A DNA stretch of 64,000 nucleotides from positions 3,424,001 through 3,488,000 of the forward strand of contig JASGHJ010000002.1 of the NCBI GenBank assembly GCA_047602405.1. The letters are read 5' to 3'. Below the pieces are notes generated by a model, which made no database searches, was not told the DNA's origin, and worked only from the letters and a program-made list of their open reading frames with translations. Source of the stretch: Anaeromyxobacteraceae bacterium. GTDB lineage: Bacteria; Myxococcota; Myxococcia; Myxococcales; Anaeromyxobacteraceae. The position numbers and the translations under genes were made by a program. This document shows positions 1 to 64,000 of this stretch, piece by piece (positions within the stretch are counted from its first letter, which is position 1; the number at the start of each line of letters is the position of its first letter).

Positions 1-3000
1 GGCCACGGGCTACCACGTCGCCACCATCACCGTGGACGGCGCCGCCGTCGCCGTCGCGTCGAGCTACGCGTTCACGAACGTCACGGCGAACCACTCCATC
101 GCGGTCACCTTCGCGCTCGACACCTTCACCATCACCGCCTCGGCCGGCGCGAACGGCTCCATCTCGCCGAGCGGCGCGGTGGGCGTGAGCTACGGCGGCA
201 CCCAGACCTTCACCTTCACCCCGGCCACCGGCTACCACGTGGCCACGGTCACCGTGGACGGCTCCGCGGTCGCCGTCCCCTCGAGCTACGCCTTCACGAA
301 CGTCACCGCCAACCACTCCATCGTGGTGACCTTCGCGATCGACACCTTCACCATCACCGCCTCCGCCGGCCCGAACGGGAGCATCTCACCCTCCGGCGCG
401 GTCCCGGTGAACTACGGCGCGGCGCAGGTGTTCACCTTCACGCCCGCCGGCGGGTACCACGTGGCGGACGTGCTCGTGGACGGCTTCTCCATCGGCGCGG
501 TGACGAGCTACACGTTCACCCTCGTCACCTCGGCGCACACCATCACGGTCTCGTTCGCCATCAACACCTACACGATCACGCCGAGCGTCACCGGCGCGAA
601 CGGGACCATCTCGCCGTCGACCGCGCAGATGGTGAACCACGGCTCGAGCGCCACCTTCACCTTCACCCCGAGCACCGGCTACCACGTGGCGAGCGTCACC
701 GTGGACGGCGTCGCCGCCGCCGTCGGCCCGAGCTACACGTTCACCGCGGTCGCGGCGAACCACTCCATCGCGGTGAGCTTCGCGATCGACACCTTCACGC
801 TCACGCCGAGCGCCGGGGCGAACGGCGCGATCGCGCCCGCCACCGCGCAGATCGTCAGCTACGGCGGCAGCCTCACCTTCACGATCACCCCGGCGACCGG
901 CCACCACGTCGCGACGCTCACCGTCGACGGGGTCGCCGTCGCGATCGCCTCGAGCTACACCTTCACGAACGTCACCGCGAGTCACACGCTCGCGGCCACC
1001 TTCGCCATCGACACCTTCACCATCACCGCCTCCGCGGGCGCGAACGGCGCCATCGCGCCGAGCGGGGCGGTGATCGTGAACCACGGCGCGAGCCAGGCGT
1101 TCACGCTCACGCCCGCGGCCGGCTACCGGGTCGCGACGCTCACCGTGGACGGCACCGCGGTCGCGGCCGCCACGGGCTACACGTTCACGAACGTCACGGC
1201 CAGCCACACCATCGCCGGGACCTTCACGAAGGCGAACGGGACGGCCTGCGCGGCCGCCGCCGAGTGCGGCTCGGGCCTGTGCGTCGACGGCGTGTGCTGC
1301 GACCTCGCCTGCGGCGGGCAGTGCCAGGCCTGCGACGTCGCGGGCAAGGGGGGCACCTGCTCGGCGGTGACCGGCGCCCCCCACGGCACCCGCGCGGCCT
1401 GCGTCACCGACGGCACGACGTGCGGCGGCAGCTGCGACGGCACGCTCGCGACGGCCTGCACCTACCCCACGAGCTCCTGCCGGACGGCGAGCTGCGCGGC
1501 CGGCGTGGCGACGCTCGCGGCCGCCTGCGACGGCGCCGGGCGCTGCCCTGCGCTCCAGACGGTCACCTGCGCGCCGTTCACCTGCGGCCCGACCGCGTGC
1601 GCGGGCGACTGCACCGTCGACGCGAACTGCTCGACGAGCGCGTACTGCGCCGCCGGCGTCTGCACGCCCAAGAAGGTGGCGGGCCTCGCCTGCGGCGGCG
1701 CGAACCAGTGCTCGAGCGGGTTCTGCGTGGACGGCGTCTGCTGCAACGGCACGTGCGACAGGCAGTGCCAGGCGTGCGACGTCGCCGGCAAGGTCGGCAC
1801 CTGCTCCGCGGTCACCGGCGCGCCGCACGGCGCGCGCGCGGCCTGCGCGAGCGACGGCTCGACGTGCGGCGGCGCCTGCGACGGCTCCGTCACCACCGCG
1901 TGCGCGTTCCCCACCTCCACCTGCCGCGCCGCGTCCTGCGCCGACGGGACCGCGACGATCGCCGCGGCGTGCGACGGCGCCGGCCACTGCCCGGCGGTGC
2001 AGACGGTCGCCTGCGCGCCGTACGTCTGTGGCCCGACCGCCTGCGCGGGCGGCTGCACCGGCGACGACGCGTGCGTCTCGACGAGCTTCTGCGGCGGCGG
2101 GGTCTGCAGGCCGAAGTTGCAGCTCGGCCTCGCCTGCGGCCGCGACGGCGAGTGCGCCGGGGGCCGCTGCGTGGATGGCGTCTGCTGCGACGGCGTGTGC
2201 GACGGGCAGTGCGAGGCCTGCAATCTGCAGGGCCAGCTCGGCGCCTGCAAGGCCGTCGCGGGCGCCCCGCACGGCGGCCGCCCCGCCTGCGCCTCCGACG
2301 GGACGCTCTGCGGCGGCGCCTGCGACGCGACGCTGCGCACCGCCTGCGCGTTCCCGGGCGCGCTCACCTCCTGCCGCGACGCCTCCTGCGACGGTGGCGT
2401 CGCCACGCTCGCCGCGGTCTGCGACGGCGCCGGCCACTGCCCGGCGGTCGAGACCCGCCTCTGTGAGCCGTACGTCTGCGGCCCCACCGCGTGCGCCGGA
2501 GACTGCGCCGGCGACGCCCACTGCGTGGAGGGCGACTGGTGCTCGGCGGGCGTGTGCGCGCCGCGTGGCGCCGACGGCGCGGGCTGCGGCGTGGCGAACG
2601 CGTGCGCGTCGGGCATCTGCGTCGCCGGGACCTGCTGCCACTCCGACTGCCCCGGCCCGGACCAGGCCTGCAACCTCCCAGGCCACCAGGGCACCTGCAC
2701 GGCGCTCGCGGCGGTCGGATGCCGGGCCGACGCCGACTGCCCCTCGGACGCGTTCTGCCTGGCCGGCGCCTGCCACCCGCGCGACGACGGCGCCGCCTTC
2801 CGGGTCGGCGGCTCGGGCGGCTGCGCGTCCACCGGCGCAAGCGACGCCGCCCCGCCGGTCCTCGCGCTGCTCGCGCTCCTCGGGCTGCGCCGCCGGCGGC
2901 GCGCGGGCCAGGCGCTGCTCGCCGTCGCCGGGCTCGCCCTCGCGGGCGCGGCCTCGGCGCAGACCGCCGCCCAGGGCGGCTTCGTGGTCGACCGGTTCCA

Positions 3001-4324
3001 GCCGCGCTTCGGCGCCGCCGACGTCCTCGCGGTGGAGTCGCCGTCGGTGCCCGGGACGCACCTGCAGGTCGGGGCCGGGCTGTGGCTCGACTTCGCGGAC
3101 CGGCCGCTGCGCCTCTGGGCGAAGGACGCCGCCTCCTACGAGGTCGCGCTCGTGTCGAACCAGGCCGTGGCGAACCTCGGGGCCTCGGTCGCGCTCCGGG
3201 GGAGGTACGAGCTCGCGCTCGCGATCCCCGCGACGCTCGCGCAGTCCGGCGAGCGGACCGCGGCGTTCACCGGGCTGCCCGAGCCCACGTCCGGCGCCGC
3301 CCTCTCGGACGTCCGCCTCTCCGGGAAGGCGCGCCTGTGGCGGCTCGGCCCCGTGACGCTCGGCGCCGGGCTGGCGCTCTCCCTGCCGACCGGCAGCGGC
3401 GCGTACCGCGCCGCGACCGGCCCGACCGCGGGCGCGACCGCGCTCGCCGAGTGGACGCGCGGCCGCCTCCGCGTGCTCGGGAACGCCGGCGTCGTCGGGC
3501 GTCGGAAGCAGCAGCTCCTCGACCTCACCGTGTCCTCGGCGGTCGCGCTCGCCGCCGCCGCGGAGTGGCGCTTCTCGCCTGCGCTCTCGGGCCTCGCCGC
3601 CCTGAACGCGGAGGCCGGGCTCGGGGGCGGCGGAGCGGCCTGGCCAGCCGAGGCGCAGCTCGCGCTGCGCTGGGACGGCCCGCGCGGGCTCGTGCTCACC
3701 GCCGGCGCCGGGGCCGGGCTGACGAGCGGCTTCGGCGCGCCGCGCTGGCGGGGGCTCGCGGCCATCGCGTTCTCCCCGGCGTGGCCCCGCCCGCGGGATC
3801 CGGACGAGATCGTGGCGTTGCCCGCGCCCGCCGCGCCCGAGGCCGGACCACCCCCGGCGCCGGTCCCGGGGCCGCCGCCGTCGGCCGTCGCGCCGCCCGA
3901 GCACCCCCTCGACCTCACCCACATCGACCCGCCCCGGCCCTCGCCCGGCGTGAAGGCGCTCCTCCACGGCTGGCGCATCGTGCTCTTCGAGCAGGTGCAG
4001 TTCGCCCCCGGGCGCGAGGCGCTCCTGCCCGCCTCGGGCGAGCTCCTCCGCCAGGTGGCGCAGATCCTCAAGGACAACCCGCAGATCCGGTTCGTGCAGA
4101 TCGAGGGGCACACCGACGACTCGGGCGAGCTCGTCGCGAATGAGCGGCTCTCCCAGCGCCGGGCCGAGAAGGTGCGGGACTTCCTCGTGGGCGTCGGCGT
4201 CGCCGCCGGCCGCCTCGAGCCGCGGGGCTTCGGCCCGACCCGGCCCATCGCGCCGAACGACACGTCCGAGGGGCGCGCCCAGAACCGCCGGGTCGAGTTC
4301 GTGATCCTCGAGACCAGCCGGTAG
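1..4324 (+). CDS. Large surface protein, 5'-truncated: InlB-B-like beta repeats + Cys-rich repeats + internal MYXO-CTERM-like motif + OM beta-barrel + OmpA-like C-terminal domain
   Basis: Frame is open from base 2. Five full plus one partial ~75-aa repeats (TFTITASAGANG...TPATGYHV...VDG...YTFTNVTANHSI), then 3+ ~150-aa Cys-rich repeats (CVDGVCC), GGC-hydrophobic-RRRRR, and the OmpA motifs IEGHTD...LSQRRA...NRRVEF. Confidence 0.85.
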   Translation, partial: ATGYHVATITVDGAAVAVASSYAFTNVTANHSIAVTFALDTFTITASAGANGSISPSGAVGVSYGGTQTFTFTPATGYHVATVTVDGSAVAVPSSYAFTNVTANHSIVVTFAIDTFTITASAGPNGSISPSGAVPVNYGAAQVFTFTPAGGYHVADVLVDGFSIGAVTSYTFTLVTSAHTITVSFAINTYTITPSVTGANGTISPSTAQMVNHGSSATFTFTPSTGYHVASVTVDGVAAAVGPSYTFTAVAANHSIAVSFAIDTFTLTPSAGANGAIAPATAQIVSYGGSLTFTITPATGHHVATLTVDGVAVAIASSYTFTNVTASHTLAATFAIDTFTITASAGANGAIAPSGAVIVNHGASQAFTLTPAAGYRVATLTVDGTAVAAATGYTFTNVTASHTIAGTFTKANGTACAAAAECGSGLCVDGVCCDLACGGQCQACDVAGKGGTCSAVTGAPHGTRAACVTDGTTCGGSCDGTLATACTYPTSSCRTASCAAGVATLAAACDGAGRCPALQTVTCAPFTCGPTACAGDCTVDANCSTSAYCAAGVCTPKKVAGLACGGANQCSSGFCVDGVCCNGTCDRQCQACDVAGKVGTCSAVTGAPHGARAACASDGSTCGGACDGSVTTACAFPTSTCRAASCADGTATIAAACDGAGHCPAVQTVACAPYVCGPTACAGGCTGDDACVSTSFCGGGVCRPKLQLGLACGRDGECAGGRCVDGVCCDGVCDGQCEACNLQGQLGACKAVAGAPHGGRPACASDGTLCGGACDATLRTACAFPGALTSCRDASCDGGVATLAAVCDGAGHCPAVETRLCEPYVCGPTACAGDCAGDAHCVEGDWCSAGVCAPRGADGAGCGVANACASGICVAGTCCHSDCPGPDQACNLPGHQGTCTALAAVGCRADADCPSDAFCLAGACHPRDDGAAFRVGGSGGCASTGASDAAPPVLALLALLGLRRRRRAGQALLAVAGLALAGAASAQTAAQGGFVVDRFQPRFGAADVLAVESPSVPGTHLQVGAGLWLDFADRPLRLWAKDAASYEVALVSNQAVANLGASVALRGRYELALAIPATLAQSGERTAAFTGLPEPTSGAALSDVRLSGKARLWRLGPVTLGAGLALSLPTGSGAYRAATGPTAGATALAEWTRGRLRVLGNAGVVGRRKQQLLDLTVSSAVALAAAAEWRFSPALSGLAALNAEAGLGGGGAAWPAEAQLALRWDGPRGLVLTAGAGAGLTSGFGAPRWRGLAAIAFSPAWPRPRDPDEIVALPAPAAPEAGPPPAPVPGPPPSAVAPPEHPLDLTHIDPPRPSPGVKALLHGWRIVLFEQVQFAPGREALLPASGELLRQVAQILKDNPQIRFVQIEGHTDDSGELVANERLSQRRAEKVRDFLVGVGVAAGRLEPRGFGPTRPIAPNDTSEGRAQNRRVEFVILETSR

Positions 4325-4352
4325 CGCTGCCGCCCGGCCCCCCGCGCCAGCT

Positions 4353-4964
4353 TCACCTGGAGTCGACGGCGGCCGGCGGATGCGCCGGCAGGAGGAGATC
4401 CTCCAGGAAGAACGCGGCGAGCTCGGCCCGGCCGGAGAGGCCCGCCTTGCGGTAGACCGCGAGCGCCTGCTGGCGCACGGTGCGCTCGCTCGTCTCGCGG
4501 ACCTCGGCGATCTGCTTCGTGGGCAGGCCCTTGAGCAGGAGCAGCGCGACCTCCGCCTCCGCGGAGGAGAGCCCCCAGCGCTCGAACTGGCGCTCTATCG
4601 CGGCCGCGAGGCCGCGCATGGCCTCGCCGGACTCGGTGCGGAAGCGGTCGAGGTCCTCGCGCGCGCGGTCGAGCTCCGTGCGCACCCGGGTGAGCCGGGC
4701 GTCGAGCGCGGACGCGCGGCGCCGGAGCGCCCGCAGCCTGAGCCAGAGGAAGAGGGCGCCCGCCACCGCCAGCGCCATCGAGGCGGCCTCGACGAGCACG
4801 TGCTGGACCGGGCTCCCCGCGCGGAGGTCCGAGACCACGTCTCCGGCGATGAGGACGGTCACGATGACGAGGAGGACGGCGGGAACGGCGAGGACGGAGG
4901 GGCGGAGCGACTCCTCCTCGTCCTGCAAGATGTCGGGATCTGTGGAGGAAATGGGCTGTGTCAT
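4353..4964 (-). CDS. Membrane-anchored LuxR-family HTH transcriptional regulator
   Basis: Two N-terminal TM segments, a coiled coil, and a C-terminal LuxR HTH (LSSAEAEVALLLLKGLPTKQIAEVRETSERTVR). Confidence 0.85.
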   Translation of the reverse strand: MTQPISSTDPDILQDEEESLRPSVLAVPAVLLVIVTVLIAGDVVSDLRAGSPVQHVLVEAASMALAVAGALFLWLRLRALRRRASALDARLTRVRTELDRAREDLDRFRTESGEAMRGLAAAIERQFERWGLSSAEAEVALLLLKGLPTKQIAEVRETSERTVRQQALAVYRKAGLSGRAELAAFFLEDLLLPAHPPAAVDSR

Positions 4965-5041
4965 CTGTCGGATGGCGCGGGACCTCGCCCGGACGCTAAC
5001 GATGGCGCGTTGCCGGGACCACCGCGCCCGAGGAGATCGAG

Positions 5042-5537
5042 ATGCAGACCGTACCGCTCCACCCCGCCATCGTCCACGTGCCGCTCGGGCTGGCCTTCGT
5101 CATCCCGCTCGTCGCCGCCGCGATCGCCGTCGCCGTCCAGCGGCAGCGGCTCCCCCGCAGCGCCCTCGCGGTCGTCGTGGGCCTGCAGCTGGTGGTCGCC
5201 GGAGGCGGGTTCGTGGCCATGGCCGTCGGCGACCGCGAGGCACACCGCGTCGAGGCCGTCGTGGGCGAGCCGGCCGTGGAGGTCCACGAGGAGCGCGCCG
5301 AGCTCTTCGTCTGGTCCTCGGTCGCGGTCCTCGTCGCGGCCACGGCGCTCCTCGTCGTGCCCGCTCGCGCGCTCGGCGCGCTCTCCGCTGCCGTGGTCAT
5401 CGGCTCCGCCGGCGTCGCCGCGCTCGGCGTCCGCGCCGGCCACGCCGGCGGACAGAATCGTCTACACGCACGGCGGCGCCGCCGCGTTCGGCGCGCGTGC
5501 TCCGCCCGCCGCCGTCGCCGCCGAGCACGACGACTGA
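5042..5537 (+). CDS. DUF2231-like membrane protein (apparent frameshift at ~5456)
   Basis: Starts LHPAIVHVPLG and has 4 TM segments. Removing one A at 5455-5459 restores GHAGGQIVYTHGG and a stop at 5537. Confidence 0.7.
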
Positions 5538-5690
5538 ACGTTCGAGGCCTCCCGCGAGCGCCACCCCGGCCGCCCCCTCCTCCCCCTTGGAACGCGGTCG
5601 GGGTGGCCTCGCGGGTCTTCAACCGCGCGCGATTTCCTTGCGCCCCGGACCTCCCGGCGGTTCTCTTTCGAGGACACCCGGAGGTCACCC

Positions 5691-6698
5691 GTGCGCGAAG
5701 CGTTCACGTTCGACGACGTGCTGCTCGTCCCCGCCTACAACCACTACGAGTCGCGCCAGCACGTCGACACGTCCATGACCGACCGGACGGGCAAGCTGTC
5801 GCTCGAGCTCCCGGTGATGACGGCGAACATGGACACCGTCACCGAGTCGGGGATGGCGAACTTCATCTCCGGGAAGGGCGGCATCGGGGTGCTGCACCGC
5901 CTCATGTCCGTCGAGCGCAACGTCGAGGAGTTCCGGCGCTGCACCTCGCCGGTGTTCGTCTCGGTGGGCACGAGCCAGGAAGAGCTGACCCGCGCCGAGG
6001 CGCTGCGCGACGCGGGCGCCACGCACTTCGTCGTGGACGTCGCCCACGGCCACGCGCGCTACGTCGGCAAGACCCTCAAGAAGCTGCGCGCGATGCTCCC
6101 CCAGGCCTGCCTCATGGCCGGCAACGTCGCGACCTACGCCGGCGCGGACTTCCTCGCCTCCGTCGGCGCGGACATCGTGAAGGTCGGCATCGGGCCGGGC
6201 AGCGTGTGCACGACGCGGGTGAAGACCGGCCACGGCGTGCCGCAGCTCACCGCGATCCAGGACTGCGCGCGCTGCGACCGCTCCATCGTCGCCGACGGCG
6301 GCATCCGCTACGCGGGCGACGTCGTGAAGGCGCTCGCGTTCGGCGCGGACTTCGTGATGATCGGCGGCATGCTCGCCGGCACGCGGCCCACCCCGGGCGA
6401 GCGCCACCAGGACGCGAAGGGCGAGTGGGTGAAGACCTACCGCGGCATGGCGAGCCGCGAGGTCGCCGACGAGCACCACGGCGGCATCGCCGAGTGGAAG
6501 ACCGCCGAGGGCGTCGCGGTGACGGTGCCCTACCGCGAGGACGAGGACCTCATCCTCGCCGACCTCGTGGGCGGGCTCCGCTCTGGCCTCACCTACGCCG
6601 GCGCGCGCACGGTGAAGGAGCTGCAGCGCAAGCTCAACTACGTCGTGATCACGCCGAGCGGCTGGCGCGAGAGCATGCCGCACAAGCTGATGCTCTGA
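5691..6698 (+). CDS. guaC: GMP reductase (IMPDH/GMPR family, no CBS domains)
   Basis: [33 protein letters not shown]. The flap [23 protein letters not shown] resembles GuaC rather than GuaB. Confidence 0.75.
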
Positions 6699-6699
6699 G

Positions 6700-7407
6700 T
6701 CACGGGGCGGCGGGCAGCTGGCCCGGGGCGGCCTTCCGCGGCCACGCGGGCGTGACGACGCCCAGCGAGACCACGAGCCGGAAGGCCTCGTCGACGGTCA
6801 TCTCGAGCGGCACCACGTCGGCCCGCGGGACCATGAACACGAAGCCCGAGGTCGGGTTCGGCGTCGTGGGCACGAACACGCTCACGAGGTCCTGCCCCGT
6901 CCGCGCGCGCACCTCGGCGAGCTCGGCGCCGGTGACGAACGCGATCGCCCGGGCGCCCGGGTGGGGGAAGGGCACCAGCACCACCTCGCGGAACGACTTC
7001 GACGACGGCGAGAGCACCGTCTCGGCGAGCTGCTTCGAGCCGCGGTAGATCGGCCCCACGAACGGCACCCGCGCGAGCAGGCCCTCGGCGCCCGCGACGA
7101 GCGACCGGCCGACGAGGTTCGCGAGCAGCGCACCCGTGCCGAGGAGCACGAGCCCGGTGACGATGATGCCGAGGCCGGGGATGGGGAAGCCGAGGACCGC
7201 CTCGGGCCGCCACGACTGCGGGAGCAGGAGCAGCACCGAGTCCACGAGGTCCACGAACACCTTGAGGACGAACCACGTCACGAGGAGCGGGACCCAGACG
7301 AGCAGGCCGGTGACGAGGTAGGTGCGCACGCCCGGCCTCGACGGCGCGGCGGGCTCTTCGTGGTCGATCACGGGGCGACTCTCCACGGATGGGGGCGCGT
7401 TGTCCAC
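6700..7407 (-). CDS. DUF502 family membrane protein
   Basis: TGLLVWVPL...TWFV, IYRGSKQL, VFVPTTPNPTSGF, MTVDEAFRLVVSLG. Confidence 0.85.
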   Translation of the reverse strand: MDNAPPSVESRPVIDHEEPAAPSRPGVRTYLVTGLLVWVPLLVTWFVLKVFVDLVDSVLLLLPQSWRPEAVLGFPIPGLGIIVTGLVLLGTGALLANLVGRSLVAGAEGLLARVPFVGPIYRGSKQLAETVLSPSSKSFREVVLVPFPHPGARAIAFVTGAELAEVRARTGQDLVSVFVPTTPNPTSGFVFMVPRADVVPLEMTVDEAFRLVVSLGVVTPAWPRKAAPGQLPAAP

Positions 7408-7514
7408 CCGAACCGGCGGTCTGCCGCCGGCAGCGAGGACCGTGCGTCACGCCTCGGGATCGAGTCGTACCTGGCGTTCTGATCCGGGTAGCGAGCCCCT
7501 CTCGCTCCCCGCCG

Positions 7515-8129
7515 CTACAGCGCCACGAGGCCCATCCTGGCCGCCTGCACGATCGCCTCCGCGCGGGAGCCTGCGCCGAGCTTCGCCAGGATCGCGTTCA
7601 CGTGGAACTTCGCGGTGTGATCGGACACGCCGAGCCGCGCGGCGATGGCCTTGTTGCCGAGGCCCTCGGCGAGGAGTGCGAGGACCTCGCGCTCGCGCGG
7701 CGTGAGGCCCTCACCCGCGGCGGCGGGGCCGGGCGGGCGGAGCCAGGCGTCGGCGAGCTCGGGGTCGAGCACGGCGAGGCCGCGCGCGGCGGCGACGAGC
7801 GCGGAGGAGACGACGTCGGCCGCCGCGCCGCGCAGGAGCACCGAGCGGGCGCCGGCCCTGAGCGCGTCGGCGGCGTCGGTGGCGGTGGCGGCGAGGGCCA
7901 CGGAGGGGATCGGGGAGGACGCGAGGCCCTCCGCCTGGAGCTGGGCGCCCCCGCCCGCCCCGAGATCCCGGAGCGCGACGGCTGCGCCGCTGGACGCCGC
8001 CGCCCGCGCGGCCTCCTCCGGTCCCGCCTCGCCGACCACGCGGAGCTCCTCGCGCGTGGCGAGCATCGCCGCGAGCCCGGCCCGCGCGAGCGGGTCCGGA
8101 CCGACGACGAGCACGGCCAGGCGGTCCAT
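7515..8129 (-). CDS. NarL/LuxR-family response regulator with degenerate receiver domain
   Basis: ATG at 8129 (MDRLAVLVVGPDPLARAGL); C-terminal LTPREREVLALLAEGLGNKAIAARLGVSDHTAKFHV. Confidence 0.85.
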   Translation of the reverse strand: MDRLAVLVVGPDPLARAGLAAMLATREELRVVGEAGPEEAARAAASSGAAVALRDLGAGGGAQLQAEGLASSPIPSVALAATATDAADALRAGARSVLLRGAAADVVSSALVAAARGLAVLDPELADAWLRPPGPAAAGEGLTPREREVLALLAEGLGNKAIAARLGVSDHTAKFHVNAILAKLGAGSRAEAIVQAARMGLVAL

Positions 8130-8163
8130 CCTCGTCCATGTAACGCACGATCCGGGGCTGTCC

Positions 8164-8183
8164 ACCTGCCCGAACGGACAGGT
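8164..8183. promoter_or_regulatory. 20-bp lux-box-like palindromic operator
   Basis: ACCTGCCCG-AA-CGGACAGGT (8 of 9 arm bases pair), between the divergent LuxR regulator and the protease pair. Confidence 0.6.
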
Positions 8184-8240
8184 CCCGCCCTGGCCCTCTC
8201 GCCGATGGCACGACCCGCGGCGCCCCGTAGAACCCGGGCC

Positions 8241-9155
8241 ATGAACACGAACCCCGATCCGCTGGCCGCCCTCTCCTCCCGCGTCGCCGAGGTCGTCGCC
8301 GCCCGGTCCGCCCACGTCCTGCGCGTCGACGGCCGTCGCCGCGCCCCCGCGAGCGGCGTCGCCTGGAGGGAGGACCTCGTCCTCACCACCCACCACGCGC
8401 TCGAGCGCGACGAGGAGGTCGAGCTCGGCCTGCCCGACGGCTCGACCGCCGCCGCCGAGGTCGCGGGCCGCGATCCCACGACCGACCTCGCCCTCCTGCG
8501 CGTCGCGGGCGCGGGGCTCACCCCGGCGCCGTTCGCCGACGCGGCCGGCCTCGGGGCCGGGCACCTCGTCCTCGCCGTCACGCGGCCGGGCAAGAGCCCG
8601 CGCGCCGACCTCGGCGTCCTCGCCCGCGCCGCCGGCGAGTGGCGCGGCCCAGCGGGTGGCAAGCTCGACCGCTGGCTCGAGACCTCGCTCCCGCTCCACC
8701 CCGGCCTCTCGGGCGGCCTCGCGCTCTCCGCGGCCGGCGAGCCCGTCGGGCTCCTCACGGCCGGGCTCGCGCGCGGCGTCGCGATGATCCTGCCCGCCGA
8801 GACGCTCCGGCGCGTGGCCGGCGCGCTCGCCGAGCACGGCGGCGTGCGGCGCGGCTACCTCGGCGTCTCGACGTACCCGGTCCGCCTCCCGCCGCCGGTC
8901 GCGACCGCCGCCAACCAGTACGGCGCGCTCCTCGTCTCGGCGGTCGAGCCGGGCAGCCCGGCCGCGCAGGCCGGGCTCCTCCTCGGGGACGCGCTCCTCA
9001 CGCTCGGCGGCGAGGAGGTGGCCGACCTCGGGGATCTGCTGCCGCTCCTCGAGGCGGAGCGCATCGGCACGACGCTCCGGGTGAAGCTGCTCCGGGCCGG
9101 CGAGGTGCGCGAGCTCGACGTCACCGTCGGCGCGCGCGAGCGGAGGTCCGCGTGA
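8241..9155 (+). CDS. S1C (HtrA/DegP-like) serine protease with PDZ domain, no signal peptide
   Basis: LTTHH, DPTTDLALL, HPGLSGG, RRGYLGV and a PDZ domain. Confidence 0.85.
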   Translation: MNTNPDPLAALSSRVAEVVAARSAHVLRVDGRRRAPASGVAWREDLVLTTHHALERDEEVELGLPDGSTAAAEVAGRDPTTDLALLRVAGAGLTPAPFADAAGLGAGHLVLAVTRPGKSPRADLGVLARAAGEWRGPAGGKLDRWLETSLPLHPGLSGGLALSAAGEPVGLLTAGLARGVAMILPAETLRRVAGALAEHGGVRRGYLGVSTYPVRLPPPVATAANQYGALLVSAVEPGSPAAQAGLLLGDALLTLGGEEVADLGDLLPLLEAERIGTTLRVKLLRAGEVRELDVTVGARERRSA

Positions 9156-10063
9156 GCCCGCTCGCCGCCCTCTCCCACGACCTCGCCGAGCTCGTGGCGC
9201 GTGCCGCGCCCTCGGTGGTCGGCCTCGAGCACCGCCGCGGCCAGGGCTCGGGCGTGGTGCTCGCACCCGACGGCTGGATCCTCACGAACGCGCACGTGGC
9301 GCGCGGGCCGGGCCCGCTCACCGTCCGGCTCTCCGGCGCGCGCGTCGCCCGGGGCGAGCTCGTCGGCTCCGATGCGCGCACCGACCTCGCGGTGGTCCGC
9401 ACCGACGCCCGCGACCTCGCTGCGCTCGCGCTGTCGGAGCGCCGGCTGCGCGTGGGCGAGCTCGTGCTCGCCATCGGGAACCCGCTCGGTTTCGAGCGGT
9501 CGGTGACCGCGGGCGTGGTCTCCGCGCTGCACCGGAACCTCCCCGCCGGCCCGCGCGGCGACGGCGTGCTCGAGGGGCTCGTGCAGACCGACGCCGCGGT
9601 GAACCCGGGCAACTCCGGCGGACCGCTCCTCGACGCGGAGGGACGCGTCGTCGGCATCACGACGGCGATGCTGCCGTGGGCGCGCGGCATCGGCTTCGCG
9701 GTGCCCGCGCGGACGGCGAGCTGGATCGCGTCGGTGCTGATGGCCGACGGCGAGGTGCGCCGGCCGTTCCTCGGCGTCTCCGCCCGCGGCGAGGACCTCG
9801 ACCTCGCCGATGCGCGCGAGGCGGGTCACGGCCGCGGCGTGCGCGTGCTCGAGGTCATGTCCGGCTCGCCGGCGGAGGCGGCGGGCCTCCGGCCCGGGGA
9901 CCTCCTCGTCGCGGCCGCGGGCGCGCCGACCGAGACGCTCGACGACCTCGTCCGGGCGATGGTGCTCGGCCACCCGGCGGCGCTCGGCGTCGACGTCGTG
10001 CGAGGCGGCGCGCGGCGCTCGCTCGAGATCCGGCCCCGGCCGCCGGAGCGGAGGGCGGCGTAG
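9152..10063 (+). CDS. Second S1C (HtrA-like) serine protease with PDZ domain
   Basis: GTG overlaps the upstream stop; GSGV, LTNAHV, TDLAV, QTDAAVNPGNSGGPL. Confidence 0.9.
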   Translation: MSPLAALSHDLAELVARAAPSVVGLEHRRGQGSGVVLAPDGWILTNAHVARGPGPLTVRLSGARVARGELVGSDARTDLAVVRTDARDLAALALSERRLRVGELVLAIGNPLGFERSVTAGVVSALHRNLPAGPRGDGVLEGLVQTDAAVNPGNSGGPLLDAEGRVVGITTAMLPWARGIGFAVPARTASWIASVLMADGEVRRPFLGVSARGEDLDLADAREAGHGRGVRVLEVMSGSPAEAAGLRPGDLLVAAAGAPTETLDDLVRAMVLGHPAALGVDVVRGGARRSLEIRPRPPERRAA

Positions 10064-10083
10064 ATTGCGGCCCCGCCGCGGGG

Positions 10084-10827
10084 ATGGGAGACTCGGCGCC
10101 CGTGCGCCCCGCCTCCCACCTCCGCGCGAGCGCGATCGCCCTCGCGGTGCTCGCGGCCGCGAGCCTCTCCCGGTTCGCGTTCCGCGGGCTGCCGCGGCCG
10201 CTCGTCGATCCCGCGTGGAAGGCGGGCTGGATCGCGCTCGTCCTCGCCGGCCTGTGGGCCGCGCACCGCGCCCGCCTCGCGGAGGTGCCCGGCGAGCTCC
10301 GGCTCCCGCGCACGCCCTGGCGCGGGCTCGGGGTCGCGCTCCTCGCGAGCCTCCCGATGCTCGCGGTGCTGGCCCTCACCGCCGGCCGCCTGCCCCACCC
10401 CGAGCTCGGCTACCCGCTCGTCCGCTCGGCGGTCGTCGCGCCCATCGCCGAGGAGCTCCTCTTCCGCGGCTATGCGTTCCGGCAGCTCGCGCGCCGCGGG
10501 GGATGGGGCTTCTGGCCGGCCGTGCTCGCGACGGCGCTCGTGTTCGGCCTCGGCCACCTCGGGAACGTCCGCTCGGGCGCGGGGCTCGAGACCGCGCTCG
10601 AGGAGGTCGCGATCACGGCCGCGGGCGGCGCCTTCTTCGCCTGGCTGCTCGCGCGCTGGGACGACCTGTGGGTCCCCATCGGCCTGCACGCGTTCATGAA
10701 CCTCTGGTGGGACGTCTACGCCGTCGACGAGCTCGCGATCGGCGACACGGCGGCGAACGTGGCGCGGGTGCTCACGATCGCCGCCGCGATCGCGCTCACC
10801 CTGCGCCACGGACGCCGCCAGACCTAG
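10084..10827 (+). CDS. CPBP (CAAX/Abi) intramembrane glutamic endopeptidase
   Basis: EELLFRG, FGLGH and HAFMN motifs, multiple TM segments. Start could be 10084 or 10102. Confidence 0.85.
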   Translation: MGDSAPVRPASHLRASAIALAVLAAASLSRFAFRGLPRPLVDPAWKAGWIALVLAGLWAAHRARLAEVPGELRLPRTPWRGLGVALLASLPMLAVLALTAGRLPHPELGYPLVRSAVVAPIAEELLFRGYAFRQLARRGGWGFWPAVLATALVFGLGHLGNVRSGAGLETALEEVAITAAGGAFFAWLLARWDDLWVPIGLHAFMNLWWDVYAVDELAIGDTAANVARVLTIAAAIALTLRHGRRQT

Positions 10828-11264
10828 CCGAGCGTCGCCTTCACCGACAGCTCGACGTTCCCCTTCAGCGCCCCGCTGATCGGGCAGCCGTCCTTCGCCG
10901 CCTCGGCCGCTTGCTGGAACCCCGCGGCGTCGAGGCCCGGCACCTGGCCCGTCACCTCGATGGCGCTCCTCGAGACCTTCCAGCCCGCGCCCGCCTGCTC
11001 GAACGTCACGGTCACCGTCGCCTCGAGGCGCGCGGGCGGCGAGCCCGCCCGCCCGAGCCCGGCCGAGAGCGCCATGCAGTAGCAGCTCGCGTGCGCCGCC
11101 GCGAGGAGCTCCTCCGGGCTCGTCTTGCCGTCGGAGCGCTCGGTGCGCGTCGCCCAGGACACGCCCGCCTCCTTGAAGAGCCCGCTCGACTCCGCGCTCA
11201 CCTTGCCGGAGCCCTTCATGAGGTCGCCGGTCCAGACCGCACGCGCCTTCCTGGTCGCCGCCAT
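10824..11264 (-). CDS. osmC: OsmC-family peroxiredoxin
   Basis: MAATRKARAVWTGDL, TSPEELLAAAHASCY, AKDGCPIS; GGAGG RBS upstream. Confidence 0.9.
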   Translation of the reverse strand: MAATRKARAVWTGDLMKGSGKVSAESSGLFKEAGVSWATRTERSDGKTSPEELLAAAHASCYCMALSAGLGRAGSPPARLEATVTVTFEQAGAGWKVSRSAIEVTGQVPGLDAAGFQQAAEAAKDGCPISGALKGNVELSVKATLG

Positions 11265-11531
11265 TGTGGTGTCACCTCCGGGTTTGGCGTGGACCATGTG
11301 TCCGCTCCCTCCCGGGCGCGCCGCCCCGGTGGGGGCGCGGGATGGGGGGCGCACGCGGCGCCCTGCGTCGAGAAATTCATCGATCCGGCCAACGCGACGC
11401 GATCGACGCGTGCGCTGGTCCGTGGCGCCGCAGGGGCGGGCCCGGGGTCCGGGGTCACTCGCGGTACACCCGGTCCCACCCCGAACGGAACTGCGACAAC
11501 GGCGACGCTCGCCACCCCTGCACGCCGCGCG

Positions 11532-12047
11532 ATGCTGCCGCTCGTGCGCCTCGTCTGCTCGTACTGCCACAAGACCCTCCGCGCCGAGCCCGGCTCGAAG
11601 GCCACCGAAGTCACCCACGGCATGTGCCCGGCGTGCGCGGACTTCTTCGAGAGGCTCTGGGCGGGGATGAACCTCGGCGAGTACCTCGACGACCTCCCCC
11701 AGCCGGTGATGGTGGTGGACGGGGACGGGCGCGTCGTGGCCGCCAACCGGCAGGCGGGCGCGGCCCTCGGCCGCGAGCCGTCGCAGCTGCGTGGCCTCCT
11801 CGGCGGCGAGGCGATGGCGTGCGTCTACTCGCGCCTCCCGGGCGGCTGCGGGAAGACGGTGCACTGCAAGGACTGCACGATCCGCAACACGGTGACGAAG
11901 GTCTCGAAGACGAAGCGGCCGCTCCTGCACCAGGACGCGTACCTGCGCCAGGGTGACGGCGTCCACCAGCTGCGCATCTCGGCCCGGCCCACGAAGGAGT
12001 TCGTGGAGGTCACCATCGAGGCGATGGGGCCGGGCCGCGCCGCCTAG
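11532..12047 (+). CDS. Small protein: CxxC/HxxCxxC metal finger + PAS-like domain with Cys cluster
   Basis: VCSYCHK...HGMCPAC; LDDLPQPVMVVDGDGRVVAANRQA; C...GCGKTVHCKDC. Start could be 11532 or 11544. Confidence 0.75.
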   Translation: MLPLVRLVCSYCHKTLRAEPGSKATEVTHGMCPACADFFERLWAGMNLGEYLDDLPQPVMVVDGDGRVVAANRQAGAALGREPSQLRGLLGGEAMACVYSRLPGGCGKTVHCKDCTIRNTVTKVSKTKRPLLHQDAYLRQGDGVHQLRISARPTKEFVEVTIEAMGPGRAA

Positions 12048-14678
12048 GTTCCGCTCATCAGGTACAGCCGCGAGAGCTCCTGGCCGTAGCTGTAGGCGTA
12101 CGCGCCGCCCTCGGCGACGACCACGACGTCGACGCCCCGGCGCCCGAGGGCCGGCGGATTCGATCGTGAGGAGCGGGGCGGACGCTCCGGTCGCGGGATC
12201 GACCCTGCGCACCACGATCGGCGGCGAGGGCGTGCGCACGAGTACCTCGGCGCCGCGCCAGCCGCAGACGTCCTCGCCGGCGAAGGCGCCCGGCGCGGCG
12301 GCCGGAGCCGCGCTGCCGTCCGCAGGGATCACGAGGAGCCGCCCCTCGTGCACGAACGCGGCGCGGCGGCCCGCGGCGTCGAGCGTCGGCCGCCCGTGCA
12401 CGCCCTCCGGCGTGAGGGGCGCCGGCGCGCGTCCGGGCTCGAGGCGCCAGAGGCGCGGGCGGCGCCCCGGCTCGGCCCCGCTCGCCAGGATCCCGCCCGC
12501 GCACCAGCGCAGCCACCGGAGCTCCTCGAGCGGCGCCTCGAGCGGGCGCGCCTTCCCGCCCTCGAGCGGCAGCACGATCGGCTTCCCCTCCCCGTACGAC
12601 AGCGCGAGCACGCCGCGCCCATCGTCGGCGAGGTCGACCGGCCAGGCGTCGCCGAGCTTCCGGGCCGGGCCGCCCGCGGTGGGCCGCAGGTAGGCGCCCT
12701 GCGCGGTCTCGACGTCGCCGAACTCGGCGAAGAGCACGTGCGCGCCGTCGGCGGAGAGGTCGACCGCGATCGAGACGTCGGAGAGCGAGAGATCGAGGTC
12801 CTCGGCCGCGCCCGCGGGCCGGACCAGCATCCGCATGCGCCCGGCGGTGTGCGCTACCGCCATGCGGCCGTCGCGGTCCACGTCGAAGAGCCGGAGCCGG
12901 CCCGCCGTCGGCACCCGCGCGCGCTCGCGGCCGTCGAGGTCGAGCGCCCGCACGGCGTTGTTGCCTCCCTGGCGCGACGCGCTCACCCGGACACCCTGCC
13001 CGTCCGGCGCCCAGGCGAGCCCGTCGATGCTGGTCCACTCGCCGCCGATCCGGCGCGCCGCGCCGCCCGAGACCGGTACGAGGACGACCTCGCCGCGGTC
13101 GTCGATCGGGTCGGCGTGCTCGAGCACCGCGATGGTGGCGCCGTCCGGCGAGACCCGGGGGTGCGAGAGCCAGCCCGCCTCGCGCAGCACGCGGCCGCCG
13201 AGCTCGAGCCGGAACGCCCCTCTCTCCGCCCGCACGAGCGCGAGCTCGCCGCCGTCGGGTGTGAAGTCGGCGTGCTGGGCCTCCACGCCGAGCCGCCGGG
13301 GCTCGCCACCCTCGAAGGGCACGAGCGCGAGCGCCCCGGCCTGGTGGAAGCCGCGGATGAACCGGTGTCCGAGCGACAGCGCGAGCTCGCCGCGCGCGGA
13401 CACCGCGAGCACCTGCCCCTCGGGGAGGCCGAGCGACCGGATGCCACCCCCGCCCGGCCGCGCGGTGAACGTCTCGAGCGGCAACCCGTCCCAGGCTGCG
13501 CTGTGGACGATGCTGCCGCCGTCACGCGTGAAGCGCGCGCTCGCCACCCGGCCCTGCCGGAACGTGAGCTGCTGGAACTCGTTCGCGGCCGGCGCGGGTG
13601 CGAGGAGCCAGCGGCCCGCGGCGGTTCCAGCGAGCCCGGCCGCGGCGGCGCCAAGCAGGAAGGTGCGCCGGGAGACCGACCCGGCCGGACCTCGCGCCCG
13701 GTCCCGGCGCCATGGCGTCGCCGGCCCGAGGAGCCCCTCGAGCGTCCAGGCGAGATTGTTCGCGGTCTGGAAGCGGCGCGCGGGATCCTTCTCGAGGCAG
13801 CGCGCGACGGTGGGGCCCGCCGGGTCCTCGAGCGCGGGCGGCGTGTCGCGGAGGACGGCCGAGAGCCGCTCGGCGAAGGTCGCGCCGCCAAAGGCGCGCC
13901 GGCCGGAGAGGAGCTCGTACAGGAGGGCGCCCGCCGAGAAGAGATCGCTCCGGGCGTCGGCGATCTCGCCGCGCGCCTGCTCGGGCGCGAGGTAGCCCGA
14001 GGTGCCGAGCACCGCGCCCGGGGTGGTGGCCTCGGCGCCCGGGGCGCCGTCGAGCCGGGCGAGGCCGAAGTCGAGGATCTTGAGCGTGCCGTCGACCGTG
14101 ACGACCACGTTCGACGGCTTGAGATCGCGGTGGACGACGCCCTTCGCATGCGCCGCCGCGAGGCCGCGCGCGAGCTGCAGCCCGAGCGCGAGCGCCTCGG
14201 CGCGCGGCACCCGCCCGCGGTCGAGGCGGCTGCGCAGGGTCTCGCCCAGGACGAGCTCCGAGACGACGTACGGCACGCCGCCGTCCGTGCCCACGTCGTG
14301 CACCGCGACGACGTTCGGGTGGGCGATGGCCGCCGCCGCGCGCGCCTCCACCTCGAGGCGCCGCACGCGCGCGGGGTCGTCGGCGAAGCGCGCCGGCAGC
14401 GCCTTCAGTGCGACGTGGCGCCCGAGGCGGGTGTCGAGGGCGCGGTAGACCTCGCCCATCGCGCCCGCGCCGATGAGGGCCTCGAGCCGGTACGGCCCGA
14501 GGGTGCGTCCGGCGAGGTCGCGCGAGGCGGCCTCGGGCTGCCCGCCGAGCAGCGTCGCGAGGAGCGCGCTGCACGACGGGCAGTCGGAGAGGTGCCCCTC
14601 GACCGCGGGGTCGGCGCCGAGCGAGCGCTCCCCGCGGGCGAGGTCGAGGAGGACGTCCTCCGCGAGGCACCCGGACAT
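12044..14678 (-). CDS. Ser/Thr protein kinase: N-terminal HxxxCxxC (ZAS-like) finger, TM segment, TolB/PD40-like propeller (apparent frameshift at ~12159)
   Basis: HLSDCPSC; GAGAMGEVY, VALK, HRDLKPSN, DFG, APE. Removing one base restores the C-terminus ...AYAYSYGQELSRLYLMSGT* ending at 12044. Confidence 0.85.
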
Positions 14679-14687
14679 CCCGCCATC

Positions 14688-16046
14688 CTACCGGTGGCCT
14701 GCCAGCCAGGTCATGAGCGGAGCCCACGCGAGCCGCTCGGCGTCGGCGGAGAAGAGGAGGTCGGCGTGGCCGAAGTCCTCCTCCTCCTGCGCGGCCGGGA
14801 GGCGGCGGATGACGAGGGTCTGGACGTCGGACGACCCGACCTGGCTCGCCGAGAAGAGCGCCCGCTCCCCGTAGCCGCCCGCCGCGGCGAGCGCGAACAC
14901 CGGCACCCGGATGCGCGAGAGGGGCGCGTCGACCGGGAGCGGCCCCTGGTTGCAGAGCATCGCGTCGAAGTCGGCGGCCTCGAGCATCGACTGGTGCGGC
15001 GCGGCGCCGGCGAACCAGGTCGCGATCGCGGCGTCGGTGGAGTAGCGGAGGCCGACCGGGAAGCCCTGGTCGAGCACCGGCCCGGCGAGGTGGTAGACCG
15101 GCGTCGCGGGGAAGAAGAAGTAGGTCTGACCCGCGAAGGTGCGCATCACGTCGAGGTTCGTGTACCCGGGGAAGCCGCCCTGGAAGGGCGTCTGGGCGTC
15201 GGGGGCGGAGAGCGCGAGCGAGCCGACGCGGACGACGAAGTTGTTCGGCGAGTCGATCTCGCCGTCGGCGACGAGCTGGTACTCGAAGGCCGAGAAGTCG
15301 CAGTACATGAGCCGCAGGTCCTCGTCGGCGGGCCCGAGCGACGCATAGACGTCGAGCGGGACGAGCCCGTCGACGTGGCGCTGCCAGGCCGGCCGCGCGG
15401 CCTCCCAGGCCGCGTAGACGTAGGCGAGCTGGCCGCCGTGCGAGAAGCCCAGGAGCTTCATGCGGCCGTCCTCGTGATCGGTGAGGAGACGGACCCCGCG
15501 GGCGAACGCGAGCGCGACCTGCGTGTCGGCGACCTCCTGCGCGAGCCCCATGGTGCCGAAGTCGGAGACGTCGGCGGCGGGGTCGGCGGACGGGTTCGTC
15601 CAGCGGCGATCGAGGCCCCACGCGTCGACGTTCTTCCCGGCGAGCCAGCCGGCGAGGCCGGTCGAGGCCGAGGGCGGGTCGGCGAGCGCGGGGGCGAAGT
15701 TGGTCGCGAAGGTGGCGAAATCGCCGTGGAGCATCATGACCGCGCTCGAGGTCTCGCGCGGCCTCCAGGGCGCCTTCTCGCGGACCACGCGGTGGATGCG
15801 CAGGTACGCGTTCGGGCCGGTGCCGACGGGCACGGTGAAGAGGTAGTGCCAGACGTCGCCCGCGACGTTCTCGCGGGTGACCGACGGTGCGAGGGCGCGC
15901 AGCGCGGCTTCCCTCGACTCCGGGGCGCTCCGCGCCCCTGCGCTCGGGGTGGTCGGCTCCTCGGAACCTGGCGAAGAGGGCTCTCGGGGCGCCGCCCCGC
16001 ACGCGAGGGCGAGGGCGGCGAGCAGCGTGACGAACGATCGGGACAT
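14688..16046 (-). CDS. Lipoprotein alpha/beta hydrolase
   Basis: Lipobox LALAC, MLHG, GFSHGG nucleophile motif, FGHADL catalytic His; AGGAGG RBS. Confidence 0.8.
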   Translation of the reverse strand: MSRSFVTLLAALALACGAAPREPSSPGSEEPTTPSAGARSAPESREAALRALAPSVTRENVAGDVWHYLFTVPVGTGPNAYLRIHRVVREKAPWRPRETSSAVMMLHGDFATFATNFAPALADPPSASTGLAGWLAGKNVDAWGLDRRWTNPSADPAADVSDFGTMGLAQEVADTQVALAFARGVRLLTDHEDGRMKLLGFSHGGQLAYVYAAWEAARPAWQRHVDGLVPLDVYASLGPADEDLRLMYCDFSAFEYQLVADGEIDSPNNFVVRVGSLALSAPDAQTPFQGGFPGYTNLDVMRTFAGQTYFFFPATPVYHLAGPVLDQGFPVGLRYSTDAAIATWFAGAAPHQSMLEAADFDAMLCNQGPLPVDAPLSRIRVPVFALAAAGGYGERALFSASQVGSSDVQTLVIRRLPAAQEEEDFGHADLLFSADAERLAWAPLMTWLAGHR

Positions 16047-16095
16047 GTGTGACCTCCTGCGAGGTCGACACGCCCCGCCGCCGGGCTTGCACGAC

Positions 16096-16881
16096 CTACC
16101 CTTCCAGGATCCTGGCGATCGAGAGGTCGAGGTTCGACATGACCATCCGAGCCAGGGAATCGACGCTCTCCGGCGAGACCGAGAGGCGCGCGACGAGCCG
16201 CGTCCGGGCCCCATCCGCGACCGCGGCGGCGGCCGCGGCGAGCCAGCGCGACGCCGTCGACTCGTGCACCTGGTACAGCCGGGCGAGCTGCGCGAGCCGG
16301 ACGCCGTCGACGTGGCAGAGCCGCAGGATCGCGCGCTGCCGCTCGGGCAGCGCCGAGAGGGCCTCGGCGAGCGCGGCCCGGAACTCCGAGCGGTAGAGCG
16401 ACTTCATGTGCCGGAGCTCCGGGTCGGCCTCGGCGGAGACGAGCTCGGCGAGGACGTCGGCGCTCACCGGCGGGGCTGCGCGACGGAGGTTGAGCGCCGC
16501 GCGCACCGCCGCCACGCGGAGCCACGCGCCGAGCGGCCCGCGGGCGCCGTAGTCGAGGATCCGCGGGTGGCCGCGCTCCGGCGCGAGCAGGCGCACGCGC
16601 ACGGCCTGCCCGACCTCGTCCCTGAACGCCGGCGACCGATCGATCCCGCGCGCCGCCGCCTCGACCTCCGGCCCGAGCTGCGCCTCGAGCCGGCGCAGCG
16701 CCGCGGGGTCACCCTGCCCGGCGGCCCAGGCCACGAGGAGGTCCGGGAGGTGCTCCGCCCGCGCGCCCTCGGCCCAAGCCGCGCCCGCCCGGGCCGCGAG
16801 CGCGGCCGGGTCGACCTTCACGTCGGGCGCGGCCTCGCGCGCGGCCCGCAGCGCGGCGTCCCAGGCGGGGTCCGTGGGCAT
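16096..16881 (-). CDS. ECF-type sigma-70 factor, Myxococcales family
   Basis: DLLVAWAAGQGDPAAL, YGARGPLGAWLRVAAVR, region 4 LARLYQVHESTASRWL, C-terminal SNLDLSIAR. Confidence 0.8.
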   Translation of the reverse strand: MPTDPAWDAALRAAREAAPDVKVDPAALAARAGAAWAEGARAEHLPDLLVAWAAGQGDPAALRRLEAQLGPEVEAAARGIDRSPAFRDEVGQAVRVRLLAPERGHPRILDYGARGPLGAWLRVAAVRAALNLRRAAPPVSADVLAELVSAEADPELRHMKSLYRSEFRAALAEALSALPERQRAILRLCHVDGVRLAQLARLYQVHESTASRWLAAAAAAVADGARTRLVARLSVSPESVDSLARMVMSNLDLSIARILEG

Positions 16882-17034
16882 GCACTCATGGTACCTCCGG
16901 CTGCGCGCCGGGACCGGGCCGCGGAGGGGTGCGAGTCCGCGAACCGGACCCGGAATGCGGCGGGTGACGCGGGTCGGCCCAGATCCGGTGAGGTCGGCAT
17001 CGCCCGGCGGCTGCCAGGTGGCATTGCCGCTGCA

Positions 17035-17052
17035 TTCATACGGCGATATGAA
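17035..17052. promoter_or_regulatory. Palindromic operator of the vapBC pair
   Basis: Perfect TTCATA-N6-TATGAA immediately upstream of the antitoxin start. Confidence 0.55.
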
Positions 17053-17059
17053 CGAGGAC

Positions 17060-17284
17060 ATGAAGCGACGCTCCACGCCCGTCACCCGCCGGGTGACCGC
17101 CAACCTTCCGATCGCACTCCTCGATCGCGCGTGCCGGGTGACCGGCAAGGGGATCACCGAAACGCTCGTGGAGGGACTCGAGCGGGTCCGCCGTTCATCC
17201 GCGGCGGCTCGGGCGCGGACCCTCCGCGGGAAGCTCGAGCTGGAACTCGACCTCGAGGCCTCCCGTGAACGGGCTCGTCATTGA
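17060..17284 (+). CDS. Putative VapB-type (RHH-like) antitoxin
   Basis: 74 aa, RRVTANLPIALLDRA...GITETLVEGL; overlaps the downstream PIN gene; GAGGA RBS. Confidence 0.7.
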   Translation: MKRRSTPVTRRVTANLPIALLDRACRVTGKGITETLVEGLERVRRSSAAARARTLRGKLELELDLEASRERARH

Positions 17285-17651
17285 TACGTCGGCGTGGGTC
17301 TCGTATCTGGCCGGAGGCGGCAACCCGCAGCTCGTCGAGCCCGCCCTCGAGGATGACCGGGCGCTCCTTCCGCCCGTCGTGGCTGCGGAGCTGCTGAGCG
17401 GCAAGATGTCTCTTCGGCAGCGCCGCGCGCTCATGGATCTGCTCGACGACGTGTTCCTCATTCGAGCGGACCGGGAGCACTGGTACCGCGTGGGTGACCT
17501 TCGCGCAGCCTTGGCCGCCCACGGGCTCACGGTTTCCACCCCCGACGCGCACGTCGCGCAGTGCGCGCTCGACCTCGGAGCGGACCTGCTGACCGAGGAC
17601 GCGATCTTCACCCGGATCGCCGGCGAAGTCCCCTTGCGGCTCGTCCGCTGA
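17265..17651 (+). CDS. vapC: PIN-domain VapC toxin
   Basis: IDTSAWV, VAAELLSG, PDAHVA, LLTEDAIF acidic PIN motifs. Confidence 0.85.
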   Translation: MNGLVIDTSAWVSYLAGGGNPQLVEPALEDDRALLPPVVAAELLSGKMSLRQRRALMDLLDDVFLIRADREHWYRVGDLRAALAAHGLTVSTPDAHVAQCALDLGADLLTEDAIFTRIAGEVPLRLVR

Positions 17652-17695
17652 GTCCCAGAGCGCCCCGCCCCGCCCGCTGCTACAACGTCCCCCGC

Positions 17696-19576
17696 ATGCG
17701 CTCCCGCCGGCTCCCCCTCGCGCTCGCGGCCCTCGGCCTCCTCCTCCTCGCCCTCTGGTGGTTCCTCCGCCCCTCGCCCTCCCCGTCCGCCGCGGTCGGC
17801 CCCGGCCCTGCGGCGCAGACATCTGCCGCCGGTGGCCCGGCCACCTCGCCCGCGGGCACCGCGCCCGCCGCCGGGCTCCCCATCCGCGTCGCCTCGCCCT
17901 CCGGCCCCGTCGACGCCGAGCCGGCGAGCTTCGAGGGCCGCGTGGTCTCCCGCGCGGGCGGCCCGGTCCCGGGCGCCGAGCTCACCTTCTCGCGCGCGGG
18001 CGCGGCGGCCTCGGTGCGCGCCGGGCCGGACGGCGCCTTCTCCTTCCTGCCTCCCGCGGAGGGCCGCTGGCTCCTCCAGGCGGTGACCGCCACGGGCTTC
18101 CTGCCCTTCGCGCCGGAGTGGGGCCACAGCCCCGTCGAGCTCGACGCGCGGCCCGGCCTCCACGTGCGCGGCCTCGAGATCCACCTCGCGCCCGCCGTGA
18201 CCCTCGCCGGGAAGGTCGTGGACGGCGACGGCACGCCGGTCGCGGGCGCGGCGGTGCGGCTCCTCGGCGCGCAGTCGGAGGCGGCGCTCGTGCCCATCGC
18301 CGATCGCTTCACCTCCGACGCGAGCGGCGCCTTCTCGTTCGTGGCGCCGGAGGGCGCGCTCCTCGAGGCGCGCAAGGACGGCTACCGACCCGGCCGCGCC
18401 GAGGTGGACTGGAGCGCGATGGTGAACCGCGCGCTCACCATCGAGGTCACGCCGATGAACCGGAGGCTGCCGCCGGCCGCGGCCATCTCCGGCAAGGTGG
18501 TCGCCCGCGGCGGCGGTCCGGTGGCGGGCGCGCTCGTCACGGCCTCGCACATGCGGTTCGGCGGCGAGGGCGCGGCGGCGGCACAGGCGGTCTCCGGCGC
18601 GGACGGGACCTTCACGCTGCCCGAGGTCGAGATGGGCCGCTACCGGGTCACCGCGCGGGCCGAGGGCCGCGCGCCGGGCTCGGTCACCCGCGTCGCGCCG
18701 GGCACGACCGACGTCGTCGTCGAGCTCGGCCCCGGGAGCCGCCTGCGCGGCTGCGTGAAGGAGGCCTCGAGCGGCCGGCCCGTGGCGCCGTTCACCGTGA
18801 TGGTCTTCGACCGGCGGGGCGCCCTCTCCCGCGACCTCGTCCGCAGCCGCTCGGTCGTCGATCCGGGCGGCTGCTACGCGCTCGGCGACCTCGCGCCGGG
18901 CCCGCTCGCGGTCGTGGTCGCCGCGCCCGGCTACGGCCCTTCCACCGAGGTGGCCGTCGACCTCCCGGAGGCGGGCGACGCCATCGCCGACGCGACGCTC
19001 ACGCCCGGCGGCCGGGCCTCGGGCCGCGTCGTCGCCGACGAGGACGGCGCGGCCATCGCGGGCGCGCGCATCACCGTGGAGGGCACGCTCGAGGGCGCGT
19101 CCTCGACGTTCCCGGCGCTCGCCGAGGCGACGAGCGGCGCCGACGGCGGCTTCGAGCTCGGTGGCCTGCCCGGCCGGGCGTCGCTGTTCGTCGCCGCCGC
19201 GGGCCGCCACGCCCGGATCCTCTCCGGCATCACCGCGGCCCCCGGCACCACCGCCGGGCCCTTCGAGGTGCGCCTCAGGAAGGTCGAGCCCGGCGAGGAG
19301 CCGCGCGTCGACCTCGCGGGCATCGGCGTGGTGCTCTCGCCCACCGACGACGGCCTCACCGTCGGCGGCCTCGCGCCGGGCGGGAGCGGCGCGGAGGCCG
19401 GGCTCCTGCGCGGTGACGTCCTCCTCGCGGTCGACGGGCGCGCGGTCGTGGACCTCGGGTTCGCCGAGGCCGTGAACGCGATCCGCGGGCCGGAGGGGAC
19501 GTCCGTGCTCCTGACCCTCAGACGCGGACAGACCACCCTCGACCTCAGGGTGGTCCGCCGCCTCGTCCGAGGTTAG
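17696..19576 (+). CDS. Membrane-anchored protein with carboxypeptidase-regulatory-like repeats and C-terminal PDZ
   Basis: N-terminal TM; repeated G.VV...G.PVAGA...DG.F modules; GIGVVL...IRGPEGTSVLL PDZ. Confidence 0.8.
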   Translation: MRSRRLPLALAALGLLLLALWWFLRPSPSPSAAVGPGPAAQTSAAGGPATSPAGTAPAAGLPIRVASPSGPVDAEPASFEGRVVSRAGGPVPGAELTFSRAGAAASVRAGPDGAFSFLPPAEGRWLLQAVTATGFLPFAPEWGHSPVELDARPGLHVRGLEIHLAPAVTLAGKVVDGDGTPVAGAAVRLLGAQSEAALVPIADRFTSDASGAFSFVAPEGALLEARKDGYRPGRAEVDWSAMVNRALTIEVTPMNRRLPPAAAISGKVVARGGGPVAGALVTASHMRFGGEGAAAAQAVSGADGTFTLPEVEMGRYRVTARAEGRAPGSVTRVAPGTTDVVVELGPGSRLRGCVKEASSGRPVAPFTVMVFDRRGALSRDLVRSRSVVDPGGCYALGDLAPGPLAVVVAAPGYGPSTEVAVDLPEAGDAIADATLTPGGRASGRVVADEDGAAIAGARITVEGTLEGASSTFPALAEATSGADGGFELGGLPGRASLFVAAAGRHARILSGITAAPGTTAGPFEVRLRKVEPGEEPRVDLAGIGVVLSPTDDGLTVGGLAPGGSGAEAGLLRGDVLLAVDGRAVVDLGFAEAVNAIRGPEGTSVLLTLRRGQTTLDLRVVRRLVRG

Positions 19577-19582
19577 CGAGGG

Positions 19583-20290
19583 CTACTTCTTCGAGCCGTC
19601 GTCGCCCATCGAGCCCGAGCCGGTGCCGCTCGTCCCCGTGCCGCTGCGCGAGGTGCCGGTCGCGGTGCGGTGGCCGTCCTTGGTCTGCTTCTCGAGCGTC
19701 TTCGCCATCGTGTGGTGGCCCATCACCGTCTTGTGGGTCTCGTCGAAGAACGCGGCGAGCTCGGCGTGGTTCTTGTCGTGCGCCTTCTTGGCGGCCTTCT
19801 GGAGCTCCTTCATGTCCTTGTCGTGGTCCTTCTCCATCAGGCTCATGTAGGCCTTGTCGAAGTCGGCGCCGGTCTTCGACTGGAGCTTCTTCGCGTCGTC
19901 CTGCTTGTCCTTCTGCGCGTCCTGGAACTCCTTGCCCTCGAGCGTCACGCCCATGGTCTGGGCGAGCTGCTGGAGCTGCTCGTCGTTCTTGCCGTGCTCC
20001 TTCACCATCCGCTCTGCGAAGTCCTTCACCTGCTGGGAAGAGGCCTGGGTCGCCGCGAGCTGCCCGGTCTGGACCTCGGCCTGGTTCGCCGCGTGCAGCT
20101 TCTCCATGGCCTTCGTGAGGTCGTCGTCGAGCTTGCCCGACCTCGCGCTGCTCCCGTCGCTCCGCGCGCGCGTGGACGCGCCCTGCGAACCCTGCGCCTC
20201 GCCGGTGGTCCCCGACTGCGCGAACGCAGGACCCGCGACCGCCAGCGCGCCGGCCAGCCCGGCGCTCATCCAGTAACGTCCGATCTTCAT
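19583..20290 (-). CDS. Secreted DUF4142 domain protein
   Basis: Signal peptide; NQAEV, VKDFAERMVKEH, GADFDKAYM...DH. Confidence 0.8.
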   Translation of the reverse strand: MKIGRYWMSAGLAGALAVAGPAFAQSGTTGEAQGSQGASTRARSDGSSARSGKLDDDLTKAMEKLHAANQAEVQTGQLAATQASSQQVKDFAERMVKEHGKNDEQLQQLAQTMGVTLEGKEFQDAQKDKQDDAKKLQSKTGADFDKAYMSLMEKDHDKDMKELQKAAKKAHDKNHAELAAFFDETHKTVMGHHTMAKTLEKQTKDGHRTATGTSRSGTGTSGTGSGSMGDDGSKK

Positions 20291-20370
20291 GTGCTCCCTC
20301 CGTTCACGGTTCACCGCACGGACCGAAAGGTGGGGAGGGAGGTGGCGACCGGCACGGGCCGCGCGGGCGG

Positions 20371-21317
20371 TCAGGAGAGGCGGGCGCCGTCGAGCGCCTG
20401 GTCGATCCGACGGAGCACGTCGTCGGAGAGCACGACGCCGGAGGCGGCGCAGTTCTCGTCCACCTGCTCGGGCCGGGAGGCGCCGATGATGGCGCAGGTG
20501 ACCTCGGGCCTCCTGAGCACCCAGGCGAGCGAGAGCTGCGCGAGCGTGAGGCCGAGCTCCTGCGCGATCGGCACGACGCGCTGCACCGCCTCGAGCAGGC
20601 GCGGCTCCACGAGCCGGCGGGTGATGAACGCGTTCATGGCGTCGCTCGCCGCGCGCGAGTCGGCCGGCGGCGGGCGCCCGGGCGCGTACTTGCCGGTGAG
20701 GATGCCCTGGGCGAGCGGCGACCACACGACCTGGCCGATGCCCTCCCGCTGGCAGAGCGGGAACACCTCCGCCTCGGGCACGCGGTGGAGGAGCGAATAC
20801 TGCGGCTGGGAGGAGACGAACTTCACGAATGGCAAGGCGTGCGCCGCCCGGATCTGCGGCGCCGTCCACTCCGAGAAGCCGACGAACCGGGTCTTGCCCG
20901 CCTTCACGGCGCGGTCGAGCGCCTCCATCGTCTCCTCGAGCGGCGTCTCGGCGTCGTAGCGGTGGCACTGGTAGAGGTCGACGTGGTCGACCCGGAGGCG
21001 CTTCAGCGAGGCGTCGAGCTGCTTCTCGACCTGCGCCCGGGAGAGCCCCTTGTCCGTGGGCGACATGGGGAAGAAAGCTTCGTCGCGAGCACGTAGCGGG
21101 CGCGGGGCACGTCCCGGAGCGCCTCGCCCAGGAAGGTCTCTGCGGCGCCGTGGGCGTAGACGTTGGCGGTGTCGATGAAGTTGACGCCGAGGTCGAGCGC
21201 CCGGCGCAGGCAGGCCTCCGCCCTCGCCCGCTCGACGCCACCCCCGTAGGTGAGCCACGAGCCGAGGGAGATCTCGGAGATGACGAGCCCGGAGTTGCCC
21301 AACTTTCGAGTGCGCAT
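20371..21317 (-). CDS. Aldo/keto reductase (apparent frameshift at ~21076)
   Basis: MRTRKLGNSGLVISEISLG, IDTANVY, ATK in one frame; SLKRL..DHVDLYQCH, WSPLAQG, IIGAS in another. Confidence 0.85.
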
Positions 21318-21341
21318 GGTTTCATGGTAGCCCTTGTGGGC

Positions 21342-21704
21342 ATGACTCTCGACGAAACCCGCCTCGGGGCGTCCCCCCAGGACGTCGGACGTCAGCCCGC
21401 CCCGAGCGCCACGCTGGTCGTCGTGCACTCCGCCGACCGCGAGGAGCAGGGCAAGCGCTACCCGCTGCGCGAGGAGGACCTCACGCTCGGCCGCGAGGCG
21501 GGGAACACCGTCGTCATCGGTTCCGACCAGGCGTCGCGGCGCCACGCCCGCATCTTCGTCTCGGGCGGCGCCCACGTGCTCGTGGACCTCGACTCCACGA
21601 ACGGCACCTTCCTGAACTCGAAGCTCGTGAAGGAGCAGACGCTCCGCCACGGCGACGTGCTCAGGATCGCGTCGACGGTGCTGAAGTACGTGGTGGACAG
21701 CTAG
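21342..21704 (+). CDS. Stand-alone FHA domain protein
   Basis: TLGR, ASRRHA, DLDSTNGTF, LRHGDVL. Confidence 0.9.
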   Translation: MTLDETRLGASPQDVGRQPAPSATLVVVHSADREEQGKRYPLREEDLTLGREAGNTVVIGSDQASRRHARIFVSGGAHVLVDLDSTNGTFLNSKLVKEQTLRHGDVLRIASTVLKYVVDS

Positions 21705-21726
21705 GCCGCGCGCCCGGCGCGGGTGC

Positions 21727-22470
21727 TCACCTCGGATCGGTCGAGCTCCAGTCGTGTTCGCACAGCCCCGGTGCGTCAGGCCCGAGCTTCTCGACGAGCA
21801 CGCCTGCCGTCCCCGCGGGGAAGTAGAAGTCGTGCTCGAGCGCTCGGATGCCCAGGATCCCGGCGTAGCGCACGAGCAGTGCCGCGTCGAAGCGATCCGT
21901 CGGCCGCCGCGCGCGGTAACGCTCGGCGTCCTCAAACGGGAGCGGCGATCCGATCTCATCGAAGCCCCACCGGCCCCCATCGTTCACGAGAGACACCGTG
22001 CGGCGTGGCCCCGGGCCGAAGCGCTCGAGGACGTAGGCGCCGAACTTCGTGCGGGGGCCCTGGTGCGCGCAGACGAACCTGACCACAGGGACTCCGAGCA
22101 GCTCTCCGAGCCGGGTGGGCACGGCGTAGGCGTCCGGCGCCGGCCACCTGTTCTCGAAGTACACCGTCCACTCGCAGGTGGTCGGCGCGAACAGGAACCG
22201 GCGCGGCTCCACGCTCGTCAGCGGAGCCAGGGCCTGGAGCGCACTGCGCAGCGAGCCCTCAATCGGAGCCGTCCGTAGCCGGACGGGCTGCGTCCTGCCC
22301 GCCTGGATGGGCGCCTGCCAGGCCACGAATGCGTCGGCCACGGCGCGATGCGGGGCCGCGATGAACCCGATGCCTTCGGTGGTCGGCCGGAACGCTCCCT
22401 CGAGCAGGTCCGGCTGACCGTCACCTGCACCCTCTCGGGTGAAATCACAACGTCCGGACTGTCCGGACAT
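21727..22470 (-). CDS. Hypothetical protein (start uncertain; possibly GTG 22424 with a lost C near 22408)
   Basis: Globular-looking ORF (VNDGGRWGF...PLPFE...DRF). A purine-rich RBS precedes GTG 22424, which lies in a different frame. Confidence 0.6.
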   Translation of the reverse strand: MSGQSGRCDFTREGAGDGQPDLLEGAFRPTTEGIGFIAAPHRAVADAFVAWQAPIQAGRTQPVRLRTAPIEGSLRSALQALAPLTSVEPRRFLFAPTTCEWTVYFENRWPAPDAYAVPTRLGELLGVPVVRFVCAHQGPRTKFGAYVLERFGPGPRRTVSLVNDGGRWGFDEIGSPLPFEDAERYRARRPTDRFDAALLVRYAGILGIRALEHDFYFPAGTAGVLVEKLGPDAPGLCEHDWSSTDPR

Positions 22471-22484
22471 CGTGACTGCGGATG

Positions 22485-22955
22485 CTACCTGCGCCCGCGC
22501 TTCGCCGCCTTCTTCGCTGCGCGCGGCTTCTTCGCAGACTTGGCCGCTCGGGCCGGCTTCCTCGTGACCTTCCTCGCGGCCTTCTTCTGCGTCACGAAGC
22601 AGACCGCCTCGAGGTTGTGGCCGTCGGCGTCGATGACGAAGGCGCCGTAGTAGCCGGGGCTGTAGTCCGGGCGCGGGCCGGGCGGGCCGTTGTCGGTGGC
22701 GCCCGCGGCGAGCGCGGCCGCGTGGAAGGCGTCCACCTCCTTCGTGCTCCGCGCGCCGAACGCGATGTGCTGCGCGCCGACCGGGTGCTGCGCGTCCTCG
22801 GGGGCGAGCCAGAGGTCGGGCTTCCCCGCCACGCCCATGCCGCAGAAGGTCCCGAACTCCATCGCGACGCCGTAGCCGAGCGGCCGGAGCGCCGCCGCGA
22901 AGAACGCCTTCGCCTTCTCGTAGTCCCGCACCGCCACCGTGATGTGATGGATCAT
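22485..22955 (-). CDS. VOC/glyoxalase family protein with Lys/Ala-rich C-terminal tail
   Basis: MIHHITVAVRD, HIAF, GATDNGPPGPRPDY..GYYGAFVIDADGHNLEAV. Confidence 0.9.
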   Translation of the reverse strand: MIHHITVAVRDYEKAKAFFAAALRPLGYGVAMEFGTFCGMGVAGKPDLWLAPEDAQHPVGAQHIAFGARSTKEVDAFHAAALAAGATDNGPPGPRPDYSPGYYGAFVIDADGHNLEAVCFVTQKKAARKVTRKPARAAKSAKKPRAAKKAAKRGRR

Positions 22956-23147
22956 GGCTGCCTTCCTATCGCCACCCGGCACCGCGCCCAAGCGCGCGGA
23001 TGGGGTCGCCCGGGGCGGGGACCCGGGCATCGTGGCGCACCCGGTGACGCTGGACAGGCGGGCGCCGCGGGCGTCGACTTGAAGTGCGTGCCACGCCCGG
23101 CCCTCGGCCGGAGCGCCGCGTGGCCCTCACGCACCGGGAGCCCTTCC

Positions 23148-23984
23148 ATGACCCGCCTCCACGTCGCCGCCCTCTCGCTGCTCACCCTGCTCGTCGCGGG
23201 CCCCGCGTTCGCGGGCGAGCCCGACCGGCCCGGCTCGAAGGACCACCCCGTCCTCACGCGCATGCAGAACATGCACATCGTGAACTACCGGACGAATCCG
23301 TTCGAGCGGTTCGCCTTCAGGACCGGCGCCGCGCGCGGCGCCGAGACCGCGGTCGAAGGTCAGTTCTTCGAGATCCGCTACAAGGCCGATGCCGGCGCGA
23401 ACGTCCCGACGCCGCTCGCCATCCTGCGCAACCACCAGGACGCGGTCCGCGCGATCGGCGGCAAGGTCGTGTACGAGGACAAGCGCTACACGACGCTCGA
23501 GGTCGCGAAGGACAGCAAGGAGATCTGGGTCCTCGTCGACACCGCGTGGGGCCAGGGCTACCAGCTCACCATCGTCGAGAAGGCCGCCATGGCGCAGGAG
23601 GTGAAGGCGAGCGCCGAGGTCTTCAAGGCCGGGCTCGCCGCGACCGGGCACGTCGAGGTGCCGGGCATCTACTTCGACACGGGGAAGGCCACGCTGAAGC
23701 CGGAGTCCGCCGCCGCGGTCGCCGAGATCGCGAAGCTCCTCGCCGGGGATCCGGCCCTGCAGGTCTTCGTGGTCGGCCACACCGACAACGTCGCGGCGGT
23801 GGAGCTCAACCTGAAGCTCTCGCAGGATCGCGCCGCCGCGGTCGTGCAGGAGCTCGTCTCGAAGCACGGCGTCGCGGCCGCGCGGCTCAGGCCCTACGGC
23901 GTCGGCCCGTTCGCGCCGGTGGCGTCGAACGACGCCGAGGAGGGGCGCGCGAAGAACCGCCGGGTGGAGCTCGTGAAGAGGTAG
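23148..23984 (+). CDS. Secreted OmpA-family protein (DUF4892-like N-terminus)
   Basis: Signal peptide; GSKDHP; IYFDTGK, VGHTD, LSQDRA, KNRRVELV. Confidence 0.85.
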   Translation: MTRLHVAALSLLTLLVAGPAFAGEPDRPGSKDHPVLTRMQNMHIVNYRTNPFERFAFRTGAARGAETAVEGQFFEIRYKADAGANVPTPLAILRNHQDAVRAIGGKVVYEDKRYTTLEVAKDSKEIWVLVDTAWGQGYQLTIVEKAAMAQEVKASAEVFKAGLAATGHVEVPGIYFDTGKATLKPESAAAVAEIAKLLAGDPALQVFVVGHTDNVAAVELNLKLSQDRAAAVVQELVSKHGVAAARLRPYGVGPFAPVASNDAEEGRAKNRRVELVKR

Positions 23985-23999
23985 CGGGAGTCGCCCGGC

Positions 24000-24431
24000 T
24001 CACGAGCTCTTCGCCGGGAAGAGCTTGAAGCCCAGCGCGGCCGCGTTCTCGCGAACCCGCTCGTCGCAGGAGAGCACCTCGAAGGCTCCGAGCTCGGCAT
24101 CCAGGGTGCGGACGCTGGCGAGGTGGAGCGCGTCGAGCGTGCGGACCGGCTCCACGGGAAGCTCCTCCCTCGCCAGCCGGAGGACCTCGTCCTCGAGGCC
24201 CATCACGTCGCACGCGCGCTCGAAGCTGGCGAGCTGCCGCTCCACCTCCCGGGCTTCGGCGGCACCGAGGCGACCCTCGCGCCGGGCCCGGCGCACGGCA
24301 CGGGCGGCCTCCACCAGGGTGAGGGCCGACGTGAAGAGCCCTTCGCCGGCGAGCGCCGCGCGGAGCTCCTCGTCTCCTTCGAGCAGCGCGCGCAGGAGCG
24401 CGCTCGTCTCGACGTAGCGCCGGGCGCTCAC
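24000..24431 (-). CDS. vapC: PIN-domain VapC toxin
   Basis: YVETSALL, TLVEAAR, RTLDALHLAS, SCDER; GTG overlaps the antitoxin stop. Confidence 0.85.
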   Translation of the reverse strand: MSARRYVETSALLRALLEGDEELRAALAGEGLFTSALTLVEAARAVRRARREGRLGAAEAREVERQLASFERACDVMGLEDEVLRLAREELPVEPVRTLDALHLASVRTLDAELGAFEVLSCDERVRENAAALGFKLFPAKSS

Positions 24432-24724
24432 TCCCCACGCTCCGCGTCGAGCAGCTCCCGGGCGGTCCCGCGCTTCAGCCGGAGCTTCGGGTAGCCGTCC
24501 CAGGACAGGGAGCCCGGCGCGGCGGCTGGCGAGACGAGGCCGCAATCCACCAGCCGGCGGTAACGGAGCTCGTCCGGTGAGGTCCCACGATCGCCGGCCC
24601 CGGGCGGCCTGAGCTCGGCCACGACGCGCCCGCGGTCCGTCACGAGCACCACCTCACCCTGCGCGACCTCGCGGAGGTAGCTCGACAGGTGAGCCTTGAG
24701 GTCCCGGACGCCGGCGGTCTTCAT
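24428..24724 (-). CDS. Phd/YefM-family antitoxin
   Basis: MKTAGVRDLKAHLSSYLREVAQGEVVLVTDRGRVVAEL. Confidence 0.9.
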   Translation of the reverse strand: MKTAGVRDLKAHLSSYLREVAQGEVVLVTDRGRVVAELRPPGAGDRGTSPDELRYRRLVDCGLVSPAAAPGSLSWDGYPKLRLKRGTARELLDAERGE

Positions 24725-24731
24725 GCCGTTC

Positions 24732-24755
24732 AATGTAGTCACGTGAGACCACATT
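24732..24755. promoter_or_regulatory. Palindromic operator overlapping the -10 of the phd-vapC pair
   Basis: AATGTAGTC-N6-GACCACATT (8 of 9 arm bases pair); minus-strand TACATT lies 7 nt before the ATG. Confidence 0.6.
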
Positions 24756-24756
24756 T

Positions 24757-25275
24757 TCAAGACGCCAGGCCCCACCGCACCGGCCGCCAGGCCTCCGGAT
24801 CCTCGGTCAGCGCCTCGAGGAGCCGGAGCGACCGCCGGAGGCGCACCGACTCCGTCGGCTCGAGCGGCTCGCCCTGGCGGGCCTTCACGACGAGGGCGCT
24901 CAGCTCGGCGCCGCGCCGCTCGAGGTACGCGACGGCGGCCTCGTGCGCCGCGCCGAGCATGCAGGTGAGCGCGGCGACGGCCTGATCGGCGAGCGCGTCG
25001 GGCGCGCGCTCGCTGGTCGCAACGGCCAGGATGGCGGGCGCGGCGGCCTCGAGCTCCGCCAGCCCCGCGAGCAGGATCGCGTTCGCGACGACCCGCTCGT
25101 TCATGGGCCCGGCGAGCTGGTGCAGGAGGATGCACGCCAGGCCCTCGCCGGCGCGATCCGGACCGAGCCGATCGAAGGCGTCGAACAGCGGGCCCGTCGA
25201 GCCCGGCTGGGCGAGCAGCTCGGCGAGGTGGGCCCACTCGATGGGCAGGGCGGGCGGGACGGCAGGGCTGGGCAT
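24757..25275 (-). CDS. Hypothetical alpha-helical protein
   Basis: GGAGG RBS, Leu/Ala-rich helical sequence, fills the gap between neighbours. Confidence 0.6.
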   Translation of the reverse strand: MPSPAVPPALPIEWAHLAELLAQPGSTGPLFDAFDRLGPDRAGEGLACILLHQLAGPMNERVVANAILLAGLAELEAAAPAILAVATSERAPDALADQAVAALTCMLGAAHEAAVAYLERRGAELSALVVKARQGEPLEPTESVRLRRSLRLLEALTEDPEAWRPVRWGLAS

Positions 25276-25319
25276 GAGGTCCTCCGGTGGCGAGGACTGA
25301 ACATATGCGCAGTCTCTGA

Positions 25320-25381
25320 CGTCCTTCGACTTCGGCCCTCGGGACGCTGCGCGTCCGCGGGCGGACGCTCGGGATGAGCGG
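25320..25381 (+). repeat. REP-like stem-loop element downstream of the suf operon
   Basis: CGTCCTTCGACTTCG-[GCCCTCGG GACGC/GCGTC CGCGGGC]-ACGCTCGGGATGAGCGG; nested hairpin with CCTTCGAC...GCTCRGG ends. Only one copy in this window. Confidence 0.4.
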
Positions 25382-25389
25382 GGCGAGCG

Positions 25390-25953
25390 CTACATGAACC
25401 CGAGCTGCAGCTTCGCGGCCTCGCTCATGCGGCTCGGGTCCCAGGGCGGGTCGAACACGAGCTCGACCTCGGCGTCCTTCACGCCGGGCACGCCGAGGAC
25501 CTTGCGGCGCACGTCGTCGACGAGCACGGGGCCGATGCCGCAGCCGGGGGCGGTGAGCGTCATCGTGATGCGGATGGCGTGGCCGCCGTCGACCGGGAGC
25601 GCGTCGACCCCGTAGACGAGGCCGAGCTCGACGATGGACGCCGGGATCTCCGGGTCGTAGACGTCGCCGAGCGCGTCCCAGACCTTCTTCTCCTCGAACG
25701 GGCCGGCGGCGGCGGCGGCGCGGGCGGCCTCGAACTTCGCGGCCTCGGCCTCGAACTCGGGGCCGAGCGCGCCGGCGTCGGTGCCGTCGATGCGCATGAG
25801 GCCGCCGCGGTCGTTCATGACCGTGAACTGGCCACCGAGCACCTGCTGGACGACGACCCAGGTCCCCGCCGGCACGAGCACGCGCTCGCCGCTCGGCACG
25901 AGGACCGCCTCGGCGTCCTTGAGGGTGACGACTGGGGTGCGGTTGTGGGCCAT
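25390..25953 (-). CDS. sufT: Fe-S cluster assembly protein SufT (DUF59)
   Basis: VYDPEIPASIVELGLVY, MTLTAPGCG, VFDPPW...MSEAAKLQLG. Confidence 0.9.
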   Translation of the reverse strand: MAHNRTPVVTLKDAEAVLVPSGERVLVPAGTWVVVQQVLGGQFTVMNDRGGLMRIDGTDAGALGPEFEAEAAKFEAARAAAAAGPFEEKKVWDALGDVYDPEIPASIVELGLVYGVDALPVDGGHAIRITMTLTAPGCGIGPVLVDDVRRKVLGVPGVKDAEVELVFDPPWDPSRMSEAAKLQLGFM

Positions 25954-25982
25954 CGTTCGCTGTCCGTCCGTTCTTCCTCGAG

Positions 25983-26435
25983 CTACTCCGTCGACACCGG
26001 ACCCTGCAGGCCGTGGATCGCCTGGCGCAGCGTGTGCCACGCGAGGCTGGCGCACTTCACGCGGGTCGGGAACTCGTGCACGCCGCCGAACACGGCGAGC
26101 TTCCCGAGCGAGTCGGCGTCCGTGCCGGCGCCGCCCTCGGTCACGAGCTTGTGGAACCGCTCGAAGAGCGCGTCGACCTCGGCCGGCGCGAGCCCCTTCA
26201 CGGCGCCGGTCATCACCGAGGCCGAGGCCTTCGAGATGGCGCAGCCCGAGCCCTCGAACTTGATCTCGGCGACCTTGCCGTCGGGGCCGACGCGGGCGTG
26301 CACGGTGAGGTGATCGCCGCACAGCGGGTTCAGCCCCTCGGCGTGGTGCGTGGCGCCCTCGAGCGGCCCGAAGTTCCGCGGGCGCTTCCCGTGCTCGAGG
26401 ATCACCTCCTGGTACAGGTCGGTGAGCTCGCTCAT
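25983..26435 (-). CDS. sufU: SUF system NifU-family protein
   Basis: LYQEVILEH, NPLCGD, GCAISKAS, RVKCASLAW. Confidence 0.95.
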   Translation of the reverse strand: MSELTDLYQEVILEHGKRPRNFGPLEGATHHAEGLNPLCGDHLTVHARVGPDGKVAEIKFEGSGCAISKASASVMTGAVKGLAPAEVDALFERFHKLVTEGGAGTDADSLGKLAVFGGVHEFPTRVKCASLAWHTLRQAIHGLQGPVSTE

Positions 26436-27697
26436 GCGAAGATCTCCCGCACGGTCGCGACCCCGCGCACGAGCGCGTCCACGTCGGCCTCGGTGTTGTA
26501 GAGGCCGAAGGAGGCGCGGGCGGTCGCCGGGACGCCGAGCCGCTTCATGAGCGGCTGCGCGCAGTGGTGCCCGGCGCGCACCGCCACGCCCTCGCGGTCG
26601 AGGATCGTGCCGATGTCGTGCGGGTGCACGTCGCCGACGAGGAACGAGAGCGCCCCCGCGCGCGCCCGGGGCGCGCCGATGACCCGGACGTCCTTCTCGG
26701 CCCGGAGCGCCGCCACGCAGCGCTCGAGCAGCGCGTGCTCGTGCGCCGCCACCGCCGCGAGGCCGACCTTCTCGAGGTAGTCGGCGGCCGCCGCGAGCCC
26801 GACCGCGCCCGCGATGTGCGGCGTCCCGGCCTCGAGCTTGTGCGGGAGCGCCGCCCAGGTCGAGCCCTCGAACGCGACGGTGCGGATCATGTCACCGCCG
26901 CCCTGCCACGGCCCCATCGCCTCGAGGTGCTCGCGCTTCCCCCACAGGACGCCGATGCCGGTCGGCGCGTACATCTTGTGGCCGCTGAGCGCGTAGAAGT
27001 CGGCGCCGAGCCTCGTGACGTCGACGGCGAGGTGCGGCGCGGCCTGCGCGCCGTCGACCATCACCGGGACGCCCCTCGCGTGCGCGCGGCGGACGAGCTC
27101 CTCGACCGGGTTCACGGTGCCGAGCGCGTTCGAGACGTGCCCGACCGAGAGCATCCGGGTTCGCGGCCCGAGCAGGCGATCGAACGCCTCGAGGTCGAGG
27201 TCGCCCGCGTCGCTCATGGGCACCGGCACCACCTTCGCGCCCTTCTCGGCGGCGGCGAGCTGCCAGGGGACGATGTTCGAGTGGTGCTCGAGCACGGTGA
27301 GGAGGATCTCGTCGCCGGCCTGGAGCCTCGGCTTCAGGAACGCGTGCGCGACGAGGTTCACCGCCTCGGTCGTGCCGCGCACGAAGATGATCTCGGCGGG
27401 GTCCGGCGTGCCGAGGAACTTCCCCATCCGCCTGCGCGCGCCCTCGTAGGCCTTCGTCGCGAGCTCGGAGAGGAGGTGCACGCCGCGGTGCACGTTCGCG
27501 TTCTCCTCCTCGTAGTACCGGCGGACGGCGTCGATGACCTGACGCGGCTTCTGGGTGGTGGCCGCGTTGTCCAGGTAGACGAGCGGCTTGCCGTGCACCG
27601 CGCGGGCGAGGATCGGGAAGTCCTCTCGCAGCCGGGTGGCGTCGAGCCGCGGGGCGACCGGCGTGAGCGGCGCGGTGGTGGAGACGTCCGGGCTCAC
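26432..27697 (-). CDS. sufS: Cysteine desulfurase
   Basis: [34 protein letters not shown]. Confidence 0.95.
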
Positions 27698-28992
27698 GCG
27701 GCCTCCAGCAGCGCCGAGCCGGCCGGGAGCCTGGCCGCGACGAGGCGGGTGGCGCTGTGGCGCAGGCGCGCGTCCGAGATCTTGCCGACCATCTCGCTCG
27801 CGAACGCCCAGACGAGCAGCGCCTGGGCCTCCGCCTCCCCCAGCCCGCGCGAGCGCAGGTAGAAGAGGGCGGCCTCGTCGAGCTGGCCGACCGTGCCGCC
27901 GTGGCCGCACTTCACGTCGTCGGCGAAGATCTCGAGCTGCGGCTTCGTGTCGACGACGGCGTCGTCGGACAGGAGCAGGTTCGAGTTCATCTGGTACGCC
28001 TGCGTCTTCTGCGCGTTCGGCTGCACGACGATGCGGCCCGAGAAGACGCCGCGCGCCTTGCCGTCGAGGATGCCCTTGTAGGTCTCGGCGGTGGTGCAGC
28101 GCGGGACGGCGTGCTCGACCCAGGAGAAGTTGTCGACGAGCTGCGCGCCGTCGGCCATGTACAGGCCGTTCGCGGCGACGGCGGCGCCCTCCCCCGCGAG
28201 CCGGGTGCGGAGCTCCGAGCGGGAGAGCCGCCCGCCGAGCGAGAACGCGTGCGCCGACAGGCTCGCCCCGGCGGCCTGCTCGGCCGCGACGACCCCGACG
28301 TGGAACGCGCCGGGCGCCTCGACCTGCAGGCGCAGGTGCTCCACCTTCGCGCCCTCGCCGAGCATGAGCTCGGTGACGGCGCCGGTGAGGTACGCCGCGG
28401 CGCCGGCGCCGAGGAAGAGCTCCTCGACCGCCGCCTCGGCGCCCGCCCCGGCGACGACGAGCGTGCGCGGGAAGCTCGCGACGGGCGCGGCCTCGGGCGC
28501 GGTCACGTGGACGAGCGCGATCGCGCCGGACTTCACCCCGGGCGGCAGGTACACGAACGCGCCGTCGTCGAAGAGCGCGGTGTTGGCCGCGACGAAGGCG
28601 TGGCCGTCGGCGAGCGCGAGCCGGCCGAGGTGCGGCTTCACCTTCTCGGGCGCCTGCTTCAGGGCGTCGGCGAGCGTGGTCGCGAGCGCGCCCGCGGGCA
28701 GCCCGGCGGTGGACGAGAGGTCCGGTCGCAGGCGGCCGTTCACGAAGACGAGCCGGGGTCCGTCGGCGGCCGGGAGCGCCGCGACGGCGCCCTCGACCGG
28801 CGCCGGCCGGGCGAAGCGCTCCGCGGTGAGCGCGGAGAGGCTCGTGAAGCGCCAGTCCTCGAGCTTCTGCGTCGGGAGGCCGAGCGCCTCGAGCCGGCCC
28901 AGCGCCGCCTTCCGCGCGTCGGCGAGCCACGCGGGCTCGCCCGGCCGCGCGGCGTAGGCCGCGACGAGGCTCTGGTGCGCGGGGGTGGTCAC
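27694..28992 (-). CDS. sufD: Fe-S cluster assembly protein SufD
   Basis: EDWRFT, NLLLS...[26 protein letters not shown]. Confidence 0.95.
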
Positions 28993-29795
28993 GGCCGCGC
29001 TGCCTTCCCGCCGGCTGCGACCTCGGGCGTCTGCCCGGCGACCCAGGCGTAGCCTGTCTTCTCGAGCTCCTCCGCCATCTCCGGCCCGCCGGAGCGGACG
29101 ATCCTGCCGGCCGCCATCACGTGCACGTGGTCGGGCGGGATGTACTCGAGGAGCCGCTTGTAGTGGGTGACGAGCAGGATGGCGCGGTCGGAGCGGCGGA
29201 GCGCGTTCACGCCCTTCGCGACGACGCGGAGCGCGTCGATGTCGAGGCCGGAGTCGATCTCGTCGAGGATCGCGAGGCGGGGCTCGAGCACCGCCATCTG
29301 GAAGACCTCGTTGCGCTTTTTCTCGCCGCCGGAGAAGCCCTCGTTGACCGAGCGGCTGCCGAAGGCCGGGTCGAGCTCGACGAGCTTCATCTTCTCCTTG
29401 GCGAGGGAGAGGAAGTCCATCGCGTCGAGCTCCTCCTCGCCGCGCGCGCGGCGGACGGCGTTGAGCGCGGTGCGGAGGAAGAAGAGGTTGCCGACGCCCG
29501 GGATCTCCACCGGGTACTGGAAGCCCAGGAACACGCCCTTCGCGGCGCGCGCCTCGGGCGCGAGCGCGAGGAGGTCCTCGCCGAGGTAGGTGGCCTTGCC
29601 GCCGGTGACCTCGTAGTTGGGCCGCCCCGCGAGCACGCTCGCGAGCGTCGACTTGCCGGAGCCGTTCGGCCCCATGATCGCGTGCACCTCGCCCGGCCGG
29701 AGCACGAGGTTCACACCCTTCAGGATGTCCTTCTCGCCGATGCGGGCGGTGAGCCCCGCGACCTCGAGCAGCGTCTGCTTCGCGTCCGTCGTCAT
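28989..29795 (-). CDS. sufC: Fe-S cluster assembly ATPase SufC
   Basis: [33 protein letters not shown]. Confidence 0.95.
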
Positions 29796-29801
29796 CCGTG
29801 A

Positions 29802-31238
<1,437 letters not shown>

Positions 31239-31242
<4 letters not shown>

Positions 31243-31727
31243 GACGGTGCTCCGATGCGGACGAGCGGGGGATCGGTGGGCGAGGGCGCGGCGGCCTCGC
31301 CGGCGGCGGTGGTGCCGTCGCCGGCGCGGTAGGGCGCGAGCGCGGCGAGCGAGAGGCCCGCGAGCGCGCCGTGTACGGCGCGCGTGACCGGGTCCCAGCT
31401 CGCCTTGGCCGGACAGGTCTGCTCGATGTCGCACGCGGCGTGGCCGGGGGTGGAGCAGTCGGTGAAGCCGATGGGCCCCTCGAGGGCCTCCACGATCTCG
31501 GCGACGCTGATCTGCTCGGCGGGGCGGGCGAGGCCGTAGCCGCCCCGCCGGCCGCGGGTCGAGGTGACGAGCCCGGCCCGGGAGAGGGCCTTCGCGAGCT
31601 TCGACACCGTGGGCTGGGGCACCCGCGACCGCGCCGAGAGCTCCTGGGCGGTGAGCGTCCCCTCGCTCCGCGCGAGGTGCGCGAGGAGCACGATGGCGTA
31701 GTCGGTGAGCCTCGACATCCGGATCAT
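31239..31727 (-). CDS. SUF-system Rrf2-family transcriptional regulator
   Basis: [20 protein letters not shown], three C-terminal Cys; first gene of the suf operon. Confidence 0.9.
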
Positions 31728-31756
31728 GGCTGAGCTCGGACGACCCGGCCGAAAGC

Positions 31757-31814
31757 TTCGTGGACGCTTCCGGTCCGGATTCGGCGCCGAATGTAAACGG
31801 AACCGGTCCGGATT
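31757..31814. promoter_or_regulatory. Two 25-bp imperfect palindromes (candidate Rrf2 operators)
   Basis: TTCGTGGAC-N7-GTCCGGATT (31757-31781) and AATGTAAAC-N7-GTCCGGATT (31790-31814). Confidence 0.55.
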
Positions 31815-31855
31815 ACCAGCGGGGTTGAGACCCTCACCCGGCTAACCCTTTCGGG

Positions 31856-32413
31856 CTAACCAGGCTCGACCGCCGCCCGGACGAGCGGCCCGTCGACCGC
31901 CTCGCCGTCGACCTCGGCGTAGAGGTGCCCCTCCACGAAGGTGAGGGTCGCCTTCACCCTCCGTTGATCGTGCGCGGCGAGCGCGCGGAGGAGCTCCGGC
32001 TCGAGCGCGGCGAGCTCCACCTGCGCGAGCCGCTTCATGCCCCCGGCCCGGGCCTCCTCCACGAAAGCCTCCAGGCGCCGCGGCCCGTCGAACAGCACCG
32101 CCACGCGCGCGCCGCGGTTCTGGTTCACGTCGCGCTCGATGCGCGCCGGCTCGGGGCGGCCCACGCGCGCGAGCAGCGCGACCCGCCCGTCGAGCGTGGG
32201 CGCGACGAGATCCGGCGCGTCCGGGTCGGACAGGCCCGCCCCGAAGGTGAGCCCCTCGCGCCACAGCCAGCCCGCGGCGACGACGCGGAGCCAGAGCCGC
32301 TCGATCGTCTCGGACGGATGACGCGCCGCGGAGAGCGAGACCTCGTGCTCCTGACCCTCGTCGGCGTGGACGATGCGCAGCTCGAACCGGTGCAGCGTGG
32401 ACGGGAGGGCCAT
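31856..32413 (-). CDS. yaeQ: YaeQ family protein
   Basis: MALPSTLHRF, ARHPSET.ERL, FGAGLSDPDAPDL. Confidence 0.85.
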   Translation of the reverse strand: MALPSTLHRFELRIVHADEGQEHEVSLSAARHPSETIERLWLRVVAAGWLWREGLTFGAGLSDPDAPDLVAPTLDGRVALLARVGRPEPARIERDVNQNRGARVAVLFDGPRRLEAFVEEARAGGMKRLAQVELAALEPELLRALAAHDQRRVKATLTFVEGHLYAEVDGEAVDGPLVRAAVEPG

Positions 32414-32526
32414 GAGGGGGTGTAGGTGGGTGTCCCTGGTGCGGGGGATGCGGTGTGGTGGGAGGAGGTCGCTGACTATCGCGGGGCGCGCCCGGCGTCT
32501 ACACTCGCGACCGGAGGCCCTTCCTC

Positions 32527-33255
32527 TTGGTGCTCACCGCCACCCTGCTCGCGCTGACGACCCTCGCCGAGCCAAAGCTCCCGCCGAAGCCGACGACGGC
32601 CGCGACGGCTGCTCCGTCGACGACCTCGACCTCGAAGCCCGCCGCGTCCGGCGAGGCCCAGCCCGCGACCGCGGCCCCGGCGAAGCCGGCGCCCGCGACG
32701 CCCGCCGCAGCGCCTCCGCCCGCCGTCGCCGTGCCGGTCGCCGACCCCGGCTATCCGGAGTGGGGCACGGCGATCGACGCCGGCATCCCGGGCGGCGTGA
32801 ACCTCGACGTCATCTACCGCCCCATCCCGTTCATCCGGCTCTGGGCCGGCCCGGCCTGGAATTACGCCGCGTTCGGCTTCCAGGGCGGCGCGGGCGTCGC
32901 GCTCGCCAACTGGGGCATCACGCCGGTGCTCTCGGTCGAGGCGGGGCGCTACTTCTCGACCGACGTCGCGCAGTTCGTGAAGGGCGGCGGCAGCGTCCCG
33001 GACGAGATGAAGCCGCTCCTCCAGAAGATCTCGCTCAACTACGCGGCGGCCCTGCTCGGGTTCGAGTTCGGGAGCCCGCGGGGCTTCTCCTTCGCGCTGC
33101 GCCTCGGGCTCGCGCGCATGTCGCTCGCGACGCACGGCTCGGGCACGTTCACGCAGGACAACGGCCAGGGCGGCACGACCTCGGTGAAGTTCACCGATCC
33201 TCGGTTCACGGCGACGGCGCCCGCGCTGAAGCTCGGCTTCCAGTACTGGTTCTAG
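32527..33255 (+). CDS. Putative outer-membrane beta-barrel protein
   Basis: Signal peptide, Pro/Ala linker, amphipathic strands, C-terminal LGFQYWF. Confidence 0.7.
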   Translation: MVLTATLLALTTLAEPKLPPKPTTAATAAPSTTSTSKPAASGEAQPATAAPAKPAPATPAAAPPPAVAVPVADPGYPEWGTAIDAGIPGGVNLDVIYRPIPFIRLWAGPAWNYAAFGFQGGAGVALANWGITPVLSVEAGRYFSTDVAQFVKGGGSVPDEMKPLLQKISLNYAAALLGFEFGSPRGFSFALRLGLARMSLATHGSGTFTQDNGQGGTTSVKFTDPRFTATAPALKLGFQYWF

Positions 33256-33265
33256 GGACGACCCC

Positions 33266-33841
33266 ATGCGCCGCTCGAAGCCCACGCTCCTCGCCGCCGC
33301 GCTGGCCCTCCTCGTGGCCTGCGGCGGCCCGCTGCTCTACGTCGAGGTGACCATCCCCGAGCTCGAGGTCACCCTGCCCGGCCAGACGGTGCCCGCCTTC
33401 ACCGGCCTCCCCACGCCCAACATCTCCTGCGGCACGAACTGCCTCTTCACCGAGCTCGAGTACGACCTCGGCGACTCGGTGCCGCTCCTCGGCGAGAAGA
33501 ACGTCGACGTCGACCTGCGCATGACGCAGATGAACATGAAGATCGACGCGGGCGTGAACGACCTCGGCGGCGTGAAGTCGGTGACGCTGAAGCTCGTCGA
33601 CCCCGCCGACCCGACGCGGATGATCACCGCCGCCTCGTACTACCGGTCGGCGCCCCACGTGCAGAGCTTCACGGTGAGCGGCAACGCGAACCTCGACCTC
33701 GGCTCCTACCTGCAGGGCACGAAGTTCAAGGGGCGCGCGGAGCTCATCTACGACGCCCCGATGCCGGAGTTCACCGCCACCATCGGCGCGATGTTCTCGC
33801 TCGTGCTGAAGGTGGACTACGGGACCTACGTGGGACTGTAG
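33266..33841 (+). CDS. Hypothetical lipoprotein
   Basis: Lipobox LVAC; beta-rich; co-oriented 10 bp after the barrel gene. Confidence 0.7.
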   Translation: MRRSKPTLLAAALALLVACGGPLLYVEVTIPELEVTLPGQTVPAFTGLPTPNISCGTNCLFTELEYDLGDSVPLLGEKNVDVDLRMTQMNMKIDAGVNDLGGVKSVTLKLVDPADPTRMITAASYYRSAPHVQSFTVSGNANLDLGSYLQGTKFKGRAELIYDAPMPEFTATIGAMFSLVLKVDYGTYVGL

Positions 33842-33844
33842 CGG

Positions 33845-35669
33845 TCAGGCCTGCTTCACGAGGCCCAGCACCGCCTCGCCGTGCTCGGCCAGCTTCTTCG
33901 GGCCGATCCCGCTGATCTCCCCGAGCGCGTCGAGGTCTCGCGGGCGCGCCTCGGCAATCGCGGCGAGCGTCGCGTCCGGGAAGACGACGTAGGCCGGGAC
34001 ACCCTTCGCGCGCGCGGTCGCGCTCCGCCAGGCGCGGAGGGCCTCGAACAGAATCGGCAGCCTCGGCGTCCGTCCGTTCGTCCCGAGCGTAGGGTCCGCG
34101 AAGCGGACCCGGAGACGAGGGACGCCCCGCGTTCTTCCGCGACCGTCCCTTCCCCGGCACCGGCGGCGCCGACGCCATGATCTCGGCGCCGGTGCACCGA
34201 TCGCAGGCGTCGCCGCAGGCCTCGGCGTCCTCGCCGAAGTGCCCCACCAGCGCGGCGTGCCGGCAGCCCTCGCCCTCGGCGAGCCGGAACATCGCCCGCA
34301 CCTGCGCGCGCTGCCAGCCCGCGACCTCCGCGTCCTCCCCGTCGAGGAGCCGCTCCCAGCTCATCACGTCGGCCCAGGAGTACAGCATCACGACGTCGGA
34401 CGGCTTCCCGTCGCGACCGGCGCGGCCAATCTCCTGGTAGTAGGCCTCGATCGTGCGCGGGAGGTCGCGGTGCACGACGTAGCGGATGTCCGGCTTGTCG
34501 ATGCCCATCCCGAACGCGACGGTCGCGACGACGACGTCGAGCGCCCCCGCCTGGAAGGCGTCCTGCACCCGCGCGCGCTGCTCGGGCTCGAGCCCGGCGT
34601 GGTAGGCCTCCGCGCGGATGCGGTGGCCGCGCAGCATCGTCGCGATCTCCTCGGTGGACTTGCGCGACAGGGCGTAGACGATGCCGCTCTCCCCGCGCCG
34701 CGCGCGGACGATGCGCAGGATCGCCTCGCGCGCGGTGACGCCCTCGCCCTTCTTCATGGCGTGGATGCGCAGGTTCTTGCGGAGGAAGGAGCCCTTCACG
34801 ACGAGCGGGTCCTTCATCGCGAGCTGCCGGGCGATGTCGCGCACGACCTCGGGCGTCGCGGTCGCGGTGAGCGCGAGCACCGGCGCGCCGAAGCGCTCGC
34901 GCAGCCCGGCGAGGTTGCGGTAGGCGGGGCGGAAGTCGTGGCCCCAGGCGCTGATGCAGTGGGCCTCGTCGACGGCGAGGAGCGAGAGCTTCACGCCCTC
35001 GAGCGCGCTCCCCACCGAGGCCTCGAGCCCCTCCGGCGCCGCGTAGAGGAGCTCGAGCTCGCCGCGGCGGAGCGCGCGCACGCGGTCGCGGCGCTCCTCC
35101 GGCGCGAGGCTCGAGTTGAGGAAGGCCGCGCGCAGGCCCACCCGCGACATCGCGTCGACCTGGTCCTTCATGAGCGCGATGAGCGGCGAGATGACGAGCG
35201 TCGTGCCGCCGAGGAGGCGCGCCGGGATCTGGTAGGTGAGCGACTTGCCGGCGCCGGTCGGCATCACGCCGACGCAGTCGCGCCCCTTCAGCACCGCCTC
35301 GACGATCGGCGCCTGCCCCGGCCGCCAGGCGGCGTGGCCGAAGGTCGCCCGCAGAACCTCGCGGGCGCGCTCCGCGGCCTCGGCGGCCGGGATGGCGGGC
35401 GGCGCCGCGAGCGGCAGCGAGGACTGCTCGCGACGGGCCGGCGCGGCCTCGAGCTCGCGCGCCAGCGCGCGGAGGCGGTCGATCGAGGCCGGCGTGAAGA
35501 GCGCGGGCCTCGCCCGCCAGCGCGCGCGGAGCGCCGTCAGGCGCTCGAGACACGAGCGGCGCGCCTCGGGGCTCCGATCGCCGCCCCGCCACTCCTGGCC
35601 GAGCTGCGCGATCTGCTCCTCGAGGGCGCGCCGATCTCGCGCCTCGGTCTCTTCGGTGCCGTTCGTCAC
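33845..35669 (-). CDS. recQ: ATP-dependent DNA helicase RecQ with HRDC domain (apparent frameshift at ~34052)
   Basis: PTGAGKS, DEAHCISAWGHDFRP, ATVAFGMGIDK, QEIGRAGRDG, CDRC. Removing one base restores DLFEALRAWR...VPAYVVF (HRDC). Confidence 0.9.
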
Positions 35670-35736
35670 GCCGGCCCCAGCCTACGACGAACCTGGGACA
35701 GGGCGTGACGGACGGCGGGTCACCGAGAGGTCGGTC

Positions 35737-36561
35737 CTACTTCCCGAGCTTCGCGTCCTCGACGATGACCGGGTACGGGTGGCCCGTGCCGAAGTCCTTG
35801 TCGACCTGGACCTTGCCCTTCACGACGACGACGTCGCCCACGTTGACCTTCTCGTTCGTGGTGACGGTGAGGTCGTTCGTGTTGGCGGCGCCGGTGCCGT
35901 CGCGGAGGTGGAGCCAGTTGCGGCCCATGATGCCCTCGTTGAACTTCACGACCTTGCCGCGGACCGAGACGGCCTTGTCCTTGAGCGCGGTGCGCTGCGC
36001 GTGGACCTCGGCGATCGTGCGGGCGTCCGCGCCGGTGGCCTTGTCGACCTTCACGTCGCCGACGTCGGGCACGTTCGCCGCGGCCGCGTGCTGCGCGGCC
36101 ATGTCGGGCATGCCGCCCGTGGGCGCGCCGCCCATACCGGGGGGCGGCATCCCGCCGCCCATGCCGCCGGGCATCCCGCCGGTCGGCGGCGGGCCGCCCT
36201 GCGCGTGCGGGACGGCGGGCGAGCCGCCGAGCGAGCCGAAGTACACGAGCTCGAACTTCCGGTTGAGGGTCTTCGACTCGAAGTCCTTCATCGGGATCGC
36301 GCCGGCGACCGTCACCTCGGCGCCGACCGCGGCGTCGGTCTTCGGGACGGCGGTCCAGGTCTCGCCCTGGGTGGCGGCGATCTTGAGGTAGCTGTAGGGC
36401 GGCGCGTCGAGCTTCTCGAGCACCTTGCCCTTCACCTCGGTCATCCCGGCGGGCGGGGCCGGCATCGCCGCGGTGGGGGCGGCGGCCGTCGTGACGGGCT
36501 CCTGCTTCTTGCACGCGGCGAGCGCCAGCGCGGCGAGGACGACGGTGGACAGGCGACGCAT
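35737..36561 (-). CDS. Lipoprotein with tandem OB-folds (NrfJ-like)
   Basis: Lipobox LAAC; GKVLEKLDAPPYSY, FESKTLNRKF, IMGRNWLHLRDGT, DKDFGTG. Confidence 0.7.
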   Translation of the reverse strand: MRRLSTVVLAALALAACKKQEPVTTAAAPTAAMPAPPAGMTEVKGKVLEKLDAPPYSYLKIAATQGETWTAVPKTDAAVGAEVTVAGAIPMKDFESKTLNRKFELVYFGSLGGSPAVPHAQGGPPPTGGMPGGMGGGMPPPGMGGAPTGGMPDMAAQHAAAANVPDVGDVKVDKATGADARTIAEVHAQRTALKDKAVSVRGKVVKFNEGIMGRNWLHLRDGTGAANTNDLTVTTNEKVNVGDVVVVKGKVQVDKDFGTGHPYPVIVEDAKLGK

Positions 36562-36733
36562 CTTGAACTCCTGGGAGTGGGTCAGGCGGTTACGGGGACC
36601 GCTTTATAACTCAGGTGGCCGGGGTTTCGATCCCGCCGGGGGGGCCTTTTCGGTAAGGGGCGCACGCAACCCTTGCGTCCGTCCTCGTAAACGCCCGGAG
36701 ACCTCGGCCGCCCCGCGGGGATCCGTGCGGCGT

Positions 36734-37495
36734 TCAGCCGCGGAGCCGCCAGCCGGAGCGGAGGATGGCGTAGGCCGCGCCCGTCGCGACGACCGCGAGG
36801 AGGCCGAGCGCCGCGAGCCCGGCCCAGGGGGAAGTGTCGGAGACGCCGAGCATCCCGTAGCGGAGCCCGTCGACCATGTAGAAGACCGGGTTCCAGAGCG
36901 TGAACGCGCGCAGGCCCGGCGGCAGCATGTCGACCGAGTAGAAGACGCCGCCGAGGAAGGTGAGCGGCGTGATGATGAACGTCGGCACCACGTTCACCTG
37001 CTCGAAGCTCTTCGCCCAGATGGCGGTGATGAGCCCCACCGAGGCGAAGCCGATGGCGGCGAGCACGAGCAGGCCGAGCGCGAGCAGCGGGTGGGCGAGC
37101 TCGAAGCCCTCGAAGACGCCCGCGACGAGCCAGGTCACGCCGCCCACGATGAAGCCGCGGACGACCGCCGCGACCACCATGCCGACGAGGATCTCCGCGT
37201 AGGCGAGCGGCGAGACCAGCAGGTCCACGATGGTGCCCTGCAGCTTCATCACGAACATCGAGGAGGCGGTGTTGAGGTAGGCGTTCGTGACGACGCCGAG
37301 CGCGACGAGGCCGGGCACGATGAACTGCGCGTAGGGCACGCCGTGGATCTCGCGCAGGCGCCCGCCGAGCGACCAGCCGAACACCACGAAGTAGAGCGCG
37401 GTCGTGACCACCGGGGAGAGCACGGTCTGGCCGGGGACCCGGAGGAACCGGCGGGTCTCCTTCGCGACGAGCGTGCGCAGGCCGACGCCAATCAC
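36734..37495 (-). CDS. ABC-2 transporter permease (YadH-like)
   Basis: KETRRFLR..QT, FIVPGL, PLTFLGGVFYS, NPVFYMVDGLRYG. Confidence 0.9.
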   Translation of the reverse strand: MIGVGLRTLVAKETRRFLRVPGQTVLSPVVTTALYFVVFGWSLGGRLREIHGVPYAQFIVPGLVALGVVTNAYLNTASSMFVMKLQGTIVDLLVSPLAYAEILVGMVVAAVVRGFIVGGVTWLVAGVFEGFELAHPLLALGLLVLAAIGFASVGLITAIWAKSFEQVNVVPTFIITPLTFLGGVFYSVDMLPPGLRAFTLWNPVFYMVDGLRYGMLGVSDTSPWAGLAALGLLAVVATGAAYAILRSGWRLRG

Positions 37496-38421
37496 GCTGC
37501 GTCCCTCCCGCCCGACACGAGCCGGACGAACACGTCCTCGAGCGTGGTGCGGCGGGTCTCGGCGTCCTTCACCTCGAGCCCCGCGGCCTGGACGGCGCGC
37601 AGCGCCGGGCCGAGCTGCGCCGAGCCCCCGGCCTCGATCGAGAGCACGGCGCCGCCGGCCTCGAGCCGCCCGCCGAGCTCGGCGAGCGCCGGCGGCAGCG
37701 TGGCGGCCGGGCGCTCGAGCACGAGCCGGAACGTCCGGCCGCCGTAGCGGCGGAGCAGCGCCTCCTTCTCCTCGACCACCACGAGCTTCCCGTGGTCGAT
37801 GACCCCGACACGGTCGGCGAGCTCCTCGGCCTCCTCGAGGTAGTGCGTCGTGAGGACGACGGTGGTGCCGCGGGCGCGCAGCGTGCGGACGTAGGCCCAG
37901 AGCGAGCGGCGGAGCTCCACGTCGACGCCCGCGGTCGGCTCGTCGAGGAAGAGCACCTTCGGCTCGTGGACGAGGGCCTTGCCGATGAGGAGGCGGCGCT
38001 TCATGCCGCCGGAGAGCGCGCGGGTGTTCTCGCCCCGCTTGGACGCGAGGTCGAGCGCGGTCAGGATCTCCTCGAGGCGTGCGTCGGCGAGGCGCAGGCC
38101 GAAGTACCCGGCCTGGAAGCGCAGCGTCTCCTCGACCGTGAGGAAGGGGTCGAAGTTGAGCTCCTGCGGCACGAGGCCGATCGCACGGCGCGTGAAGCGG
38201 TAGTCCCGGACGACGTCCTTCCCGAGCACCGTGACGGTGCCGGAGGTGGCCCTGAGGAGGCCCGCCACGATGGAGATGAGCGTGGTCTTCCCCGCGCCGT
38301 TCGGGCCGAGCAGCGCGAAGATCTCGCCGTCCCTCACGTCGAGGTCGACGCCGTCGACGGCCGTGAAGGCCTTGAACCGCTTCGAGACCTTTTCGATGGA
38401 GACGACCGGGGGGGCGGTCAC
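37492..38421 (-). CDS. ABC transporter ATP-binding protein (YadG-like)
   Basis: GPNGAGKTT, LSGGMKRR, LDEPTAGVD. Confidence 0.9.
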   Translation of the reverse strand: MTAPPVVSIEKVSKRFKAFTAVDGVDLDVRDGEIFALLGPNGAGKTTLISIVAGLLRATSGTVTVLGKDVVRDYRFTRRAIGLVPQELNFDPFLTVEETLRFQAGYFGLRLADARLEEILTALDLASKRGENTRALSGGMKRRLLIGKALVHEPKVLFLDEPTAGVDVELRRSLWAYVRTLRARGTTVVLTTHYLEEAEELADRVGVIDHGKLVVVEEKEALLRRYGGRTFRLVLERPAATLPPALAELGGRLEAGGAVLSIEAGGSAQLGPALRAVQAAGLEVKDAETRRTTLEDVFVRLVSGGRDAA

Positions 38422-38481
38422 GCGGCCGGTTTATACCGCGGGCCGGGCGGGCGCGCAGGGGCCGGGAGCCCTCCGGCGCCC

Positions 38482-39309
38482 TCAGCGGGCCCGCGGCCGC
38501 GGCGAGCGGCACACCGCGAGGAGCCCGAAGGCGCGGGAAGCCGGCTCCTGACCGGGGTCGAGCGGGGAGAACCGCACGTCCTCGTTCGCGAACCGCTCCG
38601 CCTGCCGCGCGGCCGGATCGCGCAGGAAAGGGAGCCGCTTCCCGAGTGATCTACGCCACTTCCACGCGGCGCGGGCCAGCCCCTTCTTCCGGGAGTCGGC
38701 GACGCCCCCGACGAGCGCCGCGCGCTTGCGCTCGTCCGCGAGGTCCTGCCCCAGGAGCTCGCAGCGTTCGAAGTAGAGCGAGGTCAGCCACGCGAGCTGC
38801 GCCGGGGTGAACTCCTGCACGTGATGGACGTTCCAGCGGACGTTCAGCTCGAGGGTCATGACGCGGTTCGGGCACCCGATGACCGCCACGCCGCCCGGGC
38901 GGAGCAACCGCGAGACGTTCTCGACGAACGTGTAGTAGCGCTCGGTGTGCTCGACCACGTCGAACGAGAAGACGAAGTCGAAGCGCTCGGCGAGCGTCAC
39001 GGGGAGGCGCGGGTCCTCGAGGTCCGCAACCGCGAACGTCGTGTTGGGCTTCGCGTACCGGCGCCGCGCGTGGTCGATCGAGACGGGGGAGCGGTCGAGC
39101 CCGAGCACCTCGCCGGCGCGCTCGGCGAGGAGCGCGACCCCGTAGCCCGAGCCGCAGCCGAAGTCGAGGACCCGGGCGCCCGCGAGCGGAAAGGCGTCGC
39201 GGGCCCACAGGTAGCGCGACTCGTGGCCCACGGAGCAGAAGGTGGCGCCGTGCGGGGCGTCCTCATCCGGGACGTACCGGACGTCACCGTCGGCCTGGCC
39301 GATCCTCAT
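38482..39309 (-). CDS. Class I SAM-dependent methyltransferase
   Basis: HESRY, VLDFGCGSGYG, SFDVVEH, HHVQEF. Confidence 0.85.
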   Translation of the reverse strand: MRIGQADGDVRYVPDEDAPHGATFCSVGHESRYLWARDAFPLAGARVLDFGCGSGYGVALLAERAGEVLGLDRSPVSIDHARRRYAKPNTTFAVADLEDPRLPVTLAERFDFVFSFDVVEHTERYYTFVENVSRLLRPGGVAVIGCPNRVMTLELNVRWNVHHVQEFTPAQLAWLTSLYFERCELLGQDLADERKRAALVGGVADSRKKGLARAAWKWRRSLGKRLPFLRDPAARQAERFANEDVRFSPLDPGQEPASRAFGLLAVCRSPRPRAR

Positions 39310-39443
39310 GGCGTGCAGCGGAGCACACCGGCCGGCAGGACCACAAGTGAAGCCATCGGCGCCAATTGGGCCTCGCGTCCCGGAGTACCTCACGGGTGCG
39401 GGCCGCGCCCGTAACGAACCCCGGGGTCCCGCGACTCACCTCC

Positions 39444-40037
39444 ATGATCCACGCCCTTTCCGTCACCTTCCGCGAGGCGGCCCCCGCCGAGCTCGACGTG
39501 CTCGTGCGCATCGACGACGACGCCGCGACGCTCTACGAGGAGGCCGGGCTCGACTTCTCGGGCCCCGCGATCCGGGCCTTCGTCGACGCGGAGCAGGCGC
39601 GCTGGCGCAGGGCGGCCGAGGCTCACCGGGTCGAGCTCGCGGTCGACGCGCAGGGCGAGGCGGTCGGCTTCGTCGCGCTGGGGTTCGTCGACGGGCAGCC
39701 CTACGTCGACCAGCTCTCCGTCGTGCGTCGCGCGATGCGGCGCGGCGTCGGGCGGGCGCTGCTCGCGCGGGCGCTCGCCTGGAGCGAACGCGCGGGTGCG
39801 CTCTGGCTGACGACGTACGCGCACCTCCCCTGGAACGCGCCGATGTACGAGCGCGCGGGCTTCACGCGCGTGGAGGAGTCGGGGTGCGGCCCCGAGCTCC
39901 GCGCGATCCTCCGCGAGGAGCGTGCCGCCTTGCCGAGCCCGGAGCAGCGCCTCGCGATGGTACGCAGGCCGCGCGTCAGCGGCGGACGGGCCTCCCCGTC
40001 GCCGCCTGGGGCTCCTCCTCGGCCATCGCGGACGTGA
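39444..40037 (+). CDS. GNAT-family N-acetyltransferase
   Basis: QLSV...RRGVGRALL, LTTY..LPWNAPMYERAGF. Confidence 0.85.
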   Translation: MIHALSVTFREAAPAELDVLVRIDDDAATLYEEAGLDFSGPAIRAFVDAEQARWRRAAEAHRVELAVDAQGEAVGFVALGFVDGQPYVDQLSVVRRAMRRGVGRALLARALAWSERAGALWLTTYAHLPWNAPMYERAGFTRVEESGCGPELRAILREERAALPSPEQRLAMVRRPRVSGGRASPSPPGAPPRPSRT

Positions 40038-40251
40038 ACGCGGCCTCTGCCGCGAGCGCCGCCTCCCGCGCGACCTTCGCGCCGCGGGAGACGGCGTCGC
40101 CCACCTCGCCGGCCTTGCCGGCGAGGCGCCTGCGGGCCTCGGCCCCGGATCGCGGCGCGAGGAGGAGCGCCAGCGCGGCGCCGACCGCCGCGCCGCCCAG
40201 GAACGCGAGGAGCACGGTGACACCGCCGTACCCGCCTTCCCCTTCCTTCAC
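39976..40251 (-). CDS. YtxH domain protein
   Basis: FLGGAAVGAALALLLAPRSGAEARRRL. Confidence 0.8.
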   Translation of the reverse strand: MKEGEGGYGGVTVLLAFLGGAAVGAALALLLAPRSGAEARRRLAGKAGEVGDAVSRGAKVAREAALAAEAAFTSAMAEEEPQAATGRPVRR

Positions 40252-40601
40252 GGCGACACCTCCCCGGGCGCGGCGGGTCCGGCCGGCGCCTCCGGCTCCG
40301 CGGCCCCGTCGCCGCGCTGCTCCGCGAGCGCGCGCATCGCCGCCGAGAGCGCGGGCCCCACCGAGGCGGCGAGGGCCGTGGCGATCTTCACCGACCCCTC
40401 GACCTTGCCGGCGAGCGCGTCGACCCGGCCCGCCGCGGAGGTCGCCACCTCGAGCGCGCGATCCAGCCGCTGGCCCGTGCTCTCGAGGGTCCGCTCGAGC
40501 GTGTGGAGCGTGGATTGCAGCTGCAGCAGCACGGGCACGAACGCGCCCACGGCCACGGCCACCAGCACCAGGACGGCGGTCATCAGGCTCTCGGTCGACA
40601 C
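40248..40601 (-). CDS. DUF948-like small membrane protein
   Basis: TM segment plus coiled coil; its stop overlaps the start of the YtxH gene. Confidence 0.6.
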   Translation of the reverse strand: MSTESLMTAVLVLVAVAVGAFVPVLLQLQSTLHTLERTLESTGQRLDRALEVATSAAGRVDALAGKVEGSVKIATALAASVGPALSAAMRALAEQRGDGAAEPEAPAGPAAPGEVSP

Positions 40602-40619
40602 GGTTCCTCCCGGGCTCGG

Positions 40620-41096
40620 TCAGGCGACGCCGTGACGGTGCGCCGGAGGCAGGCCCAGCCGCTCCACCGTGGCCCGCTCGAAGTCCACCTCGATGAGCAC
40701 CGCGGGCCCGTCGCCGACGACCGCGCCGTCGTGGCCGGGCTCGATCGCCACCACCTGGGGCGCCACGAGGTCGACGCGGCAGCCGTCGGGGTAGTCGATG
40801 CGGATCGCGCCGCTGACGAGGAAGCCGACGTGGCCGTGCGTGCAGAGGTCCGTGCCGACCTTCGGCCGCATGTGCACCGACCAGCGGAAGCCCGGGGGGT
40901 AGACGATCCGCTTCACCCGGGCGTCCCAGGCCCGGCCGATCTCGATGCGGACGTCCCCCACGTCGCTGCGGGAGGCGCCGCGCACCGGCTCGAGCGGGGC
41001 AGCCCGGGCCCGGCGCGGCCTCTTGCCGGACGTCCGCCGCCGCGTCGTGGCCCGCTTCGCCTTCTTCACCTTCTTCTTCGAGGGAGCTCTGGCCAT
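40620..41096 (-). CDS. Cupin domain protein with basic N-terminal tail
   Basis: PPGFRWS, C.H.HVGF, IEPGHD. Confidence 0.75.
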   Translation of the reverse strand: MARAPSKKKVKKAKRATTRRRTSGKRPRRARAAPLEPVRGASRSDVGDVRIEIGRAWDARVKRIVYPPGFRWSVHMRPKVGTDLCTHGHVGFLVSGAIRIDYPDGCRVDLVAPQVVAIEPGHDGAVVGDGPAVLIEVDFERATVERLGLPPAHRHGVA

Positions 41097-41110
41097 CGTT
41101 CCTCCTCCGG

Positions 41111-41650
41111 TCAGCCACCCGCGCCGGGCGGCGGGGGCAGGGCGGCCATGCGGCGCATCATCTCCTTCGGCGAGACGTCCTCCTTGTGGGTCGCGAGCTG
41201 CCAGTCGTGGCCGAAGGGGTCGACGACGCGGCCGTACCGGTCTCCCCAGAACTGGTCCTCGAGCGGCATGGTGACCTTGGCGCCGGCGTCGACCGCCCGC
41301 CGGAATGCGGCGTCCACGTCCTTGACGTAGAGGAGCAGGCTCGCCGGGGAGCCGCCGAGGGCCTGCGGGCTCTTCGAGCCCATCTCCGGGAACTCGTCGG
41401 CGATCATGACGACCCGGTCGCCGATCCTGAACTCGGCGTGCATGATCCGACCGTCCGGCCCCTGCGCACGGCCGCCGAGCTCCTTCGCCCCGAACGCCTT
41501 CGCGTAGAAGGCGAGCGCGTCGGCGCAGCCGCGCACGGTGAGCGAAGGGACGAGCACGCCGTAGCGCTTCGGGATCGCCTCGACCTGCTTCTTGCGCGGA
41601 GCCGCCTTGCGCGCGCGGACCTTCGGCTTCGCCGGCCTCTTCTTCGCCAT
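41111..41650 (-). CDS. VOC family (PhnB-like) protein with basic N-terminal tail
   Basis: FYAKAFGA, MHAE, DEFP, DQFWGDRYG..VDPFGH.W. Confidence 0.9.
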   Translation of the reverse strand: MAKKRPAKPKVRARKAAPRKKQVEAIPKRYGVLVPSLTVRGCADALAFYAKAFGAKELGGRAQGPDGRIMHAEFRIGDRVVMIADEFPEMGSKSPQALGGSPASLLLYVKDVDAAFRRAVDAGAKVTMPLEDQFWGDRYGRVVDPFGHDWQLATHKEDVSPKEMMRRMAALPPPPGAGG

Positions 41651-41693
41651 GGGGTGCTCCCTCCGGAGGTGTACGGTCGGTGTTACCCCCTCC

Positions 41694-42317
41694 TCATCGC
41701 GGTGGCGACGGCCCGTTGGGGCCCCGGCCGCCGGACGCCCGGACCGCCCTCTTCCGGCCCCGGAGCGAGCCCAGGATCCGGTCGAGCCCGAACTCGAACG
41801 CCGCCTCGACGTCGCCGCCGAGGCGGAAGGCCCCCGAGGCCTCCATGCCGGCGAAGCCGTGGGTGAACGCCACGAGGAGCCGCGCCCCCTCGAGCACCTC
41901 CGCCCCGCCGCCCATCCACTCGCCGAGGAGCGCGAGCAGGCCCTGCATCGCCCCCGCGGGCGGACCGGCCGCGGGGGCCGCCGCCTCGGAGGTGGGCGCG
42001 AAGACGAGCGCGTAGAGGCGCGGCTCCCTCCGCGCGAACGCCCGCTGCGCGCGGGCCACCGCCCGCAGCCGCGCCTCCAGGCTCCCCTTCCCCGCCGCGG
42101 CGAGGAGGCGCTCCGCGAGCTCGCGGCCGACCGCGCCGGCCACGCCGCGCAGGATCGCCTCGCGGCCGCCGGAGAAGCGCTTGTAGAGCGACGGCGCCTT
42201 CACGCCGACGGCGGCGGCGAGCTCGCCGAGGGAGAAGGCCGCGGCGCCGTCGCGGGCGACGAGGCGGCGGGCCTCGGCGAGGATCTCGGCCTCCGACGTC
42301 TTCGGGACGGTGGGCAC
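41694..42317 (-). CDS. TetR-family transcriptional regulator
   Basis: SLGELAAAVGVKAPSLYKRF; C-terminal THGFAGME. Confidence 0.9.
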   Translation of the reverse strand: MPTVPKTSEAEILAEARRLVARDGAAAFSLGELAAAVGVKAPSLYKRFSGGREAILRGVAGAVGRELAERLLAAAGKGSLEARLRAVARAQRAFARREPRLYALVFAPTSEAAAPAAGPPAGAMQGLLALLGEWMGGGAEVLEGARLLVAFTHGFAGMEASGAFRLGGDVEAAFEFGLDRILGSLRGRKRAVRASGGRGPNGPSPPR

Positions 42318-42329
42318 GAGCGAGGCCCC

Positions 42330-43007
42330 TCAGGCGGCGGCGGACGCGGGCGGCGCGACGGCGGCGGGTGCGCGGTGCCGGTCGATCCACCACGCCCACG
42401 GCACGAACAGCCAGAGCGAGAGCCCCATCCAGGCGATGACCTCGGGGCCGGGTGGCGGCGGGCCGCCCACCGAGGACGCGAAGACCACGACCATGAAGGC
42501 GACCATCGCGAAGAGCGCGAAGGTGCCGGCCCGATCGGTGGCGCGCGTCGCCCGGAGGTACACCGCGACGCCGAGCGCGAGCGAGAGGAGCTCCGCCGCG
42601 ACGGTGACCGGCACCACGTTCCAGAGACCCAGCCCGAGCTTCGGCCCGCCCGGCCAGAGCGGCAGGTCCGGCCGGTGGAACGGGAGGTCCAGCAGCCAGT
42701 GCGCCGGCACGAGCGCGCCCGAGACGAGCGCGGTGCGGAGGTCCCTCCCCCACGCCCACACGCCGAGGCCGAACAGGGCGCCCACGAGCGTGATGGTGAG
42801 GAGGCTGTGCGACCAGGGATACGACTCGAAGTCGAGGTCGGACGCGGCCATGAGGCCAGGGACGATCGTCACCTTCTCGAGGCCGAGGAGGAGCAGCACC
42901 GGCCACAGGCAGTCGGCGAGGTTGCCGGCGAGGACGAGGGTGCCGAGGCCGGCCCGCGGGGCGGCGCGCTTCGAGGCGAGGGCGAGTCCGTAGTGGCCGA
43001 GGAACAC
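42330..43007 (-). CDS. Membrane-bound metal-dependent hydrolase-like protein
   Basis: MFLGH, ADCLWP, PWSHSL, HWLLD...H.PDLP. Confidence 0.75.
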   Translation of the reverse strand: MFLGHYGLALASKRAAPRAGLGTLVLAGNLADCLWPVLLLLGLEKVTIVPGLMAASDLDFESYPWSHSLLTITLVGALFGLGVWAWGRDLRTALVSGALVPAHWLLDLPFHRPDLPLWPGGPKLGLGLWNVVPVTVAAELLSLALGVAVYLRATRATDRAGTFALFAMVAFMVVVFASSVGGPPPPGPEVIAWMGLSLWLFVPWAWWIDRHRAPAAVAPPASAAA

Positions 43008-43032
43008 GGGGGGGCGGGCTCCAATCCCGCTG

Positions 43033-43049
43033 GGCTATCTATAGTAGCC
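43033..43049. promoter_or_regulatory. Candidate TetR operator
   Basis: GGCTA-TCTATAG-TAGCC palindrome in an AT-rich patch upstream of the hydrolase-tetR pair. Confidence 0.45.
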
Positions 43050-43129
43050 ATGATGGTTATCCTCAATATCCTTGACGGAGCACCCCACGGAGGACACGCT
43101 GCGCGTGAATCTGCGCCCCGGGAGTCCTC

Positions 43130-43732
43130 ATGACGCTGCTCCGCCTCGCCCTCGCCGCCTCCTTGCTCGCGGCCGCGGCCAGCGCCGCCGCCGAGCCCGG
43201 TGAGCTTCCCCCGCCCCGGCACCGGCTCGGGCTGGGAGTGTCCCTGAACACCGGCCTCGTGGGGTCGTACCTCTCCTCGCTCAACAGCGCCGTGCCTGCG
43301 TCCCAGGTCTACGTGCTCGTGCCCGTGGACGCGCGGTACCGGCTCGAGCCGACGGTCGGCTGGGCCTCGCTGGAGGACGAGGCTCAGGGAGAGCGGGGGT
43401 CCAGCCTCGTCCTCGGGCTGGGGATGCTCGGAGGCGGCGCCCTGAAGCCGGACCTGGAAGGTTACATGGGTGCGCGCGCAGCGGTGACCTGGACGAAGCT
43501 GCGGGCGACCGGCCTCGACTCCGAGATCTCGGCGATGAACGTGACCGTCGCGGGCGTCGGGGGTCTCGAATACCTCCTGGGCGCGGCGTTCACGCTCGGC
43601 CTCGAGGTGCAGGTGCAGTACTCCGCGCTCGGGAGCCGGCACGTGAACTCACCCGCTGGAGCCTCGTCGACGAAGGGCGGCCACTCCTCCTCGACCGAGG
43701 GGCTGTTCTTCCTCAGGGGGTACTTCCTGTAG
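43130..43732 (+). CDS. Small outer-membrane beta-barrel protein
   Basis: Signal peptide, amphipathic strands, C-terminal RGYFL. Confidence 0.7.
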   Translation: MTLLRLALAASLLAAAASAAAEPGELPPPRHRLGLGVSLNTGLVGSYLSSLNSAVPASQVYVLVPVDARYRLEPTVGWASLEDEAQGERGSSLVLGLGMLGGGALKPDLEGYMGARAAVTWTKLRATGLDSEISAMNVTVAGVGGLEYLLGAAFTLGLEVQVQYSALGSRHVNSPAGASSTKGGHSSSTEGLFFLRGYFL

Positions 43733-43747
43733 AGACCAGGCCCGCCG

Positions 43748-45587
43748 CTACATGTGCGGCGGCATCACCCAGACGAACTTCGCGAGCAGCGTGCCGTCGG
43801 CGAGCGGCGTGACGACGGCGTCGGCGGACTCGCCGGTGACGAGGTCGGCGAGGCCGATCGGCTTCATGCCCTGCATGATCACCGTGGCGGCGTCCACGGC
43901 GAGGGTCTTCCCACCCACCACCACCGTCTTGCCCGCGACGTCCGCCGTGCCGATCGGGCCGGTCACGTGGTCGACCGTGGGCGGCGGCGCGGCGGGCGCG
44001 ACCAGGATCGAGAGCGCCGTGAGCGTGCCGTCGGCGTTCTTCGTGGCCATCGCCGCGGCGGGCTCCCCGACCTTCAGGTCGGAGAGGCCGATCACGGCCG
44101 TGCCCCGGAGGAGCTTCGTCTCGGCGTTCACGAGCAGCGTCACGTCGATGGCGGCCGAGGTCGTCACCATGCCGATGGGCTCGACCGTGAGCGTGACGCT
44201 GTCGGCCCCGACCCCCTTCACGGTCCCGCGGAAGCCGAGGACGGCGGGCGGAGGCGCGGGCATGAGCTGGATCGCGACCGCCGTGAGCGTCGCGTCGGCG
44301 GCCCTCCGCGCGAGCGCGCCCGCGAACTCGCCCACCTTCACGTCGGCGAGGGCGATGACGGCCGTGCCGCGCATGATCTTCGTGTTCGCGTCGACGAGCA
44401 CCTCCACGAGCGCGGTGGGCGAGGTCGAGGCCCATGGGCCCGGCCTGGACCTCGAGCGTGAGGGAGTCGGAGCCGACCGCCTGGACCGCGCCGTGGAGCT
44501 CCACGAGGTCCGGCGAGGGCGGCCGGAGCGCGAGCACGTGCACCTCGGCGGCGAGGAGCGAGCCGTCGGGCTGCTTCGTCACCTCCGCGTCGGCGAACTG
44601 GCCGACCTGCACGTCGGCGAGCCCGGCCACGCCCGTCCACGCCGTGTGATCGTCCACGCCGACCTTCGTGTCGCCCACGGTGAAGGTCTTCCCGGCGGCG
44701 TCGACCGCCGACACCCTGCCCGCCACGTGGAAGTCGTCCGGCATCCCTTGGCCGCCGAGCACGCGCACGACGCCCGCCAGGATCACGCCCGCCGCGTCCG
44801 CCACGCCGCGGACGAGCACCCGGTCGCCGATCCGCAGGTCCGCGATCGCGATCGCCTGGTCCCGGCTCACGATGCGCGCCTTCGAGGCGTCGACCTTCTG
44901 GCCGTCCACCGTCAGGTTCGTGCCGTCGACCGCCTCGAGCGTCCCCACGAGGGCGAGGCCGCCCGGTGCGTCGCCCGGGCCCGGGTCGGGCCGGACCTCG
45001 ACCCGCTGCGCCGCGACCGTGCCGTCCGCCTGCAGCGTGCCCTCGACCTCGACGAGCTGACCGACCGCGAGGTCGCCGAACGCCGCCGCGTCCCGTCCGC
45101 TCCGGAGGACGGTCGCGTCGGTGATCGCGACGACGCGGCCCGCGACCGTGATGGTCTTGCCCGTCGCGTCGACGCTCTCGATGGGCCCGCTGAACTCGGT
45201 GCCGGTGCGCTCGCACCGCTCGGAGGCGGTCGAGCCGGTGAGCGCGACCGTCACCTGCCGGTACTCGCCCGCGAGGACGGTCGCGATGCCGAGCCGGGCC
45301 TGGACCCCGGCGCCCGAGAAGGTGAGCTCGCTCGCGCCCGCGGGCACGCCGTCGAGGGCGAAGGCGCCCGCGGCGTCGGTGGTGGTGGACGGTCCGCCGC
45401 CGACCTGGACCTTCAGCGCCTGGTTGCCCGCGCCGAGCACGGTGCCCTCGATCGCGCCGCCGCTCCGCTGCGGGGAGGTCCTCGCCGTGCCGCCGCCGCA
45501 GGCCGAGACCGCGAGCAGCGCCGCCGCGCCGATCGCCAGCAAGGGCCTCGTCGAGAGGCCGGAGAGGCTCCTGTCCGTCATGGCCAT
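43748..45587 (-). CDS. DUF5666-repeat lipoprotein (apparent frameshift at ~44431)
   Basis: Lipobox VSAC; repeated G.(I/V)..VD...T...DL.VG..V.V.G...DG.L.A modules continue across two frames. Confidence 0.8.
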
Positions 45588-45716
45588 ACCCTCCGTCGTG
45601 GGTGCTCCGAGCCTAACAACACGGCCGGCGGGTGGCGCAATCCGAACCCCGAGAGGTCATGCACCGTCCGGTACGATCGGCGCGAGGCCTACATGCAACT
45701 CGCAACGCCGGGCGGG

Positions 45717-46874
45717 CTACGCGAGCTGCGTCCTGAACCGCACCGCCGCGAGCCCCATGAGGCCGAGCCCCAGGACCGCGAGCGCGGCCAGCTGGAACCA
45801 GAGATCCGCGAGGCCGGCCCCGCGCAGGAGCACCCCGCGCATGACCTCGGCGAAGTGCCGGAGCGGGTTGAGGTACGTGACCGCCTGCAGCCAGCCCGGC
45901 ATCGCGCGGATGGGCGTCATCACGCCGGACAGCAGGATGGCGGGCATCATGAAGAGGAAGCCGCCGAGGAACGCCTGCTGCTGGGTCTGCGAGACGGTGG
46001 AGATGAACAGCCCCATGCCGAGCGTGGAGAAGAGGTAGAGCGCCACGCCCACCAGGCCGACGAGGAGGCTCCCGCGCAGCGGCACCTCGAAGACCCAGGT
46101 GCCGGCGGCGATGAGGAGCGCCATGTCGATGAGGCCGAACATGAGGAACGGGAGGAGCTTCCCGAGGAGCAGCCACAGCGGCTGGATCGGGGTCACGAGC
46201 ACCTGCTCCATCGTGCCGTTCTCGCGCTCGCGGCTGAGGCCCATCGCGGTGACGAGGGTGGTCACGATGACGAGGAGCATCGCGGCGATGCCGGGGACGA
46301 GGTACGGCGCCGTCTTGAGCCGCGGGTTGTACGCGACGCGCGGGACGAGCTCGATCTGCGCGGGCTCCGGCCGGCCGGCGGCGCGCAGCCGCTCGCGCAT
46401 GAGCGCCTCGGCGCGCTCCCCGAAGTAGCGCGAGGCGGCGGCGCCGGCGGTGGAGGCGCGGTTGGGATCGGTGCCGTCGAGGAGCACCTGCACCTCGGCG
46501 GGCCGGTGCGCGGCGAGGTCGGCCCCGAGGCCGGAGGGGAGCACGAGCGCCGCGGCGGCCCGGCCGTCGTCGACGAGGCGCACGGCCTCCCCGGCGGAGC
46601 CCGCCTCGGCGCGCGCGCGCAGCGTGCCGTCGGCGAGGAGCCGGCGCGCGTGCTCGCGGCTCTCGGCGCTCCGGTCGAGGTCGACGAGCACCGTCGGCAC
46701 GTCGTCGACGTCGAAGTTGACGGCGAAGCCGAAGATCATCGTCTGCACGAGCGGCGCGGCGATGACCATGAACATCACGCGGCGGTCGCGGACGGTCTGG
46801 CGCATCTCCTTGCGGAAGACCGCGGCGACCTGCAGCCGCGGCGACGGCCCGCTGCGCTCCGGGGTGGGGGTCAC
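45717..46874 (-). CDS. ABC transporter permease (YbhR-like)
   Basis: KEMRQ..RD, DGTDPN, RERENGTMEQVLVTP, NPLRHF. Confidence 0.9.
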   Translation of the reverse strand: MTPTPERSGPSPRLQVAAVFRKEMRQTVRDRRVMFMVIAAPLVQTMIFGFAVNFDVDDVPTVLVDLDRSAESREHARRLLADGTLRARAEAGSAGEAVRLVDDGRAAAALVLPSGLGADLAAHRPAEVQVLLDGTDPNRASTAGAAASRYFGERAEALMRERLRAAGRPEPAQIELVPRVAYNPRLKTAPYLVPGIAAMLLVIVTTLVTAMGLSRERENGTMEQVLVTPIQPLWLLLGKLLPFLMFGLIDMALLIAAGTWVFEVPLRGSLLVGLVGVALYLFSTLGMGLFISTVSQTQQQAFLGGFLFMMPAILLSGVMTPIRAMPGWLQAVTYLNPLRHFAEVMRGVLLRGAGLADLWFQLAALAVLGLGLMGLAAVRFRTQLA

Positions 46875-48025
46875 GCGAGCCTCCGCTGGAAGCGGGCCGT
46901 GGCGATCGCGAGGATCACGACGGTGAAGAGGGTCATGGCGAGGAGGTCGGGCCACACGACGCCGAGCCCGTTCCCCTTGAGGAGCACGCCGCGGAGCCCG
47001 TGGACGAGGTACCGCGCCGGGATGATCCGGGAGAGGAGCTGCAGCGGCACCGGCATGCTCTCGATGGGGAAGATCATCCCGGAGAGGATCACCGAGGGGA
47101 GCATCGCCGAGAGCGCGCCGCCCTGGGTCGCCACGAGCTGGTTCTTCGTCACGACCGAGATGAGGAGCCCCTGCCCGAGCATGCCGGCGAGGAACACGAA
47201 GCCGAGCAGGAACACCACGAGGGTGGGCCCGCGCGCCGGGACCTCGAAGACGAACATGCCGACCGCGATCACGAGGAGGAGCGCGAGGAGGCCCAGCACG
47301 AGGTACGGCAGGAGCTTCCCCAGGATGATCTCGAAGCGCCCGACCGGCGTCGCGAAGAGCTGCTCCATCGAGCCGCGCTCCCACTCGCCGGCGATGGCGA
47401 GCGCCGTGAGCATGACGGCGGTGATGGCGAGGAGGAGCGCGGTGAGCCCCGGCACCATGAACACCGCCGAGCGGCCCTCCGGGTTGTAGAGCGTCCAGAC
47501 CTTCACCTGGAGCGGCGGCTCGAGGCGGGTGGCCTCCACGCCGGCGAGGCCGCGGGTCACCCCGCGGACGATGCCGTCGGCCTTCGCGAGGACCTGGTTC
47601 GCGACCACGGGGTCGGAGCCGTCGACGAGGAGCTGGACCTTCGTGCGCTTCCCGCCCGCGAGGTCGGCCGCGTAGCCGCGGGGGATCTCGAAGGCGGCGA
47701 CGGCGGCGCCCTTCCGGAAGAGCGGCTCGGCGTCGCCGGGCGCGACCTGGCCCACCACGGCGAGCTCGCCCGCGGCGCCGAGCGAGCGGGTGAGCGCGCG
47801 CGAGGCCTCCGAGGCGTCGCGATCGGCGACGACCACCGGAAGGTGGTCGAGGTCGGTGGAGACCCCGTAGCCGAACAGGAACAGGAGCGCGACCGGCATC
47901 ACGAGCGCGAGCACGAGCGTGCGCGGATCGCGGCGGACGTGGATGGTCTCCTTCGCGGCCATGGCGCCGATGCGGACGAGGGAGCGGCGGAGGCGCTCGG
48001 CCTGGCTGAGGGTCCCGTCGCTCAT
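46871..48025 (-). CDS. ABC transporter permease (YbhS-like)
   Basis: KETIHVRRDPR, VDGSD, EWERGSMEQLFATP. Confidence 0.9.
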   Translation of the reverse strand: MSDGTLSQAERLRRSLVRIGAMAAKETIHVRRDPRTLVLALVMPVALLFLFGYGVSTDLDHLPVVVADRDASEASRALTRSLGAAGELAVVGQVAPGDAEPLFRKGAAVAAFEIPRGYAADLAGGKRTKVQLLVDGSDPVVANQVLAKADGIVRGVTRGLAGVEATRLEPPLQVKVWTLYNPEGRSAVFMVPGLTALLLAITAVMLTALAIAGEWERGSMEQLFATPVGRFEIILGKLLPYLVLGLLALLLVIAVGMFVFEVPARGPTLVVFLLGFVFLAGMLGQGLLISVVTKNQLVATQGGALSAMLPSVILSGMIFPIESMPVPLQLLSRIIPARYLVHGLRGVLLKGNGLGVVWPDLLAMTLFTVVILAIATARFQRRLA

Positions 48026-48966
48026 GCGGCACCCTTCTTGACGCCCGCGCCGACCACCGCGAGGAAGACGTCCTCGAGCGAGGCCTGCACCTCCTCGGCC
48101 TGCACCTCGCGCGCGCCCGCCCGGGCGAGCGCCGCCGCGACCGCGCCGGCGTCGAGCGCGGCGGGATCGACCCGCACGTGCACCGCGGCGCCGAACGGCT
48201 CGGCCGACCGCACGCCGGGGAGCGCGCGCAGGGCCGGCAGCGCCCCGCCGAGCCCGGCCCCGCGCGCGAGAACGACGCGCTCGGGCACCCAGGTGCGCTT
48301 CAGGCCCGAGGGCGTGTCGAGCGCGACGAGCTTGCCGTCGACCATGAGGCCGATGCGCCGGCAGTACTCGGCCTCGTCGAGGTAGTGCGTGGTGACGAAC
48401 ACGGTCGTGCCGCCCGCGGCGAGCTCGCGGATGAGGTCCCAGAACGCGCGCCGCGCGACCGGATCCACGCCCGCGGTGGGCTCGTCGAGGAAGACGACCT
48501 TCGGCCGGTGGAGGAGCGCGCTCGCGAGCGCGAGCCGCTGGCGCAGGCCACCCGGGAGGTCGCCGGTGGTCTGCTCCTCGTGGCCGGTGAGCCCGACCCG
48601 CTCGAGGAGCTCGGCCGCGCGCCGGCGGAGGGCGGTGCCCTCGAGGCCGTAGGCGGAGCCGAAGAAGACGAGGTTCTCCATGACCGGGAGGTCGAGGTAG
48701 AGGGAGAACTTCTGGCTCATGTAGCCGATGGAGCGCTTCACGGAGGCCGGGTCCTTCCCGACGTCGTGGCCCGCGACCGTGCCCACCCCGCCCGTCGGCG
48801 CCAGCAGCCCGATGAGCATGCGGATGGTGGTCGACTTCCCGGCGCCGTTCGCGCCGAGGTAGCCGAAGATCTCGCCCTCCTCGACCTCGAAGCTCACGCG
48901 GTCGACGGCGGTGAACGCGCCGAAGCGGCGGGTGAGGTCCCGGGCGGTGACGGTGGGCGCGCTCAC
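48022..48966 (-). CDS. ABC transporter ATP-binding protein
   Basis: GANGAGKST, GYMSQKFSLY, LDEPTAGVDP. Confidence 0.9.
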   Translation of the reverse strand: MSAPTVTARDLTRRFGAFTAVDRVSFEVEEGEIFGYLGANGAGKSTTIRMLIGLLAPTGGVGTVAGHDVGKDPASVKRSIGYMSQKFSLYLDLPVMENLVFFGSAYGLEGTALRRRAAELLERVGLTGHEEQTTGDLPGGLRQRLALASALLHRPKVVFLDEPTAGVDPVARRAFWDLIRELAAGGTTVFVTTHYLDEAEYCRRIGLMVDGKLVALDTPSGLKRTWVPERVVLARGAGLGGALPALRALPGVRSAEPFGAAVHVRVDPAALDAGAVAAALARAGAREVQAEEVQASLEDVFLAVVGAGVKKGAA

Positions 48967-49742
48967 GGCTGCGCCTCCGGAACGGCGGGTGCCTCCGGAG
49001 CGGTGGAGGCCTCCTGGATGGCCGAGACGAAGAGCTCCTCGAAGGTGGGCTTCCGGCTCCTGGCGAGGAGCTCCTGCGGCCGCCCCTCGAGGAGGAGCCG
49101 CCCCTCGTGCACGAGCCCCACCCGCGAGCAGCGCTCCGCCTCGTCCATGTACGGGGTGGAGACGACGACGGCCATGCCCGCCTCCACGAACCCGTGGAGG
49201 AGCTCCCAGAGCTCGCGGCGCGAGACCGGGTCGACGCCGTTCGTCGGCTCGTCCAGCAGGAGGAGCTCCGGCTCGTGCAGCAACGCGCACGCGAGCGCGA
49301 GCTTCTTGTACATGCCGCCGGAGAGCTGGTCGGCGCGCCGGTCGCCGAACCGGGCGAGCCGCGTGATGTCGAGGAGCCGCGCCCGGCGCTCCTCGAAGAG
49401 CTTGCGGGGCAGCACGGCGAGGCGGCCGAAGAACTTCAGGTTCTCGTCGATGGTGAGGTCGCGGTAGAGGCTGTACTGCTGTGGCATGAGGCCAATCCGC
49501 TCGCGCACGCGCGGGCTCGTGGGCGGCAGGCCCAGCACCCGCGCCTCGCCGGCGTCGAGGTCGATGAGCCCGGTGAGCGCGCGCATCGCGGTGGTCTTCC
49601 CCGCCCCGTCTGCGCCGACGAGCCCGTAGAGCTCGCCGCGCTCGACGCGGAAGGAGAGCCCACGGAGCGCCCGGGTCTCCCCGAAGCGCCGCTCGAGCCC
49701 GACGGCCTCGAGGGCCGGGCCGGTGGCGACGCCCTCGGTCAC
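48963..49742 (-). CDS. ABC transporter ATP-binding protein
   Basis: GADGAGKTT, LSGGMYKK, LDEPTNGVDP. Confidence 0.9.
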   Translation of the reverse strand: MTEGVATGPALEAVGLERRFGETRALRGLSFRVERGELYGLVGADGAGKTTAMRALTGLIDLDAGEARVLGLPPTSPRVRERIGLMPQQYSLYRDLTIDENLKFFGRLAVLPRKLFEERRARLLDITRLARFGDRRADQLSGGMYKKLALACALLHEPELLLLDEPTNGVDPVSRRELWELLHGFVEAGMAVVVSTPYMDEAERCSRVGLVHEGRLLLEGRPQELLARSRKPTFEELFVSAIQEASTAPEAPAVPEAQP

Positions 49743-50797
49743 TTGGCCGCCTCGGCGGAGCGGGCGCCCCGGGCGATCGTGACCTGCACCGGCATGCCGT
49801 CCCGCAGCTTCCCGTCCCGGTTCTGGACGGTGACCTCGACCGGGTAGACGAGGCGATCGCGGTCGGTGCGGGTCTGGATGTTGCGCGGCGTGAACTCGGC
49901 CTCGAGCGCGACGGTGCGCACGACGCCCTCGAACGCCTCGTCCGGCCAGGCGTCGGCGACGACGGTCGCCTTCCCGCCCGGCCTCACCGCGCCCACCTCG
50001 GCGTTCGGCAGGTAGAAGGTGGCCTTGAGGTCGGAGAGGTCGACGAGCCGCGCGAGCGTCGTGCCGGGCGTCACGAGCTCGCCCGCCTCGTGCGGGAGCT
50101 TCGCGACCTCGGCGTCGCGCGGCGCCCGGAGCTCGCACTCGCCGACGAGGAGCTTCACGCGGGCGACCTGCGCCTCGCCGGCCCGGACCTGCGCGAGCGC
50201 GGCCTCGGCCTGCGCGGTCGAGGCGTGGAGCCCGGCCTCGGCGGCGCGCGACTGCTCGGCGCTCGCGGCGGCCTGGGCGCGCGCGGCCGCGGCCTGCCGG
50301 GAGAGCCCGGTGGCCGAGGCCTCGGTCTGGTCGAGGCTCGACGCAGCGACGTCGGCGGTGATGGACGCGAGCCGCTTCGCCTGGCGCTCGGCGGCGGCGG
50401 CCTGCGCCTCGAGCGCCTCCGCCTGCGCCTTCGCGGCGTCCTGCCCGGCGGAGGCGGCGACGCGGCTGCGCTCGGAGGCGCGCGCGGAGGCGCCGGCGGC
50501 GTCGGCCTGGGCGCGCGCGGCGGCGAGGCGCGCCTCGGCCTCGGCGAGCTGGGCGGCGGGATCGGCGCAGTCGAGCCGGACGAGGAGGTCGCCCTTCTTC
50601 ACCGCCTGGCCCTCCCGCACCTTCACCTCCTCGATCCGCGCGCCGACGCGGCTCGAGAGGTCGACGGTCACGCCCTCGAGGACACCCGAGCCGCCGGAGG
50701 GCGAGGAGAGCGCCCGCGCCTGGATCCACAGGCGGACGGAGATGAGCCCTGCGAGGACGACGACGAGGACGGCGAGGATGACGACGACACGGCGCAT
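49739..50797 (-). CDS. HlyD/YbhG-like membrane fusion protein
   Basis: N-terminal TM, lipoyl motif, coiled coil, AEFTPRNIQT..DR..LVY. Confidence 0.9.
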   Translation of the reverse strand: MRRVVVILAVLVVVLAGLISVRLWIQARALSSPSGGSGVLEGVTVDLSSRVGARIEEVKVREGQAVKKGDLLVRLDCADPAAQLAEAEARLAAARAQADAAGASARASERSRVAASAGQDAAKAQAEALEAQAAAAERQAKRLASITADVAASSLDQTEASATGLSRQAAAARAQAAASAEQSRAAEAGLHASTAQAEAALAQVRAGEAQVARVKLLVGECELRAPRDAEVAKLPHEAGELVTPGTTLARLVDLSDLKATFYLPNAEVGAVRPGGKATVVADAWPDEAFEGVVRTVALEAEFTPRNIQTRTDRDRLVYPVEVTVQNRDGKLRDGMPVQVTIARGARSAEAAK

Positions 50798-50833
50798 GCG
50801 AGGCCTCCGGTGGCTTGGCGCCCCTCCACCTTC

Positions 50834-50847
50834 GCAAGCCGCGTGCC
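50834..50847 (-). promoter_or_regulatory. Sigma54 (-24/-12) promoter for the hlyD-ABC operon
   Basis: Minus strand GGCACGCGGCTTGC = GG-N10-GC. Confidence 0.7.
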
Positions 50848-50980
50848 CGCGCGCGCGCCGCGAAATCGGGCGGGTTTTCGGTCCGTGACGCAACCGGCCG
50901 TGTAAGGCAACCCGACGCCCTGCTCGGCGGTCCTGACGGTCGGTCCGCGCGGAGGCGCGAGATCCCGGGGGTTTTCCACC

Positions 50981-50994
50981 GGCACCGCGCTTGC
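50981..50994 (+). promoter_or_regulatory. Sigma54 (-24/-12) promoter for tolC
   Basis: GGCACCGCGCTTGC = GG-N10-GC, 14 nt before the ATG. Confidence 0.7.
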
Positions 50995-51008
50995 TCTGTG
51001 CGGGCGGC

Positions 51009-52292
51009 ATGGTGATCCTCACGACCCTCGCCGCCCTCGCAATCTCGGCGGCCCCGGCCCCGCTCGAAGAGCTCCCGCTCGCCGACGCGCTCACCGAGCT
51101 CGAGCGCGCGAACCCCGGCCTCGCCCAGGCGCGCGCCCGCGCGGACGAGGCGGACGCGGTCGTCCGGCAGGCCTGGTCGCCGCTCCTGCCGAACCTCTCC
51201 GCGCAGGGGACCTGGCTCAAGAACTCCGACGACGCGGCCCTGCAGCTGCCCGCGCTCATCGCGCCGCCGGCGGGGCGCGAGGTCGTCCTCCAGCCCGACC
51301 ACTCGCTGACCGTGCAGGGGCAGGCCCGGCTCGCGCTGCTCGCCCCGTCGGCGTGGTTCGACGTCGCCGCCGCGGGCGGCGCGGCGCGGGCGTCGGGCGC
51401 GTCCGCGGAGGCCGCCCGCCGGAACGCCCGCGCCGCCTTCACCCAGGCGGCGCACGCGGCGCGCGCCGCGGAGGAGCTCGTGCTGGCCTCCGAGGCGGCG
51501 GTGAAGAACGCCGCCGATCTCGAGGGCATCGCGTCGCGGAAGGTCGCGGCCGGCACCGCCGCGCCGCTCGACCGGCTGCGCGCGGAGACCGAGCGCGTGA
51601 AGCGGGAGAGCGACCTCGCCCAGGCGCGCGCGAACCTCGGGCGGGCCCGGCTGGCGCTCGGCGTGCTGCTCGGCCGGCGCGCGCCGGTGCGGGTGGCCGT
51701 CCCGGAGCCGGCCGCCGCCGCGGCGGGTCCGGGCGCCGCCAATCTCGCCGCCGCCGCGCTCGCCGCGCGGCCGGAGCTCCGGGCCTCGCGCGCGCAGGTC
51801 GAGGCGGCGCAGAACCAGGTGCGCTCGGCGTGGGCGCGCGTCGCGCCGACCGTCTCGGCGAGCGGCGCGATCTTCGCGTCCGACACCGCCTACCCGACCG
51901 GCGAGAAGAACGGCTGGCGCGCGACGGTGGATCTGACCTGGGCGCTCTACGACGGCGGCCTCCGGTACGGGAAGCGCGACGAGGCCCGGGCCCGGCTCGC
52001 CTCCGCCCGGGCAGGCGAGGAGGCGCAGCGCCTCGCGGTCGTGCAGGAGGTCGAGGACGCGGCCCGCGACGTGGACGTCGCCGCCGAGCGGCTCCGGCTC
52101 GCCGAGGCGCAGCGCAGGCTCACCGGGGACGCCGCCGGCACCGCGAAGCGCGGCTTCGAGGCGGGCGTCGCCTCGTCGCTCGACGTCATCGACGCGAACG
52201 ACCGGCTCTACCTCGCCGACGTCGGCCTCGCCGACGCCCGGGCCCGGCTCGCGCAGGCGCGCGTGGCCCTCGACCGGGCCACCGGGAGGTGA
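51009..52292 (+). CDS. TolC-family outer membrane efflux protein
   Basis: Signal peptide; ANPGL, LLPNLS, RPEL, LYDGG, FEAG..S.LDVIDA. Confidence 0.9.
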   Translation: MVILTTLAALAISAAPAPLEELPLADALTELERANPGLAQARARADEADAVVRQAWSPLLPNLSAQGTWLKNSDDAALQLPALIAPPAGREVVLQPDHSLTVQGQARLALLAPSAWFDVAAAGGAARASGASAEAARRNARAAFTQAAHAARAAEELVLASEAAVKNAADLEGIASRKVAAGTAAPLDRLRAETERVKRESDLAQARANLGRARLALGVLLGRRAPVRVAVPEPAAAAAGPGAANLAAAALAARPELRASRAQVEAAQNQVRSAWARVAPTVSASGAIFASDTAYPTGEKNGWRATVDLTWALYDGGLRYGKRDEARARLASARAGEEAQRLAVVQEVEDAARDVDVAAERLRLAEAQRRLTGDAAGTAKRGFEAGVASSLDVIDANDRLYLADVGLADARARLAQARVALDRATGR

Positions 52293-52357
52293 GGCCGATG
52301 CGCGGAGGCGGACGCTCGCGTATCCTCCCGGGGCGGCGGAAGCCCGCGGAGGCCGAC

Positions 52358-53684
52358 TTGCCCGAGGGGCACGAGCAGAATCGAGCGTCAGGAGCTGGGG
52401 CGGCTGTTCGGGAAGATCATCGCCGCCCGGCTGCTCGTCATCCCGTTCCTGCTCGGCGCGGCGGTCTGGCTCGCGTTCCAGGACGTGACGCCGTGGAGGC
52501 GGGCGGTGCTGTTCACGGTGGGCCTCGCCGCGCCGTCGTTCTTCGTCGCCGAGTGGCTCCGCTTCCGCCACCGCGGGTTCACGCCGCTCGCGATCCCGGT
52601 GAACCTCACCGTCGCCGCGCTCGCGATCCTGAGCGTCTCGCTCGCGAGCGGAGGGCCGGTCTCGCCGTTCCTGGTCGTGCTCGTCCCGTTCGCGGTGCTC
52701 TCGGGGCTCTTCACGCCCTACCCGCTGCACGTGCTCGTGCCCCTGATCGAGCTCGTCGGCATCTGGACGCTCTGGGGCGTCGCCCGCTACGCCCCGCTCC
52801 CGGAGTTCCACCCGGCGGTGTTCGGCACCCCCACCGGCCCGCTCCACGTCACGTTCCTGGCGTGCCTCTACAGCTTCGTGATCCTGATGGTCACGGGCGT
52901 CACGCGCCTCACCCGCGGCACGCTCCAGCGCACCATCGGCCGGACCATCCTCGCGCAGCGCGAGTCGCTCAAGGCCCACGCCGAGCGCGCCGAGGAGCTG
53001 ACCGCGCTCTCCGCCGAGATCGCGCACGAGCTCAAGAACCCGCTCGCGAGCGTGAAGGGGCTCGCGGCGCTCCTCGCCCGGGACGCGCAGGTCGGGGGGA
53101 AGGACGCCGAGCGGCTCGGGGTGCTGCGCCGCGAGGTGGACCGGATGCAGTCCGTCCTCGACGGGTTCCTCAACTTCTCGAGGCCCCTCGTGCCGCTCGC
53201 GCTCGGCGAGGCGGACGTCGCGGCGATCGCCCGCGAGGTCGCGGCCCTGCACGAGGGCATGGCGAAGGAGCGCGGGGTCGACGTGCACGCCGGGGACGGC
53301 CCGGTGCCGGTGCGCTGCGACCCGCGCAAGGTGAAGCAGGTGCTCATCAACCTCGTGCAGAACGCGCTCGACGCGAGCCCGCGCGGAGGCGAGATCGCGC
53401 TCGACACGGCCGCGCTCGACGGCGGCGGCGCGCGGGTGCGCGTGCTCGACCGCGGGCGGGGCGTCGACCCCGCGCTCGGCGACACGATCTTCCAGCCCGG
53501 CGTGACGACGAAGTCCACCGGCTCCGGCCTGGGCCTCACGATCGCCCGGGCCCTCGCCCGCCAGCACGGCGGCGACCTGCACCTCCTCCCCCGCGCCGGC
53601 GGCGGCACGGTGGCGGAGCTCACCCTGCCCGGCCTCGCCCCGCCGGGCCCCGCCGCCGACCCCGGGAAGGACTGCGCCGCGTGA
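52358..53684 (+). CDS. Membrane sensor histidine kinase (apparent frameshift at ~52379)
   Basis: GGAGG RBS + TTG 52358. Removing one A restores [13 protein letters not shown]. Motifs [25 protein letters not shown]. Confidence 0.88.
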
Positions 53685-55067
53685 CCGTGCCCCCGCCCGC
53701 CCCGGCCTCCTCGTTCGCGCGGGTCCTCGTCGTCGACGACGACCCCGGCGTCCGCTACACGCTCCGCGAGATCCTCGAGGCCGAGGGCGTCGCCGTCGAC
53801 GAGGCGGCCGACGGCGCCGAGGCGCTCGCCCGGATGGAGGCGGCCCCCGCCCCGCTCGTGATCACCGACCTCCGCATGCCGGGGATCGACGGGCTCGAGC
53901 TCCTGCGGCGGCTCTCTGCCCGCGCGCCGGCGCCGCGGGTCGTGCTCATCACCGCGCATGGCTCGGAGCGCACGGCCGTCGAGGCGATGAAGCTCGGGGC
54001 GTGGGACTACTTCAAGAAGCCCTTCGACCTCGAGGAGCTCGTGGGGGTCGTGCGCCGGGCGCTCGAGGCGGTGCGGCTCGCGAGCGAGAACGAGCGGCTG
54101 TCGGGCGAGCTCGCGCTCGGACGCACGATGGTCTTCGCGTCCGAGGCGATGCGGAAGCTCGCGGTCCTCGTGGGGCGGGTCGCGCCCCGCGACGTGACGG
54201 TGCTCGTCACGGGCGAGAGCGGCACCGGGAAGGAGCGGGTCGCCGAGGCGATCGTCGCCGCGTCCCGGCGCGCCGCGCGGCCCTGGGTGCGCTTCAACTG
54301 CGCCGCGCTCACGCCGGAGCTCGCCGAGGCCGAGCTTCTTCGGGCACGCGAAGGGCGCCTTCACCGGCGCGACCCGGGCGCGGCCGGGGCTCTTCGGCGA
54401 GGCGGACGGCGGCACGATCCTGCTCGACGAGATCGGGGAGCTCGCCGCGCCCCTGCAGGGGAAGCTCCTGCGCGTGCTCCAGGAGGGCGAGGTCCGGCCC
54501 GTCGGCGAGGAGAAGGTCCGCAAGGTGGACGTGCGGGTCATCGCCGCCACGCACCGCGACCTCGCCGACGAGGTCAGGAAGGGGCGCTTCCGCGAGGACC
54601 TCTTCTACCGGCTGAACGTGGTGCACCTCCGGGTCCCGCCGCTCCGCGAGCGGCCGGAGGACGTCCCGGTGCTGGCGCGCCACTTCCTCTCGCGCTTCGC
54701 GGGGCGCTTCGGGATGGAGGGGCTCGCCGTCACCGACGCGCTCCTCGGCGAGCTCTCCGCGCGCCCCTGGCCGGGCAACGTCCGCGAGCTCGAGAACGCG
54801 CTCGAGCGGCTCGTGGCGCTCTCCCCGCCGGACGGGCTCGACCTGACGCTGCTCGGCGAGGAGCCGTCGGCGCGGACCGACGCGGAGCCGGGCGACCGGG
54901 CGCTCCCCCTGCGCGAGCGGGTGGAGGCGTTCGAGCGCGGGCTCGTCGTCGAGGCCTTGCGCGCGGCGGGCGGGAACCGCAGCGAGGCGGCGCGGCGGCT
55001 CGGCATCTCGCGGGTCACGCTGCACGACAAGCTCAGGAAGTGGGGCATCCCCGGCGACGGGGAGTAG
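53681..55067 (+). CDS. Sigma54-dependent NtrC-like response regulator (apparent frameshift at ~54336)
   Basis: Receiver (VVDDD, TDLRMP), GESGTGKE. Removing one T restores [24 protein letters not shown] and a Fis HTH follow. Confidence 0.9.
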
Positions 55068-55103
55068 CGGGCGGGCGCGCGCGGGCGCAGCGTCGAGCGC
55101 GGG

Positions 55104-55772
55104 ATGCTCGCGCTCTTGCTCATGGTGAACCTCGCCGCCTCGAACGCCGGCGCGCCGGACTCCGCCGCGCCGGCCCCGGCCGCCTCGCCCCCGGTGGCGC
55201 CCGATCTGGCCGCCGCCGCACTCCCGGGCGTGGCGCCGCCGGACCTCGCCGTGGCGCCGCCACGGGCCCCCGGGCCGGGCAGCCCGTTCACGCCAGGGGT
55301 CTTCGCGGCCGCGAGCGCAGGCGCCGTCGCGGGCGACCTCGCCACGCTCGGCCTCGGTTACGGGGCGCTCATGCTCTTCGCGAACGGCACCTTCGAGCCG
55401 ACCGCCGAGGGCTTCCGTCGGGCGGCCCTCGGGGTGGCCGCCGTGGGGGTCCTCCTGCCGCCGGTCCTCGCCGCGCTCGCGGCGCGGGGTGCGCACGGCG
55501 GGGGCTCCTTCTGGCGGGCCGCACTCTTCGCGCTCGCCGGGCAGGCCATGGCGCTCGGGGCCGGGTGGGCGGCGTGGCCGCGGGCGTGGGCGTTCCCGCC
55601 GGCCCAGCTCATGGCGGTGGGGCTCGGCTCGGCCCTGGGCTTGCGCACCTCCGCGGCGCCCCGGGCAGCCGCGGACCGGGGACCGCCGGACCCTCCGCCC
55701 GAGGCGGCCCGGCCTCCCCCCGGCGACGGCCCCGGGGCCATGGCCCGGACCCCCGTCTGCCCGGTCGGGTAG
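55104..55772 (+). CDS. Hypothetical membrane protein
   Basis: Hydrophobic Ala/Gly-rich segments; fills the gap between neighbours. Confidence 0.55.
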   Translation: MLALLLMVNLAASNAGAPDSAAPAPAASPPVAPDLAAAALPGVAPPDLAVAPPRAPGPGSPFTPGVFAAASAGAVAGDLATLGLGYGALMLFANGTFEPTAEGFRRAALGVAAVGVLLPPVLAALAARGAHGGGSFWRAALFALAGQAMALGAGWAAWPRAWAFPPAQLMAVGLGSALGLRTSAAPRAAADRGPPDPPPEAARPPPGDGPGAMARTPVCPVG

Positions 55773-55838
55773 CCGTGCGAGGGCGGCGTGTCGTCGCCGC
55801 TTCACCGGGGCGCGCCCTTTCGTTATGTTGCGCGCGCC

Positions 55839-57470
55839 ATGGCCAACGCCAACCTCCGCATCCCCGCGCCCCGCAACGAGCCGGTCCTCAACTACGCCCC
55901 GGGCTCGCCCGAGAAGGCGGCCCTCAAGGCGAAGCTCGCCGAGCTCGGCTCGAAGGAGCTCGAGATCCCGCTCGTCATCGGTGGCCGGGAGATCCGCACC
56001 GGCCGGCTCGCCGACGCGCGCGTGCCCCACCGCCACGCGCAGCGGCTCGCCCGCTGGCACCAGGCCGGCCAGGAAGAGGTGAAGGCCGCCATCGAGGCCG
56101 CGCGCGTCGCGCGCAAGCCCTGGGCCGCGATGTCGCCCTACGACCGCGCCGCGATCTTCATCAAGGCCGCCGAGCTCCTCGCCGGCCCGTGGCGGCAGGT
56201 GCTGAACGCCGCGACCATGCTCGGCCAGTCGAAGACGCCCTTCCAGGCGGAGATCGACTCGGCCTGCGAGATCATCGACTTCTGGCGCTTCAACGCGCAC
56301 TTCATGGAGCGGATCCTCGAGGACCAGCCGTATTCGCCGCCCGGGCAGTGGAACCAGCTCGAGGCGCGGCCGCTCGAGGGCTTCGTCTTCGCGGTGACGC
56401 CGTTCAACTTCACGTCCATCGCCGCGAACCTGCCCACCGCGCCCGCGCTGATGGGCAACACGGTGGTCTGGAAGCCGGCCTCCTCCGCGGTCTACTCCGC
56501 GTGGTTCGTGCTGAAGCTCCTCGAGGCCGCGGGGCTCCCGCCCGGCGTCATCAACTTCGTGCCCGGCTCCGGCCGCGCGGTCGGCGACCCCGTCCTCGCG
56601 AGCCCCGAGCTCGCCGGCCTGCACTTCACCGGCTCGACCGGCGTGTTCCAGAACATGTGGAAGACGATCGGCGAGAACCTGCCGCGCTACCACACCTACC
56701 CGCGCATCGTCGGGGAGACCGGCGGCAAGGACTTCATCTTCGTGCACCCGTCGGCCGACCCCGACGCGGCCGCGACCGCGCTCGTGCGCGGCGCGTTCGA
56801 GTTCCAGGGCCAGAAGTGCTCGGCCGCCTCGCGCGCGTACGTCCCGGAGAGCCTGTGGCCGGCGATCCGCGACCGCGTGCTCGGGATGGTCACCGAGATC
56901 AAGATGGGTGAGGTCGAGGACTTCACCACGTTCATGGGCGCGGTCATCGACAAGGACGCGTACGACCGGATCAAGGGGTACATCGAGGTCGCGCGGTCCT
57001 CGTCGCAGGCGAAGATCCTGATCGGCGGGAAGTGCGACGACTCGAAGGGCTGGTTCGTCGAGCCGACCGTCGTAGAGACCGTGAACCCGCGCTTCCAGCT
57101 CATGGAGGAGGAGATCTTCGGGCCGGTGCTGACGCTCTACGTGTACTCGGACGCGAAGCTCGACGAGGCGGTGGAGCTCTGCGGCTCGACGTCGCCGTAC
57201 GCGCTCACCGGCGCCGTGTTCGCGCGCGACCGCGAGGCGGTGGTGGAGCTGCGCGCCCGGCTCGTCGACGCGGCCGGGAACTTCTACGTGAACGACAAGC
57301 CCACCGGCGCGGTGGTCGGGCAGCAGCCGTTCGGCGGCGCGCGCGCGTCGGGCACGAACGACAAGGCGGGATCGATCGCGAACCTGTACCGGTGGACGTC
57401 GCTCCGGGCGATCAAGGAGAACTTCGATCCGCCGACGCGGTTCGAGTATCCGTACATGAAGGAGAAGTGA
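55839..57470 (+). CDS. pruA: L-glutamate gamma-semialdehyde (P5C) dehydrogenase
   Basis: NEPVLNYAPGS, PFNFTSI, FTGST, GETGGK, FQGQKCSA, EEIFGP, QQPFGGAR.SGTNDK. Confidence 0.95.
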   Translation: MANANLRIPAPRNEPVLNYAPGSPEKAALKAKLAELGSKELEIPLVIGGREIRTGRLADARVPHRHAQRLARWHQAGQEEVKAAIEAARVARKPWAAMSPYDRAAIFIKAAELLAGPWRQVLNAATMLGQSKTPFQAEIDSACEIIDFWRFNAHFMERILEDQPYSPPGQWNQLEARPLEGFVFAVTPFNFTSIAANLPTAPALMGNTVVWKPASSAVYSAWFVLKLLEAAGLPPGVINFVPGSGRAVGDPVLASPELAGLHFTGSTGVFQNMWKTIGENLPRYHTYPRIVGETGGKDFIFVHPSADPDAAATALVRGAFEFQGQKCSAASRAYVPESLWPAIRDRVLGMVTEIKMGEVEDFTTFMGAVIDKDAYDRIKGYIEVARSSSQAKILIGGKCDDSKGWFVEPTVVETVNPRFQLMEEEIFGPVLTLYVYSDAKLDEAVELCGSTSPYALTGAVFARDREAVVELRARLVDAAGNFYVNDKPTGAVVGQQPFGGARASGTNDKAGSIANLYRWTSLRAIKENFDPPTRFEYPYMKEK

Positions 57471-57482
57471 CCACCTCGGCCG

Positions 57483-57545
57483 GACCGGGAGTCACCCGGG
57501 GTGGACCGAGAGTTCCCGCGGGGCGACCGGGAGTCACCCCGGGTG
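57483..57545 (+). repeat. GAGT-core repeat cluster 1 (3 x 21 bp)
   Basis: GACCGGGAGTCACCCGGGGTG / GACCGAGAGTTCCCGCGGGGC / GACCGGGAGTCACCCCGGGTG. Confidence 0.8.
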
Positions 57546-57613
57546 TACCACCTAGGACAGGCTCCGATCGGACCCGTTGCATCCCGGCGGGGCGTCGGGA
57601 AGGATGCCGGGCC

Positions 57614-58171
57614 ATGACCCGACTCCAAGTCACCCTCGCAGCGTCGCTCCTCGCCCTCGCCACCCCGGCCCTGGCCGCGCCTCCGGCCGCGCAGGCCCAG
57701 CCGGTGCAGCAGCCCGCGGGCGCGGGGCCCAAGATCGGCCTCGGCATCGCCCTCAACTCCGACCCGACCTTCTCGAGCCCGGCCGAGATCCTCGTGCCGA
57801 TCATCCTCAACCCGACGATCCGGGTGGAGCCGTCGCTGGGCATCTTCTCCCGCAACGTCGACGGCGGCACCGACACCCGCAACTTCGTGCTCGGCGTCGG
57901 CGTCCTCGCGGGCAAGCAGGTCGCCCCGGCCACCGAGCTGCTCTTCGGCGGCCGCCTCAAGCTCGGCTTCGCGAAGTTCGACAACGGCGTCACCTCCGAC
58001 TCGGGCACCGACATCCTCATCGCGGGCGCCGCGGGCGCGGAGCACTGGTTCTCCGACAAGTTCTCGCTCGGCCTCGAGGCGCAGCTCGGCTACTACGCGC
58101 TCTCGAACGTGTCCGGCGACGCCTCGGGCTTCTTCACGCAGGGCGCGCTGACCGCGCGCGTGTACTTCTAG
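57614..58171 (+). CDS. Small outer-membrane beta-barrel protein
   Basis: Signal peptide, amphipathic strands, C-terminal ARVYF. Confidence 0.75.
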   Translation: MTRLQVTLAASLLALATPALAAPPAAQAQPVQQPAGAGPKIGLGIALNSDPTFSSPAEILVPIILNPTIRVEPSLGIFSRNVDGGTDTRNFVLGVGVLAGKQVAPATELLFGGRLKLGFAKFDNGVTSDSGTDILIAGAAGAEHWFSDKFSLGLEAQLGYYALSNVSGDASGFFTQGALTARVYF

Positions 58172-58221
58172 GCGCGACGCGGCCCGTCACGGCGGGCCGA
58201 CCGCGCGTTGCGCAGTGCACG

Positions 58222-58249
58222 GGAGCCGGCGCCTCGCGGCGCCGGCTCC
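58222..58249 (+). terminator. GC-rich hairpin, possible terminator
   Basis: GGAGCCGGCGCC-TCGC-GGCGCCGGCTCC, a perfect 12-bp stem with no U-tract. Confidence 0.45.
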
Positions 58250-58289
58250 TCGCGTCTCCGCGCGTCAAGCGCGGTCCTCCGCACCCCGG

Positions 58290-58400
58290 TGGGCCCATCC
58301 CGTCCCTGGGCCCATCCCGTCCCGGAGTTCCCCGCGCGCGCGCCGTCCCAGAGTTCCCGCGCCCCGTCCCGGAGTTCCCCCGCGGCGGCCTTACTCTGGG
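58290..58400 (+). repeat. GAGT-core repeat cluster 2
   Basis: 17-bp tandem duplication 58290-58323; CCGTCCCRGAGTTCCC at 58317, 58343 and 58364; inverted core ACTCTGGG at 58393-58400. Confidence 0.8.
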
Positions 58401-58498
58401 TGCCCCAAGTGAGCGCAGGGTGAAAGGTGGTTTGCAGTCCCACCGAGGCCGTATGGGTTCGCTGACCGGCCGATCCGCGCGCCGGAGGGGAGAACTCG

Positions 58499-60766
58499 AT
58501 GGCGACGAAACCTGCCCGGGGCGCGCTCGTCGCGCTCACCTCGTCGTTCCTCGCGCTCGCCGCCTGCGGCGGCCCGCCGTCCGAGGCCGAGGGCGCCCTC
58601 GCGCCGCCGCCGCCCGACTCCGCCCTCGCCTGCGACTGCAGCTGGCACTCGGCGTTCGACCTGTGCGTCACGTGCTGCGGCGACGTCGGCCAGGCGGTGT
58701 GCCCGTCCGGTGGCGCCTGCAAGCCGGGCCTCGTCTACAACGCCGCGAAGGCGGTCTGCGACAACCCTCCCCCGGCCTGCGGCTGCAGCTGGCGCTCGGC
58801 CTTCGACCTGTGCGTCACGTGCTGCGGCGACGTCGGCCAGGCCATCTGCCCGACGGGTGACTCGTGCAAGCCGGGGCTCCACTACGACGGCTCGACGACC
58901 CACTGCGAGCAGGCCTGCTCGTGGCACCAGACCGTGTTCGGCAACTGCTGCGGCGACGTCGGCCAGCCGATCTGCGTGAGCGGCGACGCCTGCAAGCCCG
59001 GCCTCCACTACGACGGCTCGACGACGCACTGCGAGCTGCCGTGCTCGTGGCACCAGTCGTCGTTCGGCAACTGCTGCGGCGACGTCGACCAGGTGCACTG
59101 CGATCCGCTCTCCGGCGACACCTGCAAGCCGGGCCTCGCCGTCGGCGTCGCGACCTGCCGTGACTTCCGGACCCCGGGCGAGACCTGCGGGCCGGACTAC
59201 CCGTGCAAGGACGGCTCGAGCTGCGCGCTCGTGGTCGACGCGAGCGCGCTCAAGCTCGAGTGCATGCTCGACAAGGACTCGAACGTCGTTGGCGACCCCG
59301 ACGCGTGCAAGGCCTTCTACAGCGCGGACATCGCCACCGGCGCGAAGAACAGCGGCGGGACGCTCAACTTCGGCGTGGGCGCACAGGGCTCGGTGGGTGT
59401 CGCGGGCGCGATCGAGACCGGCGTCTTCTACACGGAGGACGAGCGGTACGGCTGCTACGTGACCACCTGCTACGGGCTCGAGACGAACGTGGGCATCGGC
59501 GTGTACGGCGTGGTCGGCGAGTCGGACAAGTACGAGGACTTCAAGGGCCACTCGTTCGTGCTGAACCAGCTCGCCGGCATCGAGTTCGTCAGCTACATCA
59601 ACTCGCAGGGGTGGAACTCGAAGGAGGATCTCGGCGCGGGCAAGGCGCCGGTCTCCGCGAGCCAGGCGATCTCCATCGGGCTCGACATCATCCCGATCTC
59701 GGTGGGCGCGGCCGAGTGCGACACGATCACGCAGGTGGTCGTCGGGCAGGACACCGCGAGCCCGCCCGTCGCGCTGTGCCACGACGTCTCAATGACGCCC
59801 GCCACCGGATGCACCGCGGCCGTCTCGGTGAACAACGGGTCGTACAGCCCGACCGCCGGCGTAACGATCACGACGTCCCAGAGCCCCGCCGGCCCGTATC
59901 AGATCGGGAACACCCCGGTGACGCTCACCGCCACCGACTCGAACGGCCTCACGGCGACCTGCAGCGCGACGGTGACCGTGCTCGACGGCGTCCCCCCGGT
60001 CATCACCTGCCCCGCGAACGTCCGGGCCACGAACGAGGCCGGCCGCTGCGACGCCAGGGTCTCGTTCCCGGAGCCGGTCGCGACCGACACCTGCTCCGCG
60101 GTCGCGGCGAGCGCGACGCCGGCGTCGGGCTCCACGTTCGCCGTGGGCACGACCACGGTGAAGGGGCTCGCGCTCGACGAGTACCTCAACACGGCTTCGT
60201 GCTCGTTCACGGTGACGGTGGTGGACGCCGAGGCGCCCGGGATCACGGCGCCGCCGGACATGGTGGTCGACGCGACGATGCCGACGGGCGCGGTGGTGAG
60301 CTACCCGGCGTTCACCGCGACGGACAACTGCGCGGGGTTGGCGGTGGACGCCGAGCCGCCGTCCGGAAGCGTGTTCCCGATCGACCCGGACCCCGCCGGC
60401 TTCACGGAGGTGGTGGGCCGGGCGACGGACGCCGCGGGGAACGTCTCGACGGCGTCGTTCAGGGTGCACGTGAAGGGCGCGCGGGAGCAACTCTCGGACC
60501 TCCTGGCCTTCGTGGAGACCCTGCGGCATCACGAGGGGCTGGAGCACCGGCTCCTGCAGGCGATCCGCGCGCTCGACCGGGGCCGCACGTTCCAGACGTG
60601 CCACACGCTCGGGGAGATCATGGAGGAGCTCGGGGAACAGGAGCGGGAGCGGTGCCCACAGGAGGAGACCGCGGCGCTCCTCACGGCCGCCGGGCGGATC
60701 CGCGACGTGCTGTCCTGCCAGACTTGCCGCGAGGAGGAAGACGAGGGCCTCGCGGACGCGCGCTGA
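58499..60766 (+). CDS. Lipoprotein with 4 Cys-rich repeats and HYR domains
   Basis: Lipobox LAAC; 4x CSW...CCGDV.Q..C...CKPGL; HYR motifs (PPVITCPAN, SGSTFAVGTTTV, ATDAAGN). Confidence 0.8.
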   Translation: MATKPARGALVALTSSFLALAACGGPPSEAEGALAPPPPDSALACDCSWHSAFDLCVTCCGDVGQAVCPSGGACKPGLVYNAAKAVCDNPPPACGCSWRSAFDLCVTCCGDVGQAICPTGDSCKPGLHYDGSTTHCEQACSWHQTVFGNCCGDVGQPICVSGDACKPGLHYDGSTTHCELPCSWHQSSFGNCCGDVDQVHCDPLSGDTCKPGLAVGVATCRDFRTPGETCGPDYPCKDGSSCALVVDASALKLECMLDKDSNVVGDPDACKAFYSADIATGAKNSGGTLNFGVGAQGSVGVAGAIETGVFYTEDERYGCYVTTCYGLETNVGIGVYGVVGESDKYEDFKGHSFVLNQLAGIEFVSYINSQGWNSKEDLGAGKAPVSASQAISIGLDIIPISVGAAECDTITQVVVGQDTASPPVALCHDVSMTPATGCTAAVSVNNGSYSPTAGVTITTSQSPAGPYQIGNTPVTLTATDSNGLTATCSATVTVLDGVPPVITCPANVRATNEAGRCDARVSFPEPVATDTCSAVAASATPASGSTFAVGTTTVKGLALDEYLNTASCSFTVTVVDAEAPGITAPPDMVVDATMPTGAVVSYPAFTATDNCAGLAVDAEPPSGSVFPIDPDPAGFTEVVGRATDAAGNVSTASFRVHVKGAREQLSDLLAFVETLRHHEGLEHRLLQAIRALDRGRTFQTCHTLGEIMEELGEQERERCPQEETAALLTAAGRIRDVLSCQTCREEEDEGLADAR

Positions 60767-60793
60767 CCCGGCCTGATCCTGACCCGGCCTCGG

Positions 60794-60920
60794 CCCGTCC
60801 CTCCCGGGGCCCGTCCCAGAGTCCCCGGGGCCCGTCCCAGAGTTCCGGCGGGGCGGGCCCTCCCAGAGTAATCCCGTGCTCTCCCGGAGTCGGGCGGGTG
60901 GGGGGAGTCGGGCGGGTGGG
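60794..60920 (+). repeat. GAGT-core repeat cluster 3
   Basis: CCGTCCCAGAGT at 60811 and 60832; variants with GAGT at 60866, 60887 and 60905. Confidence 0.8.
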
Positions 60921-60960
60921 GCCGGTCGGACGCGGTCCGGTCCTGGGGTAGAACGGACGG

Positions 60961-62028
60961 ATGAAGCACCTCCCCCTCGTCGTGCCCGCCGTCGGGCTCG
61001 CCCTCCTTGTGGGGGGTGCCTTCCTGCCCTCGCATGGCCTCCTCGACCTTCTCCGTGGGGTCGTGCTCGTGGCCGCGGTGCTCGCGGCCGTGCACCACGC
61101 GGAGGTCGTCGCCCACCGCGTGGGCGAGCCGTTCGGCACGCTCGTGCTCGCCCTCGCGGTCACGGTCATCGAGGTGGCCCTGGTCGTCTCGATGATGCTC
61201 GCCGCGGGTCCCGAGAAGGCCGCGCTCGCCCGCGACACGATCTTCTCGACGGTGATGATCATCGCGAACGGGGTGATCGGCCTCTGCGTCCTCGTCGGCG
61301 GCCTGCGTCATCGTGAGCAGAGCTTCAAGGTGGAGGGCATGGGGCCGGCGTTCGCGTCCCTCGTGACGCTCGCCACCCTGGTGCTCGTGCTCCCGACCTT
61401 CACGCAGTCGGCGCCTGGCCCCGTGTACTCGCACAGCCAGCTCGTCTTCGCCGGGCTCGCGTCGCTGACGCTCTGGGGCGTCGTCACCTTCGCCCAGACG
61501 GTGCGGCATCGCGACTACTTCCTCCCGCCGGGCGGCGTCCTCGCCGACGACATCCACGCGGAGCCCCCGTCCGCGAGGCGGGCGCTCCTCTCGCTCGCCC
61601 TGCTCTTCGTCTCGCTCGTGTCGGTCGTCGGGCTCGCGAAGGTGCTCTCGCCTCGCGTCGAGGAAGCCGTCGCGGCGGCCGGCGCGCCGGAGTCGGTCAT
61701 CGGCATCGCCATCGCGCTCGTGGTGCTCCTGCCGGAGACGGTCGCCGCGGTGCGGGCGGCGCGGGCGGATCGCCTCCAAACCAGCCTCAACCTCGCGCTC
61801 GGCTCGGCGCTCGCGACCATCGGCCTGACCATCCCGGTCGTCGTGGCGGCCTCGCTCGTCATCGGCTTCCCGCTCGTACTCGGGCTCGAGGGGAAGGACC
61901 TCGTCCTCCTGCTCCTCACCGCGGTGGTGGGTGCGGTAACGCTCGGTCCGGGCCGGACCAGCATCCTCCAAGGCGCGATCCACCTTGTGGTGTTCGCGGC
62001 CTTCCTGTTCCTGGCGCTCGTACCGTAG
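60961..62028 (+). CDS. chaA: CaCA-family Ca2+(Na+)/H+ antiporter (ChaA-like)
   Basis: HHAEVVAHRVGEPFGTLVL..VIE, LLPE, QTSLNLALGSALATIGLTIP. Confidence 0.85.
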   Translation: MKHLPLVVPAVGLALLVGGAFLPSHGLLDLLRGVVLVAAVLAAVHHAEVVAHRVGEPFGTLVLALAVTVIEVALVVSMMLAAGPEKAALARDTIFSTVMIIANGVIGLCVLVGGLRHREQSFKVEGMGPAFASLVTLATLVLVLPTFTQSAPGPVYSHSQLVFAGLASLTLWGVVTFAQTVRHRDYFLPPGGVLADDIHAEPPSARRALLSLALLFVSLVSVVGLAKVLSPRVEEAVAAAGAPESVIGIAIALVVLLPETVAAVRAARADRLQTSLNLALGSALATIGLTIPVVVAASLVIGFPLVLGLEGKDLVLLLLTAVVGAVTLGPGRTSILQGAIHLVVFAAFLFLALVP

Positions 62029-62052
62029 CGGGCCGTACCAGCGAAGCGACGG

Positions 62053-62133
62053 CGACGGCGGTCCATCCCGGAGTCACGGCGGACGGTCCGACGGCGGTCC
62101 ATCCCGGAGTCACGGCGGACGGTCCCGGAGTAC
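62053..62133 (+). repeat. GAGT-core repeat cluster 4 (perfect 36-bp tandem duplication), directly upstream of the RAYT gene
   Basis: CGACGGCGGTCCATCCCGGAGTCACGGCGGACGGTC x2 (62053-62124), then a third core GTCCCGGAGTAC. Confidence 0.85.
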
Positions 62134-62223
62134 CGCCGATCGGCCGGTGGTCCGCGGCGCGGACCCTCCGCGATCAGCCCGAATACGTGATCACGCAGGC
62201 TTACGCCCGGCACGGCTCCTGCG

Positions 62224-63129
62224 ATGCAGCGCCGTATGACCGCTCCCCGCCAGGTGCTCCAGGGCAAGACTTCACTCGTCACCCGCCGCACGGCCAGACA
62301 GGAATTCCTCCTCAAGCCGGCCAAGTACACCAGCGCACTCTTCGGCTATCTGCTCGCCGTCGCGTCCTCACGCTATGGGCTCGACGTCCACGCCTTCGTG
62401 GTGATGTCCAACCATTACCACCTCGTCGTCACCGACCATCACGCGCGGTTACCGCTCTTCTGCCAGTACCTCGACGGCCTGTGCGCGAGAGCGATGAACG
62501 TGGAGTGGGGCCGGTCGGAGGACTTCTGGGGGCCCCCGACCTTCAGCGACGTCACGCTCGTCACAAAGGAAGCGGTCCTCGCGAAGGTGCTCTACACGCT
62601 CACCAACCCCGTGGAGGCCGAGCTCGTTGCGAAGGGCAGCGAGTGGCCCGGGCTCTGGTCGAGCCCCGAGCTCATCGGCGCCGGCACGCTCACCTTCGAG
62701 CGTCCGGAGGGCTTCTTCGACCCCAAGGGCGTGATGCCAGAGCAGGCGTTCCTCACCCTCAAGACACCGTCCGGTTACACGAGGGAAGACTTCCACAGGC
62801 TGCTCACCGCGCAGCTCACCTCCTTCGAGGCGGACATGGCCAAAGCGCTCGAGCATCTCGGCCGCCGGGTCCTCGGGGTGAAGAAGGTCCTGAAGCAGCG
62901 CCACACCGACCGGCCGGCGGCCCGGGCGCAGCGCAGCGAGCTCAAGCCGCGCATCGCCACGCGGGACAAGTGGAGGCGGATCGAGGCGCTCGGGCGGCTG
63001 AAGGCGTTCCTCGAGGAGTATCAGGAGGCCATCACCCGGTACCGGGGCGGAGCGCACGACACGCGCTTCCCGGCCGGCACGTACTGGATGCGCGTCTGCT
63101 TCGGCGTGGCGTGCGCCGGGTCCGGGTAG
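62224..63129 (+). mobile_element. RAYT-type HUH/Y1 transposase (IS200/IS605 superfamily), long form
   Basis: VTRRT...FLL, VVMSNHYHLVV (HUH), FW, LYTLTNPVEAELV...WPG (catalytic Tyr + NPV). Start could be 62224 or 62236. Confidence 0.85.
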
Positions 63130-63154
63130 AAGGCCCGAGCGCGTCCGGTTCGGT

Positions 63155-64000
63155 TCAGCCCGGTAGCCGCACGGTCACCGTCGTCCCCTTCCCGACCTCG
63201 CTCGTGACGCTCACCTCGCCGCCGTGCGCGTCGACGATGCGCTTCACGAGCGCGAGCCCGAGCCCCGTCCCGCCGGTACCGCGCTGACGGCTGCGGTCGG
63301 TCCGGAAGAAGGGCGTGAAGAGGCGCGGCAAGTCCGCTGCCTCGATCCCGATACCCCGGTCCTGCACCTCGAGCACGGCGGTGCCGCCTTCGACGCGCAC
63401 CCGCACCGTGATCGGCGCGGGCGCTTCGGAGTACTTCCCAGCATTGTCGACGAGGTTCGCGACCAGCCGCCGCAGCAGCGCGGCGTCGCCCTGGACCGCG
63501 ACCCCTGCGCCCCGACTCTCGGATGGCACGGTGGAACTCTGGGACGGACCTGCGTCGGGGAGACTCTGGGACGGGCTGGGGAGACTCCCGGACGGGGTGA
63601 TGAGCTCGACCACCCGGGCGGGGTGTGCCTCCCCCCACCGCCCCGCCGCCTCCCTCGCCACCACCTCGAGATCCACCGGGGCGCGCTGGATCGGCCACCG
63701 CGAACCCTGGCCGCTCGCGGCCTCCAGGTTCGCCATGTCGAGCCGCGCGGCGGCGAGGACGTCCTCGACCAGCCGGTCCAGCTCGTCGAGGTCGGCCCCG
63801 ATGCCGGCGAGGTGCCGCCGCGCCTTCTCGAGGTCCCCCTCCGCCGCGAGCTCGAGCGCCACCCGGATGCGCGCCATGGGGGTCCTCAGCTCGTGCGACA
63901 CGTTCGCGAGCAGCTCCTGCTCCGACCGCACCAGCCGCTCGAGCCGCGCCGCGGCCTCGTCGAACGTCCGCCCGAGCTCGCCCACCTCGCCCCGGCCGCG
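63155..64000 (-). CDS. HAMP-domain sensor histidine kinase, 5'-truncated
   Basis: VSHELRTP, NLVDNAGKY, DRGIG, GTGLGL; frame is open to the window end. Confidence 0.9.
   Translation of the reverse strand, partial: RGRGEVGELGRTFDEAAARLERLVRSEQELLANVSHELRTPMARIRVALELAAEGDLEKARRHLAGIGADLDELDRLVEDVLAAARLDMANLEAASGQGSRWPIQRAPVDLEVVAREAAGRWGEAHPARVVELITPSGSLPSPSQSLPDAGPSQSSTVPSESRGAGVAVQGDAALLRRLVANLVDNAGKYSEAPAPITVRVRVEGGTAVLEVQDRGIGIEAADLPRLFTPFFRTDRSRQRGTGGTGLGLALVKRIVDAHGGEVSVTSEVGKGTTVTVRLPG
63509..63595 (-). repeat. GAGT-core repeat cluster 5, in frame inside the histidine kinase
   Basis: Minus strand CCGTCCGGGAGT, CCGTCCCAGAGT x2, CCATCCGAGAGT. Confidence 0.8.

Follow-up and report, generated by a model that had tools for sequence, protein, structure and literature searches.

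Head-to-tail arrays of a terminal inverted motif around a TIRtron-like Y1/HUH transposase gene in Anaeromyxobacteraceae: a probable origin by nicking and re-copying of element ends

Introduction

Metal-dependent nicking with a 5'-phosphotyrosine is the hallmark of the HUH superfamily. Rolling-circle HUH elements such as IS91/ISCR carry an ori at one end and a ter at the other and are copied whole. Clustered families of terminal inverted repeats (TIRs) have been described for the TIRtron/TIRYT elements (Di Nocera et al. 2013, PMC3733652, section 16), where TIR copies in dimers and clusters are a trait of the group. TIRtron/TIRYT probably corresponds to TnpA_Y1 subclass 2.1 (Quentin et al. 2018, PMC6006769), which matches RAYT group 1 (Bertels et al. 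2017, PMC5581495). Within class 2, no group of these proteins is larger than subclass 2.1 (14.9% of species; PMC6006769), and literature searches returned no experimental study of it. The TIRYT examples carry a C-terminal HTH/Bac_DnaA_C-like domain, which is variable in 2.1.2. The REPtrons (TnpA_REP, RAYT groups 2 and 3) have a long-resident gene with variable flanking tandem repeats (PMC3333891, PMC8266576), for which a rolling-circle-like amplification model has been proposed, and a nick-prime-rejoin scheme already exists for BIME amplification (PMC3333891, Fig. 7B legend). The introduction of PMC8266576, which also names IS91/ISCR-type rolling-circle HUH elements, calls the spread of REP-like arrays unresolved.

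Here we analyzed a Y1/HUH transposase gene and the repeats around it in a 64-kb stretch of Anaeromyxobacteraceae DNA (64,000 nt, hereafter the window).

Results

The features of the locus are summarized in Table 1. A first-pass annotation of the window had listed five clusters of GAGT-containing units; all five were found with exactly the spacings given, as were perfect local duplications of 17 bp and 36 bp. The fifth cluster is inverted and lies to the right of the gene as annotated, but it is located in frame inside a histidine kinase gene and not in an intergenic gap. The isolated GAGT core placed at 17653 was not present, this site reading GTCCCAGAGC.

Table 1. Coordinates of genes, arrays and element parts in the window (GAGT positions with their spacings in brackets).
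Feature	Position	Strand	Remarks
pruA, glutamate gamma-semialdehyde dehydrogenase	55839..57470	+	host; TIGR01236 above cut-off
Array 1	57475..57537	+	pruA-OMP gap, host DNA outside island; GACCG-type cores; GAGT 57489/57510/57531 (21, 21)
Outer-membrane beta-barrel gene (OMP)	57614..58171	+	host, ancestral
Island: HYR, CAX and Y1 genes	58172..63154		lineage-specific, between OMP and kinase
Array 2	58290..58378	+	OMP-HYR gap; 17-bp perfect duplication (58290-58323) and three cores; GAGT 58325/58351/58372 (26, 21)
Single inverted core	58393..58402	-	closes array 2
Cys-rich HYR-domain protein gene	58499..60766	+	island
Array 3	60805..60912	+	HYR-CAX gap; units 21, 26, 21, 18 nt; GAGT 60819/60840/60866/60887/60905 (21, 26, 21, 18)
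Ca2+/H+ exchanger-family gene (CAX)	60961..62028	+	island
Array 4	62057..62113	+	two extra end copies, outward of left end; 36-bp perfect duplication (62053-62124); GAGT 62071/62107/62128 (36, 21)
Left terminal motif of element	62114..62134	+	core RGAG at 62127
Y1/HUH transposase gene	62236..63129	+	297 aa from conserved Met; ORF open from 62224
Sensor histidine kinase	63155..64000	-	host; runs beyond window
Array 5	63512..63601	-	inverted, four units of 21, 27, 21 and 21 nt; in frame within kinase gene; GAGT 63518/63539/63566/63587 (21, 27, 21)

TCCSRGAGT was detected 18 times in the window versus 2.87 ± 1.53 times in shuffles, none of 100 shuffles reaching 18, and 14 of the 18 occurrences fall within the five arrays. 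Seven of the 9 copies of CCGTCCCRGAGT in the 6.16-Mb genome are also in the window. Genome-wide, the 276 [AT]CCSRGAGT cores form only seven arrays of at least three cores: the five around the Y1 gene, one located five kb upstream of a paralogue and one on C1 that is a perfect 13-bp microsatellite. As the annotation had noted, the repeat is concentrated near the gene. No hairpin beyond chance was found in 17 repeat units (folding z-scores -1.6 to +1.3 versus shuffles) and the motif consensus, CCCGACCSAGAGTA, contains no GTAG, in agreement with the earlier view that the units are not GTAG-hairpin REPs.

The Y1 protein contains N59-H60-Y61-H62 (HUH), Y120-x-x-x-N124-P125 and W141-S-S, with HUH and Y120/N124/P125 invariant in 20 aligned members. 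The spacing of 58 between HUH and YxxxNP lies within the range of TnpA_Y1 class 2 (about 58-67 residues), and NHYH together with W141-S142-S corresponds to the NH[YF]H and proximal Ser-Ser tail of subclass 2.1 as given in Table 1 of PMC6006769; a word search of the available supplements returned no Anaeromyxobacter entry. Pfam Y1_Tnp matched 18 of the 20 members at E<=0.1, and the NCBIfam REP_Tyr_transpos score of the Y1 protein was 44.1 bits, below the cut-off of 80. The closest fold to the protein model (pLDDT 86.5) was that of TnpA_REP 4ER8 (Z 14.5, rmsd 3.0 over 153 residues). The Y1 protein ends in a clade-specific C-terminal extension of about 150 aa, which gave a poor model when folded alone (pLDDT 52.6); no Pfam HTH or DnaA_C match was obtained among the 20 members. 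The dN/dS of the gene versus the sister locus was 0.17.

In relatives, the motif CCCGWCCS|RGAGTA (position 0 between S and R) was found at the left ends of 90 of 99 loci, a count that is partly circular since the motif matrix was trained on 81 of these ends, and inverted at the right ends of 76 of 97; opposite-strand controls gave 2/99 and 0/97 respectively. These counts show that the window repeat, already assigned to the Y1/HUH gene in the annotation, is not a REP but the inverted motif found at the termini of a Myxococcota Y1/HUH element. Conservation covers some 14 bp of the motif (-8 to +5) but only 79-89% at its T, and copies break at -13 and 0 rather than at GAGT, which speaks against GAGT as a guide or cleavage tetranucleotide. 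A true 21-bp period was not retained either: 21 is only the modal spacing (13/152, range 18 to 79) and also about the shortest unit that the matrix can score. The outer flanks of the ends are C-rich and 65 of 166 ends bear outer exact copies, whose number differs between strains. In the window copy of the element the left motif is placed as in relatives, 101-130 nt before the start, and runs on into a leader common to the paralogues; the usual right end (about +230) is absent because the kinase stop is only 25 bp from the Y1 stop.

Since its repeat is a terminal inverted motif, the element is TIRtron/TIRYT-like (PMC3733652, PMC6006769), and the "undescribed RAYT/repeat system" of the annotation has a layout described under that name. 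Both have a Y1 HUH gene that encodes NHYH, YxxxNP and a WSS tail, motifs inverted at the two termini and spaced at a roughly constant distance from the gene, no REP, and end copies in dimers or clusters. A CAGAGT core is common to this motif and to the canonical GGGGTCAG-type TIR next to L228, a related transposase (31% identity in the core, hhalign probability 98.4%). Only this inner part is shared: the outer half is CCCGWCCS here but GGGGWSAS in the majority TIRtron type, a motif that other TIRs also lack (PMC3733652). With the REPtrons the locus shares its closest solved fold, a long-resident gene and variable flanking tandem repeats. Yet REPtrons have a stem-loop with GT[AG]G at its foot whereas the units here have neither GTAG nor a stable hairpin, the arrays are direct truncated copies unlike REP/BIME, the copies are tens and local rather than hundreds genome-wide, and the breakpoint is set by distance rather than by a CT/CA dinucleotide as in TnpA_REP (PMC8266576). 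The absence of a GTAG hairpin, the REP_Tyr_transpos score and the low repeat number do not fit a RAYT sensu stricto. The Y1 HUH core fold is also that of IS200/IS605 TnpA (IS608, ISDra2), but these proteins are half as long and have YxxxQ, and their ends are same-strand hairpins with guide tetranucleotides, not inverted on opposite strands. Unlike recently mobile IS200/IS605 copies, the element stays at orthologous sites: every paralogue site tested was also filled in genome G026, so that none showed a recent insertion opposite an empty site. The length of 297 aa, YxxxNP, the inverted ends and these filled sites do not fit IS200/IS605. The fixed origin and variable termination predicted here resemble IS91/ISCR; unlike in IS91/ISCR, both ends would act as origins, with products mostly of 13-60 nt.

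The OMP and kinase genes are ancestral neighbours split by the island, as pruA, OMP and kinase are adjacent, without a Y1 gene, in 7 other genomes. Of 92 family genomes, only 2 contain the N-terminal part of the HYR protein. Array 5 falls in the linker that joins the DHp and ATPase domains of the kinase and encodes an in-frame insertion of about 25 residues that is absent from 26/26 other aligned rows, the sister excepted. The comparison of empty and filled sites, which the annotation had suggested, showed neither arrays nor kinase insertion in relatives without the Y1 gene, with 0-1 core per ~3.5-kb locus. In the sister locus (L008), two cores were found for array 1, array 2 was missing from the collinear gap, array 3 was present with different spacers, and one core occupied the position of array 4; the last unit of array 3 in the window (60905) is degenerate (matrix score -32). 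In array 5, the sister was identical at 36/40 core and 33/50 spacer positions (674/732 in the rest of the kinase gene). The absence of the HYR, CAX and Y1 island from 7 relatives and the location of arrays 2-4 at its junctions, all pointing to the gene, would fit a cassette array in which each array is a former element end and HYR and CAX were captured successively. Such an origin is very improbable: arrays 1 and 5 are not part of the island but occupy ancestral genes and gaps, the sister with the same genes has no array 2, eleven other CAX homologues in the family have no Y1 gene and 0-1 core in flanks of about 1.5 kb, and selection alone would also give intergenic placement. The arrays occupy ancestral host DNA outside the element, beside a long-resident gene under purifying selection.

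Among the 157 outer exact copies, -13 was the start of 58, -14 of 22 and -15 of 12, the last two being the tail expected of chance matches. After removal of length bias, the nearest copy started at -13 in 20/47 ends and at -13 to -16 in 30/47 (12/23 and 18/23 per genome or record), while unrelated ends gave -13 in 4/770. Random duplications should start there in 2.6%, which makes enzyme-independent slippage of C-rich ends, with selection for protein-binding sites, extremely unlikely; it would account for the C-rich flanks and for conserved cores between diverged spacers, but not for the restriction of newly seeded host-gene arrays to places that the Y1 gene has reached. There was no base preference at -13 (G16, T7, A6, C5), nor any base or dinucleotide preference at the stops. 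Clean junctions were seen in only 23 of 54 nearest copies. End copies have a fixed start 13 nt outside RGAG and a variable stop, often at 0 or about +10 and sometimes much deeper. Near-identical copy groups L071-L075 and L089 share sequence out to about -13, and in L110 a left-end copy 437 nt upstream is identical from -13 on and includes residues 1-105 of the gene; against the rule, groups L082, L091 and L105 share only to about -9. In the window, all three units of array 4, which arose by the 36-bp duplication, begin GGCGG at -13. The start of the 17-bp duplication, in contrast, is at -17, and the older units are too diverged for a start-point test.

Two further TIR lineages follow the -13 rule in a looser form. 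In one, with the GAGGTGTC motif, 28 of 39 pairs (from 8 of 23 loci) start at -13 to -17 and 31 of 39 stop at 0 to +2. In canonical GGGGTCAGAGT arrays, -13 forms a secondary start peak (12/107), 35/107 starts being at -6/-7, positions forced by the search pattern; only 6 of 80 of these loci have a Y1 gene in the DNA examined.

The stops bear on two other enzymatic schemes. A cut at 0 between CCS and RGAG, alone or staggered with an other-strand cut 13 nt away, followed by repair slippage that leaves the outer 13 nt doubled in the manner of a target-site duplication, would fit the 31/157 copies stopping exactly at 0, the stops of the GAGGTGTC lineage and the end of the window's 17-bp duplication at 0. 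We regard it as unlikely, as it leaves unexplained the -13 start of copies reaching +8 and beyond (34/94). Quite improbable is the excision, by two same-strand cuts (one fixed at -13, the second of low specificity), of small single-stranded end circles that integrate again close by, a scheme put forward for REP/BIME (PMC3333891, Fig. 7, model A). Units with a fixed start and a variable stop would result here too, and nearby orphan ends could be seeded, but the stops lack the dinucleotide preference of the CT/CA sites of TnpA_REP (PMC8266576) and units of 13-21 nt would be very short for circles.

The co-occurrence proposed in the annotation was borne out among 92 genomes: at least 13 motif copies were present in 37/63 genomes with the clade (median 14, control 3) and 0/29 without it (median 4, control 4), related genomes not being independent. 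CCNGWCCSRGAGTH has 1-71 copies per genome, 14 in this one. Orphan sites within 65 kb of a Y1 gene were 11/13 in G001 and 12/13 in G002 (1.3 expected), about one observation because most sites are common to both; little or no halo was seen in G003 (1/9) and G006 (2/10). Copies thus cluster near the gene in some genomes, not in all. Cluster polarity is weak elsewhere (30 toward the gene, 16 away), orphan clusters and inverted pairs of the end motif occur, many orphans read AGAGTCRTT and differ from the nearest left end, and four of 7 paralogues in this genome (C, D, F, G) have no orphan arrays.

Discussion

We consider it probable that the arrays consist of truncated copies, joined head to tail, of the inverted motif that ends a TIRtron-like Y1/HUH element, and that its own transposase made them through a nick at -13 and re-copying of the tip. 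The Y1 protein would bind the core, nick the strand reading toward the element 13 nt outside RGAG (in the window, predicted between 62113 and 62114) and remain on the new 5' end as phosphotyrosine. A host polymerase would extend the 3'-OH into the end with displacement of the old strand, and stall; attack of the new 3'-OH on the phosphotyrosine would then leave one more truncated copy. With a stop at +8 the unit would be 21 bp (13+8), and in the kinase gene units in multiples of 3 would survive. More speculatively, a short end might occasionally be transferred or template-switched in cis to nearby DNA, producing orphan ends kilobases away, which might then stutter by the same nick-extend-rejoin cycle and diverge between cores.

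A broader reading is possible but tentative: a cis-acting domesticated HUH "end-writer" that measures 13 nt from its motif and nicks, whereupon the host polymerase adds truncated tip copies. It may seed the motif over kilobases, coding linkers included, and so continually remodel proteins and intergenic gaps nearby, while the gene itself does not move and paralogues are homogenised, with the -13 rule holding across TIRYT lineages with different motifs.

New here are the fixed -13 start, arrays in host DNA including the kinase insertion, and gene-proximal clustering in some genomes; no fixed -13 start, orphan-array halo or in-frame host insertion was found in the available text of PMC3733652, PMC6006769 and PMC5581495. 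The breakpoint statistics predict strand, phosphodiester and product, and provide genomic support for the nick-prime-rejoin model proposed for BIMEs. A -13 nick with tip re-copying would be the first testable mechanism for the TIRtron-like family. If true, an HUH enzyme would choose its cut by distance from a non-hairpin motif, not by hairpin and guide bases, and would be a local source of in-frame insertions into host proteins.

The repeat as the terminal motif of a Y1/HUH element

De-duplication of 116 hits left 100 distinct near-full-length loci. A left-end motif, CCCGWCCS|RGAGTA, was detected on the + strand 101–130 nt ahead of the start in 90/99 loci; this figure has some circularity, 81 of the left ends having served to train the matrix. 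The inverted motif was found 3' of the gene in 76/97 loci, mostly at +205 to +256, and this count is not circular. Opposite-strand controls gave 2/99 matches on the left and 0/97 on the right. In the window, the left end is the last unit before the gene, and the usual right end is missing. As expected from the first-pass annotation, clade and motif co-occur: the median number of motif copies is 14 in genomes with the clade vs 4 in those without, and at least 13 copies are present in 37/63 clade genomes vs 0/29 others, related genomes being non-independent. Together, these results make it highly probable that the repeat is the terminal motif of a Y1/HUH element.

A gene bounded by terminal motifs is the layout described for the TIRtron (PMC3733652, section 16), and PMC6006769 states that subclass 2.1 "probably" corresponds to TIRtrons and that no REPs were found there. 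The elements of the clade have this layout. Like a REPtron they would also amplify their flanking repeat, yet they fail REP tests. The CAGAGT core recurs in a canonical GGGGTCAG-type end beside a related transposase (locus L228), which carries an array of the same kind. The suggestion of a possibly undescribed RAYT/repeat system is not supported, as the layout is that of the known TIRtron. As far as literature searches reach, this kind of element is already known but without experimental study; word searches of literature and supplements for the clade or for a rule of fixed copy starts found nothing, and the figures and some supplements of two key papers may show such arrays.

The Y1/HUH gene and its clade

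The 297-aa protein carries NHYH, YxxxNP and WSS motifs in alignment and scores below the NCBIfam RAYT cut-off. The fold closest to its model is TnpA_REP (Z 14.5, rmsd 3.0 over 153 residues), residues beyond ~200 being barely tested by this whole-model search. Its ~150-aa extension has no Pfam match, and the C-terminal domain modelled alone gave a low-confidence model. With a dN/dS of 0.17 (0.14–0.31 for its neighbours), the gene is under purifying selection, as its neighbours are. Titled relatives belong to Anaeromyxobacteraceae and other Myxococcota, protein atlas matches are Myxococcota transposase clusters, and a plasmid search returned a distant relative only. The clade is present in 63/92 family genomes, and its profile matches 92/251 phylum genomes (a total that includes the unpublished row G257, used nowhere else), the weaker of which possibly represent other kinds of Y1 protein.

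The genome of the window (G000) holds seven clade copies. Empty sites were sought there for six copies of a second genome, G026; all were filled, and no direct-repeat target duplication was seen by eye among near-identical copies. Recent transposition and target-site duplication were set aside on this basis. The four paralogues at shared sites are 97.7–98.7% identical within G000, 99.3–100% within G026 and ~92% between the genomes, a pattern of concerted evolution among fixed-site copies. Judged by eye, locus L091 combines the left flank of L082/L099 with the right flank of L077, and flank pairing appears to differ between genomes for L091, L082, L077, L099, L092, L098 and L079. Such mixed pairing suggests that rearrangements may occur via element copies.

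Coordinates of clade genes, repeats and associated features
Feature	Location	Observation
Y1/HUH gene	window 62236..63129 (+)	Y1/HUH transposase, 297 aa
Left end of this gene	window 62127	core
Cys-rich repeat + HYR protein	window 58499-60766	lipoprotein-like signal; N-terminal part in only 2/92 family genomes
Paralogue E array	G000 C2:3732500-3732640 (L004)	6 units, 5 kb upstream; additional single cores at 0.6, 1.1 and 1.6 kb
Corresponding G026 array	L204:5010-5055	2 units
Microsatellite	G000 C1:2168260-2168450	perfect, intergenic, 13 bp, 14 copies, contains GACCGGGAGT; 53 kb from closest clade gene
Copies L002, L003, L005, L006	G000 C2:3257163, C2:2523923, C2:581817, C1:2221355	sites shared with G026 L205-L208
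Paralogue F	G000 C2:581817-582700	frameshifted near codon 52; same-site G026 copy matched full length
Left end + 5'-truncated gene copies	G001:C1:4620038; G006:C1:2631270 and 2634532	residues 1-105 and 1-117, next to intact genes
Internal-deletion derivative of clade gene	L221	
Inward-facing orphan-end pairs	L177:12830-12927; L178:1120-1295; L180:1635-1805; L191:7664-7878	100-210 bp apart; L180 pair in apparent coding sequence

Repeat arrays in the window and their origin in host DNA

The five GAGT clusters of the first-pass annotation and all their spacings were checked in the window and are real: 18 TCCSRGAGT matches are present vs 2.87 ± 1.53 in shuffles, far above chance. Only seven arrays of at least three cores exist in the whole genome: five surround the window Y1 gene, a sixth is located 5 kb upstream of a paralogue, and the last is the microsatellite. 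The fifth cluster proved to lie within the histidine-kinase reading frame. A folding test of the units ruled out the REP hairpin reading, in agreement with the initial view, and GAGT had to be abandoned as cleavage tetranucleotide since duplication breakpoints are located elsewhere. As for the proposed ~21-bp period, 21 is indeed the mode (13/152 spacings) but is also near the minimum unit that the matrix can detect; strict 10.5-bp helical periodicity was ruled out, spacings of 25–27 and 36 being common besides 21 and 32.

Seven other genomes have pruA, the OMP gene and the kinase gene adjacent without a Y1 gene, so HYR-CAX-Y1 is an island. These Y1-less loci, the empty sites whose comparison had been proposed, contain 0–1 core vs 6 on the + strand of the matching window stretch, and the ~25-residue linker insertion of the kinase is absent from 26/26 other kinase rows, the sister excepted (two loci were fetched twice, and two frameshifted rows were set aside). 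We therefore infer that array 1 (pruA-OMP gap) and array 5 (kinase, inverted) would have arisen in host DNA after arrival of the Y1 gene. At the ~89% identical sister locus, arrays 1, 3 (HYR-CAX) and 5 are present with different spacers, array 4 (before the Y1 gene) has one core vs three, and array 2 (OMP-HYR) is absent. Contigs from four sequencing runs carried the sister-type allele only and thus do not distinguish gain of array 2 here from loss in the sister. Among the sequencing runs listed as containing the sequence, none was an RNA run and no share exceeded 0.10. Between the two kinase genes, identity is 36/40 in cores, 33/50 in spacers and 674/732 in the remaining gene.

Cores patched into host genes were searched for by blastp (397 cores, 97 candidate frames); among seven spanning alignments, a clear insertion was seen in the kinase only. 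In L093 and L080, a livF-like ABC ATPase gene in the right flank contains, ~120–190 nt beyond the right end, an in-frame perfect end motif and is unchanged in length (ALTESSYAYV vs e.g. ALQLAHRAYV in G000 homologues, which are not true orthologues), a possible patch substitution.

Orphan cores around clade genes

Leaving out the window, its sister and one double locus, 683.5 kb of sequence contained 61 orphan cores (cores away from an element end) at a distance of 0.4–5 kb from a clade gene; 30 clusters face the gene and 16 face away. Orphan sites concentrate near the gene, as anticipated, in two complete genomes, where 11/13 (G001) and 12/13 (G002) lie within 65 kb of a gene (1.3 expected), but hardly or not at all in G003 (only 1/9) and G006 (only 2/10). 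Most orphan sites are common to G001 and G002; copy number changes, with a spacing of 20–21 bp.

Copies of the ends start at a fixed position

Outer exact copies were detected at 65/166 ends. Counting from the R of RGAG, the 157 copies start at -13 in 58 cases, -14 in 22 and -15 in 12, while their stops are scattered between -1 and +95, most often at 0 (31) and +9/+10 (33). When the length filter was removed, the nearest copy started at -13 at 20/47 ends and at -13 to -16 at 30/47; counted per genome or record, these values were 12/23 and 18/23. For comparison, a -13 start occurs in 2.6% of random duplications and in 4/770 comparisons of unrelated ends that have the motif in common. Position -13 shows no base constraint. 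The window arrays are compatible with this register, all three array 4 units opening with GGCGG at -13; the 17-bp duplication of array 2 departs from it, starting at -17. A spacing of 21 bp corresponds to 13+8.

In a distant lineage whose ends carry GAGGTGTC, 28/39 pairs have their start at -13 to -17 and 31/39 their stop at 0 to +2 (8/23 loci, anchor picked by eye, matches of at least 9 nt). Distant Myxococcota members (L255-L277) have an end motif of this GAGGTGTC...ACACCTC type, which differs from that of the window clade and is partly palindromic, and the same stutter arrays. Metagenome GGGGTCAGAGT arrays, of which only 6/80 have a Y1 gene within the DNA covered, show a secondary peak at -13 (12/107), 35 being at a forced -6/-7.

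A proposed nick-synthesis-rejoin cycle

Several explanations compete for these copies; the rivals of the cycle outlined below are cleavage at position 0 or in a staggered fashion, small-circle excision, cassette capture and plain slippage. Stops show no dinucleotide preference, and junctions are clean in only 23/54. Cleavage by HUH enzymes generates a 5'-phosphotyrosine together with a free 3'-OH (PMC8266576), and a nick-synthesis-rejoin scheme has been put forward for the amplification of BIMEs (PMC3333891, Fig. 7B legend). Here, a nick at -13 on the strand that reads toward the element would be followed by short displacement synthesis and rejoining, yielding a truncated copy of the end; these steps would leave copies whose 5' start is fixed and whose 3' stops vary. 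A step that seeds orphan ends can be put forward only tentatively. On the copy boundaries, we lean towards the nick-synthesis-rejoin cycle as the process that would make end copies around these Y1/HUH genes.
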